DNA from: Octopus vulgaris
Taxonomy: Eukaryota
Direction of reading: 5' to 3'
NCBI GenBank assembly: GCA_951406725.2
Contig: OX597819.1
Location: forward strand, 61,194,001-61,258,000
Length of the DNA: 64,000 nt
The notes under the pieces are model-generated. The model saw only the letters and a list, made by a program, of their open reading frames with translations. It was not told where the DNA came from and made no database searches. Below are positions 1 to 64,000 of the stretch, piece by piece. Made by a program: the position numbers and the translations under genes. Positions within the stretch are counted from its first letter, which is position 1, and each line of letters begins with the position of its first letter.

Positions 1-570
1 GGATTAAAGGCGGGTTTAGAAGTTAATATGTCGTTTGAAGGCATTTGTTGTTGGCAGAGAATAGCTATAAGAAAGAACACAAGTACACTTCTAAATTCAT
101 GTTAAACTGGGTAATTATACTGTGGGCGAGCAGTTATTTGATAAGCTAAATTGATGCTAATCATTTGAGAACTCACTAGAAATACATACAATCAGTCTTT
201 ATAGAAATAAGGGAAAAGAAATAAATGAGAGCAACACTAGACGGGATCCTGTCGATACGGAATTGTCTACAGAAGATCGATACCAATTCGTTTATAGAGA
301 TTAATAGTGGTGATAAACAAGTATGGGTCGATTAAAAATCACTGGTTCACTACATTTTTGTTGGCGAGAGTAAGAATGAATTTTTATTCGAAATACCAGC
401 CTTTATATTTTTACCTGTTTTTCTCTACGATATACTACGCCAAAAAACACACCGATACACAGGCTCGTAATGTCCCCTCTTAGCTGTGCGCGCACACAAG
501 TTTTACAATTAGCGCACAAAGGAAAACACAAGACTCCTTTTTATTCAGATAATTATCAAGCAATTCTCCT

Positions 571-1180
571 CGCCTGGAGAATTGCTAGAAAATATGAGAT
601 GTATAGTGAAAACAAACTGGACGATAGTACCCTGTCACCAGCGCCAGATTCAGGACAAATGAGGCCCTGTGATGGTTAAGTTACGAGGCCCCTTATTTAG
701 ACAGTCAGACATATATGCTCAGAAAATCCATAGTAATAAAATTTTGGGGTAGGAAGATGCCCTCCTCACTAGTCGCCAGGAGAACTCTTAGAAAATATGA
801 GATGTATAGTGAAAACGAACTGGACGATAGTACCCTGTCACCAGCGCCGGATTTAGGACAAATGAGGCCCTGTGATGGTTAAGTTATGAGGCCCCTTATT
901 TGGACAGTCAGACATATATGCTCAGGAAATTCGTTGTAAGAAAATTTTGAGGCAGAAATATGCCCTCCCCACTGGTCGCCAGGAGAATTGCTAGAAAATA
1001 TGAGATGTATAGTGAAAATAAACTGCACGATAGTACCATGTCACCAGCACAATATTTAGGACAAATGAGGCCCTGTGATGGTTAAGTTACAAAGTCCCTT
1101 ACTTGGACAGTCAGACATATATGCTCAGGAAATTCATTGTAAAAAAATTTGGGGGCAGGAAGATGCTCTCCCCACTGGTC
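571..1180. repeat. Three tandem copies of a 203-bp unit containing the left end of a hAT MITE
   Basis: Units start with cgcc(t/a)ggagaa at 571, 774 and 977 and align closely. Confidence 0.95.
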
Positions 1181-1232
1181 AACGGGACCCTGTGCTTAAG
1201 CATACCTAAGCACAATGGTAAATCGGGCACTG
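1045..1232. mobile_element. hAT-type MITE
   Basis: Termini CAGCGCCGGATTTA (best preserved in unit 2) / TAAATCGGGCACTG. 8-bp TSD cctgtcac at 631-638 (catgtcac at 1037-1044) and 1233-1240. Confidence 0.8.
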
Positions 1233-1341
1233 CCTGTCACCTAGTGAACGTTTTGTCACCAACAACATAACACATTGTACTGGATTACATAGTATCACTC
1301 AAACCGACTTGACACATGCATGAACATCATACACGCGCACG

Positions 1342-1400
<59 letters not shown>

Positions 1401-1669
1401 ACACACACACACACACTGTCTCACTAACATACAAACCCAAAGAATCCAACAAGAAGGTTACATTAAAAAGTAATAATCGAAAATACCTGAACGCTACATT
1501 AACATATTTCAATTTCTAGAGAAGACGCTATGAGGTCAAATGCTAAGGTTAAGAAATGCCCCAAAGAAAAGTGTCTAGGTTACTGGGTACAATCTCATTA
1601 TAATAAAAAAAAAAGCAACAAAAACTGCCGACATAATTATTTCGTATAACCAACATTACATTAACGAAT

Positions 1670-1713
<44 letters not shown>

Positions 1714-1779
1714 GTGTGTCGTGCGCATGACTAATAAACATCCTTGTTCTGTTCTCGCCTTCCTACGAAATGCATGACA

Positions 1780-1838
1780 CACCATCGCCATCGTTATCAC
1801 TATTAACAGCAACGCCATTATGGCAATCATAAATGTAC

Positions 1839-1873
<35 letters not shown>

Positions 1874-2110
1874 GCAGCAGCAGCAGCAGTCGTCGCCATC
1901 ATTATCATTGTCATCGTCGTCGTAATCAATATCATCATGACCAACACAATCATCACCATCATCACCCTCATAATCGTCGTCGTTGTCGCCGTTGTCGTCA
2001 TCAACATCATTACCAACACAACCATCATAATCATCATTATCATCATCATTATCACCATCATCATCATCAAAATTTCTACCACAGCCATTATTAGTGTTAC
2101 CGTGATAATC
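1780..2110. repeat. Degenerate trinucleotide repeat (ACT/GCA/CAT/GTC)
   Basis: Direct reading; explains the poly-T/I/V/M ORFs. Confidence 0.9.
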
Positions 2111-2209
2111 AACAGAAAAAAGAAACTAACCCATCACCACTTCGATTACCATTCTTGTCATCGATAAATATCAATCAGCCTCGTAACTACCATAAATACC
2201 AACAATCTT

Positions 2210-2423
2210 TTCTATTATAGGTACAAAGCCTGAAATTTGGCGGGAAGGAGGGACTAATCGATTTCATCGACCGCAGTGTTTCACTGGTACTAAATTTATC
2301 GATCCCGAAAGGATAAAAGACAGAATCGACCTCGGCGGAATTTGAACCCAGAACGTACCGACGGGCGGAATACTGCTAAGCATATCGTCCAGCGTGCTAC
2401 CAATTCTGCCAGCCCGCCGCCTT
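2210..2423 (-). mobile_element. tRNA-derived SINE, family B
   Basis: Reverse complement of the ggcggcgagctggcagaa...gttcaaattccgccgaggtcga...ggtcgataaattaagtaccag consensus repeated throughout the window; A/B-box-like head. Confidence 0.85.
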
Positions 2424-2554
2424 CCATAGATACCAGCAATGCCATCGATTTCTTTCTCATGGAGATCCAGTCTTCATAACCATGGTTTTTACCATCACTG
2501 TAGTGCCATAATGCCGTCTTCAGACACTACTAACCTCCATTACCCCAACAAGTA

Positions 2555-2726
2555 CGGGCAGGCGTGGGTGTGCGGTAAAAGGCTTGCTTCCCAGCCACAT
2601 GGTTCCGGGTTCAATCCTACTACGTCTTTTACTATAACCTTGGGCCGACGAGAACCTCGTGGGTGGATTCGGTAGACGGAAACTGAAAGAAACCCGTTGT
2701 GTATATATATATACGACGGACTTCTT

Positions 2727-2786
<60 letters not shown>

Positions 2787-4030
2787 TGTATGTATGTATG
2801 TATGTATGTATGTATGTATGTATGTATGTATGTATGTATGTATGTATGTATGTATGTATATAGGTACATGACGTCACCAACGGTGCAAATAACATGAAAT
2901 ATGTAAACAACGAGAAAAAATGGAAAACAGGATAAGTTAGGACAGAGAAAGGACTCTTCATCAGTTGTCGGCTGTCTATCTATTCATCGGTGTCCCAAAA
3001 GTCACTAGTCACTATACATTTTCTTTTTTTACTATTTCGTTCCAGGTATCATTCGGAGAGACGTGGGGCCATCAGCATTTGACACCATAGACTTTGCAGT
3101 TTACCCTTGCCCATGGCACGCCAGTTGATGTTAGAGAAGCGTTGCAAAACTGCCGCCTAGAAAGAAGATTTTCAGTCCCCTATTGCAGTTCATCGCAAGT
3201 TTGAGAAGGTTTATGGCCATTACACTGCTCCAATGCGTAGCACATTTTATGCTATCCGTAGTAAGTTTCTCGGAAGAGGATCTGTTCTTGACAAACCACG
3301 CAGCGGAAGACCTGGTACTACCACTACTGACGAAAACACCAAACTACTGAAGTAGGCGTTCGCGAAAAGCCAGAGGAAGTCCATCGAGAGGACTACACTG
3401 GAACTTAGAAACTGATAAATCTCTAGCCGTACCGACTTCAGGTTATTCAAAGGTTTCACGCGGAAGATTATGATACTCGTGTGGAAATGTGTGAATCACT
3501 CCTCCACCTTTACCAAAACGATTTTCAATTCTTAGAAAAGTTATGGTTCAGCGATGAGTCTACTTTCATCTCTCTGGTTGGGTAAACCGACACAATTGTC
3601 GAATTTGGAAAAAATCAAAACCAGTAGAAATACTCGAACATGAACGAGACTCTCTGAACCTGGTGGTATGGTGTGCTATGGGCAAGGGAATGATACACTT
3701 ACAAAATCTGCGAAGTCTAAGGTGTCAAATGCTGATGGCCTTACGTCTCTCTGAATGATACCTGAAACGAAATAGAAAAAAGAAAGTGTTTAGTGACTTT
3801 ATGGACACCCTGTATGTATTTGTGTGTCTGTGTTTGTCTTCCCACCATCACTTGACAACCGATGTTGGTGTGTTTACGTCCCCGAAACTTAGCGGTTCGG
3901 CACAAGATACCGATAGAATAAGTACTAGGTTTACAAATAATAAGTCCTGGGGTCGATTTGCCCGACTAAAGGCGGTGCTCCAGCATGACGGTAGTCAAAT
4001 AACTGAAACAAGGTAAAGAATAAAAGAATA
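2555..4030 (+). mobile_element. tRNA-derived SINE, family A, split by insertions in its internal microsatellite
   Basis: 5' half at 2555-2730 and 3' half at 3813-4030 match the intact copy at 56718-57178. Confidence 0.85.
2988..3812 (+). mobile_element. Decayed, internally deleted Tc1/mariner transposon
   Basis: ~110-bp TIRs (ggtgtcccaaaagtcact... / ...agtgactttatggacaccctg|ta). Remnant peptides GSVLDKPRSGRP, WFSDESTF, GWVNRHNCRIW, LVVWCA. Confidence 0.85.
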
Positions 4031-4039
4031 TATATCTAT

Positions 4040-4071
<32 letters not shown>

Positions 4072-4265
4072 TTGTCCCCATACCCCGCTTGACAACTGGT
4101 GGTGATTGTTTACGTCCACTAACTTAGCTATTAGGCAAAAAGAGACCTATAGAATATGTACACAATTGAAAAAAATGTACTGGTGCCAACTCATTCAACT
4201 AAATATTCAAGGCAAGTGCTCCAGCATGGCCGCAGTCTAGTAACTGAAACAAGTAAAAAGATAAA
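4040..4265 (+). mobile_element. SINE family A, 3' half (diverged)
   Basis: gtgctccagcatggccgcagt...actgaaacaagtaaaa tail. Confidence 0.75.
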
Positions 4266-4329
4266 ATATAACCATAATCCTAATCCTCAGTCATCGCCAT
4301 TATTAAGATAATTCTAAATCAAGTCTTTC

Positions 4330-4740
4330 CCCGCCCCAAAAGAAGGTACGTACCATCACGACCACCGTCAGTACCATCTCCACTACAACCAACAAGAATA
4401 CCACGACTACCACCACCACCAATTACAACAATACAGTCAGCAAAACCATTACCGCCGCCACCACCACCACCAAAAACAACAACGTTAAAATCAACAAGAC
4501 CATCACCATCATCATCACCACCATCACTACCACCACCACCATCATCATCACCACCATCACTACCACCACCACCACCATCACCACAACCACCACCATCACC
4601 ACAACCACCACCACCACCACAATCAACAACACCTCCATCACCACTCCCACCTCCATAATCAACAACAAAACTACCTCAGTCACAGCATCATCATTATCAC
4701 CCCCACCACCTCTAACGCCATTACGATCTTCAAAATCACT
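4330..4740. repeat. (ACC/ATC)n low-complexity tract
   Basis: Direct reading. Confidence 0.9.
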
Positions 4741-5181
4741 GCCCGACACCCCCGTCACTGCCCGACACCCCCGTCACCCCGTCTTTCCCGTCACTCATCA
4801 CAACGTCTAACACCTCCAGACACCAGCAGCATCACCGTCGTCATCATCACCACAGCAGCAACTACTTGCATCCTTATTCTTCATCTTTGACACCAATATA
4901 CCAAGATTCTCTTCCTGCCAGATCGTAAATAGACAAAGAACAACAACAACAACAACAACAAAAAAAACTCCAAAAATACCAAACAAAAGCAATACAAAAC
5001 ACACTTTGTAAAAGAGGCAAACAAAAATGAGAAAAGGAGAAATGAAATGATAAAAAAGTTACAAAGCAAAAACAAAATCACAAGAAGAGAAAATGTGAGA
5101 AAAGTTCGTAGTCGACAAAGACGCTGATTAATCTTTAATGTATTCGCGTTTGAGGACATGCACTCAGGGACGCTAGTGTCA

Positions 5182-5218
<37 letters not shown>

Positions 5219-5263
5219 GAGTGTGTGTGTGTATGTATGTATGTATGTGTGTGTGTGTAGCGT

Positions 5264-5304
<41 letters not shown>

Positions 5305-5343
5305 GTATATATTAATGTATATGTACATATATTTATGTGTGAG

Positions 5344-5457
<114 letters not shown>

Positions 5458-5460
5458 ATA

Positions 5461-5755
5461 TACTTTGATACTTTGATAGGTTTTGGCCATTATTGGCCCA
5501 GGCCATGTCTAACTTAATAGCACCACCTGGTGAAGTCTTTCAAGTCAGAATTTGGGCACTATGGCCCACTCAAGTAGAGAGTTATTGTTTACAGAGACAT
5601 ATCCAGGTGTAGGGGGTTTATCCGGGATTTCTTGAAGGAATCTGTCCAAAGACTTCTTGAACCCTATAGGGTCAGTTTCTGTTTTAATGTGTTTTGGTGT
5701 AATGTTAAAGAGAGCGGGGCCAATTGAGGTGAAATAATTGTGCCGTATTGTTGTT
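5461..5755 (-). mobile_element. 3' end of a LINE (CR1/L2-like ORF2 C-terminus + 3' UTR) inside (TA)n
   Basis: [13 protein letters not shown]...[16 protein letters not shown] resembles LINE ORF2 C-termini; tail repeat (tatcaaag)2; (TA)n on both sides. Confidence 0.75.
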
Positions 5756-5777
5756 ATATATACATATATATATATAC

Positions 5778-5963
<186 letters not shown>

Positions 5964-6107
5964 TATATACATATATATATATATATACATATGTATATAT
6001 TTATGCATATGTACATATATTTATGTGTGAGTATATAATATATATATATATGTATACATATATATAGGAGACCAAAAGTGTACTACGCCGATATATATAT
6101 ATATATA

Positions 6108-6267
6108 TAACAAAACAAAAATGGAACAAGAACGTAACAGGCAACAACAAAACACGAGGACAGTTAGACGATACAAAAAAAAAGACAGGAAAAAACAAGG
6201 ACAGGTCATTCGGAACTTTCTTTCGTCATTCGAGCACCAGATCGTCGTTGCAGTTTCGACCGGTTAT

Positions 6268-6270
<3 letters not shown>
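6108..6270. repeat. Short interspersed repeat in microsatellite, related to 20990-21135
   Basis: caaggacaggtcattcgga and cagatcgtcgttgcagtttcg segments recur, partly inverted, at 20990-21135. Confidence 0.55.
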
Positions 6271-6330
<60 letters not shown>

Positions 6331-7499
6331 CTCGTATATATGTATGTATATATGTATATATGTATATATATCTATTTATATATATGTATATGTATGCATA
6401 TATGTTTGTGTGTATACGTGTATGCATATATATGTCTGTGTGTGTATACGTGTATATATATATATATATATGTATATGTGTACATGTGTGTGCGTGCGTG
6501 CATGCATGCATGTGTGCATGCGTGCGTGCGTGCATACGTACATACATACATACATACATACATACATACATACATACATACATACATACATACATACATA
6601 CATACATACATACATAGAGTGGCGCAGCAACGAAATTTGCTTAGGTGGTGCAAACTCTGGTCCAAAATTTTTTACAAACAAGGCCTATTTTATTTTGTTG
6701 AATCTTAATATCAAAACAAACACAGATGTAATACTTTTTTATTAATCTACAGGGAAAACTAATGCTTCAAATCACTCCATAAGTTCTGTGCTCACTCGTT
6801 TTGGCGACGAAGTCTTCATTGCACAAGCGTTTACGTACATGCATTATTGCATTGTGTGTCAAGCGATATTGCAGCATAACTTTGAGCCCAGCTCAATGTT
6901 TTGGCAATAAAATTATCCAGAATAGCCTTGGTTAGTATCTCCAAAGTGTAGCCAGGAGAAAACTTTCATGGACCTCCTAGTTTTCGGAAACATAGCAATA
7001 TGTCAGAGCAATCACATATAATTCCAATAAACATGGAATCTTCAAAATTTACAAAGATCCCTATGACATGTGTTAGCTTTGATTTCAAAGACTCAACTAG
7101 TAACTCCTTTTATCTTTTACTAAGAACATTCCTCGATCCTTCAACAATGGAACTGCGAACTACTATTATCTTTCCCTAAAGACTTCCTTAATTCTCTGAT
7201 CATAGACGTGCTAACCACTATTATCTTTCACTAAGTATGTCCTTTAATTCTTCGATAAACTACTAATATCCTTTATTAAAGATATTCTTTAATTCTTTCT
7301 CTCCAAAGACGGAATAGTTGGCTTACATGGAAATCTTTGCTCAATGACATATGACCCACATGCTCAGCTATTCTAGAAAGAACTGTAAGAAATTTTACGT
7401 ATTATTTTTTAATCAAATATTAACTATAGCTACTCTGTAATTATGTTTGAATTATAAATTACATATTTTACTTGTTCACCTGACTTTCTACTTGGCCTT

Positions 7500-8220
7500 C
7501 CTAAAATTCAAGTTCATGAAGAGTGTTATTTATGTGTTTTGCCCTCTTTGAACCATATACAGATAATTGTATAATGGTGTGGGTGGAAATAGCTGTGGGA
7601 ATGATCTGAACATTGTGAGTCAAGTCTGTATTGGTGGTAAAGACCAGGACTGGATGGGTAATGAGTTGTTGCATGAGGAAGTCTTTTAGTAGTATTGAAA
7701 ACATCATTCATATCTCTCCTGTTCAGTTGTATAATTCCAGGATGGATATAACCCTCTGGCCAGCTGAAACTAGGAATATTAAAACTCCCTGCTAAAAGTA
7801 CACTGGCCTGTGGGCTAACCGTATTTAAGGTTTGGCTTATAAGCGACAAAGTACCTTTGAAGTGATCTCCGAGGTTAGCTGCATCAGGAAGACAGCAGAT
7901 AATGCCTGTGATCAAATTCAGGTCAATTACATGCATTATTAGTGTATCGTATGCTGTGTTGGAAAGGAAGAAGAGAACATTTGTTGCCAAGTCTTCTTGG
8001 ATAAAGATCGCCATTTCTCCTTCTTTCCATATTCTACTGTCAGTTCTGAGCAGTACATAACCTGTTCTTTCGCATGCAATATGTCTGTGGTTAGGTGTGT
8101 TTCACTTAGTACGATACATATTGTCTTTTCTCACTGTACGAGGTCTTTCTCGCTGTGCAAGGTCTCTAAGATATGATACTTTTGTTCGATTTGAAAGATC
8201 TTGTACATTCGGCATTATTA
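7500..8220 (-). pseudogene. Decayed AP-endonuclease domain of a CR1/L2-like LINE
   Basis: SETHL, GYVLLRTD, LLAGSFNIPSFSW (cf. GDFN.P.I.W) and QLITHP motifs with frameshifts. Confidence 0.7.
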
Positions 8221-8469
8221 TAGAGTTGAGTGCGTGAGTTAGAGACAGCAATGGTATGGTTGTGCTTTAGGGTAATAGCAGTGGTTGGATTTTTTCTGTG
8301 TGGGAGGAAGAGGTCTAATTGTTATAGTTCATTCTCTTTTTTTTTCTAAGCCTGGAAAAGGTAAGTAAGGGATGCAATATTGAATTTGGCACTCACACAA
8401 AATTTTAAGGAGTGCAAGTGCAACCTCTGTTTCCGAGCCCTTGTATACATATATACATCCACACAATTT

Positions 8470-8470
8470 C

Positions 8471-8504
<34 letters not shown>

Positions 8505-8630
8505 AAATATTTATACATACATATATATACATATATATATATATACATATTTATACATATATATACATACATATTTATACATATATATACATACATATAT
8601 ATATATATACATATATATATATACATATAC

Positions 8631-8664
<34 letters not shown>

Positions 8665-8718
8665 ACATATACATACATACATATATATACATACATATAC
8701 ATACATATATATACATAC

Positions 8719-8763
<45 letters not shown>

Positions 8764-9412
8764 CATACATATATATATATACACACATATATATATATAC
8801 ATATATATATACATACATGTACATACATATATATACATACATATACATACATACATGTACATACATACATATACATACATACATGTACATACATACATAT
8901 ATGTAAATATATACATACATATACATACATACATGTACATACATATATATATGTAAATATGTACATACATATATATATATATATAAACATATATGTATAT
9001 ATATGCATATATATATGCATATATATATATATATACATACATATATACATATATATACATACATACATACATATATACATATATATACATACATACATAC
9101 ATATATACATATATATACATACATACATATATACATATATATATACATATATATACACATATATATACATATATATATACATATATATACATACATACAT
9201 ATATACATATATATACATACATACATATATACATATATATACATACATACATATATACATATATATATACATATATATACATACATATATATATACATAT
9301 ATATACATACATACATATATACATATATATACATACATACATATATACATATATATACATACATACATATGTATACATATATATATATATATATACACAC
9401 ACACATATATAT
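8470..9412. repeat. ~940-bp compound (TA)n/(TACA)n microsatellite
   Basis: Direct reading. Confidence 0.97.
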
Positions 9413-9976
9413 TCATAGAGAGAGTCACCGAGAGAGCGTAGCCTGTATACGCATATCATTATGTATATACATTTGCGTGCGTGTATGTGTGTGTGCGCAT
9501 GTATATTTTTATGTGTGGGGGTGTGTATATGTATTATAAGTGTTCTTGGTTTTTGCTTCTTGTTTTTTTTTCTTTATATTTTAGTTATTGCCACTTTAAA
9601 TCCATTGAAGTATATCGGTCAGTGTTAATTTGTGAGGGCGAAAAGTCATGGGAAAATGAAATGAAGAGAAAACGCTGTTTTCAAAGAAATTTCATGTGTA
9701 ACAAATAAAGAAACTTGTTGACCTTTACTAAACCTGGGTCACGACTTACCAACGTTTCGTTTTTGTTATTCTGCAATATAACACACACACACACACACAC
9801 ACGCATGACAGCACACGTACTCACACAAAAAGACATGTATACACATACAGACGAGCACAGGCACATATATATTCATAAATACATAGAAATATACATACAC
9901 GTACGCGTGTGTGCTTGAGTGTTTGTGCGCGCGTGTGTGCGTACATCTAATCAGATATGTCTGTATACATATATAT

Positions 9977-10252
9977 ACTCTTTTACTTGTTTCAGTCACG
10001 TGACAGTGGCTATGTTGGAGCACCACCTTTAGTCAAGTAAATTTTTCTTTGTAAATTATTCTCTGTAAGCCTAGTACTTATTCTATCGGTCTCTTTTGCC
10101 GAACCGCTAAATTACGGGGACGTAAACACACCAGCATCGGTAGTCAAGCTATGTTAAGGGGGGGGGGGGCAAACACAGACACAAACATATACACACGCAT
10201 ACATATGTATATATATATATATATATACATATATACGACGGGCTTCATTCAG
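9977..10252 (-). mobile_element. SINE family A, 3' part
   Basis: Reverse complement of family A 3' half. Confidence 0.85.
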
Positions 10253-10618
10253 TTATGGTTATATTTTCTAAAACTCTTAGTTCCAACAGCACATGCACGT
10301 GAAATTTATTTTATAAAATAATGAAACAAACGGTTTCTGATGTATACAAATATAAAACCAAATTACCGGCGCTTTTTCCCCCCACTTAAAATGTAATTCA
10401 ACTGTAGGAAATAGAAGACATCATAAAGGAATATAAGTCCGAGAGCTAACGATGTTAGCATACGCGCTAACGCTCAGGAACGCACTCACGGATGCTCTCA
10501 CACACACACACACACAAATTTATTTTGGTACAATTTAGAAACTGTAATATTGTTTCAGTACAGTTACCTCTGTAGAAATGAATGTTTCAGATGTTACTAG
10601 GCCGAAAAACTATACGTA

Positions 10619-10697
<79 letters not shown>

Positions 10698-11854
10698 ACA
10701 CATACACACACACACACACACTGTGTTTAATTTCCAGCATTACAATGGAAACCTTGTCTCTTTAAGGTTTGGCCCCGTGTAAAAGGTTGAATTCTATTCT
10801 TGTACAAAATCTCTTTGCTCGTGTTCTAAGAATATCGCAAACTTATTTGCAAGAATAATAGACATAACTCATATGGGACCTGAAATTCTCTTTTTTGCAT
10901 TCATCTGGGTTCTTTTGGGGCTTCTTATGTGTGTCTTAAATTAACGATTCGTTTTCTTAACAGCATTTAAAAATATATTTGAAAATTACGCAATAACCAG
11001 ATTGTTAATTTATTTTCAATTTATCCAGTATCCTGATATTCCAAATAAACTTGCAATTTCAATCTTGGATTTCGTCAGGATAATTTTGAATTTTAACTTG
11101 AACGATTATTATTATTGTGTATTTTGTTCTATTTCCGGAGGGTCGTTATGCCAGCAATAAGCACACGCACTTACCTTTTTATGTATCATTCTTCATAAAC
11201 ACACAATAGATAGGCTACTTAGTGTAGCATTTGTCCTAGGATAACATCTCTTATGAACTTACTGTATTAAAAACACAATAAATATCAGAGAGACGAAAAT
11301 CCGTTCCAGTAGCGGCTTGTGAGACTGTCAGATACATTTCGGCCTTGTGGCATCTTTTCAATGGCTCGTATTTGTAACCAGTCACATGCACCAACGGGAA
11401 TTCTTCGTCTTTGGTTAAGGAAATAATTCGTCAGGGAGGAGAGGGCAACTCCCATGATCCTGTATTTTTTCAGGCCTCATCCTCCAAGACTGGTGGGATT
11501 AAAATAGAAAGTTATCTATAAATCGATCTGGCCTAAACGCTTGCAACAGGGCACGATAGAGGCATCAAATGACCAGGTAGTATTTTAAATCGAGCGACGA
11601 ATTAATCTCACTATACAAAAGGAGATTATAACAAACCTAGATGTAAGCAACAAAGGGGATTTTAGGTTCGATATGATCCGTATCTTTCTATATACTTATA
11701 TATTCGTGTTATCCTTAGAACACGGTCAATGACATTCTATACAAGAATATATTGATCCTTTCTTTTTGCAGAGATAAACTCCAAGAACCCAGAATGCAAA
11801 GTGCAGGAACAAATACTGCAAGAGAACCGCAGAGTTCCACCAGACTACCACCTC

Positions 11855-12001
11855 CTGGACTAGTACTTTATTTTATCGATCCCCTGAAAGATAAAAGACA
11901 AAGCTGCCCTCGGTGGGATTTGAACTCAGAGCGCAGTAAACCAGAACAAAGAGCGTAATATATTTCGTCATACGCCCTAATGACTCTGCTATTTCGCTGC
12001 C
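11855..12001 (-). mobile_element. SINE family B, decayed
   Basis: ttttatcgatcccc...gatttgaactcag. Confidence 0.65.
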
Positions 12002-12906
12002 GAACATAAGTACAATTAACGATCACTGGTTTATATTCCATGCTTCTTCAAAACCTCCTTCTTACTACAACTATACTCATTCTTTATTGAAAATTAGTCT
12101 TAGGATATGGTTTGGACATGCTATCGCCAACTATTTCTTCTTCAATAATTTATTGAAGAAACGATTATTGTGTTTTCAGAATTAAGTAGCACCGCTCTTC
12201 GTAGTCTTCCTCATATTGTTGCTTAAACTCCAGAGGGATTAATATTTCAGTATAAAGAGGCTTTTATCACAACATAGATTTTTAAAAAAATGAACAATAG
12301 AAGGTAAATGTAAGGATTTATCTAAAGAATATAACAATAGAAGAGTAACCATTACTACTTTGAATGACCAACTAGAAGTGTGTGGCAGCCATCGAATCCT
12401 AATGTTCAACTCTCGTGCAAATAGGATTTTGTATTGTAAACAAAATGGCAATGGTAGTGCATCGAACAATACAATATCTTTGTTTTTAATTCAAATACCA
12501 AGAGTCCAGGATAAGGAGAAGATACAAAAACCGATAAATGCGTATGATCGTAATGGTAATCGATATGAACCGGTGGATTTGATTAGAGGAACAATGAATT
12601 GAAGGGGTGATTCATTAGGACTGAAGAAGAATAGGGCTAACAGCCGTGTATTTATCTGCATCTGTTTACTTGTTAGCCATCTTGCTGTTAAGATAACATT
12701 TCATGTCCAGAGACAGTGTCGTCTTGTCTGTACTTTGTTATACGTTTCCTTTCCCCCACCCACTCTCTCTCTTATTCAATCTCTCTCTTTTCTTTTCTTT
12801 TCTTCGCGTACTTAATGACACCGTTAGTAATAATTATACACAGGCCAACAAATAGATTTATTCTTTCTCTTATGCGTTATCGCTTTTAATGGGATTGGCT
12901 CTAAAG

Positions 12907-12956
<50 letters not shown>

Positions 12957-13226
12957 GCATGTATATATGTATATATATATATGCATGTATGTATGTATGT
13001 ATATATATATATATGTGTGTGTGAGTGTGTATATAAATATATATATGTATGTATATATATCTATATGTGTATGTGTATATATATAAATATACGTATACAT
13101 ATTTACACGTACGCGCGCGCGAAAACGCACACACACGCTCATACACACATATATATGCACACACACAGGTATATGCATACAAATATATATGCATATATAT
13201 CTGCACATATATAACTATGTGTTATA

Positions 13227-13399
13227 TGCGCAGGAGTGGCTGTGTGGTAAGTAGCTTGCTTACCAACCACATGGTTCCGGGTGCAGTCCCACTGTGTGGC
13301 ACCTTGGGCAAGTGTCTTCCACTATAGCCTCAGGCCGACTAAAGCCTTGTGAGTGGATTTGTTAGGCGGAAACTGAAAGAAGCCCGTCTTATGTATGTA

Positions 13400-13445
<46 letters not shown>

Positions 13446-13680
13446 TGTATGTGTGTTTGTGTTTGGGTGTCTGTATTTGTCCCCCCAGCATCGCTTGACT
13501 ACAGATGCTGGTGCGTTTGCGTCCCCGTAACTTAGCGGTTCGGCAAAAGATACCGATAGATTAAGTACTAGGCTTACAAAGAATAAGTCCTGGGGTCGAT
13601 TTGCTCGTGCAAAGGTGGTGCTCCAGCATGGCCGCAGTCAACGTGTTTCAGTCAAATGACTTAAACATGTAAAAAAGAAA
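13227..13680 (+). mobile_element. SINE family A, full length
   Basis: gcgcaggagtggctgtgtggtaag head, accttgggcaagtgtctt core, internal (TA)n(TG)n, 3' half. Confidence 0.92.
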
Positions 13681-13949
13681 AATGAGTATATGTGTATATA
13701 TATAGAGAGAAAGACAAAGAAAGGAAGTGAAAGGGAGATATAGATATGTGAATATAATGACAGAATGTGTGTGTGTTGTATTAACACAGGGTATTACAAA
13801 TCTATAAAACAGTGATGTAACGACCGTCTACTCCAGCTAATGTGTCCCTTAACCTGACATCGAAGCCCCACGGTTAGGTGAGAATTTGAGTTCCTGCCCT
13901 ACCACGCCAGCCCACAGACTGCTGGCACAGATCGACTGTCGATTTGATT

Positions 13950-14100
13950 AGAGAAAGTACTTGACTGGGCACTTTATTTTATCTACGCTGGAAAGATGAA
14001 CGGGTAGCGTAAATTTAATAGGATTTGACCGCAGAGTATAAAGAGCCGAAACGACTATCGCAAGGCTTTTTTCGGACGCTCTAACTGGTCCACCATTCTC
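13950..14100 (-). mobile_element. SINE family B, strongly decayed
   Basis: Partial match to family B consensus. Confidence 0.5.
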
Positions 14101-14386
14101 AGCAACAAATAACTCTAAACCAATTTTACAGTAAGGACGGTCACAAAAACGTGGTTCCAAATCAGAAGTTTCTTTTTATCATTGCATCTGCTAATTTTTA
14201 TCTACAATTATTGTCTATGGTGGTGTCTGAAAAGCGAGAGAGTTTTTTTATAGTGAGGATCTAAAAAAGCTAACTGCGGTTAAAACTTGGAAAACTGTTT
14301 ATTAGTTGTACCCCAGGCGGGTCATTATGTCAATAATATACAACCGCACTGGTTTTATTTCACTTCTTTTATTAGTATTAGTTAAT

Positions 14387-14790
14387 TACTCTTTTACTTG
14401 TTTCAGTCATTTGACTGCGGACATGCTGGAGCACCGCCTTTAGTCGAGCAAAGCGACCTCAGAGCTTAGTCGTTCCAAGCCTAGTACTTATTCTATCGGT
14501 GTCTTTTGCCGAACCGCTAAGTTGCGGCGACGTAAGCACACCAGCATCGGTTGTCAAGCGATGTTGGGGTGGGAGGTGGACAAACACAGACACACAAATA
14601 TATACACACACATATACATAGATATACGACGGGCTTCTTCCAGTTTCTGTCTACCAAATCCACTCACAAGGCTTTGGTCGGCCCGAGGCTATAGTAAAAG
14701 ACATTTTCCCAAGGTGCCACGCAGTGGGACTGAATCTGGGACCATGTGGTTGGGAAGCAAGCTACTTACCACAGCCATTCCTGCGCCTAT
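14387..14790 (-). mobile_element. SINE family A, full length
   Basis: Reverse complement of consensus. Confidence 0.92.
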
Positions 14791-14989
14791 ATAATTAGTT
14801 AACATTTCACCAATTAACTAGTTTATTGTTTGATTAATCGTTAGACTTGATATAGAGACGCTTTATCATTGATGAAGACGCTAATGGCAATAAAAGGATT
14901 CTGATAAACTTGGCTGATTGTTTCATTGATCGAACAATTAATTAAATAATCGATTTGTTAAATGGTTAAATAGTTAACTAATTGAATAA

Positions 14990-15193
14990 TACTCTTTTAC
15001 TCTTTACTCTTTTAATTGTTTCAGTCACTTGACTGTGGCCATGCTGGGACACCGCCTTTAATCGACCAAATCGACCCCAGGACTTATTCTTTGTAAGCCT
15101 AGTTCTTATTCTATCGATCTCATTTGCTTAACTGCTAAGTTACAGGGACGTAAACATACCAGCATCGGTTGTCAAGCAATATTGGGGGGACAA

Positions 15194-15224
<31 letters not shown>

Positions 15225-15387
15225 CGACGGGCTTCTTTCAGTTTCCGTCTACCAAATTCACTCACAAGGATTTGGTCGGCCCGAGGCTATAGTAGAAGAT
15301 ACTTGCCCAAGGTGTCACACAGTGGGATTGAATCCGGAACCATGTGGTTAGTAAGTAAGCTACTTACCACATACCCACTCCTGCGCC

Positions 15388-15389
<2 letters not shown>
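14990..15389 (-). mobile_element. SINE family A, full length
   Basis: Reverse complement of consensus with (actcttt)n tail; followed by (TAA)n. Confidence 0.92.
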
Positions 15390-15432
<43 letters not shown>

Positions 15433-15469
15433 TATAATAATAATAATAATAAGAAGAAGAAGTGAAATA

Positions 15470-15617
15470 TATTGCGGCCATGCTGGGACACCGCCTTAAA
15501 AAGTTCAAGCGAACAAATCGCCTCGTGAATTTCATTTTAAAGTCTGGGACTTAGTCATCCTTTAGCCGAACCGCTAAGTTACAGAAACGTAAATAAATCA
15601 ATACCGGCTTTAAAGCG

Positions 15618-15690
<73 letters not shown>

Positions 15691-15890
15691 GGGATAAATG
15701 CAAAGACATGCCCACATAATATACCTCCGGCTTACAGTTTTCGTCAACCAAATTTACTCACTCACAAGGCTTTGGTTGGTCCAGAGCTTCGGGATAAGAC
15801 CCTTGCTCAAGATGCCGCGTGGCGGGAGTGAACTCGAAACAATGTAGTTGCGAAGCAAACTACCTAACCACGCAGCCATACATACGCCTA
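15470..15890 (-). mobile_element. SINE family A, diverged
   Basis: Same modules at lower identity. Confidence 0.75.
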
Positions 15891-16054
15891 TTACACACAC
15901 ACACAACAATTATTATATGTTGTAACAAATCATCATACAGTTAGTGGGCTGCACAACCAAACTATTGGCCGCGGCTGTTGCGTGACGAATAGCACTTCAT
16001 TGTGCTGTTTCTTCTCATAAAATGTCTATAACAATTGTCTAACACGACGCAACC

Positions 16055-16230
16055 AGCTGGCAAAATCATGAGCTTGTCGGGCAATATACGTAGAGGCATT
16101 TCTTCCGGCTCTCTACATTCTCAGTTCAAATTCCGCCAAGATCAAGTACCAGTGAAGTACTGGAGACTATGTATGTAATCGACTATTCCACTCCCCCTAA
16201 GATTGCTGGCCATGCGCCAAAGTTTGAAAG
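16055..16230 (+). mobile_element. SINE family B, diverged
   Basis: agctggcaaaatc...gttcaaattccgcc. Confidence 0.7.
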
Positions 16231-16256
16231 AATATTAGCGTAACATGCAATGATAA

Positions 16257-16455
16257 GTGGAGGCACATGGTCTAGTGGTTAGAACAGCAGACTCGCGGTC
16301 GAGAGATCGCGGGTTCGTTATCTCAGACCGAGCGAGGTGTGTGTTTATGAGCGAAACATCTAAGCTCCACGCGGCACCGGCAGAATGTAATGGTGAACTT
16401 CTGCTGACTCTTTTGCCACAAATTTTCTCGCTCTTTCCTCCTGCATCTAGTAGCT
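16257..16455 (+). mobile_element. tRNA-derived SINE, family C (3' truncated)
   Basis: gtggaggcacatggtctagtggttagaacagcagactcgcggtc head; matches 61193-61475. Confidence 0.85.
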
Positions 16456-16754
16456 CGTCCTGTATGCAAAGTTGAGTCTTCCACAGCTCAGTTTTTTTCC
16501 GTGGTGGTCACTATTTCCTGAATATATGCTGTTGAAATAGGGTGCGTCTAATATGGTCGGGTATCTTTTCTGTCATCACATACGATATGTGAATTAGTAT
16601 TAAAACACCATCAATTTTACATTGTGGGCACGTATGAATTTGTACCTGGAATATTGTTTATGGAAAAATCGGGTAACAATGAGATTTTAAGTTTTGTGTA
16701 CAACTTGGGTTCTTTGTGAAGAAAAATATCGTAAAATATTTAACGTATTGATGA

Positions 16755-16920
16755 CGGCGTAGGAGTGGCTGTGTAGTAAGTAGCTTGCTTACCAACAACG
16801 TGATTCCGGGTTCAGTTCTACTGCGTGGCACCATGGTCAAGTGTCTTCTACTATAGCCGCGTGCCGACCAAAGCTTTGTGAGTGAATTTGGTAGACGGAA
16901 ACTGAAAGAAGCCCGTCGTA

Positions 16921-16989
<69 letters not shown>

Positions 16990-17042
16990 ATATGTCTGTG
17001 TGTCTGTGTTTGTCCCCCACCCCCACATCGCTAGACAACCGA
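16755..17042 (+). mobile_element. SINE family A, 3' truncated
   Basis: Consensus match. Confidence 0.88.
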
Positions 17043-17149
17043 TGGATGAATGAATCATTAGGAATACAATCGTTACTATGGGGAGCTGAAATTATACCAT
17101 CGGTTGAAAAAGAAAAGAGTGGTCTTTTCTAAGCTGACTTGCTTTGTAC

Positions 17150-17662
17150 CAGGGGTGGGGAAACCCCGCCCGCGGACGTAATTGCGTCCGCAAGTCCATT
17201 TTATTTCGCCCACAGACTGATATACTCGAATGTACAAAATATAGTAAATTTTTCAATTATAAAATTTATACAATATTCGTATTCTACTACGACTTAAAAC
17301 CGTTAGACTAGAACAGAAACTCGTCCGGTAATTGCCATTTGAATGGAAATTTTGTTTTTACTATAAAACACATATTGCTAGGTTTTTACCACCCTCTTGA
17401 GACCCAACTATACTCTAACTGAAAAACATAGACTACCTCATAAGTAATATAAATGTCCTAAATTCAGTGGCGGTGTTAATGAAGATGTTACGCGTTAATT
17501 TAATGTATTAAATGTATATTTATTAATGTATGTCGAATCATACATAGATATATACAAGATTTACACAGATATAAGAGTTAGAACTTGTGATCCACCCGCG
17601 GACCTTTTTTTTACTTCTTTGTAAATTTTGTCCGCCGCACTAAAAAGTTTCCCCCACCCTTG
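17150..17662. mobile_element. hAT (Charlie-like) MITE
   Basis: TIRs CAGGGGTGGGGAAAC / GTTTCCCCCACCCTTG; 8-bp TSD ctttgtac (17142-17149) / ctttatac (17663-17670). Confidence 0.88.
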
Positions 17663-18434
17663 CTTTATACGTAAAACACGAACACAATGTCATTAAATGG
17701 TTAACCTAGATTTCGGCACTCGCATATATTTTGCTCTCTGCACGACAACAAATGAGTTGTCCAGGACCTACATATGCAGTATATATTGTCACCAAGTTGT
17801 TTTACGCAGTGGCTCAGCATTGACTCAAATAAAATTCATGTCTGTCAATATATTTATTAAACAGACAACCATATGGAAAACAAAACGTCATTTAAACATT
17901 TATTTACTTTAATTATTAAACAACTGTATGTTGCACAAATCTAGATATAATTGAATTTAAGCTGTAAAATTTGGTCAGTGAATATAAGCTTCAGGAAATA
18001 ATGCTAAATAAATAATAAAAATAAAAATTGAAATACAGGCAGATGCATGCGGGACAACCTATGTTTATATTCTATTTTTTAAAAAAATTTTTGTTGGTGT
18101 GGTTGTAGGCTGTGAATGTATATTTATGTTTAAAAAATAGTTGAAAATAAGGAAATATTCAAAAGGATTACCGTAGTGACGTTTAAGATATCTTCTCATT
18201 CTAAAGAAGCGAATATGCAAGAACCATAATCTACAAGTGGTAGGTAATCTCCAGCCAGGCAGGGCGTGTGTAGATAATGTCGGAAATTTTAATTTAAACT
18301 GAAATTAAAGAAAGTGGTATTAGATATATGATGTAAAGAAAACATTATTGATTTCTTTCTTACAAAAAGACGAATACAATAATATTCCCATATATATTTC
18401 TCCCAGTAGCAGTTTGAGCGTAAGTGGAAGTGCC

Positions 18435-18945
18435 TAGCTGGCAGACTCGTTAGAGCATCCGAAGAAAAAAAAATGCTTTGCGGTATTCCTTCCGGTTGTT
18501 TTAAATTCTGAGTTCAAATCCCACCGAAGTCAGCTTTGTTTTTCATCGTTTCAGGGTCGATAAAATAAATAGCCAAATACTGTATCGAATAATTCCGCCC
18601 CGCCCCATCAAAATTTCTAGCCTTATGTCTAAATCAGAAACCATTATTAGCGAAAAAGTGCATTTTCTTTCAACTGAATATTGAAAGAAGATAGCAGTTT
18701 CATTTTACAATATTCGCATGAACGTAATATTGGTTACAAATTTTGGAATAAGGCCAACAATTTCAGGGGTGGGGATAAGTCGATTACATCGACACCAGTG
18801 TTTAAATGGTACTTATTTTATAACCCCCCAAAAGATGACAGGCAAAGTCAACCTTGGCAGGATTTAAATTCAGAACATAGGGACGGATGAAATGTCGCTA
18901 AGCATTTTTCATCACTTAGTAACGATTCGACCAGTTCATCGCCTT
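18435..18945. mobile_element. Two SINE family B copies in inverted orientation (18435-18640 +, 18730-18945 -)
   Basis: Consensus match on opposite strands. Confidence 0.8.
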
Positions 18946-20819
18946 CGCATGAGCATAATATTACTGTTTCATTTTTTGCAGGACATATGGTTCCATGCTT
19001 TTAGAGGAAGAGCAGAACGGATTATTATAGCGCCCATGTCTTTCCCAAGAAGAAATGAGATGTTATGACACTTACGACTTTCCTAAAGACATTAACAGTT
19101 AAAGCAAAGTAAAATAATCAAAATTGGAATGCTGACTCAGCACACTGGAAGCTTATCTCTAATTTAATTAATCCTGCTTGAACGCGATATTGCTGTGAAT
19201 ACTAATTATAGCTTCGTAAGATTCATTAGAACTTCGGTAACATTTTACCCCAACCCCAAACGTAACGGCACTGACAATACCGAAAAAGGAACAAATCAAT
19301 ATTTGTATGTGTGTGTGTGTATTTGTGTGTCTGTCTATGTGTGGTGGTAGTTGTGGTGGTAGTGGTGGGGCATGTATATATGTATAAATGCGAAGGAAGG
19401 AGTTAGTGCAATAGCAGCTGCCATTTTAACGACAACAACCGACCTAAAAACGACGACGACAACAACAACATGACCATCAACAACAACATCATCAACAATA
19501 ACAACAAATGCTGTATCAACTGCAGTTTGGCAATGTTCCCACAAATACGCAGTGCCAGACGTAAAGACAAATCTCCTACAAAAGAATTAAATCAAGCGCT
19601 AAATATGAAAAAATATCGGAATATTGGAATAAGGAGCGGCCATGATGCATAAACTAACATGTACTTCAAGTACGAACTGATTGGAATCACTCCAACAACT
19701 ACAGTGTTTACAAAAATACATAATATTACTCTTCTACACTGCTACACACACTACTAAACTTACGCTAAACTATAAAATACTTCCCTCGTATATGATAATA
19801 GTTATTACACTATTCTAGTAAAATACATTACCCTGCACTATACTAAACAGCACTACAATAGCTCAGATGTGTTACACCAAGTTATTTTATCCAGCTTAAT
19901 CCCGAGAAACTACAGAAACCCAACTGATCAGCATGGAGTTGCTCATCAGCAAATTAACAGTGTTCTCACTGTGCCGTTTTCTACAGCAATTGCAATTGCC
20001 TCAGCTCTTTGGAGCCGGATGATCTCACACGACTAACGTATGTTTATCCGACTCATTCATCTCTCTCCTCTCGTTATCCGTATTCTATCTCCTCTTCCTC
20101 CTCCTCCTAGGTCCCACTATAATTTTTAATCTTTATCCTTCATTGCGAGAACGTCGTTATTCCAGAGTTCTTTTCATTGTCTGTTTTTCCTGCAGCCATC
20201 TATTTGCAGTTGTTTAAGAACATTAACTGCATTGGTCCTATTGGCATTTGAGTAGTTGAGGAAGCTAAGGGTATGGCCCCTTCCTACAAATCAAACCATC
20301 AAAATAAATTTTAAGAAAGTATATACCTGCCCCTATACTAAAGTAAGCCACCTATAGATGTGTGCATGAATGTATGAAGAATTGTTGTTGTTGCTGCTGC
20401 AGTTCATATTGAAGTTCCTCCAGTTATGAAAACATTTCCTGAAAAGTATTCAACCATTTAAGATATACTAGTGCTACATTATCCGATATATCCGTACTTG
20501 TTTAAGATGTCTTGAAGGTTCAAGAAGATCTGGTGATACTTGAAGCAAGTTAATCAATCAAGCAGAGGCACCCTCTGCGAAATAACTACAGGAATCAGTT
20601 CGGGGGCGAAATATAAGCATTTCGGGACAAAATATAAGCATTTAAAGTGATTAATTGATCAGATGTTAATTTACAGCAATCTAGTCAGGTTATATAGATG
20701 TGTTTAGGAAAATGCACACGGATAAGTCAGTCATTTTGTAGAAATGTATTGTGGAGAATGAACAAAAATATTTTCATCACGTGTTCTTGTCAATGAAATA
20801 TTTCATCCTTTCATTCTTT

Positions 20820-20990
20820 TAATTTTTTACTTATTTCAGTCATTTCACTGCAGCCATGCTGTAGCACCGACTTTAGTTGAACAAATCGACCCCAGGACTT
20901 AATCTTTGTAAGCTTAGTACTTATTCTATCGATGTTTTTAAATGCCGAACCGCTATGTTACAGGGACGTAAACACACCAGCACCGGTTGT
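20820..20990 (-). mobile_element. SINE family A, 3' part
   Basis: Consensus match. Confidence 0.8.
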
Positions 20991-21150
20991 CGAGTTCCAG
21001 ATTATCTTTGCAATTTCGGAGGAAAGAAAAATCCGAATGACCCGTCCTTGTTTTCTTTGTATCGTCTATCTGGATGTTTTGTTGTCACTTTTTGTATCAC
21101 CTAACTGTCTGGATATTTTGCATTCTTGTCCCGTGTGTGTGCGCGCGCGC

Positions 21151-21209
<59 letters not shown>

Positions 21210-21211
<2 letters not shown>

Positions 21212-21420
21212 GTTAATCCAAACATGAAAACATAAAGAGAAAACACAACAACGCGAGGACGGGGAACAGGTATAGTGTTATTGGATGCTCAGGAAAGGAA
21301 AAAAAGGGGGAAGATTTAACGTTTCAAGCGGAGCTCTTCGTCAGAAACATAGGAAAAAGAAAGATCCAAGGAAGGGAAGACAGAGTAAAAAAATCGCCAA
21401 CGATACACACGTCGTCTCAC
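21210..21420 (-). mobile_element. ~200-bp Penelope-pLTR-like repeat carrying a minimal HHR
   Basis: Same family at 57555-57778 and 63048-63260; flanked by microsatellites. Confidence 0.8.
21315..21347 (-). ncRNA. Minimal type I hammerhead ribozyme motif
   Basis: Minus strand: TTT CTGACGA A GAGC-TCC-GCTT GAAA CG TT AAA. Confidence 0.7.
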
Positions 21421-21428
21421 ACACACAC

Positions 21429-21459
<31 letters not shown>

Positions 21460-21609
21460 CATAAAATAGGCGCAGGAGTGGTTCATAGGTGCAGGAGTGG
21501 ATGTTTGGTAAGTAGTTTGCTTCCCAATCACATGGTTCCGGGTTCAGTCCCACTGTGTAGCACCTTGGGCAAGTGTCTTCTGCTATAGCCTCGGGCCCAT
21601 CAAATCCTT

Positions 21610-23643
21610 GTGAGTGTTTTTGGTAGACGGAAACTGAAAGAAGCCTGTCGTACACACAATCAACATATGCACAAACAAAAACACAAACCAAACTTCAGCA
21701 AAAAAGAATGGGCTGAGTTGAACAAATTAAAACTAGATAAAACAATAACAATCAAAGAGGCCGATAAAGGGAGTGCTGTTGTCTTAATGGATACGACATT
21801 TTACATAACTTTGGTACTTTCTATGCTGGAAGACACAACATACTATGAAAAGGCACAAAACTACAGTCAACAAAAAATAATGAGGGAACTAAAATCCATA
21901 TTAAACCCATACAAAGCAGGGCTCACCGACAAAGAATATGATTATATGACCAATTTCACAAGTAAAACTAGCCAATTCTACGGTATACCTAAGATCCACA
22001 AAAGTGAAAAAATAAGCAACGCATGCAAGATAGCTACAGACAAAATAATTAAAGTCCCTAATCCTAATGACCTCAAATTGAGACCCATAATAGCAGGTCC
22101 CGCATGCGAAACCCACCGCCTCAGTAACTTTTTAGACACCCTGTTAAAACCACTCCTCAAACATGTCAAAAGCTATATAAGGGACGACTTAGATATGCTC
22201 AATCACCTACCGAATACTATAAACAAAAACACCATACTGGTATCCTTCGATGTAGTCAACCTCTACTCCAATATCCCCCACAACCTAGGACTAGAGGCAA
22301 TCCAATTCTGGCTAGAGAATCACGCCAACGAACTACCACACCGCATCAAAAAAGAATTTGTGATAGAAGGGGTTAAATTCATCCTGGAAAATAACTTCTT
22401 CGCCTTCAATGACAACTTCTACCGACAAAAATCGGGGACTGCGATGGGTACACGAATGGCCCCCTCCTTTGCCAACCTAGTCATAGGATACCTAGAGATC
22501 AGTCTGTATCGTAAGGTTCTAGAAAGATATGGCAGCCCTTTCTCCATCTACATAGAAAACAACTGGAAGAGATATCTAGATGACTGTTTCATCCTTTGGC
22601 ATAAAAATATAGAAAAACTCATAGAATTCCAGAAAATTTTAAACGGACTGGACGTAAACATCCAATTCACGATGGAATATAGCCAACAACAACTCCCCTT
22701 CCTCGATATCCTCATTAAGAAAGCTAATAATATAATAGAAACAGACATATACTATAAGCCTACAGACTCTAAGCAATATCTTCCATTCAATTCATGCCAC
22801 CCCAGACACACCAGGATGAATATCCCCTTCAATCTAGCAAAAAGGATATGCACTATAGTCTCTAACGCAAACACCAGAGACACACGACTACAAGAACTAA
22901 AAGATACCCTAATCACCAGGAACTATCCACCTTCACTTATTGACAAGTGCATTCAACGTGCCCTTCAACTTAACATCAAGGAACTGAGACATCCCAAATC
23001 AAAGAAAAACTTACAACCAAAAGCCTTACCATACATCTCCACACACAACCCTCTCAATAACGAAGCCTTCGACACCATCCTCCACAACATACCCCTCCTA
23101 AAAAAATACCACAGAATGAACACAATCCTCCAAACACACACGATCATAAAAAGCAAAAGACAGCCTAGATCCATGAAAAGTCTCCTTACACAAGCCCGAA
23201 TTCACTCTTCAACACAGAAGCCGACAGTAAAAAAATGTGGAAGACCCAATTGCGGGATATGCGACTATCTAATCGAGGGTTCTGAGTTCTCCTTCAAACA
23301 GGGACAACGGTTTACAGTGAAAAGCAACTTCACATGTGCTTCGGAGAACCTAATATACTCACTAACCTGCTCCGGGTGTCAAGAGCAGTACATAGGCCAA
23401 ACAAAAAATGGTTTGCGTAAACGAATGGCCCTGCACAGATCCCAGATAAAAATTCCCCAAAACAGAAAAATAGCTTTTAGCCAACACATAGATACTTGCG
23501 CCAACAAAAAAACACCAAACTTCAGAATTTTCCCCCTCTACCAATGTAGGGACGATACAACCTCGAGACAAAGAATAAGTAAAGAAAATCTCTTTATTAC
23601 AAAATACAAGCCACTTCTTAACGGGTCTACGACAAACAATTAA
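21610..23643 (+). CDS. Penelope-like element (Neptune type) reverse transcriptase + GIY-YIG endonuclease, 5' truncated
   Basis: 677-aa open frame with IKEADKGSAVV, LRPII, SFDVVNLYSNIP, GTAMGTRMAP, RYLDD, LPFLD, YYKPT, Cys linker CGRPNCGIC and NLIYSLTC...YIGQT. The first ~14 codons are SINE-derived, so there is no native start. Confidence 0.95.
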   Translation: MSVFGRRKLKEACRTHNQHMHKQKHKPNFSKKEWAELNKLKLDKTITIKEADKGSAVVLMDTTFYITLVLSMLEDTTYYEKAQNYSQQKIMRELKSILNPYKAGLTDKEYDYMTNFTSKTSQFYGIPKIHKSEKISNACKIATDKIIKVPNPNDLKLRPIIAGPACETHRLSNFLDTLLKPLLKHVKSYIRDDLDMLNHLPNTINKNTILVSFDVVNLYSNIPHNLGLEAIQFWLENHANELPHRIKKEFVIEGVKFILENNFFAFNDNFYRQKSGTAMGTRMAPSFANLVIGYLEISLYRKVLERYGSPFSIYIENNWKRYLDDCFILWHKNIEKLIEFQKILNGLDVNIQFTMEYSQQQLPFLDILIKKANNIIETDIYYKPTDSKQYLPFNSCHPRHTRMNIPFNLAKRICTIVSNANTRDTRLQELKDTLITRNYPPSLIDKCIQRALQLNIKELRHPKSKKNLQPKALPYISTHNPLNNEAFDTILHNIPLLKKYHRMNTILQTHTIIKSKRQPRSMKSLLTQARIHSSTQKPTVKKCGRPNCGICDYLIEGSEFSFKQGQRFTVKSNFTCASENLIYSLTCSGCQEQYIGQTKNGLRKRMALHRSQIKIPQNRKIAFSQHIDTCANKKTPNFRIFPLYQCRDDTTSRQRISKENLFITKYKPLLNGSTTNN

Positions 23644-24422
23644 TATACCTCAACTTTAGAATAAAAGAAAAAAATATATATACACACACAAATACTACAC
23701 TCCATAGAATCCATTACTAATCAGCCCCTTCATAGCTATATTTACACCCATTCATATTCTCCCTTCTCTGTTTTTTTCTTCTTCTTCTTCTTCATCATCA
23801 TCGTTATCATCATCATCGGCGTCATCATCATCGCCACCATCATCACCACCATCTTCTCCTTCTCCTCCTTCTTCTTCTTCTTCTTCTTCTTCATCATCAT
23901 CGTTATCATCATCATCGTCGTCATAATCATCACCACCATCACCATCATCTTCTCCTTCTCCTTCTCCTTCTTCTTCTTCTTCTCCACCCCCTACCCCTTA
24001 AGTTTGTCACTAATGTTTTTTAGTATAACACCTACGCTAATTCTATAAACAAGCCTGTCAATATAAATATTCTCCTGAATTGAACTGAGACTGCCAGCCG
24101 CCACTGACCATTCAAAATACGACCATCAGGACACTCCCAGATTCTCCCACCCCCTTTCCTCACCAGCCTTCCCTCTACTACCCTACCAAGAACTCACAAC
24201 TACCTCGAACACACAAGTGCAAACAAGGGAGTCAGAGAAAGGCAGAATGCCACTTAAATCTGAACACTACTATAGAAATATTCTTTTAAAAAAACTTTTC
24301 TTCTAATTTTTCTAAATTTAATTATTTAATCGTTACAGTTGAAAAGGTCTCAAAATGACCGAAACCGGTACTGAAATGTTCACTATAAAATTATTTTAGC
24401 ATTTTCTATTTTTTACTTGTTT

Positions 24423-24427
<5 letters not shown>
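21651..24427 (+). mobile_element. Penelope-like retroelement copy (ORF, 3' UTR with triplet repeats, terminal HHR)
   Basis: Bounded by SINE 5' half and (TA)n; ends in T-rich tract after the HHR. Confidence 0.9.
24333..24376 (+). ncRNA. Type I hammerhead ribozyme, U3-A8 variant
   Basis: CAG TTGAAAA GGTC-tcaaaat-GACC GAAA CCGG TA CTG; palindromic stem III ACCGGT. Confidence 0.8.
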
Positions 24428-24470
<43 letters not shown>

Positions 24471-24895
24471 TTGTGTGTCTGTGTGTGTGTATATATGTTT
24501 GTATGTCTGTGTTTGTGTCCCCCACCAACATCGCTTGAAAACCGATGGTGGTGTGCTTAGCGGTTCGGCAAAACAAACCGATAGAATAAGTACTAGGCTT
24601 ACGAAGAATAAGTCCTGGGGGCGATTTGCTCGACTAAAGGCGGTGCTCCAGCATGGCTACAGTCAAATGACTGAAACAAGTAAAAGAATAGAAAAAAAAT
24701 GTGTATGTATGTATATTTATGTATATTCACATATGTTGGTTTTCTTATTGGTGTACGTATGTGCAATACGAATTCAATCGATAAAAAACCATATTCCATA
24801 ATTACAGCTCTTATCCCTGTGTATTCGCTTGTATATTTATGAACGTTTATATGCATGTATGTACAAATGTCCATCCATCCATCCATGCATCCATG

Positions 24896-24938
<43 letters not shown>

Positions 24939-25539
24939 GTGTGTATAATTTGAGTGAGACTGTTTCCTATGTATAATATTAAATGACTGACGTTATTTTC
25001 CTTTATTATTATAATAAAGAGTCGTATGTATGTCAGAATCTAGATAATCATGAATAATAGAATGGAATTACCATCATTTGGGGATCGACTTGTTAGCCCA
25101 AGAATCAAAGGTCCGCACTATATCAATCTATAGATTATGTTTCTAAGGAAACGGTGAGGGTTAGCACTTAAAATCAATACAAGAAGAATTAATTTTCAAT
25201 GGAAAGGCTTTTGCCTGATGCACGATAACTTAATTATCTCACCAACTGTTGATATCTGGTTTGTAATGTTTTATCACTAGGGTGACTAATATCACTATAA
25301 TAATGATAATAATAACATTTGCAACGGGCAATCTAGTAACACCATTACAATATATTATTTCTCTGGCTATTTGCTATGCTACGCGTAGGAATATGCTAAT
25401 GATATCTAAACATACGCGATAATATATATATATATGTACACATGCGCACATACACAAATATATGCTGTTTCTCACTTGCGTTGCTTTTATCATACGTCCG
25501 CATAGACGATAATGAAGAGGGAGATGATAATGATGATGA

Positions 25540-25752
25540 GCCTTTTACTATAAGCAAAAGGGGTGGAATTTTAGAGGAGAAAGCTAGTCGATTACAGCGA
25601 CCCCAAGACTGAACTGGTACTTATTTTACTGACCCCGAAAGGATAAAAGGTATACTCGACCAAGGTGGCATTTGAACTCAGAACGTAAAGTTCGGACCAA
25701 ATGCCGCTAAGCATTTTTGTCGCGCGCTAACGACTCTGCCGGCTCGCCGCCT
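25540..25752 (-). mobile_element. SINE family B
   Basis: Consensus match. Confidence 0.85.
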
Positions 25753-25953
25753 TCTCACGAATAGTCAAGAAGGAAGGCGAAAAAATAGATAAATACAATC
25801 CTTTTTAAGTACGAAATAACACGGCTATGGAAAATGAAGTAGGTAAAGATAGTACCATTTATTGTTGAATTCTTGGGGACAGCATCAGAAGGCATCAAGA
25901 AGAATATAAAGAAAATCGGAATAGGGTTCCCAGCAGAACTCCCACAAAACTCC

Positions 25954-25997
<44 letters not shown>

Positions 25998-26000
<3 letters not shown>

Positions 26001-27121
26001 GCCCTGATGCAGTACCAGGCAGTGGCTCTCATGGCTTCTGATCTTAACTGATTGGAAGTGTTATCATGTACATTGTTTTGTCTTGGTGTAAAAGATGGGC
26101 TACAGCAAATATTCTGCTCAATACCACAGATTTGCTTGTCAGTTGTTTGACCTTAACCAGTTGAGCATGTCCCTTAGTGGCTGACGATATGTGCATCTCT
26201 GATCACGAGCAGAAGTAGTGGGGGAGCATCATAGCCATGTGTTGAGAGGGATTCTTTGGGGTTTGAATAGTTCGCCTCTGGAAACATCGGTGGTTCTTTC
26301 AACATCCTTAAACAACCCTTATTCAGAGACCGTTTGAGCGGGATGGGCTACTCAACCTGAAGAAAATTCTAACTGGGCCCCACCTGCAAGGTCATGTGCT
26401 GTTTATCTTGATATGAGATCACCATGTCGCGCACATATGGTTGTGATGCATGTGCCTGGTGTACCTTTATCAGACGGGTAGTCATGATGGGTATATTGGG
26501 CTTCGTATATTTTACCCCAGTGTCACCTTGATGGCATGAACTGCTCTCTCACTCAATAATAATAATAATACTGATGCAGTACCAGGCAGTGGCTCTCATG
26601 GCTTCTGATCTTAACTGATTGCAAGTGTTATCATGTACATTGTTTTGTCTTGGTATCAAAGATGGGCTACAGCAAATATTCTGCTCAATACCACAGATTT
26701 GCTTGTCAGTTGTTTGACCATAACCAGTTGAGCATGTCCCTTAGTGGCTGACGATATGTGCATCTCTGATCACGAGCAGAAGTAGTGGGGGAGCATCATA
26801 GCCATGTGTTGAGAGGGATTCTTTGGGGTTTGAATAATTCACCTTTGGAAACAGGGGTGTTTCGTTCAACATCCTTAAACAACCCTTATTCAGGGACCTT
26901 TTGAGCGGGATGAGTTACTCGACCATAAGAAAATACTAACTGGGCCCCACCTGCAAGGTCATGTGCTGTTTATCTTGATATGAGATCACCATGTCGCGCA
27001 CATATGGTTGTGATGCATGTGCCTAGTGTACCCTTATCAGACGGGTAGTCATGATGGGTATACTGGGCTTCATATATTTTACCCCAGTGTCACTTTGATG
27101 GCATGCACTGCTCTCTCACTC
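25998..27121. mobile_element. Two tandem ~555-bp copies of a non-coding element embedded in (TAA)n
   Basis: Copies at 25998-26554 and 26571-27121 are highly similar; (TAA)n before, between and after. Confidence 0.88.
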
Positions 27122-27176
27122 AATAATAATAATAATAATAATAATAATAATTATCATTATTATTATATTATTATTA

Positions 27177-27211
<35 letters not shown>

Positions 27212-27212
27212 A

Positions 27213-27417
27213 AGCAGTGAGCTGGCAGAATCGTTAGCACGCTGGACGAAATGCTTAGCGGTATTTTGCCCGTTCTGAGTTCAAATTCTGCCGAGGTCGA
27301 CCTTGCTTTTCATCCTTTCGGGGTCAATAAATTAAGTACTAGTGAAATTCTGGAGTCGATGTAATCGACTAGTCCCCCTCCCCCCAAATTTCAGGCCTTT
27401 TGCCTATAATAGAAAGA

Positions 27418-27449
<32 letters not shown>

Positions 27450-27531
27450 CATTATTATTATTATTATTATTATCATCGTTATTATCATTATCATTATTAT
27501 TATCATTATTATCATTATCATTATTATTAAT

Positions 27532-27562
<31 letters not shown>

Positions 27563-27720
27563 AGGTAGCGAGCTTGCAAAATCGTTAACATGGCGAGCAA
27601 AATTCGTATCGGCCATTTCATCTGATTTTACATTCTAAGTTCAAATTCGACTTTGACTTTCATCCTTTTGCGGTCGTTAAAATAAATATCAGGTCGATGT
27701 AATCGACTTATCTACTTCTC
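27213..27720 (+). mobile_element. Two SINE family B copies separated by (ATT/ATC)n
   Basis: Heads at ~27213 and ~27563. Confidence 0.85.
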
Positions 27721-28095
27721 CAAGAATGGAGGACAAGTTAAATTCAGGTGTACGCATGCATACACACCGACACATATATATATATACACACACGCACATG
27801 CATGCATGAATGTATATATATATATATATTAATCGGTGTGCATTCAAAGCAATGATTAATAAATTTACGAAACCGGTATGCTTTTAAATCTCTTTAACAA
27901 TTAACAATAATGACTTTTATTACTTTTATTCCTACCTCAGTTCATCTAATAGTATATATCTATCATTACTTTTCATAAAAAGCCTTTACTTTTTTTTTAT
28001 TTCCAGTGTGCATTTTCGCTTATTTTTCTTCTTACTTTTCCCCTTACATTTCCACGTGTAGTTTCTACTTTCTTTTTGTAACATATTTCTATTAT

Positions 28096-28583
<488 letters not shown>

Positions 28584-30794
28584 TTTGTAGTCTTCAAAAA
28601 GTAATTCTATATTTCTGAAGCGTTCATTACTAAAACCTATATCAGTATTGATTATAAATAACTAATTTACGTTCTCCCGTCAAGTTTTTTGCTTGCATGC
28701 ATGTCTGTCGCGTCCTATCATTGTATTCGGTTTCTCTCTACAATTATAACAAACCGTCGTGTATATGTACTTGTGTATTTTCTGTTTGCTAGTTTTTTTT
28801 TACTCTCTCTCTCTCTCTTTCTCTTTCTCGCCTGTCTGCTTAATTTGATTTATCTCATGAAACTTCTATATCATATGAAACTTCTATATCCAATTCAATA
28901 TCATGGATACATAGCTATGACAATCGTAGATGTGTATAGAAATATGAAGCAGATATTCACAAATGCAAGCTGATGTCAGTAATACGATTCAATTGACAGC
29001 CATTTTAAGTTATTTATGATTTTAATCACTCTATTACTCTAACCGTGAAATACTCTGTAGTCTTCACTCAATTGACGTATTGTAACTTTATGATTGGGAA
29101 ACACAGTCAGTTGAATTATGAATTGCATTTGTATTAAAGCTACTTTCTCAATATAGAAGTTTTTCAAGAGGAAACTTTTGCTCAGAATTGAAACACATTC
29201 AATCGACATTTTCATATTGTCAACATTAATATAATTCTGTCTTGTCCTCTTTTCTTGGGTAATTGTGTTAATTTTGCTGTAGAGATTGTAAAATAAATAA
29301 ATATAATAATAAGTGTAAATGCACTCAAAGTCTTCATGAGTTCATAAGGGTCATATATTTGTGTAAGGTTTAAAGTAATAAGATGTTGGAAGACACATAT
29401 ATCATGTTGGATCGAACGCCATTCTATTTTACCAAGTATTCCTGGATGATCTAGAATACGTTTCTTCTTTTCAATCGATAATTAACTCTTTACTGTTCTG
29501 TGTTTCTCATGTGATACACAAAAAGTGTTTCCCCGGCGTCCATATATCATATATGATACACATTCCCAGTTTTTTTTTCGTCCGACCGTCAGAGTAACTT
29601 GGGACTTATGAAAGGTAAGCTTTGTATTACTCAGAATGTATGAAACAAGGGCTAGCTAAAAATCTGAAAATAAGAATGAAAACGCTTTGGACAGGCGAAG
29701 AATTGGCGTATTGGAAAAAATTACACAAATCTTTTTCTAGTAGATTGAAAATCATTAATTATCAACTGATAGTTCAATGCCTTAGCTAAATAACCATTCG
29801 CTTCGACAATATTTCAGAAATGCGAGACATTTAAAACATATTCACACTCAATCATATTTAATTCCCTTCGCCTACGCTTGTAAAGCTACAACATACAATT
29901 TGCGTCTGTACCCTTTGTGAAATTCATTCTTTCAGTTTTCTGTCAAACTTTTCCCCAGTGAAGGGCATAGATTCAAGGCTTGTTAAATAGGTTTTGTACC
30001 AACCCCAACTTCCACCACCCTTAAAAGCCAGAAATTTGAATTTATCTACCATTTGAAATAAATTACCTTTTCACAAAGCATTAGGATGTATTACAAGTTT
30101 TTATATAATCTTGTACACGTGTTAACAGACGATTTGTGCTATCACCACTCACTGTAGGTTGTAATGTGTACAGCTTACATCACTAACACATATAGTGAAG
30201 TGATTATACAGCAATGCATAGCTTGTTACAGTTAAAAGATTGTGACAAGATTGCTGAGTAAGTGGTGATGGCGTCTAATACGAAAAGTACATCAAGTCAA
30301 GTGACAAGTTAATGTTATTCAACCTGCCTTGAGGGCATTACTTAGCGTTTCGCATTCCTACACTATTTAGAAACACAGTGTACTGCCATTTAAACATAAA
30401 CGCTTATTATATGATAAGATGTTCAAGCTTACTTTATTATAATTTACATCTCGTTCATGTTTTAATGAACTGCTCAACTACGATGCAATACTACTGTTTA
30501 CCAATGTATTGGGTTATCAGATTAATTCGTTCGATTTGCTTCCTCCCACCCCCAATTCTTTCTAATTCTTTTGAAAATTATTTTTACCGTAGTGTTTTTT
30601 TTTGTACTTCTATTCTTCCTCTATATCGTTTGTTTATCGTTTTTGAACTTTGCATAATTTTTATCTCTTTTTAGACGTATGGGTACTAAGGAGAAAAGGA
30701 AAACGAACGAATTTATCTGACAACTCAATATCTTTTATATTCACAAGCGTAGTGTTATCACATTTTAGTAAATAGTTGAGGGTATTTAAATAAT

Positions 30795-31255
30795 GACTTC
30801 AAATTTTGGAACGAGGCCAGCAAGTTTGGAGAAGCGGATAAATCGATTACATCGACTCATGTAGTCAACTGGTACTTAATTTATCGATCTCGAAATGATG
30901 AAAGGCAAAGTCAACTTCGGTAGAATTTGAACTCAGAACGTAAAGACGGACGATATACCTATTTCTTTACTACCCACAAGGGGCTAAACACAGAGAGGAC
31001 AAACAAGGACAGACAAACGGATTAAGTCGATTACATCGACCCCAGTGCGTAACTGGTCCTTAATTTATCGACCCCGAAAGGATGAAAGGCAAAGTCGACC
31101 TCGGCGGAATTTGAACTCAGAACGTAACGGCAGACGAAATACCGCTAAGCATTTCGCCCGGCGCACTAACGTTTCTGCCAGCTCGCCGCCTTAGACGGAC
31201 GAAATACCGCTAAGCATTTTGTCCGGCGTACAAACGAATCTGACAGCTTGACGCT
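30795..31255 (-). mobile_element. Young SINE B (30960-31192) nested in an older SINE B
   Basis: 16-bp TSD agacggacga(t/a)atacc at 30944-30959 and 31193-31208. Confidence 0.88.
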
Positions 31256-33179
31256 TTATGAGGATATTTAAATAATATGACAGAAGCCAATCTCTCTCTC
31301 TTTCTCTCTCTCACACACACATACACTCTCATTCCCCCTCTCTCCCAATCTGTCTCGGGGTAATTTTCAAGATGGAATATATTCTTACTTCCTATTTAGA
31401 ACAGCTGGCTCTAACAAAATAACAAGCTATTCTTTGCACCATATATTCCAGTCGACATCTCCTGTTAAATCCTTTTGTTCCAACTCAGCATTCTAAAAAT
31501 ATTTATTTTAAATAACATAACCAGCAAAATACAAGGCGAAATAAAACCAAGCCAAAACAATGTGAGGTTTTAAAACATTAGGAGTTTTAACAGACACCAG
31601 ATAACATATATGGGTTATTATCCTCGGTTTTTGTTCATTTTTAAAAGAATTCCTGAAATGCTAGAAGTAATAAACATAACTTGGTATCAAATCATACCCA
31701 GTTAGTGTTTGCTTTTTATCTTGGCGTCTATCAGTTTCATAATCAAGGAACTTTTATTTTTTCAAAAATTCCTTTTTAAGCAAGAATTGTCACTTTATTT
31801 CAGCCATTACTATTTCTGTATGTCACTGTATATTAGTAATATCTCGCTATTTCGCTTTATCACACAGTATTTGGGATATACTATTTCAATAATATCGCCT
31901 TAATTCAATTACATTTCTATCCTATTGTGACAACAATCTCATTATTTCAAAACACAAGATTAATACTTCTTTCAAACAAGAGTATATCTTTCTTTGGAAA
32001 GAAAAAAAATACATAAATAAATAAATAATACAAATAAAGTAAAAATCAAAATAAAAAATTACTATTTTTTCCATCCCAAGAAGCAAAAACAAAAACAGCA
32101 AGAATGTATTTTGCCGAAATCTAATATAATAAATGAAATTCTCGCTTTCCGTTCTCATGTATTTCTAAAGGAACGACGAAGCGCTGAGTAATCTTATAGA
32201 TATTAGGCATGCTTCTATGTAATCTTTTATTACAGATACCACATTTTATGTCATATTATATTTCCAGAAAGCTAGGCGGCCGAGATATCATAATGACTAA
32301 ACTACAGATGCTAAGATTCCATTTATAAACAACTATAAAAATTAAACGTCTAAATGAACTTATCCTACACGCACAACTCTTGCACAGTTACTAGTCTCCC
32401 GAAAAATCTAAGAACAGTTATTGGAACTATATTTGAAATGAGCTCAAATTTGTTTACCAGTTGAATCTTAATATAATCTTGCTTTCATTATAACAAGCAC
32501 TACAAAATGCCTCACTGATGTCTGATCTACCGAGACACTTCGAAAATTCATAATTGACCCGTAATTCCTATTAATGGTTTAAAAAAATAGAACACTCATA
32601 ATTCTTTAATGAATTTTCAAATGACAAATTTAACAAACCTCTGTATATTATTATCGTTGCATGGCCCCAAGTCAGCCCTGATCATAAAAATAACTGCGTC
32701 ATGCAGCAGTATCTAATTTAGCATGGGTTCTATGACTGGATGCCCTTCTTAATGGCAACCACTTTGCAGACAGTACTGGGTGTTTTTTTTAATGGTACCA
32801 ACACTGATCGTGATTATCTGGTGGCTTGCAAGGTAGGGGCTTAAAATAATCCCTATAAATGAAAGAGAATTAAAGAAGGAGTAGCTGATGATTCGAGGCG
32901 ATGAGCAAAATATTTAATCATGATTATCCAATATTTTAAAGGGTTTCAAACATTATGGTATCCAATGCATTCTTCCTTTATTTAAAGGTCTGTGGGGGTT
33001 GATTTGACAGAACTTCGGTTACTATTTTTAGCATGTTGAGCAGCCACGTAGAGAATACTTCGTTCACTCGTCCTATATGGTTTCATAAGGAGGGGTTCAA
33101 TGTATCTCTTCAGAACTGTAGTAAGGGCACTTCACTGAGCGTGAACAGTTTGATGCAAACCTAATATTTGTCTCGCATA

Positions 33180-33385
33180 AAGCCGTTGGGAGGTAGAAAC
33201 GTTAGCGCGCCGGACAAAATGCTTAGTGACATTTGTTTCCCTCTCTTTATGTTCTGAGTTCAAATTCTTCCGATTCTGTCTATCTGGATCGATAAAATAC
33301 AGCACCAGTCGAAAGTGGGGACGTTGTAAGCGACTCGACCCTATCCCCAAATTGCTGGCCCTATGCTAAATTTGAGACCATCATT
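33180..33385 (+). mobile_element. SINE family B, diverged
   Basis: Consensus match. Confidence 0.7.
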
Positions 33386-34414
33386 AGCCTAACACCAAAA
33401 TATAGATCGATCAAGAATGACATGCCTTCTCCACTTATTAATAACATTGTATCGCCAGTTCTTAGACTAATCTTTTGTAAGAAAGCTGCACTATCAATTT
33501 CATCCCAATTTATTCTGTTATTATTCTGAAATCATTTAAATCAAATTATATTTACTTTATTGAACGCTTTTATCGGTTATTGTTTAATATTTACCAGCAA
33601 TCCTTCATCTTATCGCGTTAGCCTTACTTCTGTCACATCTTTCTTCTTAGTATCCTTTATCTCCTATCCCTTACACGTTATGCTCCAATATATCTACCAG
33701 TTTTACGATTAGAAAGCATTTAAAAGCTGCCTTAAAGACAATTGTAATATAATGGCTGCGAATGGGAAATGGAAATCCTGTGAATTATATTTAATCTGTT
33801 CTTCAATATTATCTCAACATTCGGTTTCGATCTAATTTAACTATTAAAATCTTCATTAATGTTATTATTATTATCATTATTATCATTATTATTATTATTA
33901 TTATTATTATCATTTCAAATATGATTTCATTATTTTTTCTTATAAAGAGCCATTCATTTAAAACTCACATGCGCAAGCATGCAAATATGGTAGAATTTAG
34001 GTTATTTTACGAAATCCGGACAAAATCGTAGACAGACTTTCATATTAATATTATTAGTAGTAATAATTTGCTTCCATGCATTTAATCGTTCCGTTGTAAA
34101 TTCCTTCTTGCTACCCTTTTTTTTCGTTTTTTTTTTCCTTACATATTTCTGTGTTTTTCTCTTCCCTTTTATTTTCCATTTGACGATCATTTGCTTCTGT
34201 TACTTGTTCATTCTTCCTCTTCCATTTCCCTTTCGCAGCCATTTTATTACAATCGTTTTTAAACACCCACTGCTGACAGAATTTTATTTTTTCCATCTGT
34301 CAGCTGTTGATTCGCTTTCAGTAAAGCCTTTATGTTTACCTTGATAAGAAAAGAAAATTTAGGAGGGAAAAGATGAATGAAGCAGACGAGCAATGACAAG
34401 GGAGTTTTACTACA

Positions 34415-34516
34415 GAAAAGAAGAAGAAGAAGAAGAAGAAGAAGAAGAAGAAGAAGAAGAAGAAGAAGAAAGAGAAGAAGAAAGAGAAGAAGAAGAAAGA
34501 GAAGAAGAAGAAGAAG
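34415..34516. repeat. (GAA)n microsatellite
   Basis: Direct reading. Confidence 0.95.
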
Positions 34517-35042
34517 CTTTTTAACAGCTCTTGAAATCGTTATTTGAAGACGAAGGACATGTTCTTCTTGCTAAGAAATATCTAAGGAGACGACGACAAC
34601 GAAACCCATTTTCGTAATTGATTAGAAAATAATATAATTGACTGAAAAATCGATAGTTTATCAAAATGCATTGCGTGCAACTCTCATACGAAAGAAACAA
34701 ACATTACTATTATGAAGCCAATATCAATATTTACAAACACATCATCTTTCTCTCCCTCTCTCTTCCCATCTATATATACACATACATAAACACACACACA
34801 CACACACACACTGCGTATTTGGTAGCATAAAACATATACAGCATATGAGATTCAAACAAATTTTAGTAGCGCATTTTCAGGAAAAAGAGCGTCAGGCCCA
34901 ACTTCGTACATATTGGTCCGGAGTGAACTTTTTGAGACTTCGTCTTTTTGGAAAAAACTGCGTCTTATATGCCATTAAATACGGTGCTCACACGCACGCG
35001 CGCGCGCACACATACACACACATATGAATATGTATATATGTA

Positions 35043-35084
<42 letters not shown>

Positions 35085-35524
35085 CGTATTTATGTATGTC
35101 TATATATACGCGGGGATGTGTGTGAGCATGCGCCTGTGTTTCGGAGATTTATTTAGATAATTTGCGTCACAATAAAATTATTATTTGCTATTATTGAGAG
35201 AAACCACTTTGTTAGGGGAGTTTAGACGCTACGAGGTACTTTGTGTGTGTGTGTGTGTGTGTGTGTTTGCGTATGTTTGAGAATCGCAAGCGTGTCGAGC
35301 AAGGTGTTTACGTTCTGAGTTCAAATTCCGCCGAAGTCGACTTTGCCTTTCGTTCTTTCTGAATTAATAACATAAACACCAGTTGAGTATTGGAATCGAT
35401 GTAATCGACTTTCGCTGTTCTTTTAAAAATTGCTGACCTTGTTACAAAACTTGAAACTATACTCGGGGATAAGGTAGAGCATAACCCAGTGGAGTTCGTA
35501 TTTAGAATATTGGAACCCTTAATT

Positions 35525-35941
35525 CTTATTTCTTTATTGCCCACAAGTGGCAAACATAGAGGGAACAAACAAGGACAGACAAAGGGATTAAGTCGATTAC
35601 ATCGACCTCAGTGCGTAACTGGTACTTAATTTATCGACTCCGAAAGGATGAAAGGCAAAGTCGACCTCGGCGGAATTTGAACTCAGAACGTGGCGGCAGA
35701 TGAAATACCTATTACTTTACTACCCACAAGGGGCTAAACACAGAGAGGACAAACAAGGACAGAAAAAGTGATTAAGTCGATTATATCGACCCCAGTGCGT
35801 AACTGGTACTTAATTTATCAACCTCGAAAGGATGAAAAGCAAAGTCGACCTCGGCGGAATTTGAACTCAGAACGTGGCGGCAGACGAAATACCGCTGAGC
35901 ATTTCGCCCGGCGTGCTAACGGTTCTGCCAGCTCGCCGCCT
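35525..35941 (-). mobile_element. Head-to-tail SINE B dimer; a partial + strand copy lies at 35305-35460
   Basis: Two copies joined at gaaatacc|tatt; ccttaattct flanks both ends. Confidence 0.88.
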
Positions 35942-36227
35942 TAATTCTGTCAGTCGTAGAACACCCAAGATGTCTATTCGGTTATTTACAAACCTAAAAT
36001 CCGTCAGATACAAAAGAAAGAAACCGTACAGTATGATATTAGTAAGTTTCACAAATCACTGATATAAGCACTGAGAAGTGATTGGAACCTGAAATGAAAG
36101 CCATGTCGCGGATTTACTTAACTGGAGAGAAAAAATTTTCTCTAAATAAGTAAATATTTATTTCCAGCATAGAAACGAAATCGACGAAATGATCTTGCAT
36201 TGATTTTCTGTCAAATAAATATACTTA

Positions 36228-36786
36228 CACTTTTACTCTTTTACATGTTTCAGTCATTTGATTGCGGCCATGCTGGAGCACCACCTTTAGTCGAGCAAAT
36301 CGACCCCCAGGACTTATTCTTTGTAAGCCTAGTACTTTTTCTATGGGTCTCTTTTGCCGAACCGCTTATTTACGGGGACGTAAACACACCAGCATCGGTT
36401 GTCAAGCGATGCTGGGGGCCAAACACAGACAAATAAACATAAACACACACACACACACACATACATACACATATATATATAAATATAGGGAGAATTTACA
36501 AAAAAAAGCAAAAGATTAAGACAGGTGCTGTAGACAACAAACAGATGTATTAGTTTAACGCTTGGGAAGTGAAAAAGTCTTTAACATTTCGAGCCTACGC
36601 TCTTCCACAGAAAGGAACACATATACATATATATACGACGGGTTTCTTTCAGTTTCCGTCTACCAAATCCACTCACAAGGCTTTAGTCGGCGAGGCTATA
36701 GTAGAAGGCACTTGCCCAGGATGCCATGCAGTGGAACTGAACCCGGAACCACGTGGTTCGTAAACAAGCTAATTACCACTCAGCCA
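36228..36786 (-). mobile_element. SINE family A with a ~135-bp HHR-like insert in its microsatellite
   Basis: Consensus halves flank 36485-36620. Confidence 0.85.
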
Positions 36787-37479
36787 TTTTACATATCTGG
36801 TTTAAACGGATACACCTAGCGAGATATATTTTCATCTACTTCAACAAGTAATAAATTACTTGTTATTTCAAATGGGTGACTTTGGCGGATTGTCATCTGC
36901 AGAAAATACTTCGGTCGGGATTCCGGAAAGTCGCTTCCAAGAAAACCCATTAAAGCTAAATTCAGTAGAAATAAATTCACTGAGGTCGTACATGTAACAA
37001 ACTAAATTGTAAAACTGACTCTACTTCACGCTCTAAAGCTCATAAGATAACTATAATGTTACAATATATATTTCTTTAGTTTCTTTTATTAAATTGCTTC
37101 TATATTCTTAAATCTATTTCGACTGAAACGAAGCTCAGTAACTAACATGTACTTCCGACGTGTGTAGAATGATAAGTAAGAGCTTGGTTATTGTTAGTGA
37201 GCTTGGACAAACATACATAAAACATGTTCAACTATTTCACGTGGATTATTGTTATAGGTTGCTAATCTGAAATTACGTTCGAGGAACGAAAAGGAATCCA
37301 GAAATCCCTTTCAATACATCTCTGCAGCGTTCCGTTTCTAAATATGCTATATCATTATCCAGATCTTTAATAGGCACGAGTTTACATACAACTCTCAGTA
37401 CATTTATGACAATAAACAACATCAACTTTTCAATGAGTATCACATGGATACGATGAGTCATTAGAAATTTATTATTTCA

Positions 37480-37657
37480 TAGGTGTAGGAGTGGCTGTGT
37501 GGTAAGTAGCTTGCTTACCTACCACATAGTTCTGGGTTCAGTCCCACTGCATGGCACCTTGGGCAAGAGTCTTCTACTATAGCCTCGGGCCGACCAAAGC
37601 CTTGTGAGTGGATTTGATAGACGGAAACTGAAAGAAGCCCGTCGTATATATGTATGC

Positions 37658-37692
<35 letters not shown>

Positions 37693-37905
37693 TGTGTCTG
37701 TGCCCCCACCCAACATCGCTTGACAACCGATGCTGGTGTGTTTACGTCCCCGTCACTTAGCGGTTCGGCAAAAGAGGTCCATAGAATAAGTACTAGGCTT
37801 ACAAAGAATAAGTCCTGGGGTCGATTTGCTCGACTAAAAGCGGTGCTCCAGCATGGCCACAGTCAAGTGACTGAAACAAGTAAAAGAGTAAAAGTAAAAG
37901 AGAGA
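37480..37905 (+). mobile_element. SINE family A, full length
   Basis: Consensus match with (gtaaaa)n tail. Confidence 0.93.
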
Positions 37906-38231
37906 GTATAGCAGAAGACATTACAAAAAAAATAGTAAAATGTAAATCTAGGAGATGTTAACTGAGCTCAGTTCCATAAACTTAATGATTATGGGGCTAT
38001 TTTTCACTAATACACTTAAACTGTTTGACTTTTATTTGTACAACAGAGGAATTGAATATATACGATGTTATGTTTGCAAAACAAAATTATAAGAACTCCT
38101 TCGTCAAGTTTGGATTTTGTGTTGAAAACATAACTTACTCGGTGGGACAAATAAACTTCAAACAGTTTAACTGTATTTGTGTAAACGATCCCAACGAAGG
38201 AGTTCTTATTTTTTATGGAGCCCTAGAGGAC

Positions 38232-38513
38232 TCATAAAGCCGGTTAACTAGTTTCCATGACATAACTGACCAGGATTACAACATTCCCTCTGAACGGGAC
38301 GCCGGTTCTTTGTAGGATTGAAGGCTATCAATTTTTTTCTTGGAGGGGCAAGGAGATTCCATCGATTCCAGTACTTAACTGATACTCTATTTTATCGACC
38401 CCGAAGGGTTGAAAGGTAAAACTAACCTCAGCGTGATTTGAACGCAAAGAGCCGGAAGAAATGTCACTAAGCATTTTGTCCGATGTACTAACGATTCTGC
38501 CAGCTCGCTACCT
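38232..38513 (-). mobile_element. SINE B body plus family-C-like 3' segment
   Basis: Same arrangement at 60862-61147. Confidence 0.65.
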
Positions 38514-38859
38514 TATTAGATTATACTACAAACACACACATAAAGATCCAAAGTTAATAACTTACAACATAAAGTGAGCGCTAATATAGATCGGTATATA
38601 GAGAAGATGACTTCATACATTTTCGGATATCAGTCCCTCACGCAAATACCGCCAACAACTGGACGACTTTGTAGAAACAACAAGAAGGAAAGTTTGTATA
38701 AGACGTGTTATACTATCGGAGGAGACAACGAAATCCACGATGAAATATTAAATCAAATAAAGACATTTTAACAAAAATAACAGCAACATTTCACAGCTCA
38801 TTAAGAAGAAACCAATGTATCGTTATAGAAAAGGAAGTTGAAGTCACATATGCAAAGAT

Positions 38860-39225
38860 AAATGATAACTCGAAATGGAAGAAGGGTTGCAATATCTGAA
38901 ACAGAACTGGCTATTTTGCTTCAATGAACATGAAATCAAAACAACAAAGCTATATCTAAAATAATAAAGTCAATAAAGTTTATGAAAATGATGTCGATGG
39001 ATTCCTATTCCCAATATTCAATAAAAAGCATTTGAACAACTCAGTAATAGACATTGATGGAAAGAAAATCTCAGTCATGATAAGCTTTGGTGCACCATAT
39101 AACATAATTGACTGGAAAAAAATTTTAATACGATGATAATGAATTTAAAAAATGGCAACTTATAACTCCCACATTGTAAAACAACAAAGATATAGCTATG
39201 TTCCTATATCACCAATTGAATTATT
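38860..39225 (+). pseudogene. Possible highly decayed Penelope-type RT fragment
   Basis: KDIAM/PISP-like remnant (cf. GIAMGSPISP) and DVDGF; many frameshifts. Confidence 0.3.
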
Positions 39226-40149
39226 GGGAGAGGGTTGTTATTACACTATGACATGGATTCAGACTGCATTGGAAATTTATTGTTAAAAAATCCAAAGAAG
39301 CAAGCCGTTTAATTGATTAACGTTCTGAGTACTTTTAGAAACCCACCAACTTAACAAATTGGAAAAGAAAATCGAGGAAGCTGAGTGATGTTCAGTGTCA
39401 GCAAGACTTAATAGACATAATTGAAACAGAAAAATATTAATTTTTTGTCGTGAAGAATAAGAGAAGTCCAACATTTCGGTCAGAAGTACTTTGTCGGAGG
39501 AGGAAGATGTGTGAATTGTTTTAACCTATCAAAGTCTGTGCATCGATATTTATACCGTGTGTTATTAAAAAAGTCTTAATTTTTTTCAAATTCTAGGATT
39601 GAAAAAAGTAGATAGTGTAATTACGAGCTCTCTTGATGAGAATAGTAGAGGTAGAGATTGGAGTCTAAGTGGTATGGGATGGGGATTTCTTGTTCCAGAG
39701 TGAGAAAATTTGGGGTAACATATGGTAAAAATTTGTATTGTTGGGGTGTCGGAGAGCTTCCTCCCAATAGCGATCAGTCGTTTAAACAACAACACTTTTT
39801 ATCGGTTAGTGTTATCGTAATTTCACTATTACTCCGAATGTGTTGATGTACGTGAATTCATGGACGGTAGTATTTCGTTGTTTGAAATTATACAGATCCA
39901 TATTGCAACGACAAAACAGATGAACTGTCTGAAGTCAGACGTTCATGAAACGCTGTGCGGGTTAAACTTAGTTAAGCCGTGGGTGTACCGAGATTTGTTC
40001 CCTGTGCTGTTGAAAAGTCTTCAAACGATTTCAGTGCTAAGATTAAAGATAAATAGGTGTAGGTGAGGGTTGGGTGGGGGTCGAGTTTCAAAGAAATAGT
40101 TTCTGATTGAGAAACTGAAGAACAGCAGTCTCACTACAATAATCTTTAA

Positions 40150-41280
40150 GGTGGATCCCATTTCACGTCAGGCAACATGCTGAGATTGAACTTGATACTT
40201 GATTGATTACAAGATATGATTGAAGAGGAAACTGGTCAAAAAATATGGTTCTCCCCAATGGTTGCAGTACCAAGAATAAATAGTACATCCTGAGATTTTA
40301 TGTTAATCTATGACAAGCTAATAATACAGCTGTTCCTCATTCTAACAACTAAAGAAATTAAAGAACAATTGAATCGAGCGGTATTTTGAGGTGGCTACAT
40401 ATGAGCTACTATCAAAGAAAACCGCCTTTTCATTCACGTAACATAACATTCGCACCCTCTAAAGTTTCTTATCGTCAACAAAGATTATTTTACTGTATAA
40501 AGTTGATATTTAAACTATCCCAGTAAATAGCTGCCCCTTTTTCTTTTGAAATCAAACGTACTTTTTAAATTACTTTGGTTATATCAGGATAAATCAGAGA
40601 AGTCTTACTTAACCCAGAGAGAACAGCTATCAGTTCTTAAGTGAAACAGCTTTAGTATTCAGAAGGAAAGCGATTTGGTGTTTTACTCTCAGTAGAGCTA
40701 GTCTAACTAAAGTCATACAGTTGATATATTCAACAAAACCAAATTACGTAGCTTTTGGAGATTAAGAAACTATTTGGTGCTTTTCAAATCTAGCAGCAAA
40801 ATAGAGAAATTCCATAAACTAACAAAATTGGACGGTTAATAGATATTCCAGTGAATCACTTAAAATTACATTAAATCAGCTGACCGATCTAATTTCTCCA
40901 CAAACAATTATGAAATCTCCGCTTTTGTATTTGGTTTGCAAGATTCTTGATGGGAATTCCTGAGTTGAAACAAATTTTTTTGTATCTTGGGAAGGACATT
41001 GCACCAGTGATTATAAATACAGGCACTGTTTTTCCCTTGTTTCTTCTCCGTGCGTGTTATTACAATTGGCATAATGACCCTCCCAAGACACCACAAAATT
41101 ATCATACCCTTCGTCAAGAAAGACAAAAGCATCATGTAAATAGTTGATGCCAGCATTTTGGTCTTGATGTAACTTCATTCCAAACTAATAAAGAAAACAT
41201 ATTCAATGTTTTTCAGGTTCTAGACTTTTATCAAAAATTGGATAGAAGGTCAGCCAAACAAAACAGAGAACTTTGGGAGA
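40150..41280 (+). pseudogene. Decayed Ty3/Gypsy pol (RT to RNase H)
   Basis: DMIEEETGQKIWFSPMVAVPR, LRFYVNL*QAN, TTKEIKEQLN, VDAS and SQT..E remnants in pol order. Confidence 0.7.
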
Positions 41281-41287
41281 GTAAGTA

Positions 41288-41504
41288 CGAGGGGATGCTA
41301 AAAAGTTCCTGGCTTTAAGGGTATCACTAAAAGCCTGGTTGGAGGCCCAACCTTCCGAGTTCTTTTATAGAGTTTTCAAAAACTGAAGGACCACTGCAGT
41401 AAGTGTGTAAATCTGAGAGGGAAATATGTCGGATAAAATCATGATTAACTGATCCTCCTGTATTTTCTTTTACCCAAAGCCAGGAACTTTTAAGCATCCC
41501 CTCA
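41288..41504 (+). mobile_element. mariner-derived MITE
   Basis: ~30-bp TIR CGAGGGGATGCTAAAAAGTTCCTGGCTTT, TA TSD; internal KCVNLRG remnant of the transposase C-terminus. Confidence 0.9.
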
Positions 41505-41714
41505 TATTTCAAAAATTCTATATTTATCTCTGTTAGAAACACTTTTCAATGATCTCTGATTATAGCACACTTTTTCAAATCTAAAGCAAAAATTAAATGA
41601 AAACCCCTCGACATCTTCAATGAGGTTTGTGACTTGTGTCATAGAATTTTTCTATTGAAGTTGTTGGAAGTGATTTAAATGCAGCAGAGGAATTGTTAAG
41701 ATTCCTTAAAATAT

Positions 41715-41905
41715 TGATTTCAAATTGAGGCGCAAGGCCAGCAATTTCGGGAGGGTGGGGTGTCTTTTATATCGAGTGCAGTGCTCGTCTGATAATTATT
41801 TTATCGTCCCCGAAACTATAAAAGACAAATTTGAACTCAGAACGTACAAATGAACGAAATGCTGCCAAGCATTTTACTTGGCGTTCTAACATTGCTGCTA
41901 GCTCG
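41715..41905 (-). mobile_element. SINE family B, diverged
   Basis: Consensus match. Confidence 0.75.
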
Positions 41906-42012
41906 TGCGTATTTCATTAATCAATAAAATTAACAATAAGTAAAAAGAAAATGTAAAAAAAAAAAGAGCAAAAAAAGTATAACCCCCACCCTTACCAGAA
42001 CACAACAATCTA

Positions 42013-42309
42013 CATTATTTACATTATTTACATTTGACGGATATTTGTCCTCATCTTGTTTGTTGTTAACACAACGTTTCGACTGATATACCCTCCAGCC
42101 TTCTTAGGTGTTTTGGGGAAATTTCGAACCTGGGTTCTCATTCCTAAATTTTAGTGTCACTCATAGTTTACATATAGGAATGAGAACCCCGGTTCGAAAT
42201 TTCCCCAAGACATCTGATGAAAGCTGGCGGGTATATCAGCCGAAACGTTGTGTTAACAACAAACAAGAGGAGGACAAATATCCGTCGAATGTAAATAATG
42301 TAAATAATG
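42013..42309. mobile_element. Palindromic pLTR-like insert (two ~135-bp inverted arms, each with an HHR motif)
   Basis: Arms 42013-42146 and 42175-42309; (gtaaataat)n tails point outward. Confidence 0.85.
42209..42254 (+). ncRNA. Minimal type I hammerhead ribozyme motif
   Basis: GACAT CTGATGA A aGCTG-gcgggtatat-CAGCc GAAA CG TT GTGTT. Confidence 0.75.
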
Positions 42310-42857
42310 AACATAATTCCTCATCTTTTAAATATAGAACTGCACAACAATCTTGTTTAGAATAATAACAGTCTCATACAAATCATCGAGTGTCTCGGAA
42401 AACGTTGTTAGATATAATTTTGTCACAGATATGACTAATTTATAACAAAGTAAACAATACCTTTTTTTGTTTTTCATATAGGTTTCCGTACAAAAATGGT
42501 CACTCGTGCATCACGAAGCTCCCAAAAGTTGAGAACCACAAAAGCAATTAATTTAAAGATGGTGAATTGATGGAAAGGATTTGGTTACGAATTTTGACAA
42601 GCCGAGGTCGATTTTGCTTTTGATTCTTCTGGGGTCGATGAAATATAATACCAGTTAAATACTAGGGTTGATATTATCGACTATAATCCCTTTGCAGATA
42701 CGATACCTTGTGCATATATTAGCAATATATTCTTTGTGTGGACCCACTACACTATTTATAGAGATTCTCATGGTTAATAAACGGTTAAAACTGGGATATA
42801 AATTGATTCACATATGTAAACTATGAGCGACATTAAAATTAAATGCGTGTATATAAA

Positions 42858-43137
42858 TTGGGCTGTCAGATAAATTCATTCGTTTCTTAGTCGTTATAAG
42901 TTTGAAAAAAGGTAAATTTTATTCATAAAAATGACAAACTAAAAGTTTATCAATTGTATTTTATTTGTTTTTTAATGAAATTAAAGTTTTATCAATGATT
43001 CTAAAGTTGTAGAGGAAAATTTATAGCTTAAAAATCCATAAATCATTGCAATAAAAATATTTTTCGTGTTAATTCAAATAAAACTGAAGATAAAAATAAA
43101 CGGAAAAAAAGCGAACGAATTTATATGACAGCCCATT
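42858..43137. mobile_element. mariner-type MITE
   Basis: TIR TGGGCTGTCAGATAAATTCATTCG / CGAACGAATTTATATGACAGCCCA; AT-rich interior. Confidence 0.8.
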
Positions 43138-43500
43138 TACTTCGTTTCACGTATTTGCGTGTTATATAACTACGGTTATATAAACTGTGGGCGTTAGCAG
43201 GATGCTGGAGTTGTTATTCTTCCGATGTATACCAGGTGGGTTCCCGCTTTGCCTTTGGTGGCAGCGGAAAAAAAAAGGGAGAAGGAAAAATAAAATTGCA
43301 TCAACGCTAAAAAGGCTCGACCGTGTAGTGTTGGAATCAAAGCACAGACACCGTATAGACACGTACAGACAGAAGCAAGTTGACGCCTATGGCAAGTGAA
43401 GATTAAACTAAATAACGAAGATGAACAAAGAACACTGACCACACCTTTTTCTAAATCTGGATTCCTGTTTCCGGCCATTGTTTGTATTAGTACGCTAGAT

Positions 43501-43531
<31 letters not shown>

Positions 43532-43799
43532 GGGGAGGAGAATATTGAGTGAAAGAGAGAAAGAAGATGACAAAGTGTATGAGTGTGTATTAATGAAACG
43601 CAATGTTAATAAATTTTCAGATAAAGAACACCGATAAATAAAGTCACAAAGTTTGAGATGGTACAGACGTCAGTATTATTGTTTCTAATGCCTAATTTTA
43701 AAATACATAAATATATAGATTATTTTTTTATTTGCATACGTTTCTGATATACAGACAAATATTACTATGCACACTTATTAATATCTATTAATATGTACA

Positions 43800-43990
43800 T
43801 AGACACAAGCACGGCTGTGTACTTAAGAAGCTCGCTTTTTAACTACCTGGTTCCGGGTCCAGTAACATAGCACGGCGCCTTGGGTGTCTTTTACTATAGC
43901 CAACCCTAGGCCGACCAATGCCTTGTGAATTAATTCGGCAGACGGAAACCGCAGTCTTGTGACTGAAACACGTCAAGGATAAAAGAAAAG
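43800..43990 (+). mobile_element. SINE family A, internally deleted
   Basis: Head, core and tail joined. Confidence 0.65.
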
Positions 43991-44014
43991 ATATATGGAC
44001 TATTGCCGTAATTT

Positions 44015-44328
44015 TTTTTTTATTTGGGCCCTTTTCAAGTCTAGCCAGGCTCATGGGCCCGGTTTCCCGGTTTCTATGGCGTATGTGTTCCCCCCAGCTG
44101 GACGGGACGCCAGTCCATCACAACGTTACTCAAGAAACAGGAAGAAAGAGTGAGAGGAAGTTGGGCGAAGGAGTACAACAGAGGTCGTCACCCACCCCCT
44201 GCCGGAGTCTCGTAGAGCTTTAGGTGTTTTCGCTCAATAAAAACACACAACGCCCGGTCTGGGAATCGAAACCGCGATCCACCGACCGCGAGTCCGCTGC
44301 CCTAACCACTGGGCCATTGCGCCTCCAC
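44015..44328 (-). mobile_element. SINE family C, full length with A-rich tail
   Basis: TSD attgccgtaattt at 44002-44014 and 44329-44341. Confidence 0.92.
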
Positions 44329-44572
44329 ATTGCCGTAATTTACTACAGAAAAACGTATATATAGATTTTTAGCCATGACATTCCGTCTACATACACAATA
44401 TGTTCGTAAACAGAAAAAGAAGGAATAACTAAATATGCTGCACATTTTCAATCTATTTAGAGTTTCGTTTAACCGCAGTTATATAACAAACGCAAATATG
44501 TGAAATAAAGTAAATGGCTTGTCATATACACTCGTTCGTTTTTTTCCGTTTATTTTTATCTTCAATTGTGTA

Positions 44573-44644
44573 GGTCTCATGATGTAATGGTTAGCATTCT
44601 GGACTCTGAATCCATCGATACGAGTTCAAGTCTCGGTGAGACCT
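44573..44644 (+). tRNA. tRNA-Gln(CTG), possibly a pseudogene
   Basis: GGTCTCA TG ATGT AATGGTTA GCAT T CTGGA CTCTGAA TCCAT CGAT ACGAG TTCAAGT CTCGG TGAGACC T. Perfect acceptor stem; one mismatch each in the anticodon and T stems. Confidence 0.88.
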
Positions 44645-44657
44645 TATATACTTTACT

Positions 44658-45450
44658 AGGCGCAGGAGTGGCTGTGTGGTAAGTAGCTTGCATACTAACC
44701 ACATGTTTCCGGGTTCATTCCCACGGTGTGGGACCTTGGGCCGACCAAAGCCTTGTGAGTGGATTTGGTTGACAGAAACTGAAAGAAGCCCGTCGTATAT
44801 ATGTATATATGTGTATGTGTGTATATATATTTGTGTGTCTGTGTTTGTCCCCCACCAACATAGCTAAAGTAAACTGGACAAATTTGAATAATTTGAGGCT
44901 CTCTAGGAAGTTATCTTCGAATATTAGATTAGCGGTATTCTTTTATTCTTTTACTTGTCTAAACCATTTGACTGCGGCCATGTTGGAATACCGCCTTAAA
45001 GGGTTTTAGTCGAAGAAATCGAGGCCATGACTTATTCTTTCAAAGTCTAATACTTAATCTATCGGTGTTTTTTGCCGAACCTCTAAGGTACGGGGAGATA
45101 AACACACTAACATCGGCTGTCAAGCGATGGTGAGGGGACAAACACAGACACACAGACACACACATATAAACACACACACACACACATGCGACAGGCGCTT
45201 TCAGTTTCCGTCTACCAAACCCTCTCACAAGGCTTTGCTCAAGGTGTCACGCAGTGGGACTGAACCTAGAACCATGTGGTTAGCAAGCTTCTTACCACAC
45301 AGCCACGCCTGAGTGCTTCGTTTCGCTGTTATTAGAAAACATATCGATGCATTTGTAGCCAACACTGAATGAGAAGATTGATTCCCAGCCACATGGTTCC
45401 AGATTCGGTCCCACAGCGTGGCACCTTGGGCAAGTGTCTTCCACTATATA
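44658..45450. mobile_element. Cluster of SINE A copies (44658-44860 +, 44940-45310 -, 45380-45450 +)
   Basis: Consensus match. Confidence 0.85.
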
Positions 45451-46149
45451 TGTATGCATGTATACACACATGTACGCATGTGTACATGCACATCCATGCA
45501 CGTCCACATGGTCGCAGGAGTCACATGCGGAGCGTATTAGATGCTGAGTTCGAACGTTCGACATACTTTGATACACGCATGTATGCTTGCACGTGTATAT
45601 ACACGTACATTGGTATATGCATGCATGTATGTATATATGCACACATGTATATAAGTATGTGTGTGCGTGGGACATTAGTCTTTCCTCTGTCCAGCTATTC
45701 TACATTCACTATCACAGGCTGTCACAATGTCCGTCTTGATACTCATATTTTTTTCCCCTCTGCTTAGTCATTCCTATACAATAGTTGTTTCTAACAGACG
45801 TCGACATACCCCAAAATAGATTCTTCACAAACCGACAATAGTTCTCGTTCTCACAAACAAACACCGTCAAACTATTACAATCCGCATCACATAAGTTGAT
45901 GCTCTCCTAGCTCGTATGTCACTGTGTTCCTCGACGTGAATTTCTGAGCTCACTGCCACCTTCTACCACAGAGTCTCAGTGTATAACATTCAGCAACAGA
46001 TTACAATATACTCTTTTGTCATCTCTCTTATCTAACAAAAATAAACAGTACTTCTAGTAAAGAGCTATAAACGGCAAAAATGACCATTGAAGTAGATGAT
46101 TTCCTGACTAACTTGTTTAAATATAACCTAGTTCGCTTTTTACTTCAGT

Positions 46150-46189
46150 TTGTGCATGTGTGTGTGTGTGTATATACATATAAACATGC

Positions 46190-46238
<49 letters not shown>

Positions 46239-46561
46239 TATATATACACACATATATCTACATATATATACATATATATACAAGCATATATATATACATA
46301 TATATATGTGTGTGTGTGCATATCTACACATATACACATGTGCACATACATATATATATATGTATATATGTATGTGCATATATATATATACATATATATA
46401 TGTGTGTGTGTGCATATCTACACATATACACATGTGTGCATATTTACACACATATATATATATATGTATATATGTATGTGCATATATATATATATGTATA
46501 TATGTATGTGCATATATATATATATGTATATATGTATGTATATATATATATATATATATAT

Positions 46562-46617
<56 letters not shown>

Positions 46618-46645
46618 CAACATACATACATATACACACACAGAG
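46150..46645. repeat. Compound (TA)n/(TG)n/(CA)n microsatellite with internal duplication
   Basis: Direct reading. Confidence 0.95.
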
Positions 46646-47305
46646 TCACACGCATATGTATATAGATGTATTTACGCGCAGTAGCCCTGTGTACTATAAA
46701 AGCGATGTAAAACTGCAGTCGAATCATTGAAATAAGAGAAACAACTTGTTTTTCTTCACATTAACAAGTTTGATCGCTTCTTGCTACCGCAGAATGTTTG
46801 TTTGTATTATTCTATAATCATTACACACACATCCGCACACGTGTTCGTGGAAAAACGAAATTTTATATATATAGACAAACGTTTGTCTTCGTTGTTTGTG
46901 TAAGCTTCTCCATAAACGTTTATGAATGTGATTTGGAAGACATAATCTTTTACCGTTGTGAATGACATAAACACAAATATGTAAAAAATATATGCGTTTA
47001 TTACTCAACGGTTTTAAAGCTTCATGGAGATGACTTTACACCAAATGACGATGCGAGCGTTGGTTTTATTTCGTTTCGTACTGTTTGTGCATTTATGAGA
47101 AACAATACAGAAATGCCGTTCGCAGTAGTTACATGGTCGGGTTGTATATAATATTTTTGTATTTTAGAGTTACAACGAGCAGTTTGTAAAATATAGCATT
47201 ACGTTTATTATGTCATAAAATGAACAAATGTATTCGCAGAATAACACACACGACACTCATTTGTAGATTGTCATAACTAGATATAATTTCTTTATGTGTG
47301 TGTGC

Positions 47306-47383
<78 letters not shown>

Positions 47384-47386
47384 ATA

Positions 47387-47452
<66 letters not shown>

Positions 47453-47830
47453 TGTGTGTGTGTATTTGTATACTTACATACACAACAGATATAAGCTCTA
47501 AAGTTGTGTTCCAGTTAGAAGGCGAACGCATTTAACAATGTATAAACTACATCTGTTCTGGGATTTGTCTCAAACAGAGAGTAGTTACATCATACCCGAC
47601 ATACCAACGGAATAAGGGATAAAACGAGCGCGAACAGATGCCTATAAACTGCTCTTTTGATCCGAGAGGGACAACAGTCAAAACTATCCACGCCGGGATA
47701 TAAATTCGGAAAGTAAGAAAAGAAAAGCAAATACAATAAAATATTTCTTGTAGTGCACTTACGTTTCTGTTATTCTTCTCTTTAATTAATTGATTTTTTT
47801 TATATCTCAAGCAAATTCTACCCATTTTGA

Positions 47831-48097
47831 AGGCGGCGAGCTGGCAGAATCGTTAGCACGCCGGGCGAAATGCTTAGCAATATTCCGCCTATTACTCTTT
47901 ACTCTTTTATTCTCTTACTTGTTTCAGTCCTTTGACTGTGGCCATGCTGCAGCAACGTCTTTAGTCGAGCAAATCGATCCCAGGACTTATTCTTTGTAAG
48001 TACTTATTCTATCGGTCTCTTTTGCCGAAACGCTACGTTACGGGGACGTAAACACACCAGCATCGGTTGTCAAGCGATGTTGGGGGGAAAAACACAA

Positions 48098-48129
<32 letters not shown>

Positions 48130-48165
48130 GTACGACGGGCTTCTTTCAGTTTCCGTCTACCAAAT
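47831..48165. mobile_element. SINE B head (+) abutting SINE A 3' part (-)
   Basis: Consensus match. Confidence 0.85.
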
Positions 48166-48569
48166 ACATGAAGTCGCATGAAACTCATGAGTCGCATGAA
48201 ACGATCGTACTGCATAACCGCTGGATATCCTTGTTGCTTATTTTGGTTTTAATCACCTTTTTTGAAATTGTATGGATAATACCATACTAAATTCTGGTGC
48301 CTCAACTTAAATTCCATGTTCATTTGAACGTAAATTATATATATATTGTTATGTGTGTGTGAGTGTGTAAATGTATGTGTGTATTAACTTTTTCTTAAAA
48401 ATAGATTTTATCCGAAACGTTGAATTTTTCACTCTCCACTTTTTGTCGATTCTAATAAATAATGCAAGATTTTCAGACGAAGACCAACACCAATCTCTTC
48501 GGAGTCTGTTTAATTGTATACACACACACACACACATATACGTGTGTAGGGATATTTATACACTACTTA

Positions 48570-48689
<120 letters not shown>

Positions 48690-48756
48690 AATCATCTATC
48701 TACACACACACACGCACACACCACACACACAATTCGGACAGATTTGGATAATATCT

Positions 48757-49320
48757 TTTGTTGACAATGAAAAGGCTTTTGGTAATCTACATAAGATTAC
48801 AGCTTAGAAGGTACCACGTTATAATTTGGCCAAAAAGTATGTCAATCTCATAAGTGCAGTACTTCAAGTAAGCAAATGTCGAATAAGCTTAGATGGTCAG
48901 CTTACACACGAATTTGATTTGGGGAGTGGAGTGCTGCAGGGAGATGTTCTATCGCTTCTCTTATTTCTTCTAATAATCTACGCCATGAAGACGACAATGA
49001 GAAATGGAAGAGAAGGAATGGGAAGACGAATCTATGGAAAGTATTTGACGGATTTGGGTTATTCTGATGACAAGGTTTTGCTTAGTAATGAAAGATAGAA
49101 AATGCAAAGAATGATATTCAGGTCTTGATGAAACAGGCTAAGTGTGTGGTCTTAAAGATTAACATCGATAAAACGAAAATTATGGAAATGGAACAAAAGG
49201 ATGGTTGAAATGTGTCATTGAATGGTTACACACTTCAAATGTCAAATCAGTTTGGATATCGTGGAATTTTTATAGACAGTGACGGGATTTTGGTAACCGA
49301 ATTAAATGAAAGACGTTAGT
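48757..49320 (+). pseudogene. Decayed RTE-like LINE reverse transcriptase fragment
   Basis: [44 protein letters not shown]. Confidence 0.85.
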
Positions 49321-49353
49321 TGCTGAATTATATGAAATATCTAGGAAGAGAGA

Positions 49354-49427
<74 letters not shown>

Positions 49428-49428
49428 A

Positions 49429-49462
<34 letters not shown>

Positions 49463-49465
<3 letters not shown>

Positions 49466-49808
49466 CTCTTTTACTTGTTTCAGTCATTTGACTGTGGCCA
49501 TGCTGGATCACCGCCTTTAGTCGAGTAAATCGACCCCCAAGACTTATTCTTTGTAAGCCTAGTACTTATTCTATCGGTCTCTTTGCCGAACCGCTAAGTT
49601 ACGGGGACGTAAACACACCAGCATCGGTTGTCAAGCGATGTTGGGGCGGAGGGACAAAGACAGACACACAAACATACACACACATATATATATACATATA
49701 TACGGCGGGCTTCTTTCAGTTTCCGTCTAAAAAATCTTCTCACAAGGCTTTAGTCGGCCCGAGGCTATAGTAGAAGACACTTGCACAAAGTACCACGCAG
49801 CCACTCCT

Positions 49809-49812
<4 letters not shown>
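49463..49812 (-). mobile_element. SINE family A
   Basis: Consensus match. Confidence 0.9.
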
Positions 49813-49850
<38 letters not shown>

Positions 49851-50034
49851 TTAGGTGGTTATTCGCAATGCAGAACCGAAAGGTAGACGTTTAGTCGTCA
49901 CTAGAGTGGCTGAGGGTGCTAGTCAGCTCCAGCATCGCTAGAAATAAAGGTCAAAACAACGCTAAGCTACGTGAGAGCAGTTTTCTAACAACTGAGAAGG
50001 GAAGGGAAGCAAGTTCCCTACGGCAAGCGAGATG

Positions 50035-50084
50035 GAGTCATATCATCGATGATTTCAGATTTAGTTAATCTTCATCAGTGACCC
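50035..50084 (-). ncRNA. Canonical type I hammerhead ribozyme
   Basis: Minus strand: GGGTCA CTGATGA AGATT-aacta-AATCT GAAA TCATCGATGA TA TGACTC. Confidence 0.9.
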
Positions 50085-50307
50085 ATTATTCCGTCGCCGA
50101 GGGTTAAAAACTTAACCCTTGTCAGTCTTATAGAGAATACCACGGGAAAGATTGACTGATTCCGAATATATATATGTGTATGTGTGTGTGTGTGTGTGTA
50201 ATTAATCCCCCCACCCCCCCAAAAACGAAGAAAAAAACCAAGTAAAAACAACACGAGAAAGTGGTACATGCAAAGTATTAAAAGTCGCTCAGGGAAGGAA
50301 AGAAAGG

Positions 50308-50346
50308 TTGTTTTACGTTTCGAGCAAATCTCTTCTTCAGAAACAA
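50308..50346 (-). ncRNA. Minimal type I hammerhead ribozyme
   Basis: Minus strand: TTGTTT CTGAAGA A GAG-atttg-CTC GAAA CG TA AAACAA, in a diverged relative of the 21210 repeat (~50200-50415). Confidence 0.8.
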
Positions 50347-50414
50347 GAGACAGAGGAAAGTCCAAGAAAAAAGGAAGATGGAGTTAAGAAATCGCCAACA
50401 ATCCACGTGTAGAT

Positions 50415-50459
<45 letters not shown>

Positions 50460-50625
50460 ATATATATATATATGTATATATATATGTATGTATGTATATA
50501 TGTATATATATATATGTATGTATATATGTATATATATATATGTATATATATATGTATGTATATATATATGTATATATATATGTATGTATGTATCTATGTA
50601 TATATATATATATATGTCATGTATC

Positions 50626-50663
<38 letters not shown>

Positions 50664-50707
50664 CATGTATATATGTATGTATGTATCTATGTATATATAT
50701 ATATATA

Positions 50708-51584
50708 TATCAGTAACAATAAAGGGTGAAATTAATTAATTTGGAATAATTATCAATTACACCAAGTAGATTTCGGCATGTAAAAGCCTCATTCGTGGAA
50801 AATTTAAGTAATACTAAGCAATTAAGGGTTTAGCAACGAATTGCCTCACCAACACACCGAATTTAGAAATAGCAGTCAAAGAGATATAGCTATTCCTTCT
50901 ACTAAAAGGGAGATCTCAAGGAATAGCTATATCTCTTTGACTGCTATTTCTAAATTCGGTGTGTTGGTGAGGCAATTCGTTGCTAAACCCTTAATTGCTT
51001 AGTATTACTTAATTTTCCACGAATGAGGCTTTTACATGCCGAAATCTACTTGGTGTAATTGATAATTATTCCAAATTAATTAATTTCACCCTTTATTGTT
51101 ACTGATAACCATATTTTATCCCAGTAAATGACCACAGCATCTTGTCTTGGCTACACGCGGGTGGAAGGGGGCTGGTGACACAAACTTTCATTCACACTTT
51201 GAATTTCGTGGTACTGGTCATGCTTTGGCTCGCTCTGACACTGAGTTGAGATGATGCCTTCTAGTATCTCAAAATTTAATATACAATTATTCAAAATTGT
51301 AGTATCCTACGCCGATGAGAAAAGAAGTTTGGGTAAGGTAGAATTTTCTAATTCTTATGCTTTCCTAAAACTTGATTTCGAAACGTACGTCCGTAGGTAA
51401 CTTAAAATTGTATGATAGATTGCCGTCATTTCATTCTTTCTTACCTGTCTGTGTTTGCCTTTCAAGTGCTGTGTTTTTACTGAGATCTCCCTTTTAGTAG
51501 AAGGAATAGCTATATCTCTTTGACTGCTATTTCTAAATTCGGTGTGTTGGTGAGGCAATTCGTTGCTAAACCCTTAATTGCTTA

Positions 51585-51587
<3 letters not shown>
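50708..51587 (+). mobile_element. Retrozyme/pLTR-like element: inverted arm + ~1.15 tandem copies of a 583-nt unit
   Basis: 50708-50898 is the reverse complement of 50918-51107 (one 1-nt indel seen); 50918-51005 recurs from 51501; (TA)n on both sides. Confidence 0.88.
51306..51397 (+). ncRNA. Type I hammerhead ribozyme, U4C variant with 61-nt stem II
   Basis: CCTACG CCGATGA GAAA...TTTC GAAA CGTACG TC CGTAGG. Confidence 0.85.
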
Positions 51588-51619
<32 letters not shown>

Positions 51620-51620
<1 letters not shown>

Positions 51621-51835
51621 TGTTTCCGTGTGTCCCCTTGTATTTGTGTTGATTGTCCCCATCACTGCATGACAACCGGTACTGATTTGTTAGCGTCCCT
51701 GCAATTTAGTGATTTGGCCAAAGAATCGATAAGTACCAGACTTTACTGGCGGCAATTTGTTCCACTAAGCCTCTCAAAGTAGTGCTCCAGTATGGCCGCA
51801 GTGCAATGACTGAAACAAGTAAAAGATAAAAGAAA
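51620..51835 (+). mobile_element. SINE family A, 3' half (diverged)
   Basis: Consensus match. Confidence 0.75.
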
Positions 51836-51914
51836 GCACGTGTTGAAAGCACATAGGTCCATAGTAAACTTATGCTGTATACGTCATTCGTAAGAGTTAT
51901 TTTGATGTATGGTT

Positions 51915-52270
51915 AAGTGGCACTCCGTCGGTTACAACGAGGAGGGTTCCAGTTAATCCGAACAACCGGAACAAGCAGTCGTGAAATTAACGTGCAAGTG
52001 GTTGAGCACTGTACAGACGCTCGTACCCTTAATGTAGTTCTCGGGGTGATTCAGCTTGATACAGAATATGACAAGGCTGGACGTTTTGAATTACAGGTAC
52101 AACTAGTTTTAGTCAGTTGGTTAGACGGGAGCAATGTGAAATAAAGTGTCTTGCTCAAGTATACAGGCGCCGCCTGTGAAATAAAGTGTCTTGCTCAAGT
52201 ATTCTGGCGCCGCCAGAAATCGAACTCACAATCATGTGATCGTCAAGCGAATACCCAAACCGCTCAGCCG
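51915..52270 (-). mobile_element. tRNA-derived SINE, family D
   Basis: Minus-strand head ggctgagcggtttgg...gagttcgatttc and cttgagcaagacacttt core (duplicated 36 bp); related fragments at ~57225-57380 and 63590-63660. Confidence 0.7.
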
Positions 52271-53219
52271 TATGGAAGAAATACATAGCGTATTGAACAA
52301 CAATTAAACCATAAATAATCGTTCTGAAATCTTGAAAATAAAACATTAAGAAGAATCTTGTGGATGAAATGACATGGTTTTACGAGAAAATATGCAGCAG
52401 GAATTGTCTTATGATATTGAGATAATATTTTGTTAAGATTTCCAGAAATTACAATCTTTCTAGGGGTCAATTTTACTTTTTTTTTTGTCCATATGGATGT
52501 AGTTGTAATAATAATAATTATAATAATTATCGCCAATCATATACTAATGCTCATTGAAGCCAATGAATTCTTCCTCTACAATTGTTCACCTTGTGCCAAC
52601 GTAAGAAATAAAAAGATCGATATTCATGTACAACAAACCTTTTAACTCATACGTATTAAAACTCATACGCACTTAATTCATTCTGTCTGTCTGTCTGTCT
52701 CTCTCTGTCTCTCAAGCTGTCGCTATATTAAAACAAGACAATCCTCCGTTAGTCTTTTATATTAGAACCTCCTTAACAATCCTTTAGCTGCCAATGTCAG
52801 AAATAATTCAACACACCACGAACAATCAAACTGACTTCAGCATTTTACCAATTTCTTAAAATAAGTAATAAATCTGACGGCATTTATTTCTGTTCAGAAG
52901 ATCGTACATCACTTTCTGTCACATAACTACAGCCACTTCTTTCTTCTAAGTTACTTCCAAGTGATACCTGTCATCTAGAATTTCACTGTCTTCGAAATGT
53001 TCTTCTCTACATGCCACTCCACACTTGGTTTTGAAGGAGGGTGGAGGAGCTGACATTTGATTTCTTTTTCTCATACTTTTGTTATATTTATTTTATAATT
53101 TTCTTTTTCTTCTGAATTTTGCGTCTCGTATTTCTCCTCCCATCTATGTAAAGCTGTCGCGATCAGCTGCGATGCTTGACTAATTTTATCTTACCTCTTT
53201 TTCAAATCGATATTTAATT

Positions 53220-53429
53220 TTATTCTACTACTACTACTACTACTGCTGCTGCTACTATTACTATCAACAACAACAGCGACCTCACCACCACCATCACTGC
53301 TACCACCACCACCACCACCAATACCACTACCACCACTACCACCACTACTACTACTACTACCAACAACAACCTCATCAACATCATCACTGTCGCCACCGCC
53401 GCCACCATCACCACCACCACCACCACCAT

Positions 53430-53465
<36 letters not shown>

Positions 53466-53466
53466 A

Positions 53467-53510
<44 letters not shown>

Positions 53511-53585
53511 CAACAACAACAACCTCATCAACATCATCACTGCCGCCGTCGCCACCACCACCACCACCATTACTACTAGTAGTAG
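53220..53585. repeat. (ACT/ACC)n triplet repeat with internal duplication
   Basis: Direct reading. Confidence 0.92.
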
Positions 53586-55003
53586 TCTTCCAATAGAAGC
53601 TGAAAGCTCAGTTTTCTGTTCTGATGCATTGTTTCTAAAACTTGTTGATGTTGTCTTCCTATATTAATATCTTAAATCGTATTTATTGTTGGTTGCTGTC
53701 GGTAATCATTGAAGACGTCGCAGGAGAGACAGAATTCAGGGTAATCTTACATATTTCAGGATATTTTTTGGAAGAATGAACAACCGGAGTGACTTTCTAA
53801 TTTTGTAGGCCTCTTTACTTAGATTCGGATTGACTAGAAGTCCAAGAATAACCTCAACTGAATAGCAATTGAAGACCTGTATGCGTCCATGCATCTATCC
53901 ATCTATGCATGCATGCATGCATCCATCCATCCGTCCATTCATTCATTCATTCATTCATTCATCCATCCATCCATCTTCTCTGTCCACAGTTGGAGTAGAG
54001 TCCTCAAGCACCTAATCCATAAAGTCCTATCTGAACCATTCATTAATGCATTTTCCTTTTGGATACCCATGCATAACAAACTGCCTTGCATTTTTTTCTT
54101 TTCTTTTTCGGGGAGTGGGAGAGGGGTTGGGCCCGGCTCTTTACATTTTGAGTTCAAATCTCGGCAGGATCAACTTTAGCTTTCATTCTTTAGGATTTGT
54201 TAAAAAAAAAAAACAATCAAGTTTCCCCGTAGATATAATTGACTGGTCTCTTCCACCAAATTTGAGTCCATGTGCCTGTGTAGGAAATCACTATGGCTAT
54301 GGCGTGTCGCTTTAACAAAATCTGATCTTCTCAAACGAAAATCTTATGCGAGGAGTTTTTATATTATAACTTAACGAAGCGTTCATTAAAATACACACCT
54401 TTCCTTTAGTTAACAGTCTGTGCTTATCTGTAATGACCGTATATAGTTATGTAAACTGAGACAGAGATAGCTGACCTTTTCGTTACCATAGGTGTTGGCA
54501 TGAGTGTACTGTAAGAATCTTGCTTCTCAAGCACATGGTTCTGGATTCAGTCCCACTGTGTAGCACATCGGGCCACAGCAACCTCACCAACACCATTACT
54601 GTTATCAACACCACCACCACCACCAAGGTTGCACTCAGACAGGTTGATGTCAAAAGGGTTAAATGTCTTCAACAATGGACATATCGCAACGCAGATAACA
54701 GGGTACAAACCATTAAACTACCGGTTGGTATACTGACACTTTACTGGGCGCTTGAGTTCTTTTTTAAATTCTTTTCTGAGTTATCATCACAATGTAGATT
54801 CTAACATCTAATTATATTTCTCGGTTTAAAAACACAAATACACATCGTAAACGTGAAATATTGTGTGGTGTATACACTTAAACAAGAGACACGATCGTAA
54901 CTAGGTTTGTCTTGTATTCATTCATTAATTCATGTTGTTGTTGCTGTTGTTGGGTTCCTAGTCGGTCTGATCGATCGGGCAAGCCCAAACAACCACAGCA
55001 ACA

Positions 55004-55118
55004 GTGGAGGCGCAATGGTCCAGTGGTAAGGGCAGCGGACTCGCAGTCGCAAGAACGCGGTTTCGATTCCCAAACCGGGCATTGTAAGTGTTTATTGAGC
55101 AAAAACACCTAAGCTCCA
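55004..55118 (+). mobile_element. SINE family C head
   Basis: gtggaggcgcaatggtccagtggtaagggcagcggactcgc. Confidence 0.85.
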
Positions 55119-55579
55119 AGTTGTGGATCTTCAAGTTGCCACACGCATTCTTAGTAGCTTAGAGTAGGCTCGAATTAGAGATTATTCTTTGTGGCTAATG
55201 GCGTGAGTCCTGATTGGAAAAAAAAGACAGCAGCAACAACAACAACAACGACGACGACGACGATGACAACAACATATTTGAGTTTGTAAAAGAACTATAC
55301 GGTGTGTTTATTTTAATGGCCTGTAAATGAATACAGTAAGTTTCTTTGCCCTCAGAAGACGGCTAGAAATGAAAACAAAATTAAAAGAAGAAAAACTCAT
55401 AATAGTAATAAGCTGGTTTTATATAGTATTCAGGTGGACCACGAATCGTCGGAAAAAGTTAAAAGCAGTCATAAATTCAACTTAAGAAGGATGACAACGA
55501 TAGCCAATAATACATGTATAGAACGCAGGAAAAAAACACCGAACCCCACCCTCGCAAAAAGGGAACAGTAAAAGAACAG

Positions 55580-55760
55580 TAAAGCTGTTGAATTTCAAGA
55601 AGCATGGAATTTTTGAAAGCTACAGAGTCCTGACAGCTAACAACCATCGAAGGTAATTTATTTCATGCTTCAATAATTCTGAGTATGAAAGAAGTGCTTC
55701 CGAAGGTTATGGGTGCTGCGATGTTTTTGATTTTGTAAGCTTATCCACGGGTGGTAGAGA
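55580..55760 (-). pseudogene. Decayed CR1-like LINE ORF2 C-terminus
   Basis: RG*AYKIK / THNLRKHFF / LRIIEA*NKLP..VVS (cf. RGH..K..R..FF..R....WN.LP). Confidence 0.7.
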
Positions 55761-56411
55761 TATAAAGAATTTCACTTACAACCATTTCGTCTTTGTTTTC
55801 AGTTGTGTATATAGGACTACATTATTCAACGTGTTCTCTCTATTTGATATAAGGGGACTATTTCATGGAGTATTCATTGCTATTTCGAGTAGACCACGAA
55901 GAGGGTCCGTTGTTCGCTCCTCATTCATTTATGCCTAGCGTCGTCTTGATATATTTCTCTTTTATCTCTGAGATTAATATCCAGAATATTAGGTTTTTAT
56001 CTTAATTTTATATTTTCATCGCAACCGTAACAGTGTAAAAGAATTAATATTTGATTACTCCTTTCTTTCTCTCACCCCTGGCTTCTATATTTTCACAGCA
56101 CGATACAGCAATTCATCTCCCGTCCGCGTTCAATTTCTATCATTTCTTTACTTTCCATCTTAAGCCTCATAATTAATAACTCGTACATTCTCATCTTTCT
56201 TTCATTTCTGAATTTCCATGCTTCGTTAGTTACAACCATCCATGTTCGCGAATCCGAGACCTCCAGGACATCAGTCCCACTTTGTCTTGCTAACTATTTT
56301 GCACCGTGTGAAGCCTTGTGCTTTAATTGCTTTGGGGCTTAAATTTACGTGTCGCTTAATCTTCGAAGTTCACTGGGTCATGTTCGGGTTAGACATTTAA
56401 TGGTAATAGTC

Positions 56412-56649
56412 AGTCATTCGTTAAATATTAGTAAAGCTAGACGCTATGGAAATCCCCATCACCTAACAGATTAGGATTGGTAGTTCAAGAATATGTTGGC
56501 GGTTCTAATTTTCAAACGATATAAATTATATATATATGCTGTGTCTGTGTGTAATTCGAAAACTAGAACCGTCAATATATTCGAGAAATACCACTCCTAG
56601 TCGGCTGATTTCAATACCGTCTAGCTTCACTAATATTTAACGAATGACT
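56412..56649. repeat. Diverged inverted repeat (~100-bp arms) around a microsatellite
   Basis: agtcattcgttaaatattagtaaagctagacg... / ...cgtctagcttcactaatatttaacgaatgact. Confidence 0.8.
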
Positions 56650-56717
56650 TTGTGTATGTGTGTGTGCACGCGCGTTCTAGTTTACTATAGTATACTATAA
56701 TATACTATGGTATACTC

Positions 56718-56880
56718 AGGCGTAGGAGTGGCTGTGTGGTAAGTAGCTTGCTTACGAACCATATGGTTCCGGGTTCAGTCCCACTGCGTGGCACCTTGGG
56801 CAAGTATCTTCTACTATAGTCTCGGGCCGCGCAAAGCCTTGTGGGTGGATTTGGTAGACGGAAACTGAAAGAAGCCAGTC

Positions 56881-56959
<79 letters not shown>

Positions 56960-57178
56960 CGTGTGTGCGTGTGTGTGTTTGTGCCCCCCCCAACATCGCT
57001 TGACAACCGATGCTGGTGTGTTTACGTCCCCGTAACTTAGCGGTTCGGCAAAAGAGACCGATAGAATAAGTACTAGGCTTACAAAAAATAAGTCCTGGGG
57101 TTGATTTGCTCGACTAAAGGCGGTGTTCCATCATGGCCACAGTCAAATGACTGAAACAAGTAAAAGAGTAAAAAAGAA
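56718..57178 (+). mobile_element. SINE family A, full length
   Basis: Reference-like copy. Confidence 0.93.
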
Positions 57179-57554
57179 TAATATATATACATATACACAC
57201 GCTCATAAAAATGTCAATGGATCCCAGTCAGTTTCGAAGATATGTATTCCAGTTTTCCGATCAAGAGCAACATATTCATTGAATTAAAGTGATAGTGGCT
57301 GAGTATTCCGCATAAATTTGTATCTTTAATGTACTTCTTGGGTACATATCGGATGTGACAGTGTATGGGATAAGCAGGTAACCTTTGCAAAGATTTTTTC
57401 GTCTCTCAAATTTTACTCACAAGATTTGGGTCAACCCTGTACCCTGTGCTACGGTGGACGACACTTGAGGAAGATTCCGCAGAGTGGGATATTATTGCGA
57501 AGCAAATATCTTCTATGCTTGCGGTTATATGCATACATACAATACGCTCGCGTA

Positions 57555-57778
57555 CACACATATATACATCCATACATACACACACACTCATATATATATA
57601 CATACATATATATACAAAATGTGATCTCGTGTGTACCGTTGGCGATTTTTTTCCTCTGTCTTCCCTTCTCTGGATCTTTCCTTCTCCTATGTTTCCGACG
57701 AAGAGCTCCGCCCGAAACGTTAAACCCTCCTTCTTTCCTGAGCGTCCAATAATACTATATTTGTTCCACGTCCTCATA
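57555..57778 (+). mobile_element. HHR-bearing ~200-bp repeat (motif 57691-57725, mutated)
   Basis: GTTT CCGACGA A GAGC-TCC-GCCC GAAA CG TT AAAC. Confidence 0.75.
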
Positions 57779-57846
57779 TACATATATACATACATATATA
57801 TACATATATATGTACATACATACATTTATATACTTGCATGTATGTA

Positions 57847-60340
57847 AGTCATTGTCCAATTTTATTTCAAGATTTCTTGCCAATAGAAAAAAATCCGGTT
57901 TCTAATCTAGATTCAAGGATCCTTCGTGTATGTATGTATGTATGTATGTATGTATGTATGTATATGCAGATTTGTATGTTTTATGTATGTATTTTCCTGC
58001 ATATAGTTGCATATCCATTCATGCCCATCTATATTTAAATGATAAACTTCTGAAAAGTTTTACAGATTTTTACAGTTCCAGTGATGGATTGGATCTGTAG
58101 TCTTCGAATTAGCTTTCTACTTTCAGGTTTTGAGAAGCCTAATTTCTCAAAATTGGTAATTAGACAGTGTATTACATATTCCAGGGCTCCAATAATTACA
58201 GGTATAAACTTGAACTTGTAATCTGGATAGAGTAACTGCAGATTTCTCAATAGTTCGGCATAGGTGTTCCCTTTTTCACTTATCTTCAGCCTTATGTTAG
58301 CATCTGCTGGTCAGCTAATTTCCACAATTGTGCACAGTTTCTCTTCACTATCCCAAATCATTATATCAAGTCTGTTGTGCTTGCATTTTATTGAGATCTT
58401 CACTGGTAGTATTCCTTTTTATCATGAGTGGCTATGGTTTCTATTATATTGTGGGTTCTTATTTCTTTGTCCTCGGGATTATCCTCCCGACGAGTTTCAT
58501 CATAGAGTGTCCTAGCTACAACATCATGTCTCATCGATAAATAATACCGTGATGACATTTTCGGACAACTGCTTATGATGTGGGTGATATCTACGGTGTT
58601 AACTCCACAAAGTCTGCATCGGGTGTCTCATTTTACTGCTTTTCCTGCATCTCTATCACTTTTGTGCATCAGGTACTTGGTTGATATTTTCTGTTGCTGG
58701 ATTGCAAACGTATATCCTTCAAAGTGGGAGGTAGTAATCCGGCTATTGGTCCATGATAAACTGCTTTGATGATCGATGTTACTATCATCTCGGAACTTTC
58801 TACTGCATAGTATAGGCTCATTCTTTCATCTAATGATACGTTACGGTAGAGTCGTGCAACTTCTTTGGAAATATATTTAAGGTTATCAGACAAAGAGTTG
58901 CTCAAGGAGCTGCCTTCCAAGTCTTATGATGTTATCAGCTTCGTGTATGCAAACTTGGTCAAGGGATGCACTTCGACACTCGGTGGTTAAAAGATGTTGT
59001 TGAAGGAATATGATGCGACATTCAAAGGCATTTTGGATCGATGTTAAACCTCTGCCGCCTTGTTTTCGTTTTAGGTAGAGGCGGTCTACACCACTGTTTA
59101 TGTAGAAATTATGTGTGCTTGTAAGTATTTTTCGGGTTTTCACATCAAGGGCTCGGTTCTCATCAAGTGTCCAATCAAGCAAGCCAAATGTTGGTATAAG
59201 TACTGGCACTGCAAACACATTGTGCGTCACTGTTCTATTGAATGCAGAGAGTTCTGAGGTCCAAATTTTCTTTATTCGGCTATAATATTTTTAGTGACGC
59301 GTGTTTTGTTACAGGTGCCATTGTAAGATATATTTTCATCCACCCCTAGATACCTGTAATATTCCTCGTCAGATACAGGGGAAACAGTCAAATCATTGAT
59401 GGAGATGTTACTAGTCTCGTTTATAGTTTTCTCCCCTTTGCACACCATATAACATTTATTCTGACCAAACTCCAACCCTATATCCTTTGAAAATGTTGTA
59501 ATTAGGTCAAGGCTCTTTTTTATCTCATGTATGTTCTTTGCACAACGTTTTAAGTCATCCACAAAGAAACAGTGTGTAATTTTGGTATTGTTGTTCCCAT
59601 GTAAACCAGTGAAATATCCTTCAGACTTCCTTAACATGAATGACAAGGGGTTTACAGAAAGTATAAACAACATCACAAAGAGGTTGTCCCCTTGGAATAT
59701 GCCTTTGTGATACTTTATTCTATCAGCGATAATGCAGTCACTCTTTGTGCTTAATTTCAAGACGGTGGCCCACGATGAAGTCAGGTCAGTTATGTCTTTG
59801 ACTATTCTTACTGGAACTTCAGCAAGTCGAAGGGTTTCTAGCATCCATGAGTGGGGAACAGAGTCAAAGGCTTTCTTGCAGTCTGGCTACATTGAAACTA
59901 GATTCTTCTTATGCTCTAGCACCTCTGACATCACAGTTTTGTTGCTTAGTAATTGCTCGGCACACACCCAAATTCCCTTCTTCCCAGCTGCTTGTTCTTC
60001 TGTGATAATGTTATTGGTTTCACAATGGTCCTGGAGCAAGAGGTTTAAACATGTATGTATCTTATACATTAATTTCTGGCATACAATTGACAAGTAGTTT
60101 TGTTTGGTTTTTTCTTACTATGTGGGTGGTTCTGCATTTGGGGATCAATTTTGTCGCTGCTAGAGCTAACCAGTGTGGTATGCTATTATTCCCAATGAAA
60201 GCTTGCTGGTACAGATTGATAACATATGGTCGGTAGAATATTAGCTTCTTGAACCAATATCCAACAATCAAGTCTCTTCCAAGTGCTTTTCCATCCTGGA
60301 CTTTCTGGATCACTGTTGCAGGAGTCTCACCATCAATATT
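57847..60340 (-). mobile_element. 5'-truncated, frameshifted R4/Dong-like non-LTR retrotransposon (RT + CCHC + restriction-like endonuclease)
   Basis: KKAFDSVPH, GIFQGD, THCFFVDDLK, YRYLG, RLYLKRKQGGRGL, CRLCG...ITHIISSCP, RHDVVA, KHNRLDI, IPVIIGAL; (TATG)n at both ends. Confidence 0.9.
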
Positions 60341-60373
60341 GTATGTATGTATGTATGTATGTATGTATGTATG

Positions 60374-60404
<31 letters not shown>

Positions 60405-60861
60405 TGACTTTATAATAGCTCAATAAATCTGTCCCGTATGCAAAAATATTACTACTAATAAACTAATATTATATTTCCTCACCACATTTATTTCTAGTTA
60501 ACTTTTTTATGTTATATGTATGAAATATGTTAACAATTGCTAAGTGTCCTGAATAGAGTCTAGTATCTTATAGGTTACACCCTTTCTCCCTCGAGAGATA
60601 GAAGCAAATAGATGACATGTGATATGTAGAGTTAAGTGTTCTGTTTAAGGACCCAATGAAAGTTTTGCATTGTATTTGAAACATATCGTCTCTTCACCCA
60701 CTCAAGTGTTCATCTAGCATTACTTTCGATGTTTAACATGTAAGGCTACATCTATCATCGCCCCTATGTATGTCTGTACTTGTATTTTGCCTGCGTCATA
60801 GTCTTCTAATATAAATCTGTTCATACCTAGGATAAGTCTTTCCTTTTATTTAGTCCTAGCA

Positions 60862-61147
60862 CTCATAAGGCCGGTCGCCCGGTTTCCATGGCGTATTAGC
60901 GACCGCGATCACATTTCCCTGAACGTGTCGACGGTTCATTTCAGGGTTCAATGTCCGCAATCTTGAGGAGAGGGGACATATCGATTACATCGACCCCATT
61001 ACGTGACTGATAGTCTATTTTATCGACCCCGAAGGGATAAAAGGTGAGGTTGACTTCAGCGGGATTTGAACTCAGAGCGTAAAGAAACGGAAGAAATACC
61101 GCAAAACATTTTGACCAACTTGCTAAGGCTTCAGCCTACATGCCATC
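60862..61147 (-). mobile_element. SINE B body plus family-C-like 3' segment
   Basis: As at 38232-38513. Confidence 0.65.
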
Positions 61148-61192
61148 TTAAGATACTCATAAGAATATTTAATCGGTCCTAATATGTGGACG

Positions 61193-61475
61193 GTGGAGGC
61201 ACAGGGCCTAGTGGTTAGAGCAGCGGACTCGCGGTCGAGGGATCGCGGGTTCGAATCTCAGACCGGGCGAAACACCTAAGCTCCACGCAGCTCCAGCTGA
61301 AGGTAATGGCGAACTTCTGCTGACTCTTTCGCCGCAATTTTCTCTCACTCTTTCCTCCTGTATCTTGCAGCTCACCTGCGACGGACCGGCGTCCCGTCCA
61401 GGTGGGGAACCTATACGCCAAGGAAACCGGGAAACCGGCCCTAATGAGCCAGGCGTGGTTCGAGAAGGAACAAAC
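61193..61475 (+). mobile_element. SINE family C, full length
   Basis: TSD aatat(g/t)tggacg at 61181-61192 and 61476-61487. Confidence 0.92.
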
Positions 61476-61492
61476 AATATTTGGACGGGAAA

Positions 61493-61706
61493 AGGTGACG
61501 AACTGACAGAATCGTTAGCACGCCAAGTAGAATGCTTAACGGTATTTCGCCCGTCTTTACGTTCTGAGTTCAAATTCCGCCGGGGTCGACTTTGCCTTTC
61601 ATCGTTTCGGAGTCGATAAAATAAGTACCAGCCGAACACTGGAGGCGATGCAAACGACTTAATCCTTCCTCCGAACTAGCTGGCCATGTGCCAAAATTTG
61701 AAACCA
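61493..61706 (+). mobile_element. SINE family B
   Basis: Consensus match. Confidence 0.88.
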
Positions 61707-61762
61707 ATATTTGACTGTAAAGGAAAAGTGGCTTTGGTCGGATTTAAGCTCATATATTATGC

Positions 61763-61793
<31 letters not shown>

Positions 61794-62169
61794 CACTTCT
61801 GACTTTGTGTATATATATATATATGTGTGTGTGGTGTATGTGTACGGGTGTGTGTATGTGTGTGGAGTGAGACCATATATATATATATAAAGAGCATGAC
61901 TAACGCATGTACAACATCTGTAAATTGACTTCGTCGCTGCAATGGCAACAAAGGAATAAAATATCTTTCCAAGAAAATATAATATATGAAATAAGAAAGA
62001 AGAACATTAACATATTGGTCTGATGCTATCTTAACTGTTGTTGAAGCTTTATAGACTTATGAATAGCCGATTTTCCAGATGCGTATTCAGTTAAGCTGCC
62101 AGGGAAAAAATCTTGAAACGATTAGCTATAATATATGTTGCTTTTAGACTCTCACTTTATCTGCTTTCC

Positions 62170-62175
62170 GTGTGT

Positions 62176-62251
<76 letters not shown>

Positions 62252-62260
62252 GTGTTTGTT

Positions 62261-62352
<92 letters not shown>
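62170..62352. repeat. (GT)n microsatellite
   Basis: Direct reading. Confidence 0.97.
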
Positions 62353-62359
<7 letters not shown>

Positions 62360-62899
62360 CTGTTTCTGCCAATATAAAACATTTCTACTTGTCTGTCATG
62401 TTGACACGACACACTTTTAAGTCAACCTTTTCACTTTTAATTCCGTTTGTTCCATCAATAGTGTGTAATTGCAATTATGCGATAGCTATAATTTTTTCCT
62501 AAGTGAATAAATCATCTGGAAAAGACAGACACAGCTCTTAAATGTTCATAGTTTATTTTCAGACAATTCGTGAGAATCTTTAATTACCGAATATTTCGAT
62601 TAGAGGAGCGTTTGGTTGTGGATTATACAAATAAATTTCTGAGATAACTTAAGGAATGAGAATGACAGAAGCGCAAGAATATGAAAGAATACTCCCTTTA
62701 TATATATATTACCGTATTTAGTTACACCCCTTTATGTTTTCAGTTCGAATTCCCACCGAGGGTAGTTCTCACTTTCACTCTTTTAGAGCCATAAATTAAG
62801 TAACAGTCAAGTACTGTGGTTGCTGATACGATCGATAATTTTTTTACCACGAGTTTGTTGAACTTGTGTCTGTTAGAAAGAATTATGTATGTATGTATG

Positions 62900-62928
<29 letters not shown>

Positions 62929-62930
<2 letters not shown>

Positions 62931-63030
62931 TTATTCAGTTTTATTTCAAGATTTCTTGCCAATAGAGAAAGAGTCGATTTCTAACCTAGATCCAAGGTTC
63001 ATTCACTGGAGTTTCAACAACATCAACAGG
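62929..63030 (-). mobile_element. 3' terminus of the same R4/Dong-like LINE in (TATG)n
   Basis: ttttatttcaagatttcttgccaatag...ctagatccaagg matches 57860-57920. Confidence 0.8.
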
Positions 63031-63047
63031 ATATGTATGCATGTATA

Positions 63048-63260
63048 GTTAATTCAAACATGAACAAAGAGAAAACACAACAACGCGAGGACGTGGAACA
63101 AGTATAGTGTTATTGGACGCTCACGAAAGGAAAGAAAGATGGAGGATTTAACGTTTCGAGCGGCGCTCTTCGTCAGAAACATAGAAAAAGGAAAGGTCCA
63201 AGGAAGGGAAGATGGAGAAAGAAAATCGCTAACGATACACACGCGGTCACATATTGAAAT
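63048..63260 (-). mobile_element. HHR-bearing ~200-bp repeat (motif 63147-63179)
   Basis: Minus strand: TTT CTGACGA A GAGC-GCC-GCTC GAAA CG TT AAA. Confidence 0.8.
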
Positions 63261-63684
63261 GACCGGAAGGGAATGGGTGTATGTATGTATGTATGTATGT
63301 ATGTATGTATGTATGTATGTATGTATGTATGTATGTATGTATGTATGTATACGCACACTTTATTTGTGTATGAAGGCTACACTTGGTTTCATTTTAAGGA
63401 ACACCTCAACAGTTATTCAAGCCTATCACATAGAAACATTGGTGTTCGTTTCCATTAAAAAATTTTTGTCCACCAATGCAGTGCTGAGCACTCAATCTCA
63501 TTGTTCGATATTTACGTATGTGTGTGTGTTTGTGTGTGTATATCTGTTTGTCTGTCTCTGTGTTTATGTTTGTATATATATATGTATATATATGCCTCTC
63601 TGTCGGCTACGACGACAAGTGTTCCAGTTGATCCGAACAACGGAACAGCCTGCTCATTAAATGCTTTTTAAACCTTTCTGGCAT

Positions 63685-64000
63685 ACGTGGAAAACGCTGA
63701 TCATGTTCATCACATGGTGATGGATGACAGACGATTGACTATAAGTCAAAAAGCCAACGCTATTAGCATATCCCGTGAGAAAGTTGTAAACATTCTGCGC
63801 AATGAACTTGTGATGGCGAAGGTTTCTGCTCAGTGGTTGCCACGTTTTCTGACACCTCATCAAAAGCGCACCAAGCTGATCACATCATGGGAAAATCTGA
63901 CATTGTTTGAGGCAGATCCAGCCGGTTTCTTCGGGCATTTCCTAATCCAGGATGATTGTTTGGTTCATCACTTTGAGCCAGATAAAAAAAAGACAATCCA
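63685..64000 (+). pseudogene. mariner transposase fragment, running off the window
   Basis: DRRLTISQ...VVNILRNEL.MAKVSAQWLPRFLT...QDDC/WVHHFEP..KRQS with a frameshift. Confidence 0.9.

Follow-up and report, generated by a model that had tools for sequence, protein, structure and literature searches.

The window analysed here, a stretch of 64,000 nucleotides from Octopus vulgaris (assembly GCA_951406725.2, contig OX597819.1, positions 61,194,001 to 61,258,000), contains three hammerhead ribozymes (HHRs) within 1.36 kb (50035-51397). An earlier note on this DNA had placed them at 50035 (-), 50308 (-) and 51306 (+), and a type I hammerhead descriptor that permitted U4C and U3-A8 found all three there, these coordinates being the low ends of helix I. 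The same note had assigned each HHR to an insert of its own, and this also held: dinucleotide tracts separate the inserts, here called A, B and C, and (TA)n tracts flank them on the outside (Table 1). Homology among the three inserts was limited to chance words. On its left side the island adjoins a high-copy interspersed repeat, which we take to be SINE-like. The window as a whole is rich in microsatellites (106 tandem-repeat rows), and 52% of it was masked even with a small repeat library.

Table 1. Positions of the island, of the Penelope-like element (PLE) copy and of the HHRs in the 64,000-nt window
Feature	Position	Strand	Remark
Family D PLE copy, 5'-truncated	21661..24426	+	reverse transcriptase (RT), Cx4Cx2C linker, GIY-YIG
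Hammerhead D	24336..24373	+	U3-A8 core variant, 3' end of family D
High-copy interspersed repeat adjoining the island	49464..49810	.	>20 further pieces homologous to it in the window
(TA)18 tract, 3' end of insert A	49811..49846	.	from the tandem-repeat listing
Insert A	49846..50166	-	about 321 nt; the repeat unit is 342-343 nt, circularly permuted
Hammerhead A	50035..50084	-	type I; core CUGAUGA at 50078-50072; GAAA
(AT)n/(GT)n spacer, A to B	50167..50200	.	
Insert B	50201..50410	-	5'-truncated 3' end (pLTR), by its relatives, of a decayed GIY-YIG PLE
Hammerhead B	50308..50346	-	minimal form; core CUGAAGA; GAAA-CG-UA
TA/TATG microsatellite, left target flank of insert C	50418..50710	.	
Insert C, inverted 5'-truncated piece	50708..50918	-	about 210 nt; unit positions 564-583 and 1-190
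Insert C, forward piece	50918..51588	+	one 583-nt unit + 88 nt (1.15 units)
Hammerhead C	51306..51397	+	type I; core CCGAUGA (U4C) at 51312; GAAA-cgtacg-UC
(TA)16, right target flank of insert C	51586..51617	.	
Intact HHRs in the window	21344, 24339, 50078, 50340, 51312, 63176	-, +, -, -, +, -	descriptor
Decayed B-type HHR copies in the window	36580-36613; 57675-57737		homology

The three HHRs are genuine and lie above chance. The descriptor search that had been proposed for them was run on the window and on a sample of 400 kb, made up of forty 10-kb stretches taken at round positions of the 2.80-Gb assembly (227 contigs) and not chosen by content. The window held six intact HHRs, against a mean of 0.30 and a maximum of 2 in 100 local dinucleotide shuffles, none of which reached six or more; the sample held 21, against 1.25 in 20 shuffles. 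Hit density thus exceeded that of the shuffled controls in both. About ten motifs had been claimed for the window. Many are indeed present, but the count was slightly high, since six intact and two decayed motifs make eight. With Rfam no hammerhead reached the gathering score in the window and none reached E≤10 in 49400-52000; a tRNA alone scored at the gathering level, and below it stood microsatellite and inverted-repeat look-alikes of miRNAs.

All three motifs have the type I core (CUGANGA ... GAAA ... UH or a natural variant), canonical in A and B and with U4C, a natural hammerhead variant (PMC3088659), in C. They also have the type I helix order, with helices II and III closed and helix I open, and in all three helix III is a perfect palindrome throughout. 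Hammerhead A has a helix I of 6 bp and a helix II of 5 bp, and its helix III, a 12-nt palindrome, forms 4 bp in the monomer; cleavage is predicted after A50041. In hammerhead B, helix I has 6 bp, helix II 3 bp and helix III 0 bp in the monomer, an extra unpaired A stands between positions 9 and 10.1, and cleavage is predicted after A50314. Hammerhead C combines a 6-bp helix I with a 61-nt helix II (4+ bp) and a palindromic helix III of 2 bp in the monomer, and its predicted cleavage follows C51391. Minimum-energy folding of the single motifs was weak evidence (z of -1.3, -0.6 and -2.3 for A, B and C). The inserts belong to three unrelated multi-copy families, and in each the distance from the type I hammerhead to the 3' end downstream is 110-280 nt.

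Family A is old. Its best copies were 77-84% alike (best 40 scored of 423 first-look candidates), and the best copy of the window insert was 82% alike. It shows marks of PLE integration, namely partial tandems, inversions and 3' ends that lie in (TA)n in 7 of 22 cases; for this count, as for the corresponding one in family B, matches stopping over 35 nt before the end of the query were dropped. None of the 20 top loci examined among the 423 candidates carried two same-strand HHRs. Helix III of family A occurs as two different perfect palindromes (7/18 and 2/18 matches), which points to past selection on the fold.

Family B is old as well, its best copies being 83-89% alike (best 40 scored of 3789 candidates). 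A tight pattern for its minimal motif gave 4315 exact genome-wide matches, 2157 forward and 2158 reverse, and 0 for the control. No tandem of the unit was present among 20 loci. Longer copies run upstream through a CA-rich tract, and three long loci were picked from the 20 for a match or a likely remnant. Two of these three (L155 and L156) have same-strand GIY-YIG remnants about 1.3-1.4 kb upstream of B, L156 has an RT motif in addition, and the third (L154) is colinear with L155, with 74% identity over 1.9 kb. The HHR-bearing 3' end of the family is thus joined to a same-strand RT/GIY-YIG frame, as in a PLE pseudo-LTR (pLTR). These upstream remnants make insert B the 5'-truncated remainder of a 3' end that belonged to a decayed PLE with an endonuclease. 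Among 19 B 3' ends, 8 lie in (TA)n and 13 in a dinucleotide tract of any kind.

Family C, in contrast to A, is young. Full-unit copies were 94-99% alike (158 matching pieces; 40 scored of 2133 candidates), the window insert was 99% identical to another copy, and a 27-nt stretch of the hammerhead had 254 exact matches genome-wide and 0 for the control. The unit measures 583-588 nt, and some loci have arrays of up to three full units. It is non-coding, with 36.5% GC and a longest ATG frame of 49 aa, and its circle is predicted to fold at -154 kcal/mol, against -118.5 ± 5.5 kcal/mol for 30 shuffles. Family C thus has the properties of a non-LTR retrozyme: a short HHR unit, multimers, no coding, a GC content under 45-50% and a predicted self-paired circle. 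Seventeen independent insertions were compared, namely the top 20 loci minus three that overlapped, in a ranking that favours full-length copies. At least two same-strand HHRs were present in 8 of the 17, and an inverted piece in 11. In 9 of these 11 the two outward 3' ends differed: one fell within unit positions 68-94, the second within 180-197 (by eye). All 27 free 3' ends, from 16 loci, entered (TA)n within 25 nt, compared with 8.4% of 4000 random positions. Partial tandems, inversions, unequal ends and TA flanks are marks of PLE integration, and by these features of its copies family C is classed as a young non-coding non-LTR retrozyme integrated by PLE machinery. An active retrozyme locus has been defined by two consecutive units with complete HHRs (Li et al. 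2026). The window copy, with 1.15 units and one motif, falls outside that definition, and with a single hammerhead it would be unable to release unit-length RNA alone.

An older subfamily, C2, has a unit of 599 nt that is 77% alike to C and was met twice in the random sample. C2 shares the two 3' ends of C, and 15 of its 19 free 3' ends lie in (TA)n. Position 4 is U in 21 of 22 C2 motif matches, whereas nearly all of the young C copies displayed have C4. In a helix II alignment of 13 rows, of which only two were young and one of these two was out of register by 5 nt, both sides had changed between C and C2 in 2 of 23 consensus pairs. Two side observations concern both subfamilies. Their two preferred 3' ends, at unit positions 68-94 and 179-197 (window 50918-51500), lie about 100 nt apart, usually one on each side of an inverted insertion, and both are TA-like words; and a GGTAAG word in helix II (window 51319-51379), which resembles a 5' splice site, is kept while its neighbours differ.

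Contigs of four sequencing runs, three of them presumably RNA and the fourth of uncertain type, covered all 30 bins of the C unit. A bridge from the end to the start of the unit was present in the contigs of all four; tandem DNA explains it. A rise of the summed contig depth near the predicted C cleavage site in the X1 run was set aside, since contigs show neither ends nor levels and subfamilies add depth. At L003 an RT fragment beside a C copy was rejected as a partner of C because a TA tract separates the two. This AT-rich fragment (2352-2883, +), with a weak RVT_1 match, has a presumably Naiad-like look.

The window also holds a copy of a fourth family, D, which encodes proteins. All 150 scored matches were 99-100% identical and many had the whole 784-aa frame; a 39-mer of its hammerhead had 1756 exact genome-wide matches, with 0 for the control, and the hammerhead was present at 30 of 30 D loci. 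In the translation RVT_1 scored above its cut-off and GIY-YIG, at 21.5 bits, just below its cut-off of 22.6; the Cx4Cx2C linker was read by eye. An RT, a CX2-5CxxC linker, a C-terminal GIY-YIG and a pLTR hammerhead are features of Neptune/Nematis-type endonuclease-bearing (EN+) PLEs. All 26 free 3' ends of D lie in (TA)n, against the same background of 8.4%. By its domain features family D appears to be a young autonomous Neptune/Nematis-type PLE, abundant in the genome and a candidate mobiliser. No 3' homology of D to A, B or C was found, D sharing only chance words with A and C, and for this reason its pairing with A or C as a mobiliser is something that we only infer. When family D and the flanks of 54 loci of families A, C and C2 were compared, no autonomous element matched the 3' end of A or C; a single weak PLE match of 34 aa lay beside these loci. 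A B-like copy at 21247-21408 was considered as a terminal repeat of the window D copy and rejected, as it lies opposite to the D frame and another repeat intervenes.

Full units of D, at L132 (2985-7412) and L133, form a tandem unit of about 4.4 kb. Whole copies have an upstream stop-to-stop frame of 446 aa and the 784-aa frame with RT and GIY-YIG, which overlap by 64 nt in the -1 frame, and a T6A run lies in the overlap. Judged from the frames, this arrangement could be a programmed frameshift; an overview figure of PLEs includes an optional frameshifted ORF1 (PMC8557442).

The earlier note had extrapolated to a very large genome-wide load, and the 400-kb sample agrees with it, giving an order of 10^5 motifs. 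The 21 sampled HHRs correspond to 14 insertions (by eye), one of them an array of seven motifs, and one or two may be chance hits. Density was about 35 insertions (range 19-59) and about 50 motifs (range 32-80) per Mb, which extrapolates to about 54,000-164,000 insertions and 91,000-225,000 motifs in the genome, where all ranges are Poisson limits and too narrow for clumped motifs. For comparison, minimal motifs number about 2,000-9,000 per genome in Schistosoma, coelacanth and Xenopus (PMC4209133); the load of about 10^5 found here lies above these figures, although it covers all families under our own descriptor and the two descriptors differ, so that the numbers are not strictly comparable. 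A coral has over 6000 hammerheads, a mussel about 5000 and the axolotl up to about 120,000 (PMC7229834). Among cephalopods, 235 Rfam hammerheads are given for the giant squid (PMC6962438). Beyond this one Rfam count no cephalopod hammerhead census was found in our literature searches, although the supplements of PMC8557442 and PMC4209133 may list cephalopod families. An octopus repeat annotation (PMC13282606) and a further paper (PMC8967140) report Penelope elements, and hammerhead or ribozyme has 0 occurrences in their main text. The island itself is ordinary, yet it is a pointer to a load of hammerheads in this genome that is very large and has gone uncounted.

The island very probably arose by three independent retrotransposition events, which differ in age and piled up in one TA-rich tract. 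The three HHRs would be adjacent because three unrelated mobile repeats landed successively in the same TA microsatellite. The claim of the earlier note that Penelope-type mobilisation carries the modules into microsatellites gains support from the TA flanks of every C and D 3' end counted and from the link of B to a GIY-YIG remnant. In the published model (PMC4209133, PMC7229834) HHRs belong to the life cycle of the elements, and the island motifs would do the same. Two like HHRs in a tandem transcript would pair through the palindromic helix III and cut out unit-length RNA, which would be circularised and then copied by a PLE reverse transcriptase, with reverse transcription primed at an endonuclease nick in (TA)n. 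Each insertion would split the TA tract and leave two new targets, so different families would gather at the same spots. Shared TA targeting would therefore make the island a by-product and not a functional unit, and its single HHR copies are most likely inert or weakly active passengers. The weaker TA flanks of the old families A and B count against this explanation. When TA proximity was measured from the motif itself in the random sample, 5 of 21 motifs lay within 100 nt of a tract against 18.6% expected, and the enrichment was not clear.

The earlier note suggested that the modules could cut host pre-mRNA on either strand. Put more fully, this reading places the island within a transcribed intron of the host and has such cutting frequent enough to be of consequence at a load near 10^5; it found no support here, and we regard it as distinctly improbable. 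No host exon was found in the window, where 0 of 143 scanned frames reached the Pfam cut-off (from 246 non-repeat frames of at least 40 aa; four weak matches), although short exons and long introns could be missed in such a scan, and the 10 kb on either side held only retroelement-like frames (by eye). Each island HHR is single, and the palindromes are of the dimer type: each pairs with its own kind only, with no in-register cross-pairing among the three, and C lies on the other strand. In the monomer, B lacks a helix III and that of C is 2 bp long; C also carries U4C, a change that lowers activity in vitro (PMC3088659) and in a viroid still permits infection (PMC3088659). The active folds lie above the minimum-energy folds by 5.4 (A), 3.5 (B) and 5.8 (C) kcal/mol. 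Single minimal HHRs gave no detectable cleavage and dimers little (PMC4209133), and eight of nine Xenopus dimers were without product while one cleaved (bioRxiv 10.64898/2026.07.22.740005). On the other side stand the density of motifs estimated above, the 4-bp helix III that A forms as a monomer, the C insertions elsewhere with at least two same-strand motifs and the seven-motif array in the random sample. Retrozyme monomers from coral and mussel do cleave in vitro (PMC7229834). In Xenopus, introns are depleted of retrozymes (bioRxiv 10.64898/2026.07.22.740005), a pattern in keeping with some host cost. Of the three motifs, A is predicted to be the likeliest to cut alone. A broader proposal, which we consider unlikely, joins several points: that the genome carries about 10^5 HHRs of many PLE and retrozyme families, among the highest densities described, that tandem C-type arrays and monomer-competent A-type motifs in sense orientation within long introns cut nascent host RNA frequently enough for a strand bias to result, and that the circular RNA of the young family C is abundant. 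A count of intronic strand bias would be a cheap test of the cost of HHRs to the host.

The three inserts could also have met by chance in a repeat-dense genome without any target preference. At 35 insertions per Mb, random placement would give a triplet within 1.35 kb 0.002 times per 64 kb and about 106 times per genome, so that triplets as such are to be expected somewhere. The flanks of A and B are at the background density of other motifs, with four foreign HHR insertions in 113 kb (P=0.58), and a pooled flank test was not significant (P=0.07 to 0.30). Against chance stand the C 3' ends, all of which lie in TA, and the composition of the island, which is 13% TA compared with a mean of 3.5% and falls in the top 4% of sampled stretches. 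Close mixed pairs were also in excess: among the 14 insertions in the 400-kb sample two mixed-family pairs lay less than 500 bp apart, against 0.22 expected (P=0.019), and the flanks of C and D held seven foreign insertions in 64 kb, compared with 14 in 400 kb (P=0.019). We thus hold a chance meeting to be very improbable. Since a triplet is rare per window under random placement, the preferred pile-up in a shared TA target needs clustering, for which the counts are small. Similar mixed clusters occur at two unselected places, L103 and L120, and the mixed pair at L103 is accompanied by a D-related fragment and a TA tract. That the three HHRs form a selected, host-co-opted multi-ribozyme module deserves hardly any credence, for although all three cores have stayed intact, even in the old inserts A and B, many of whose relatives show broken ones, the HHRs lie on two strands, mixed dimers are impossible, the ages are far apart (99% identity of C to a copy against 82% for the best A copy) and the mixed clusters recur at the two unselected places.

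Hammerheads in PLEs, retrozymes, a bias towards TA and loads near 10^5 have all been published. A, B and C are new families, but their kinds (non-LTR retrozymes and 3' ends of PLEs) are known, and so is the TA preference that probably stacked them. The non-LTR retrozymes described in animals (Cervera and de la Pena 2020, PMC7229834; Li, Clavereau and Pollet 2026, bioRxiv 10.64898/2026.07.22.740005) are short, non-coding, low-GC tandem units with which C shares one type I hammerhead per unit, a self-paired circle fold and a range from monomers to multimers, and autonomous PLEs co-exist with them, as D does here. The C and C2 unit of 583-599 nt is above the 150-450 bp of PMC7229834 and within the 51-972 bp of bioRxiv 10.64898/2026.07.22.740005. 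C differs from these retrozymes in its 61-nt helix II and in the U4C of its core, which is close to fixation in the young subfamily, and inversion, tail and TA target are seen here directly for retrozyme family C. With the minimal pLTR hammerheads of PLEs (Cervera and de la Pena 2014, PMC4209133), D shares the U3-A8 core described for the Cercyon elements of Schistosoma. EN+ Neptune/Nematis PLEs, as described in the text of Craig et al. (2021, PMC8557442), have partial tandems, an inverted 5'-truncated copy and a one-sided tail, with (TA)n targets that hide target-site duplications, all of which are shared here, and family D shares their Zn-finger-like linker before GIY-YIG. The C 3' ends lie about 100 nt apart, in contrast to the 30-40-bp tail described for those elements, and family D differs from them by a second upstream frame that overlaps the RT frame. 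Retrozyme C and the autonomous PLE D are both young and have a TA target in common, and many D frames are intact. Together they make a convenient natural system for examining the proposal that retrozymes are mobilised by PLEs via circular RNA.

Further HHR families were seen at L091 (2270-4550), L131 (4800-5590), L015 (950-1180), L087 (near 3344) and L138 (near 2396). They include a 359-nt array with seven motifs and several families with a helix II of 45-60 nt, often beside C or D. Elsewhere in the window, tandem units of 203 nt (570-1180), 184 nt (35527-35893) and 40 nt (52135-52214) had no hammerhead match, a broken LINE-type reverse transcriptase occupies 58000-60100 (-) with RVT_1 at 59272-59883, and an intact-looking tRNA-Gln(CTG) gene lies among repeats at 44572-44645 (+).

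Follow-up and report, generated by a model that had tools for sequence, protein, structure and literature searches.

A 583-nt ORF-less hammerhead repeat family in Octopus vulgaris with the insertion anatomy of a non-autonomous Penelope-like element

A non-coding unit that carries a hammerhead motif, is partly repeated in tandem, is preceded by an inverted arm and lies between TA-rich runs could be a non-LTR retrozyme, or it could represent the tandem pseudo-LTRs (pLTRs) left by a truncated Penelope-like element (PLE). The original prediction for positions 50708–51587 of the window, by which we mean the whole stretch of 64 kb that was analysed, preferred the former and kept the latter as its alternative. 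The question is which of the two this locus is, and how such a copy would have come to be inserted.

The window copy and its ribozyme

The main arm of the copy consists of one 583-nt unit without an ORF (50918–51500, forward strand), followed by an 88-nt repeat of the start of the unit (51501–51588, forward strand). The unit begins at 50918 and restarts at 51501 with the predicted period of 583, and the near-identity claimed for the repeats is complete, the 88-nt terminal redundancy being 100% identical. An inverted, 5'-truncated arm on the reverse strand meets the main arm head to head at 50918; it occupies 50711–50918 (208 nt, reaching 50708 if ambiguous TA is counted) and comprises unit positions 564–583 and 1–187 (or 190). 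The arm is near-perfect, as had been said, with one 1-nt indel, and the length of 190 bp originally given for it is only the part that lies past the unit junction. It does read across the junction between unit positions 583 and 1, and extends ~100 nt further than the end of the downstream partial copy. From this a tandem or circular template had been concluded, which does not follow: unit positions 475 to 583 and on to 190 are contiguous within one cut-to-cut monomer, and the junction is merely the 5'-truncation point of the window copy and no boundary of the family. It is the main arm (671 nt) that calls for a template longer than one unit, because it runs through the ribozyme cut site. What had been described as terminal redundancy is a pLTR, which stops at the 'short' 3' site defined below, and the stretch of inverted arm past the partial copy is a tail of ~100 nt, which ends at the 'long' 3' site.

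A scan for TA runs placed TA-rich sequence on both sides of the copy, in agreement with the original description: a microsatellite at 50418–50710 forms the left part of the target site and (TA)n at 51586–51617 the right part. The unit was also correctly held to lack an ORF, the longest stretch without a stop codon being 72 aa in the six frames of 50700–51600; a dimer of the unit, compared by tblastn with 150 PLE proteins, gave one weak match (E 0.002, 34 aa). Elsewhere in the window, a tRNA-like sequence at 44573–44644 (forward strand; Rfam RF00005, 53 bits) may be a gene or the head of a SINE.

The predicted hammerhead was located as a type I motif at 51306–51397 (forward strand), consisting of stem I (51306–51311 and 51392–51397), the core CCGAUGA (51312–51318), a 61-nt stem II (51319–51379), GAAA (51380–51383) and a short, palindromic stem III. 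Both the core, which carries the substitution U4C, and the long stem II had been overlooked. The predicted cut falls between 51391 and 51392, corresponding to unit positions 474/475. Rfam at its gathering score called no hammerhead in the window copy. An 18-mer from the ribozyme has 1,102 exact matches in the genome, compared with none for its reversed control, and the window hammerhead is thus no product of chance; the family has no fewer than 1,102 units with a hammerhead. Of 151 motif matches, 149 have the core C(U/C)GANGA together with stems I–III, and the other two are false. U4C occurs in 100 of the 151, including all of the most-repeated types, and the canonical U4 in 49; core position N7 varies between U, G and A, as in known hammerheads. 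The base of stem II covaries, with compensated, double-sided changes among 48 distinct sequences at base pair 2 (A-U in 39, G-C in 7) and base pair 3 (A-U in 31, G-C in 17).

The family and the ends of its insertions

The 2.8-Gb genome yielded 2,133 candidates, the best 40 of which scored 94–100% identity, and two 3' patterns had 678 and 270 genomic matches, with none for the reversed controls. We parsed 186 non-redundant insertions, made up of a first set of 126 and a second, independent set of 60 from the window's own subfamily; two further listed insertions were left out of the second set. Copies are dispersed across all large contigs, and the unit length stays at about 580–600 nt in divergent copies with identities down to ~72%. 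The family had been called young, which is true of its top subfamilies; the divergent copies, and the existence of two sister families, speak against extending the term to the whole.

The two sister families, at 70–80% identity and with 1,790 and 2,170 candidates, are ORF-less, have ribozymes of their own and possess both end sites alike. Their units (L352–L381 and L382–L411, respectively) measure ~595 and 556 nt, with stems II of ~52 and 27 nt and a 3' block in common; the second family has the odd cores UUGAUGA and UCGACGA. The part best shared with them is unit ~18–190 (50935–51107 of the window, forward strand), with the short (88/94) and long (190/197) end sites. Helices of this block had 95.5% of cells paired, compared with 35–46% when slid, but neither a double-sided change nor an excess relative to shuffles was seen. 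From its conservation and the end sites we infer that the block is likely to be the region of enzyme recognition and of reverse-transcription start.

The outward ends of the insertions fall at two fixed sites, ~100 nt apart, in 262 of 281 cases (178/193 in the first set and 84/88 in the independent set). The short class spans unit 66–97 (modes 88 and 94) and the long class unit 176–198 (modes 190 and 197), and TA-type repeats adjoin 254 of the 262 fixed ends. Two-armed insertions account for 68 of the 126 in the first set. Where both ends of such an insertion belong to the classes, one is short and the other long in 77 of 79 (54/55 and 23/24 in the two sets); 17 more two-armed insertions have an end that belongs to neither class. 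The 5' ends are variable and scattered over the whole unit, and the inverted arms differ in every copy. Permuted ends, which the original prediction had looked for in copies of a retrozyme, are consequently not what is seen at the 3' side. In PLE insertions as published, partial tandems form the pLTR, a 5'-truncated copy lies next to them in inverted orientation, and just one of the two ends carries a tail (PMC8557442 and PMC3846280). In vitro, reverse transcription was shown to start at two internal sites, and it is their spacing that gives the tail (PMC11167929). Fixed ends at two sites, variable 5' ends and the pairing of short with long are the same signature, which identifies the repeat as a non-autonomous PLE, that is, a non-LTR retrozyme.

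In the first sample of 54 insertions, 5' ends piled up immediately downstream of the cut (unit 475–484; 8 of 81 arms, from seven insertions, 6.8-fold, p 3e-5), an excess that did not replicate. The retest on 60 new insertions of the window's subfamily gave 2 of 84 arms (1.6-fold, p 0.36), with a pooled local ratio of 2.4 (p 0.01), and we regard the pile-up as a weak lead. No arm ends at unit 465–474 in either sample. An apparent clustering of 5' ends on unit position 1 was an edge artefact of BLAST.

If the repeat were instead the pLTR or UTR remnant of 5'-truncated, ORF-bearing PLE insertions, as the alternative in the original prediction had it, the end signature would be explained, since it matches that of autonomous PLEs, and fragments of PLE ORFs do lie within 1.5 kb of 15 insertions (10 flanks inspected, five judged from end tables). 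However, these fragments come from various families and are separated from the unit by TA runs or situated on its 3' side; only at L015 is there a direct 5' join, and the partner there is an older, unrelated family, met at its natural 3' end. Considered as links to a parent, L038/L151, L132, L267, L269, L188 and L015 all proved to be merely neighbours. Tblastn of the flanks with Neptune-type, Hydra-type and 150 further PLE proteins found an own retroelement ORF joined to the unit in 0 of the 186 insertions. Head-to-tail repeats with a period of 583–602 leave no room for an ORF; the arm is at least one unit long in 79 of the 186 insertions (shorter in 107) and at least two units in 18, the longest having 6.3 units; and the sister families are ORF-less in the same way. 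Because no ORF is joined and arrays of two or more bare units exist, the repeat is not a pLTR left by a truncated Penelope. A remnant is already contradicted, and we consider it very improbable; the repeat is an ORF-less element in its own right. The repeats adjoining L039, L131, L134, L137, L188 and L015 contain further, unrelated hammerhead motifs with a long stem II.

The longest array, L111 (G000:C1:50430500-50437500), has private variants in the order ABC-ABC, and both of its end segments bear a private variant that is missing from the inner units. Local unequal exchange could make a periodicity of three units, which would suit a satellite or minisatellite with a passenger ribozyme, its spread being due to recombination of DNA or to a DNA transposon. 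Such spread is hardly credible for a family that is dispersed over all large contigs, is 5'-truncated with fixed 3' ends in strict (TA)n targets, has an inverted arm that is different in every copy and keeps its ribozyme stem compensated.

Template, priming and helper

Our preferred reading, to which we assign a probability of about 0.85, is that the window copy is an insertion of an abundant ORF-less hammerhead family for which the RT/GIY-YIG protein of an autonomous PLE, probably of the Hydra clade, likely acts in trans as the copying enzyme. Anatomy, family size, the lack of a joined ORF, end statistics and ribozyme covariation were observed, and it is from these that we infer the mechanism. 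The arrays, the end statistics and the lack of an ORF also uphold the original view of an ORF-less tandem hammerhead family mobilised in the Penelope fashion. The template would be an RNA of more than one unit, either a read-through of a tandem copy with the ribozyme uncleaved or a circle. The enzyme would bind this RNA at the conserved block, nick (TA)n and then start reverse transcription internally at one of the two sites. Where both target strands are primed, the short site would serve one and the long site the other, and the two resulting arms would meet head to head at their incomplete 5' ends. In the window copy, the 671 nt that pass through the cut site would be cDNA from the short site, and the 208 nt of the inverted arm would be cDNA from the long site. 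The ribozyme, having a short palindromic stem III of the kind thought to act as a dimer (PMC4209133), may do so in arrays and release ~585-nt monomers, which possibly circularise; the window copy holds only one ribozyme and so could not release a monomer by itself.

Dual priming is inseparable here from fold-back self-priming. Both 5' ends lie within 25 nt of each other in 19 of 55 inversions, and the linkage of private variants is mixed, tying the short arm to the 3' end of the long arm in L014 and L111 but, in L029 and L218, to the 5' part of the long arm.

A strict rolling-circle retrozyme would differ in that released monomers would be ligated to ~585-nt circles and an enzyme circling one such template would make the arrays. 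Folded as a circle, the cut-to-cut monomer is predicted at -154.1 kcal/mol, compared with -119.5 ± 5.6 kcal/mol for 60 shuffles (z -6.1), with 68% of it paired and the ribozyme formed, although a stable fold does not by itself establish a circle. A private variant occurs in every segment of 13 of 96 multi-segment insertions (5/5 segments in L128 and 4/4 in L014), which fits copying from a homogeneous template. In 35 of the 96, however, the segments differ at sites that segregate in the family (seven sites in L016), and these heteromeric insertions, together with the period-3 pattern of L111, require a heteromeric multimer, a switch of template or a subsequent duplication at the DNA level, and not one monomer circle. 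Among the 54 insertions of the first sample, 44 arms extend as far as the cut site and 34 of these pass through it, as copying round a circle would have it, but an uncleaved linear RNA explains the passage too, and was the main in vitro substrate for PAc (PMC11167929). Since the PLE reverse transcriptase starts internally, start sites that are fixed can be reconciled with a circle, and such circles have been shown for coral, mussel and axolotl (passages of PMC7229834), yet only one of nine Xenopus retrozyme dimers was cleaved in vitro, and U4C, said to reduce in vitro activity and nevertheless tolerated in a viroid (part of PMC3088659), may weaken cleavage. No run listed as containing the unit is recorded as RNA. 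The entire unit is present in assembled contigs from four runs that were guessed to be RNA; these contigs are uninformative on circles, as a circle junction reads like tandem DNA, and cannot show strand or level. Rolling-circle copying and a circular RNA are possible on the folding model and the variants, and the strict form has, in our estimation, rather less than an even chance.

Intron-like signals are present at 51397–51500 (forward strand), where a GT just after stem I, starting from its last base, is followed by a pyrimidine tract and an AG. PLEs are known to keep introns near the pLTR. Among the contigs of the four runs guessed to be RNA, no splice joint for this stretch was found.

Autonomous PLEs with (TA)n at their ends are active in the genome: a Neptune-type family of 781 aa and Hydra-type families of 899 aa and ~727 aa, the Hydra type being assigned by comparing motifs with the published clade description. 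The 899-aa ORF, for which 150 protein-search matches were scored, has DKT, RW(K) and a C-terminal endonuclease (EN) with CxxC and CxH; the family has many copies at 95–99% identity, inserts in (TA)n and carries a ribozyme with a ~55-nt stem II and a palindromic stem III, and its two ends are ~155 nt apart. At L312 (G000:C1:119514000-119523999) this very active family forms 3,624-nt tandem units that are 99.9% alike, with a ~155-nt tail, and the ORF has a long low-complexity insert before the endonuclease and no Pfam match. The second active Hydra-type family (L322–L351, ~727-aa frames) has a short-stem hammerhead, so that a long stem II is not diagnostic of the clade. The active Neptune-type family (L091–L107) has an upstream ORF1, a short stem II, a U3-A8 core variant and a 38-nt tail. 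The window itself holds, at 21661–24430 (forward strand), a 5'-truncated Neptune-type PLE with a 684-codon open frame that is 67% identical to the 781-aa family, a GIY-YIG domain at its C end, a degenerate hammerhead-like motif near 24335–24370 and a (TA)n end.

By nucleotide similarity, no autonomous relative of the unit was found in the Neptune-type 781-aa, Hydra-type 899-aa and 727-aa families or in the family neighbouring L015. Searches for a parent through the GIY-YIG family, Hydra-type proteins, sister-family DNA and the L015 neighbour, in which the best 40–150 of thousands of candidates were scored and a rare parent may be missed, produced no related autonomous element. The helper is thus assigned by architecture only, and the 899-aa family, which has the closest ribozyme and end design, points to a Hydra-clade PLE; on this comparison such a helper is likely, perhaps by two to one. 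A more elaborate picture would make the family a long-lived lineage of parasites of Hydra-clade PLEs, in whose hundreds of fresh insertions the mechanism of integration would be preserved: an asymmetric enzyme dimer would prime the two strands of the target from two obligatory, different RNA sites 100 nt apart, as reflected in 77 of 79 inversions, with an abundant 585-nt circular RNA as template and with a weakened U4C ribozyme favouring more-than-unit templates in the most-copied subfamilies. We think this unlikely to hold as a whole.

Comparison with known systems

The unit is a non-LTR retrozyme by the sequence-level definition in Li, Clavereau and Pollet 2026 (10.64898/2026.07.22.740005) and in passages of Cervera and de la Pena 2020 (PMC7229834), sharing with the animal elements described there ORF-less tandem units, a type I hammerhead and low GC. 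Further likenesses are a strongly self-paired circle (predicted here), autonomous PLEs in the same genome and a proposed status as non-autonomous PLE derivatives; a PLE origin of animal retrozymes has been argued, and their consensus lengths range from 51 to 972 bp (10.64898/2026.07.22.740005). The size of 583 nt, thought unusual for an animal unit in the original prediction, is within this range. In contrast to those retrozymes, the window family is known from sequence alone, with cleavage and circular RNA as predictions, and it has a 61-nt stem II, U4C as the commonest core and less than one unit in 107 of 186 insertions. Inverted arms, two fixed ends and (TA)n targeting are not described for retrozymes in the main text of 10.64898/2026.07.22.740005 or in the corresponding passages of PMC7229834, supplements aside. 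Searches for papers yielded no description of the 583-nt family, and supplements and repeat libraries (Repbase, Dfam) may hold one. The window element represents a new family, but the kind of system to which it belongs is already known.

The unit also shows every tested feature of a non-autonomous PLE insertion save a known parent. With EN+ PLE insertions it shares partial tandems, an inverted arm and a one-ended tail (passages of Craig et al. 2021, PMC8557442, and Arkhipova et al. 2013, PMC3846280), two internal start sites (Frangieh et al. 2024, PMC11167929), AT-rich targets and a hammerhead upstream of the ends. PLEs are known to include tandem forms that are non-autonomous, namely MRC1 and other Chlamys derivatives, and pLTRs work in trans (PMC8557442, PMC3846280 and PMC11167929, in part). 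Unlike EN+ PLE insertions, the window family is ORF-less and its tail is ~100 nt, compared with 30–40 bp in the published passages; the pairing of short and long ends is here quantified as near-absolute, at 77/79. The (TA)n targets and canonical-type hammerhead recall the Hydra-clade PLEs (Craig et al. 2021, in part), and the local 899-aa Hydra-clade family resembles the unit in its long stem II, palindromic stem III and ~155-nt tail, although sensitive blastn detected no nucleotide similarity between them and a partnership is suggested by design only.

The near-absolute pairing of short and long ends, the long tail and the U4C core of the most-copied subfamilies are the noteworthy features of the family. 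A short RNA with two sharp end sites paired in this way is a compact substrate for questions of strand priming by PLEs and of the role of the ribozyme. The published idea that animal retrozymes are non-autonomous PLEs is here supported, in an invertebrate, by the anatomy of insertions rather than by co-occurrence.

Follow-up and report, generated by a model that had tools for sequence, protein, structure and literature searches.

The hammerhead motif at positions 51306-51397 of the window (the whole 64,000-nt stretch of Octopus vulgaris DNA that we analysed) very probably belongs to a non-LTR retrozyme. We propose that this is a non-autonomous, non-coding element with a 583-589-nt unit and a type I hammerhead, which would be copied by the enzyme of a Penelope-like element. 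The model as a whole, in which such a retrozyme is copied by a Penelope enzyme and carries a slow-cutting ribozyme with C rather than U at core position 4 (C4, the U4C change), is in our judgment likely.

The original prediction for this region, a hammerhead with a U4C core, a 61-nt stem II and a palindromic stem III, was confirmed with every element in its place. The perfect 6-bp stem I and the GUC site, with the cut after 51391, can be read directly from the sequence, and the three helices of the interrupted rod described for stem II were located at 51319/51376, 51325/51368 and 51340/51350. The motif is a type I hammerhead, with an open stem I, a helix II and GUC as the NUH site. On the 5´ strand of stem I, A51309 is changed to G in 29/106 copies, with the pair kept as G.U. 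The canonical CUGANGA...GAAA core is not present in the window copy, which has C at position 4, but is found in the 455 relatives with U at this position (U4). The hammerhead pattern had one match in the window vs none in 100 shuffles, and the 104-nt ribozyme region gave a folding z of -2.9. Rfam reported no hammerhead at 51306-51397, neither at the gathering score nor at E <= 10, and the expectation that length-limited searches would miss the motif thus holds for Rfam. The features of the ribozyme and of the insertion that carries it are collected in Table 1.

Table 1. Features of the insertion, the repeat unit and the ribozyme (window coordinates).
Feature	Position	Strand	Basis
Whole retrozyme insertion, 880 bp: inverted 5´ piece and forward arm of 1.15 units, one hammerhead	50708-51588	+	
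Inverted arm, unit positions ~+90 to +299 from the cut site, ending at the second preferred 3´ end	50708-50918	-	
One 583-bp unit, non-coding	50918-51500	+	
Second-unit start, same sequence as 50918-51005, reaching the first preferred 3´ end (+197)	51501-51588	+	
Terminal segment spanning both preferred 3´ ends, 72-75% identical to the sister-family end	50930-51107	+	
Stem I	51306-51311 with 51392-51397	+	six Watson-Crick pairs
Catalytic core C3-A9, CCGAUGA, U4C at 51313	51312-51318	+	sequence
Stem II arm, 61 nt: 4-bp helix, 2x2 purine internal loop, interrupted rod	51319-51379	+	
Inner stem II helix, 4 bp	51319-22 with 51376-79	+	
GAAA	51380-51383	+	
Perfect palindrome ACGTACGT, stem III by dimer pairing	51383-51390	+	
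C17, predicted cut directly 3´	51391	+	
Stem I 3´ strand, U1.7 at 51398, short stem I extension	51392-51402	+	

The insertion sits between (TA)n-rich microsatellite tracts, and the repetition of 50918-51005 at 51501-51588 defines the 583-bp unit. This unit is low in G+C and, folded as a circle, is 68% paired (z = -6.3 vs 40 shuffles). The ORF with RT and GIY-YIG domains of an autonomous Penelope-like element is absent from the unit as well as from the tandem arrays. The assignment of the hammerhead to a Penelope host was therefore correct with respect to the context, which is of Penelope type, but not with respect to the host itself, a non-coding tandem unit (a retrozyme) with no long ORF in any of its frames. 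The terminal segment at 50930-51107 is a candidate recognition region for the reverse transcriptase. A possible intron with GT at 51398 and CAG at 51122-51124 found no support, as no splice joint was detected in four runs (searched as contigs, kind unconfirmed). In these runs, four organism labels had contigs with C at 51313, making up ~41, 13, 5 and 21% of contig depth, which is a weak measure.

Across the genome assembly (2.8 Gb, 227 contigs), a loose hammerhead pattern gave 905 matches, a few of them from other families, compared to a single match for the reversed control. Genome-wide we counted ~840 ribozyme cores, 387 with C4 and 455 with U4, and 99 of the first 100 cores in each of the two lists are members of the family. 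The subtype of the window, defined by an exact 23-mer, comprises 41 C4 and 66 U4 copies. Two U4 copies, L016 and L094, do not otherwise differ from the window copy in the 106-nt ribozyme region. Throughout the family the units are 583-589 bp long and arranged in tandem, in head-to-tail arrays of up to six or more with no ORF between units. For 96 loci, 133/152 3´ ends fall in two clusters at ~+197 and ~+299 from the cut site (+190-209 in 84/152 and +280-309 in 49/152), (TA)n then follows 124/152 of the 3´ ends, and both orientations are present in 48/96 loci. Microsatellite targets, inverted 5´ pieces and two internal 3´ ends are described as features of Penelope elements (PMC8557442, PMC11167929). 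The octopus copies insert like Penelope elements, into (TA)n targets, with inverted 5´ pieces and with two fixed 3´ ends. The (TA)n context would mask target-site duplications. Under our explanation, a Penelope-type reverse transcriptase and endonuclease would nick (TA)n and start at ~+197 or +299, and the enzyme would usually read through the ribozyme, giving 5´-truncated, often inverted tandem insertions.

Penelope-type ends and inversions, together with the Penelope-like ORF fragments that adjoin several copies, might also be expected if the unit were a mere terminal repeat of a 5´-truncated autonomous Penelope-like element. We consider this very unlikely, since the head-to-tail, ORF-free arrays of up to six or more units largely refute it, and the neighboring ORF fragments differ in type and orientation and are separated from the copies by TA repeats, as expected from a shared target. 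Given the intervening TA repeats and their differing types, these fragments were rejected as the autonomous partner of the retrozyme. A 73%-identical relative was also rejected as a partner because it represents another non-coding family, and no autonomous element with a shared unit was found among the fetched loci, for which the best 40 candidates were scored per search. The sister non-coding family (L111-L135; 2543 candidates) has a terminal segment that is 72-75% identical, a U3-A8 hammerhead and a different palindrome.

The element resembles the metazoan non-LTR retrozymes described in PMC7229834 and 10.64898/2026.07.22.740005 in its tandem arrays of non-coding units that each carry a type I hammerhead, its low G+C, the strongly self-paired predicted circle, the dimer-dependent stem III and the presence of Penelope-like elements in the genome. 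The unit is longer than the 150-450 bp given in PMC7229834 but within the 51-972 bp range of 10.64898/2026.07.22.740005. Compared to the retrozymes in these texts, the octopus element stands out by the 61-nt stem II arm, by the U4C core in nearly half of the copies, and by an insertion anatomy that itself points to the Penelope enzyme. With the Penelope-like hammerheads of PMC4209133 and of the anole Poseidon element (PMC11167929), it shares the type I topology, palindromic stem III and dimer model, as well as the AT-rich targets, inverted 5´ pieces and two internal 3´ ends of the elements themselves. Unlike these elements as they are described there, the octopus unit has no ORF and has a full 6-bp stem I and a 4-bp inner stem II, and the 3´ ends in the octopus family are spaced by ~100 nt rather than by 30-40.

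We also noted variation among individual arrays. At L095, L096, L139 and L152, several subfamily c insertions have a common 5´ end near +44 to +46. At L095 (C1, 50.43 Mb) and L097 (C1, 133.66 Mb), variants recur in every third unit; the pattern is weaker in L143, and other arrays have no such period. L097, with fewer than five units, is too short to have arisen by simply duplicating three units, and a trimer circle may have been copied by a rolling-circle mechanism, with gene conversion as an alternative. A search for a source array with the L095 pattern found the variant at the L095 locus only.

Secondary structure calculations for single and paired copies gave different results. At its lowest energy, a single copy is predicted to form an inactive rod that pairs the core with the palindrome, and C4 adds a C-G pair to this rod (pair probability 0.63 vs 0.12; 0.7 kcal/mol). 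As a monomer hairpin, stem III is unfavorable (+2.4 kcal/mol), while the computed value for the palindrome duplex is -9.8, and the best fold of two copies is a double hammerhead (-61.6 vs -54.8 kcal/mol for two monomers). The suggestion that the ribozyme depends on dimerization is supported by these computed values, in that the palindrome duplex is predicted to be favored and the best two-copy fold is the double hammerhead, which fits the dimer model presented in PMC4209133 and PMC7229834. With only one ribozyme, the window copy would be unable to release a monomer alone. We propose that tandem arrays are transcribed and that adjacent ribozymes may pair via the ACGUACGU palindrome into a double hammerhead, with a slow cut after GUC; the products would be monomers, multimers and probably circles.

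With 387 C4 vs 455 U4 cores, C4 is not the family consensus, a point that the original prediction had marked for checking, and it is neither the consensus nor a private lesion. In a midpoint-rooted tree of 106 distinct copies, U4 is found on all of the deep, more diverged branches. The tree needs four C4/U4 changes, consistent with one gain and reversions, and includes a five-copy U4 revertant branch that was amplified inside the C4 lineage. A single origin of C4 is possible. The C4 state is derived, and it characterizes the lineage that includes the youngest subfamilies. Within this lineage, subfamily a, to which the window copy belongs, is followed by the later d, b and c. Divergence between loci is 1.6% for a, 1.1% for b and 1.2% for c vs 2.2% and 4.9% in two U4 groups; the groups comprise 5 to 44 copies each, chosen in part for their similarity to the window. 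We suggest that U4C was born in a source copy and then carried along successive subfamilies, and that it lowers cutting, probably without abolishing it.

The C at position 4 forms a CpG, and the C4 lineage includes a few U4 copies, as might be seen if C4 were a mutation artefact, generated by A-to-I editing or representing a CpG that decays to U4. Such an origin is highly improbable given that the deeper, more diverged branches are all U4 and that the changes on inner branches are without strand bias (A>G 23, T>C 23), which also leaves A-to-I editing unsupported as the source of the changes.

The stem II arm was examined using 30 distinct copies picked from 77. Stem pairing was retained in 94% of cells vs 28-53% in slid controls, and three pairs had changes on both sides, all within the stem II arm; because the 30 rows are related, this covariation reflects few events. 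An A-U to G-C swap at pair 10.3-11.3 occurred in two separate lineages, one with U4 and one inside the C4 lineage. The outer rod is looser, with extra mismatches in the youngest C4 subfamilies b and c. U51398 and A51375 are unchanged in 106/106 copies, though most positions are nearly invariant, which makes this weak evidence for a contact. U1.7 and the last loop A are candidates for the bases through which loop 1 would contact loop 2. Within stem II, we would expect a tertiary contact only at the inner 4 bp and the internal loop next to them, with this internal loop standing in for loop 2 in our structural model. Accepting this model, the inner 4 bp and internal loop would take the roles of an ordinary helix II and loop 2, and the rest of the arm would be an extension that is tolerated and contributes to the rod fold.

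The idea that Penelope hammerheads usually have a short stem II was not upheld by PMC4209133, where minimal hammerheads with a larger-than-usual helix II of 7-8 bp are described; the 61-nt arm is still far longer. The combination of a 6-bp helix I and a 4-bp helix II corresponds to the canonical metazoan geometry given in the same paper. A special role for the long arm, such as the tertiary contacts proposed for it, also found no backing, as the outer half is variable and decaying and stem II arms of 45-75 nt are present in other motifs of the genome. The latter are hammerhead-like, older and diverged, and have a palindromic stem III (L071, L075 and L101-L105), and further such long-arm motifs are found at L146:3493, L097:369 and L041:2176. 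As for protein binding, protein assistance has been published for one Penelope hammerhead (PMC11167929). Type I hammerheads of fungal and plant RNA viruses with a "long" helix II (PMC13725137) similarly exceed the canonical helix II, but there helix II has a length of 6-8 bp and the monomer already forms a stable helix III.

The same core change was detected in a second, 360-bp tandem family (L158-L169 and L193-L213; for example C1:161876657-161884584), which has a short-stem hammerhead and no similarity to the 583-bp unit longer than 10-11 nt. This family has 1343 cores, ~1195 with C4 and 148 with U4. Among the U4 cores, all 100 listed are U3U4, and the canonical CUGAUGA (CTGATGA) had no match among the 1343. 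C4 arrays have up to 23 ribozymes, with some loci mutually identical. The inverted, TA-targeted pattern is seen here too, with 3´ ends at +176 and +222. For the C4 loci of this family, 3/37 5´ ends are at +2, and genome-wide we found clear ends at +2 in 4/15 matches, at +1 in 1/4 and at -3 in 0/2.

To ask whether the C4 ribozyme cuts in vivo, we examined the 5´ ends of the 583-bp family. For 23 loci chosen by their 3´ part, 9/40 5´ ends fell within +1 to +12, compared to zero within -12 to -1, and 22/40 segments ran across the cut site. Exact patterns searched genome-wide gave true ends at +1 in 8/11 matches (5 of the 8 with C4-lineage alleles), +2 in 5/12, -1 in 1/3, -2 in 0/5 and -3 in 6/9, that is 13 at +1/+2 vs 7 at -1 to -3 (p ~0.02); by eye, four of the six -3 ends seem to have a G or GT in common with the inverted arm. 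For the first 100 listed of 176 late-C4 segments, 19 lacked an intact junction, corresponding to 8 ends at +1 to +12 and 11 continuing point mutants, and there were no ends at -12 to -1 (p ~0.008). 5´ ends are also frequent along the whole of +1 to +190. The enrichment of 5´ ends just after the cut site, C4 copies included, is real but modest and hints at slow cleavage in vivo, with enzyme stalling at the helix, which could give a similar step, as a fair rival. On balance, slow residual cleavage by C4 copies is the somewhat likelier case. For a viroid, the U4C variant is reported to cut far more slowly in vitro but well enough to sustain infectivity (PMC3088659, citing Ambros and Flores 1998).

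An alternative is that C4 leaves the ribozyme with little or no activity and that cutting is dispensable, with the C4 lineage spreading via well-transcribed source arrays; the template would then be uncut multimeric RNA, and the stems would persist for folding or protein binding. Consistent with this, hammerhead cleavage is reported to be unnecessary for insertion in vitro, where catalytic mutants had no effect (PMC11167929), and cleavage was seen in 1/9 dimers in a preprint (10.64898/2026.07.22.740005). The crossing of the site by more than half of the 40 segments, the preference of C4 for the inactive rod and the decay of the outer arm in late C4 subfamilies point in the same direction. However, the other core positions are kept in 105-106/106 copies (though the patterns used to pick copies require part of the core), and the compensatory pair swap in the inner stem II postdates C4. 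The ends located exactly at the cut site in C4-lineage copies, as well as the +2 ends in C4 loci of the 360-bp family, also speak for residual cutting, and we regard a dead C4 ribozyme as unlikely.

Compatible with our explanation, but adding a selective cause, is the possibility that slower cutting was positively selected, such that longer or circular templates survive and new insertions with at least two ribozymes serve as sources. C4 rose in two unrelated families, and in the 360-bp family only C3C4 or U3U4 was seen, without the canonical intermediate. C4 loci are also more often tandem (17/42 vs 11/76 for U4, p = 0.003, for C1, C2 and the first 151.6 Mb of C3, with one row from another family left out of the U4 list). 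The breakdown by subfamily, however, gave 13/16 tandem loci for subfamily c vs 1/9, 3/14 and 0/3 for the other three C4 subfamilies, which resemble U4 (5/51 and 6/25). As subfamily c accounts for 13 of the 17 tandem C4 loci, C4 alone does not explain the long arrays, and the idea that it lengthens arrays by itself was ruled out. In addition, the five-copy U4 revertant branch was amplified within the C4 lineage, array length is confounded by age, and two families are only two events. Positive selection for slower cutting is thus possible but doubtful, and we are equally tentative about the broader proposal that retrozymes are selected for a detuned ribozyme, with U4 changing to C independently in two unrelated families. 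If this were true, detuning would leave multimeric or circular templates for the Penelope enzyme, giving tandem arrays that seed the next round, and the long stem II and the C4-palindrome pairing would hold single copies off until a partner ribozyme or Penelope protein binds.

Returning to the retrozyme with a slow-cutting ribozyme, the viroid variant (PMC3088659) has the same core change but is described there as rare in an RNA pathogen, whereas here each of the two unrelated families has hundreds of copies with it in the genome. In the main texts searched, we came across no account of U4C spreading along a retroelement lineage, nor of a retroelement with a 61-nt stem II arm. Weak activity has been proposed as useful for keeping viral templates uncut (PMC13725137), and the function of hammerheads in Penelope-like elements has been called unclear (PMC8557442). 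Our data suggest that the elements can spread despite slow cutting and may benefit from it. The octopus families constitute a natural experiment, with dated subfamilies that differ at one core base, a revertant branch and a second family with the same change, and with hundreds of insertions whose ends record the RNA templates. They also provide direct insertion-site evidence for the use of Penelope machinery by retrozymes, and in this one genome more than 1,500 cores would escape searches that demand CUGANGA or a short stem II.

Several other features were detected in the window. An ORF at 21589-23640 (+) is Penelope-like, with RVT_1 and a weak GIY-YIG match, and by its motifs is presumably Neptune-like. 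Its 3´ region contains a minimal hammerhead with a U3-A8 core at 24339-24365 (+). Minimal hammerhead-like motifs were also found at 57695-57718 (+), 63176-63153 (-), 50340-50317 (-), 21344-21321 (-) and 42214-42246 (+); four of these five look like members of a single abundant family, and core position 4 is C in the copy at 57695. Finally, a tRNA-like sequence is located at 44573-44644 (+; Rfam RF00005, 53 bits), and tandem repeats are present at 570-1180 (203 bp period), 35527-35893 (184 bp) and 52135-52214 (40 bp).
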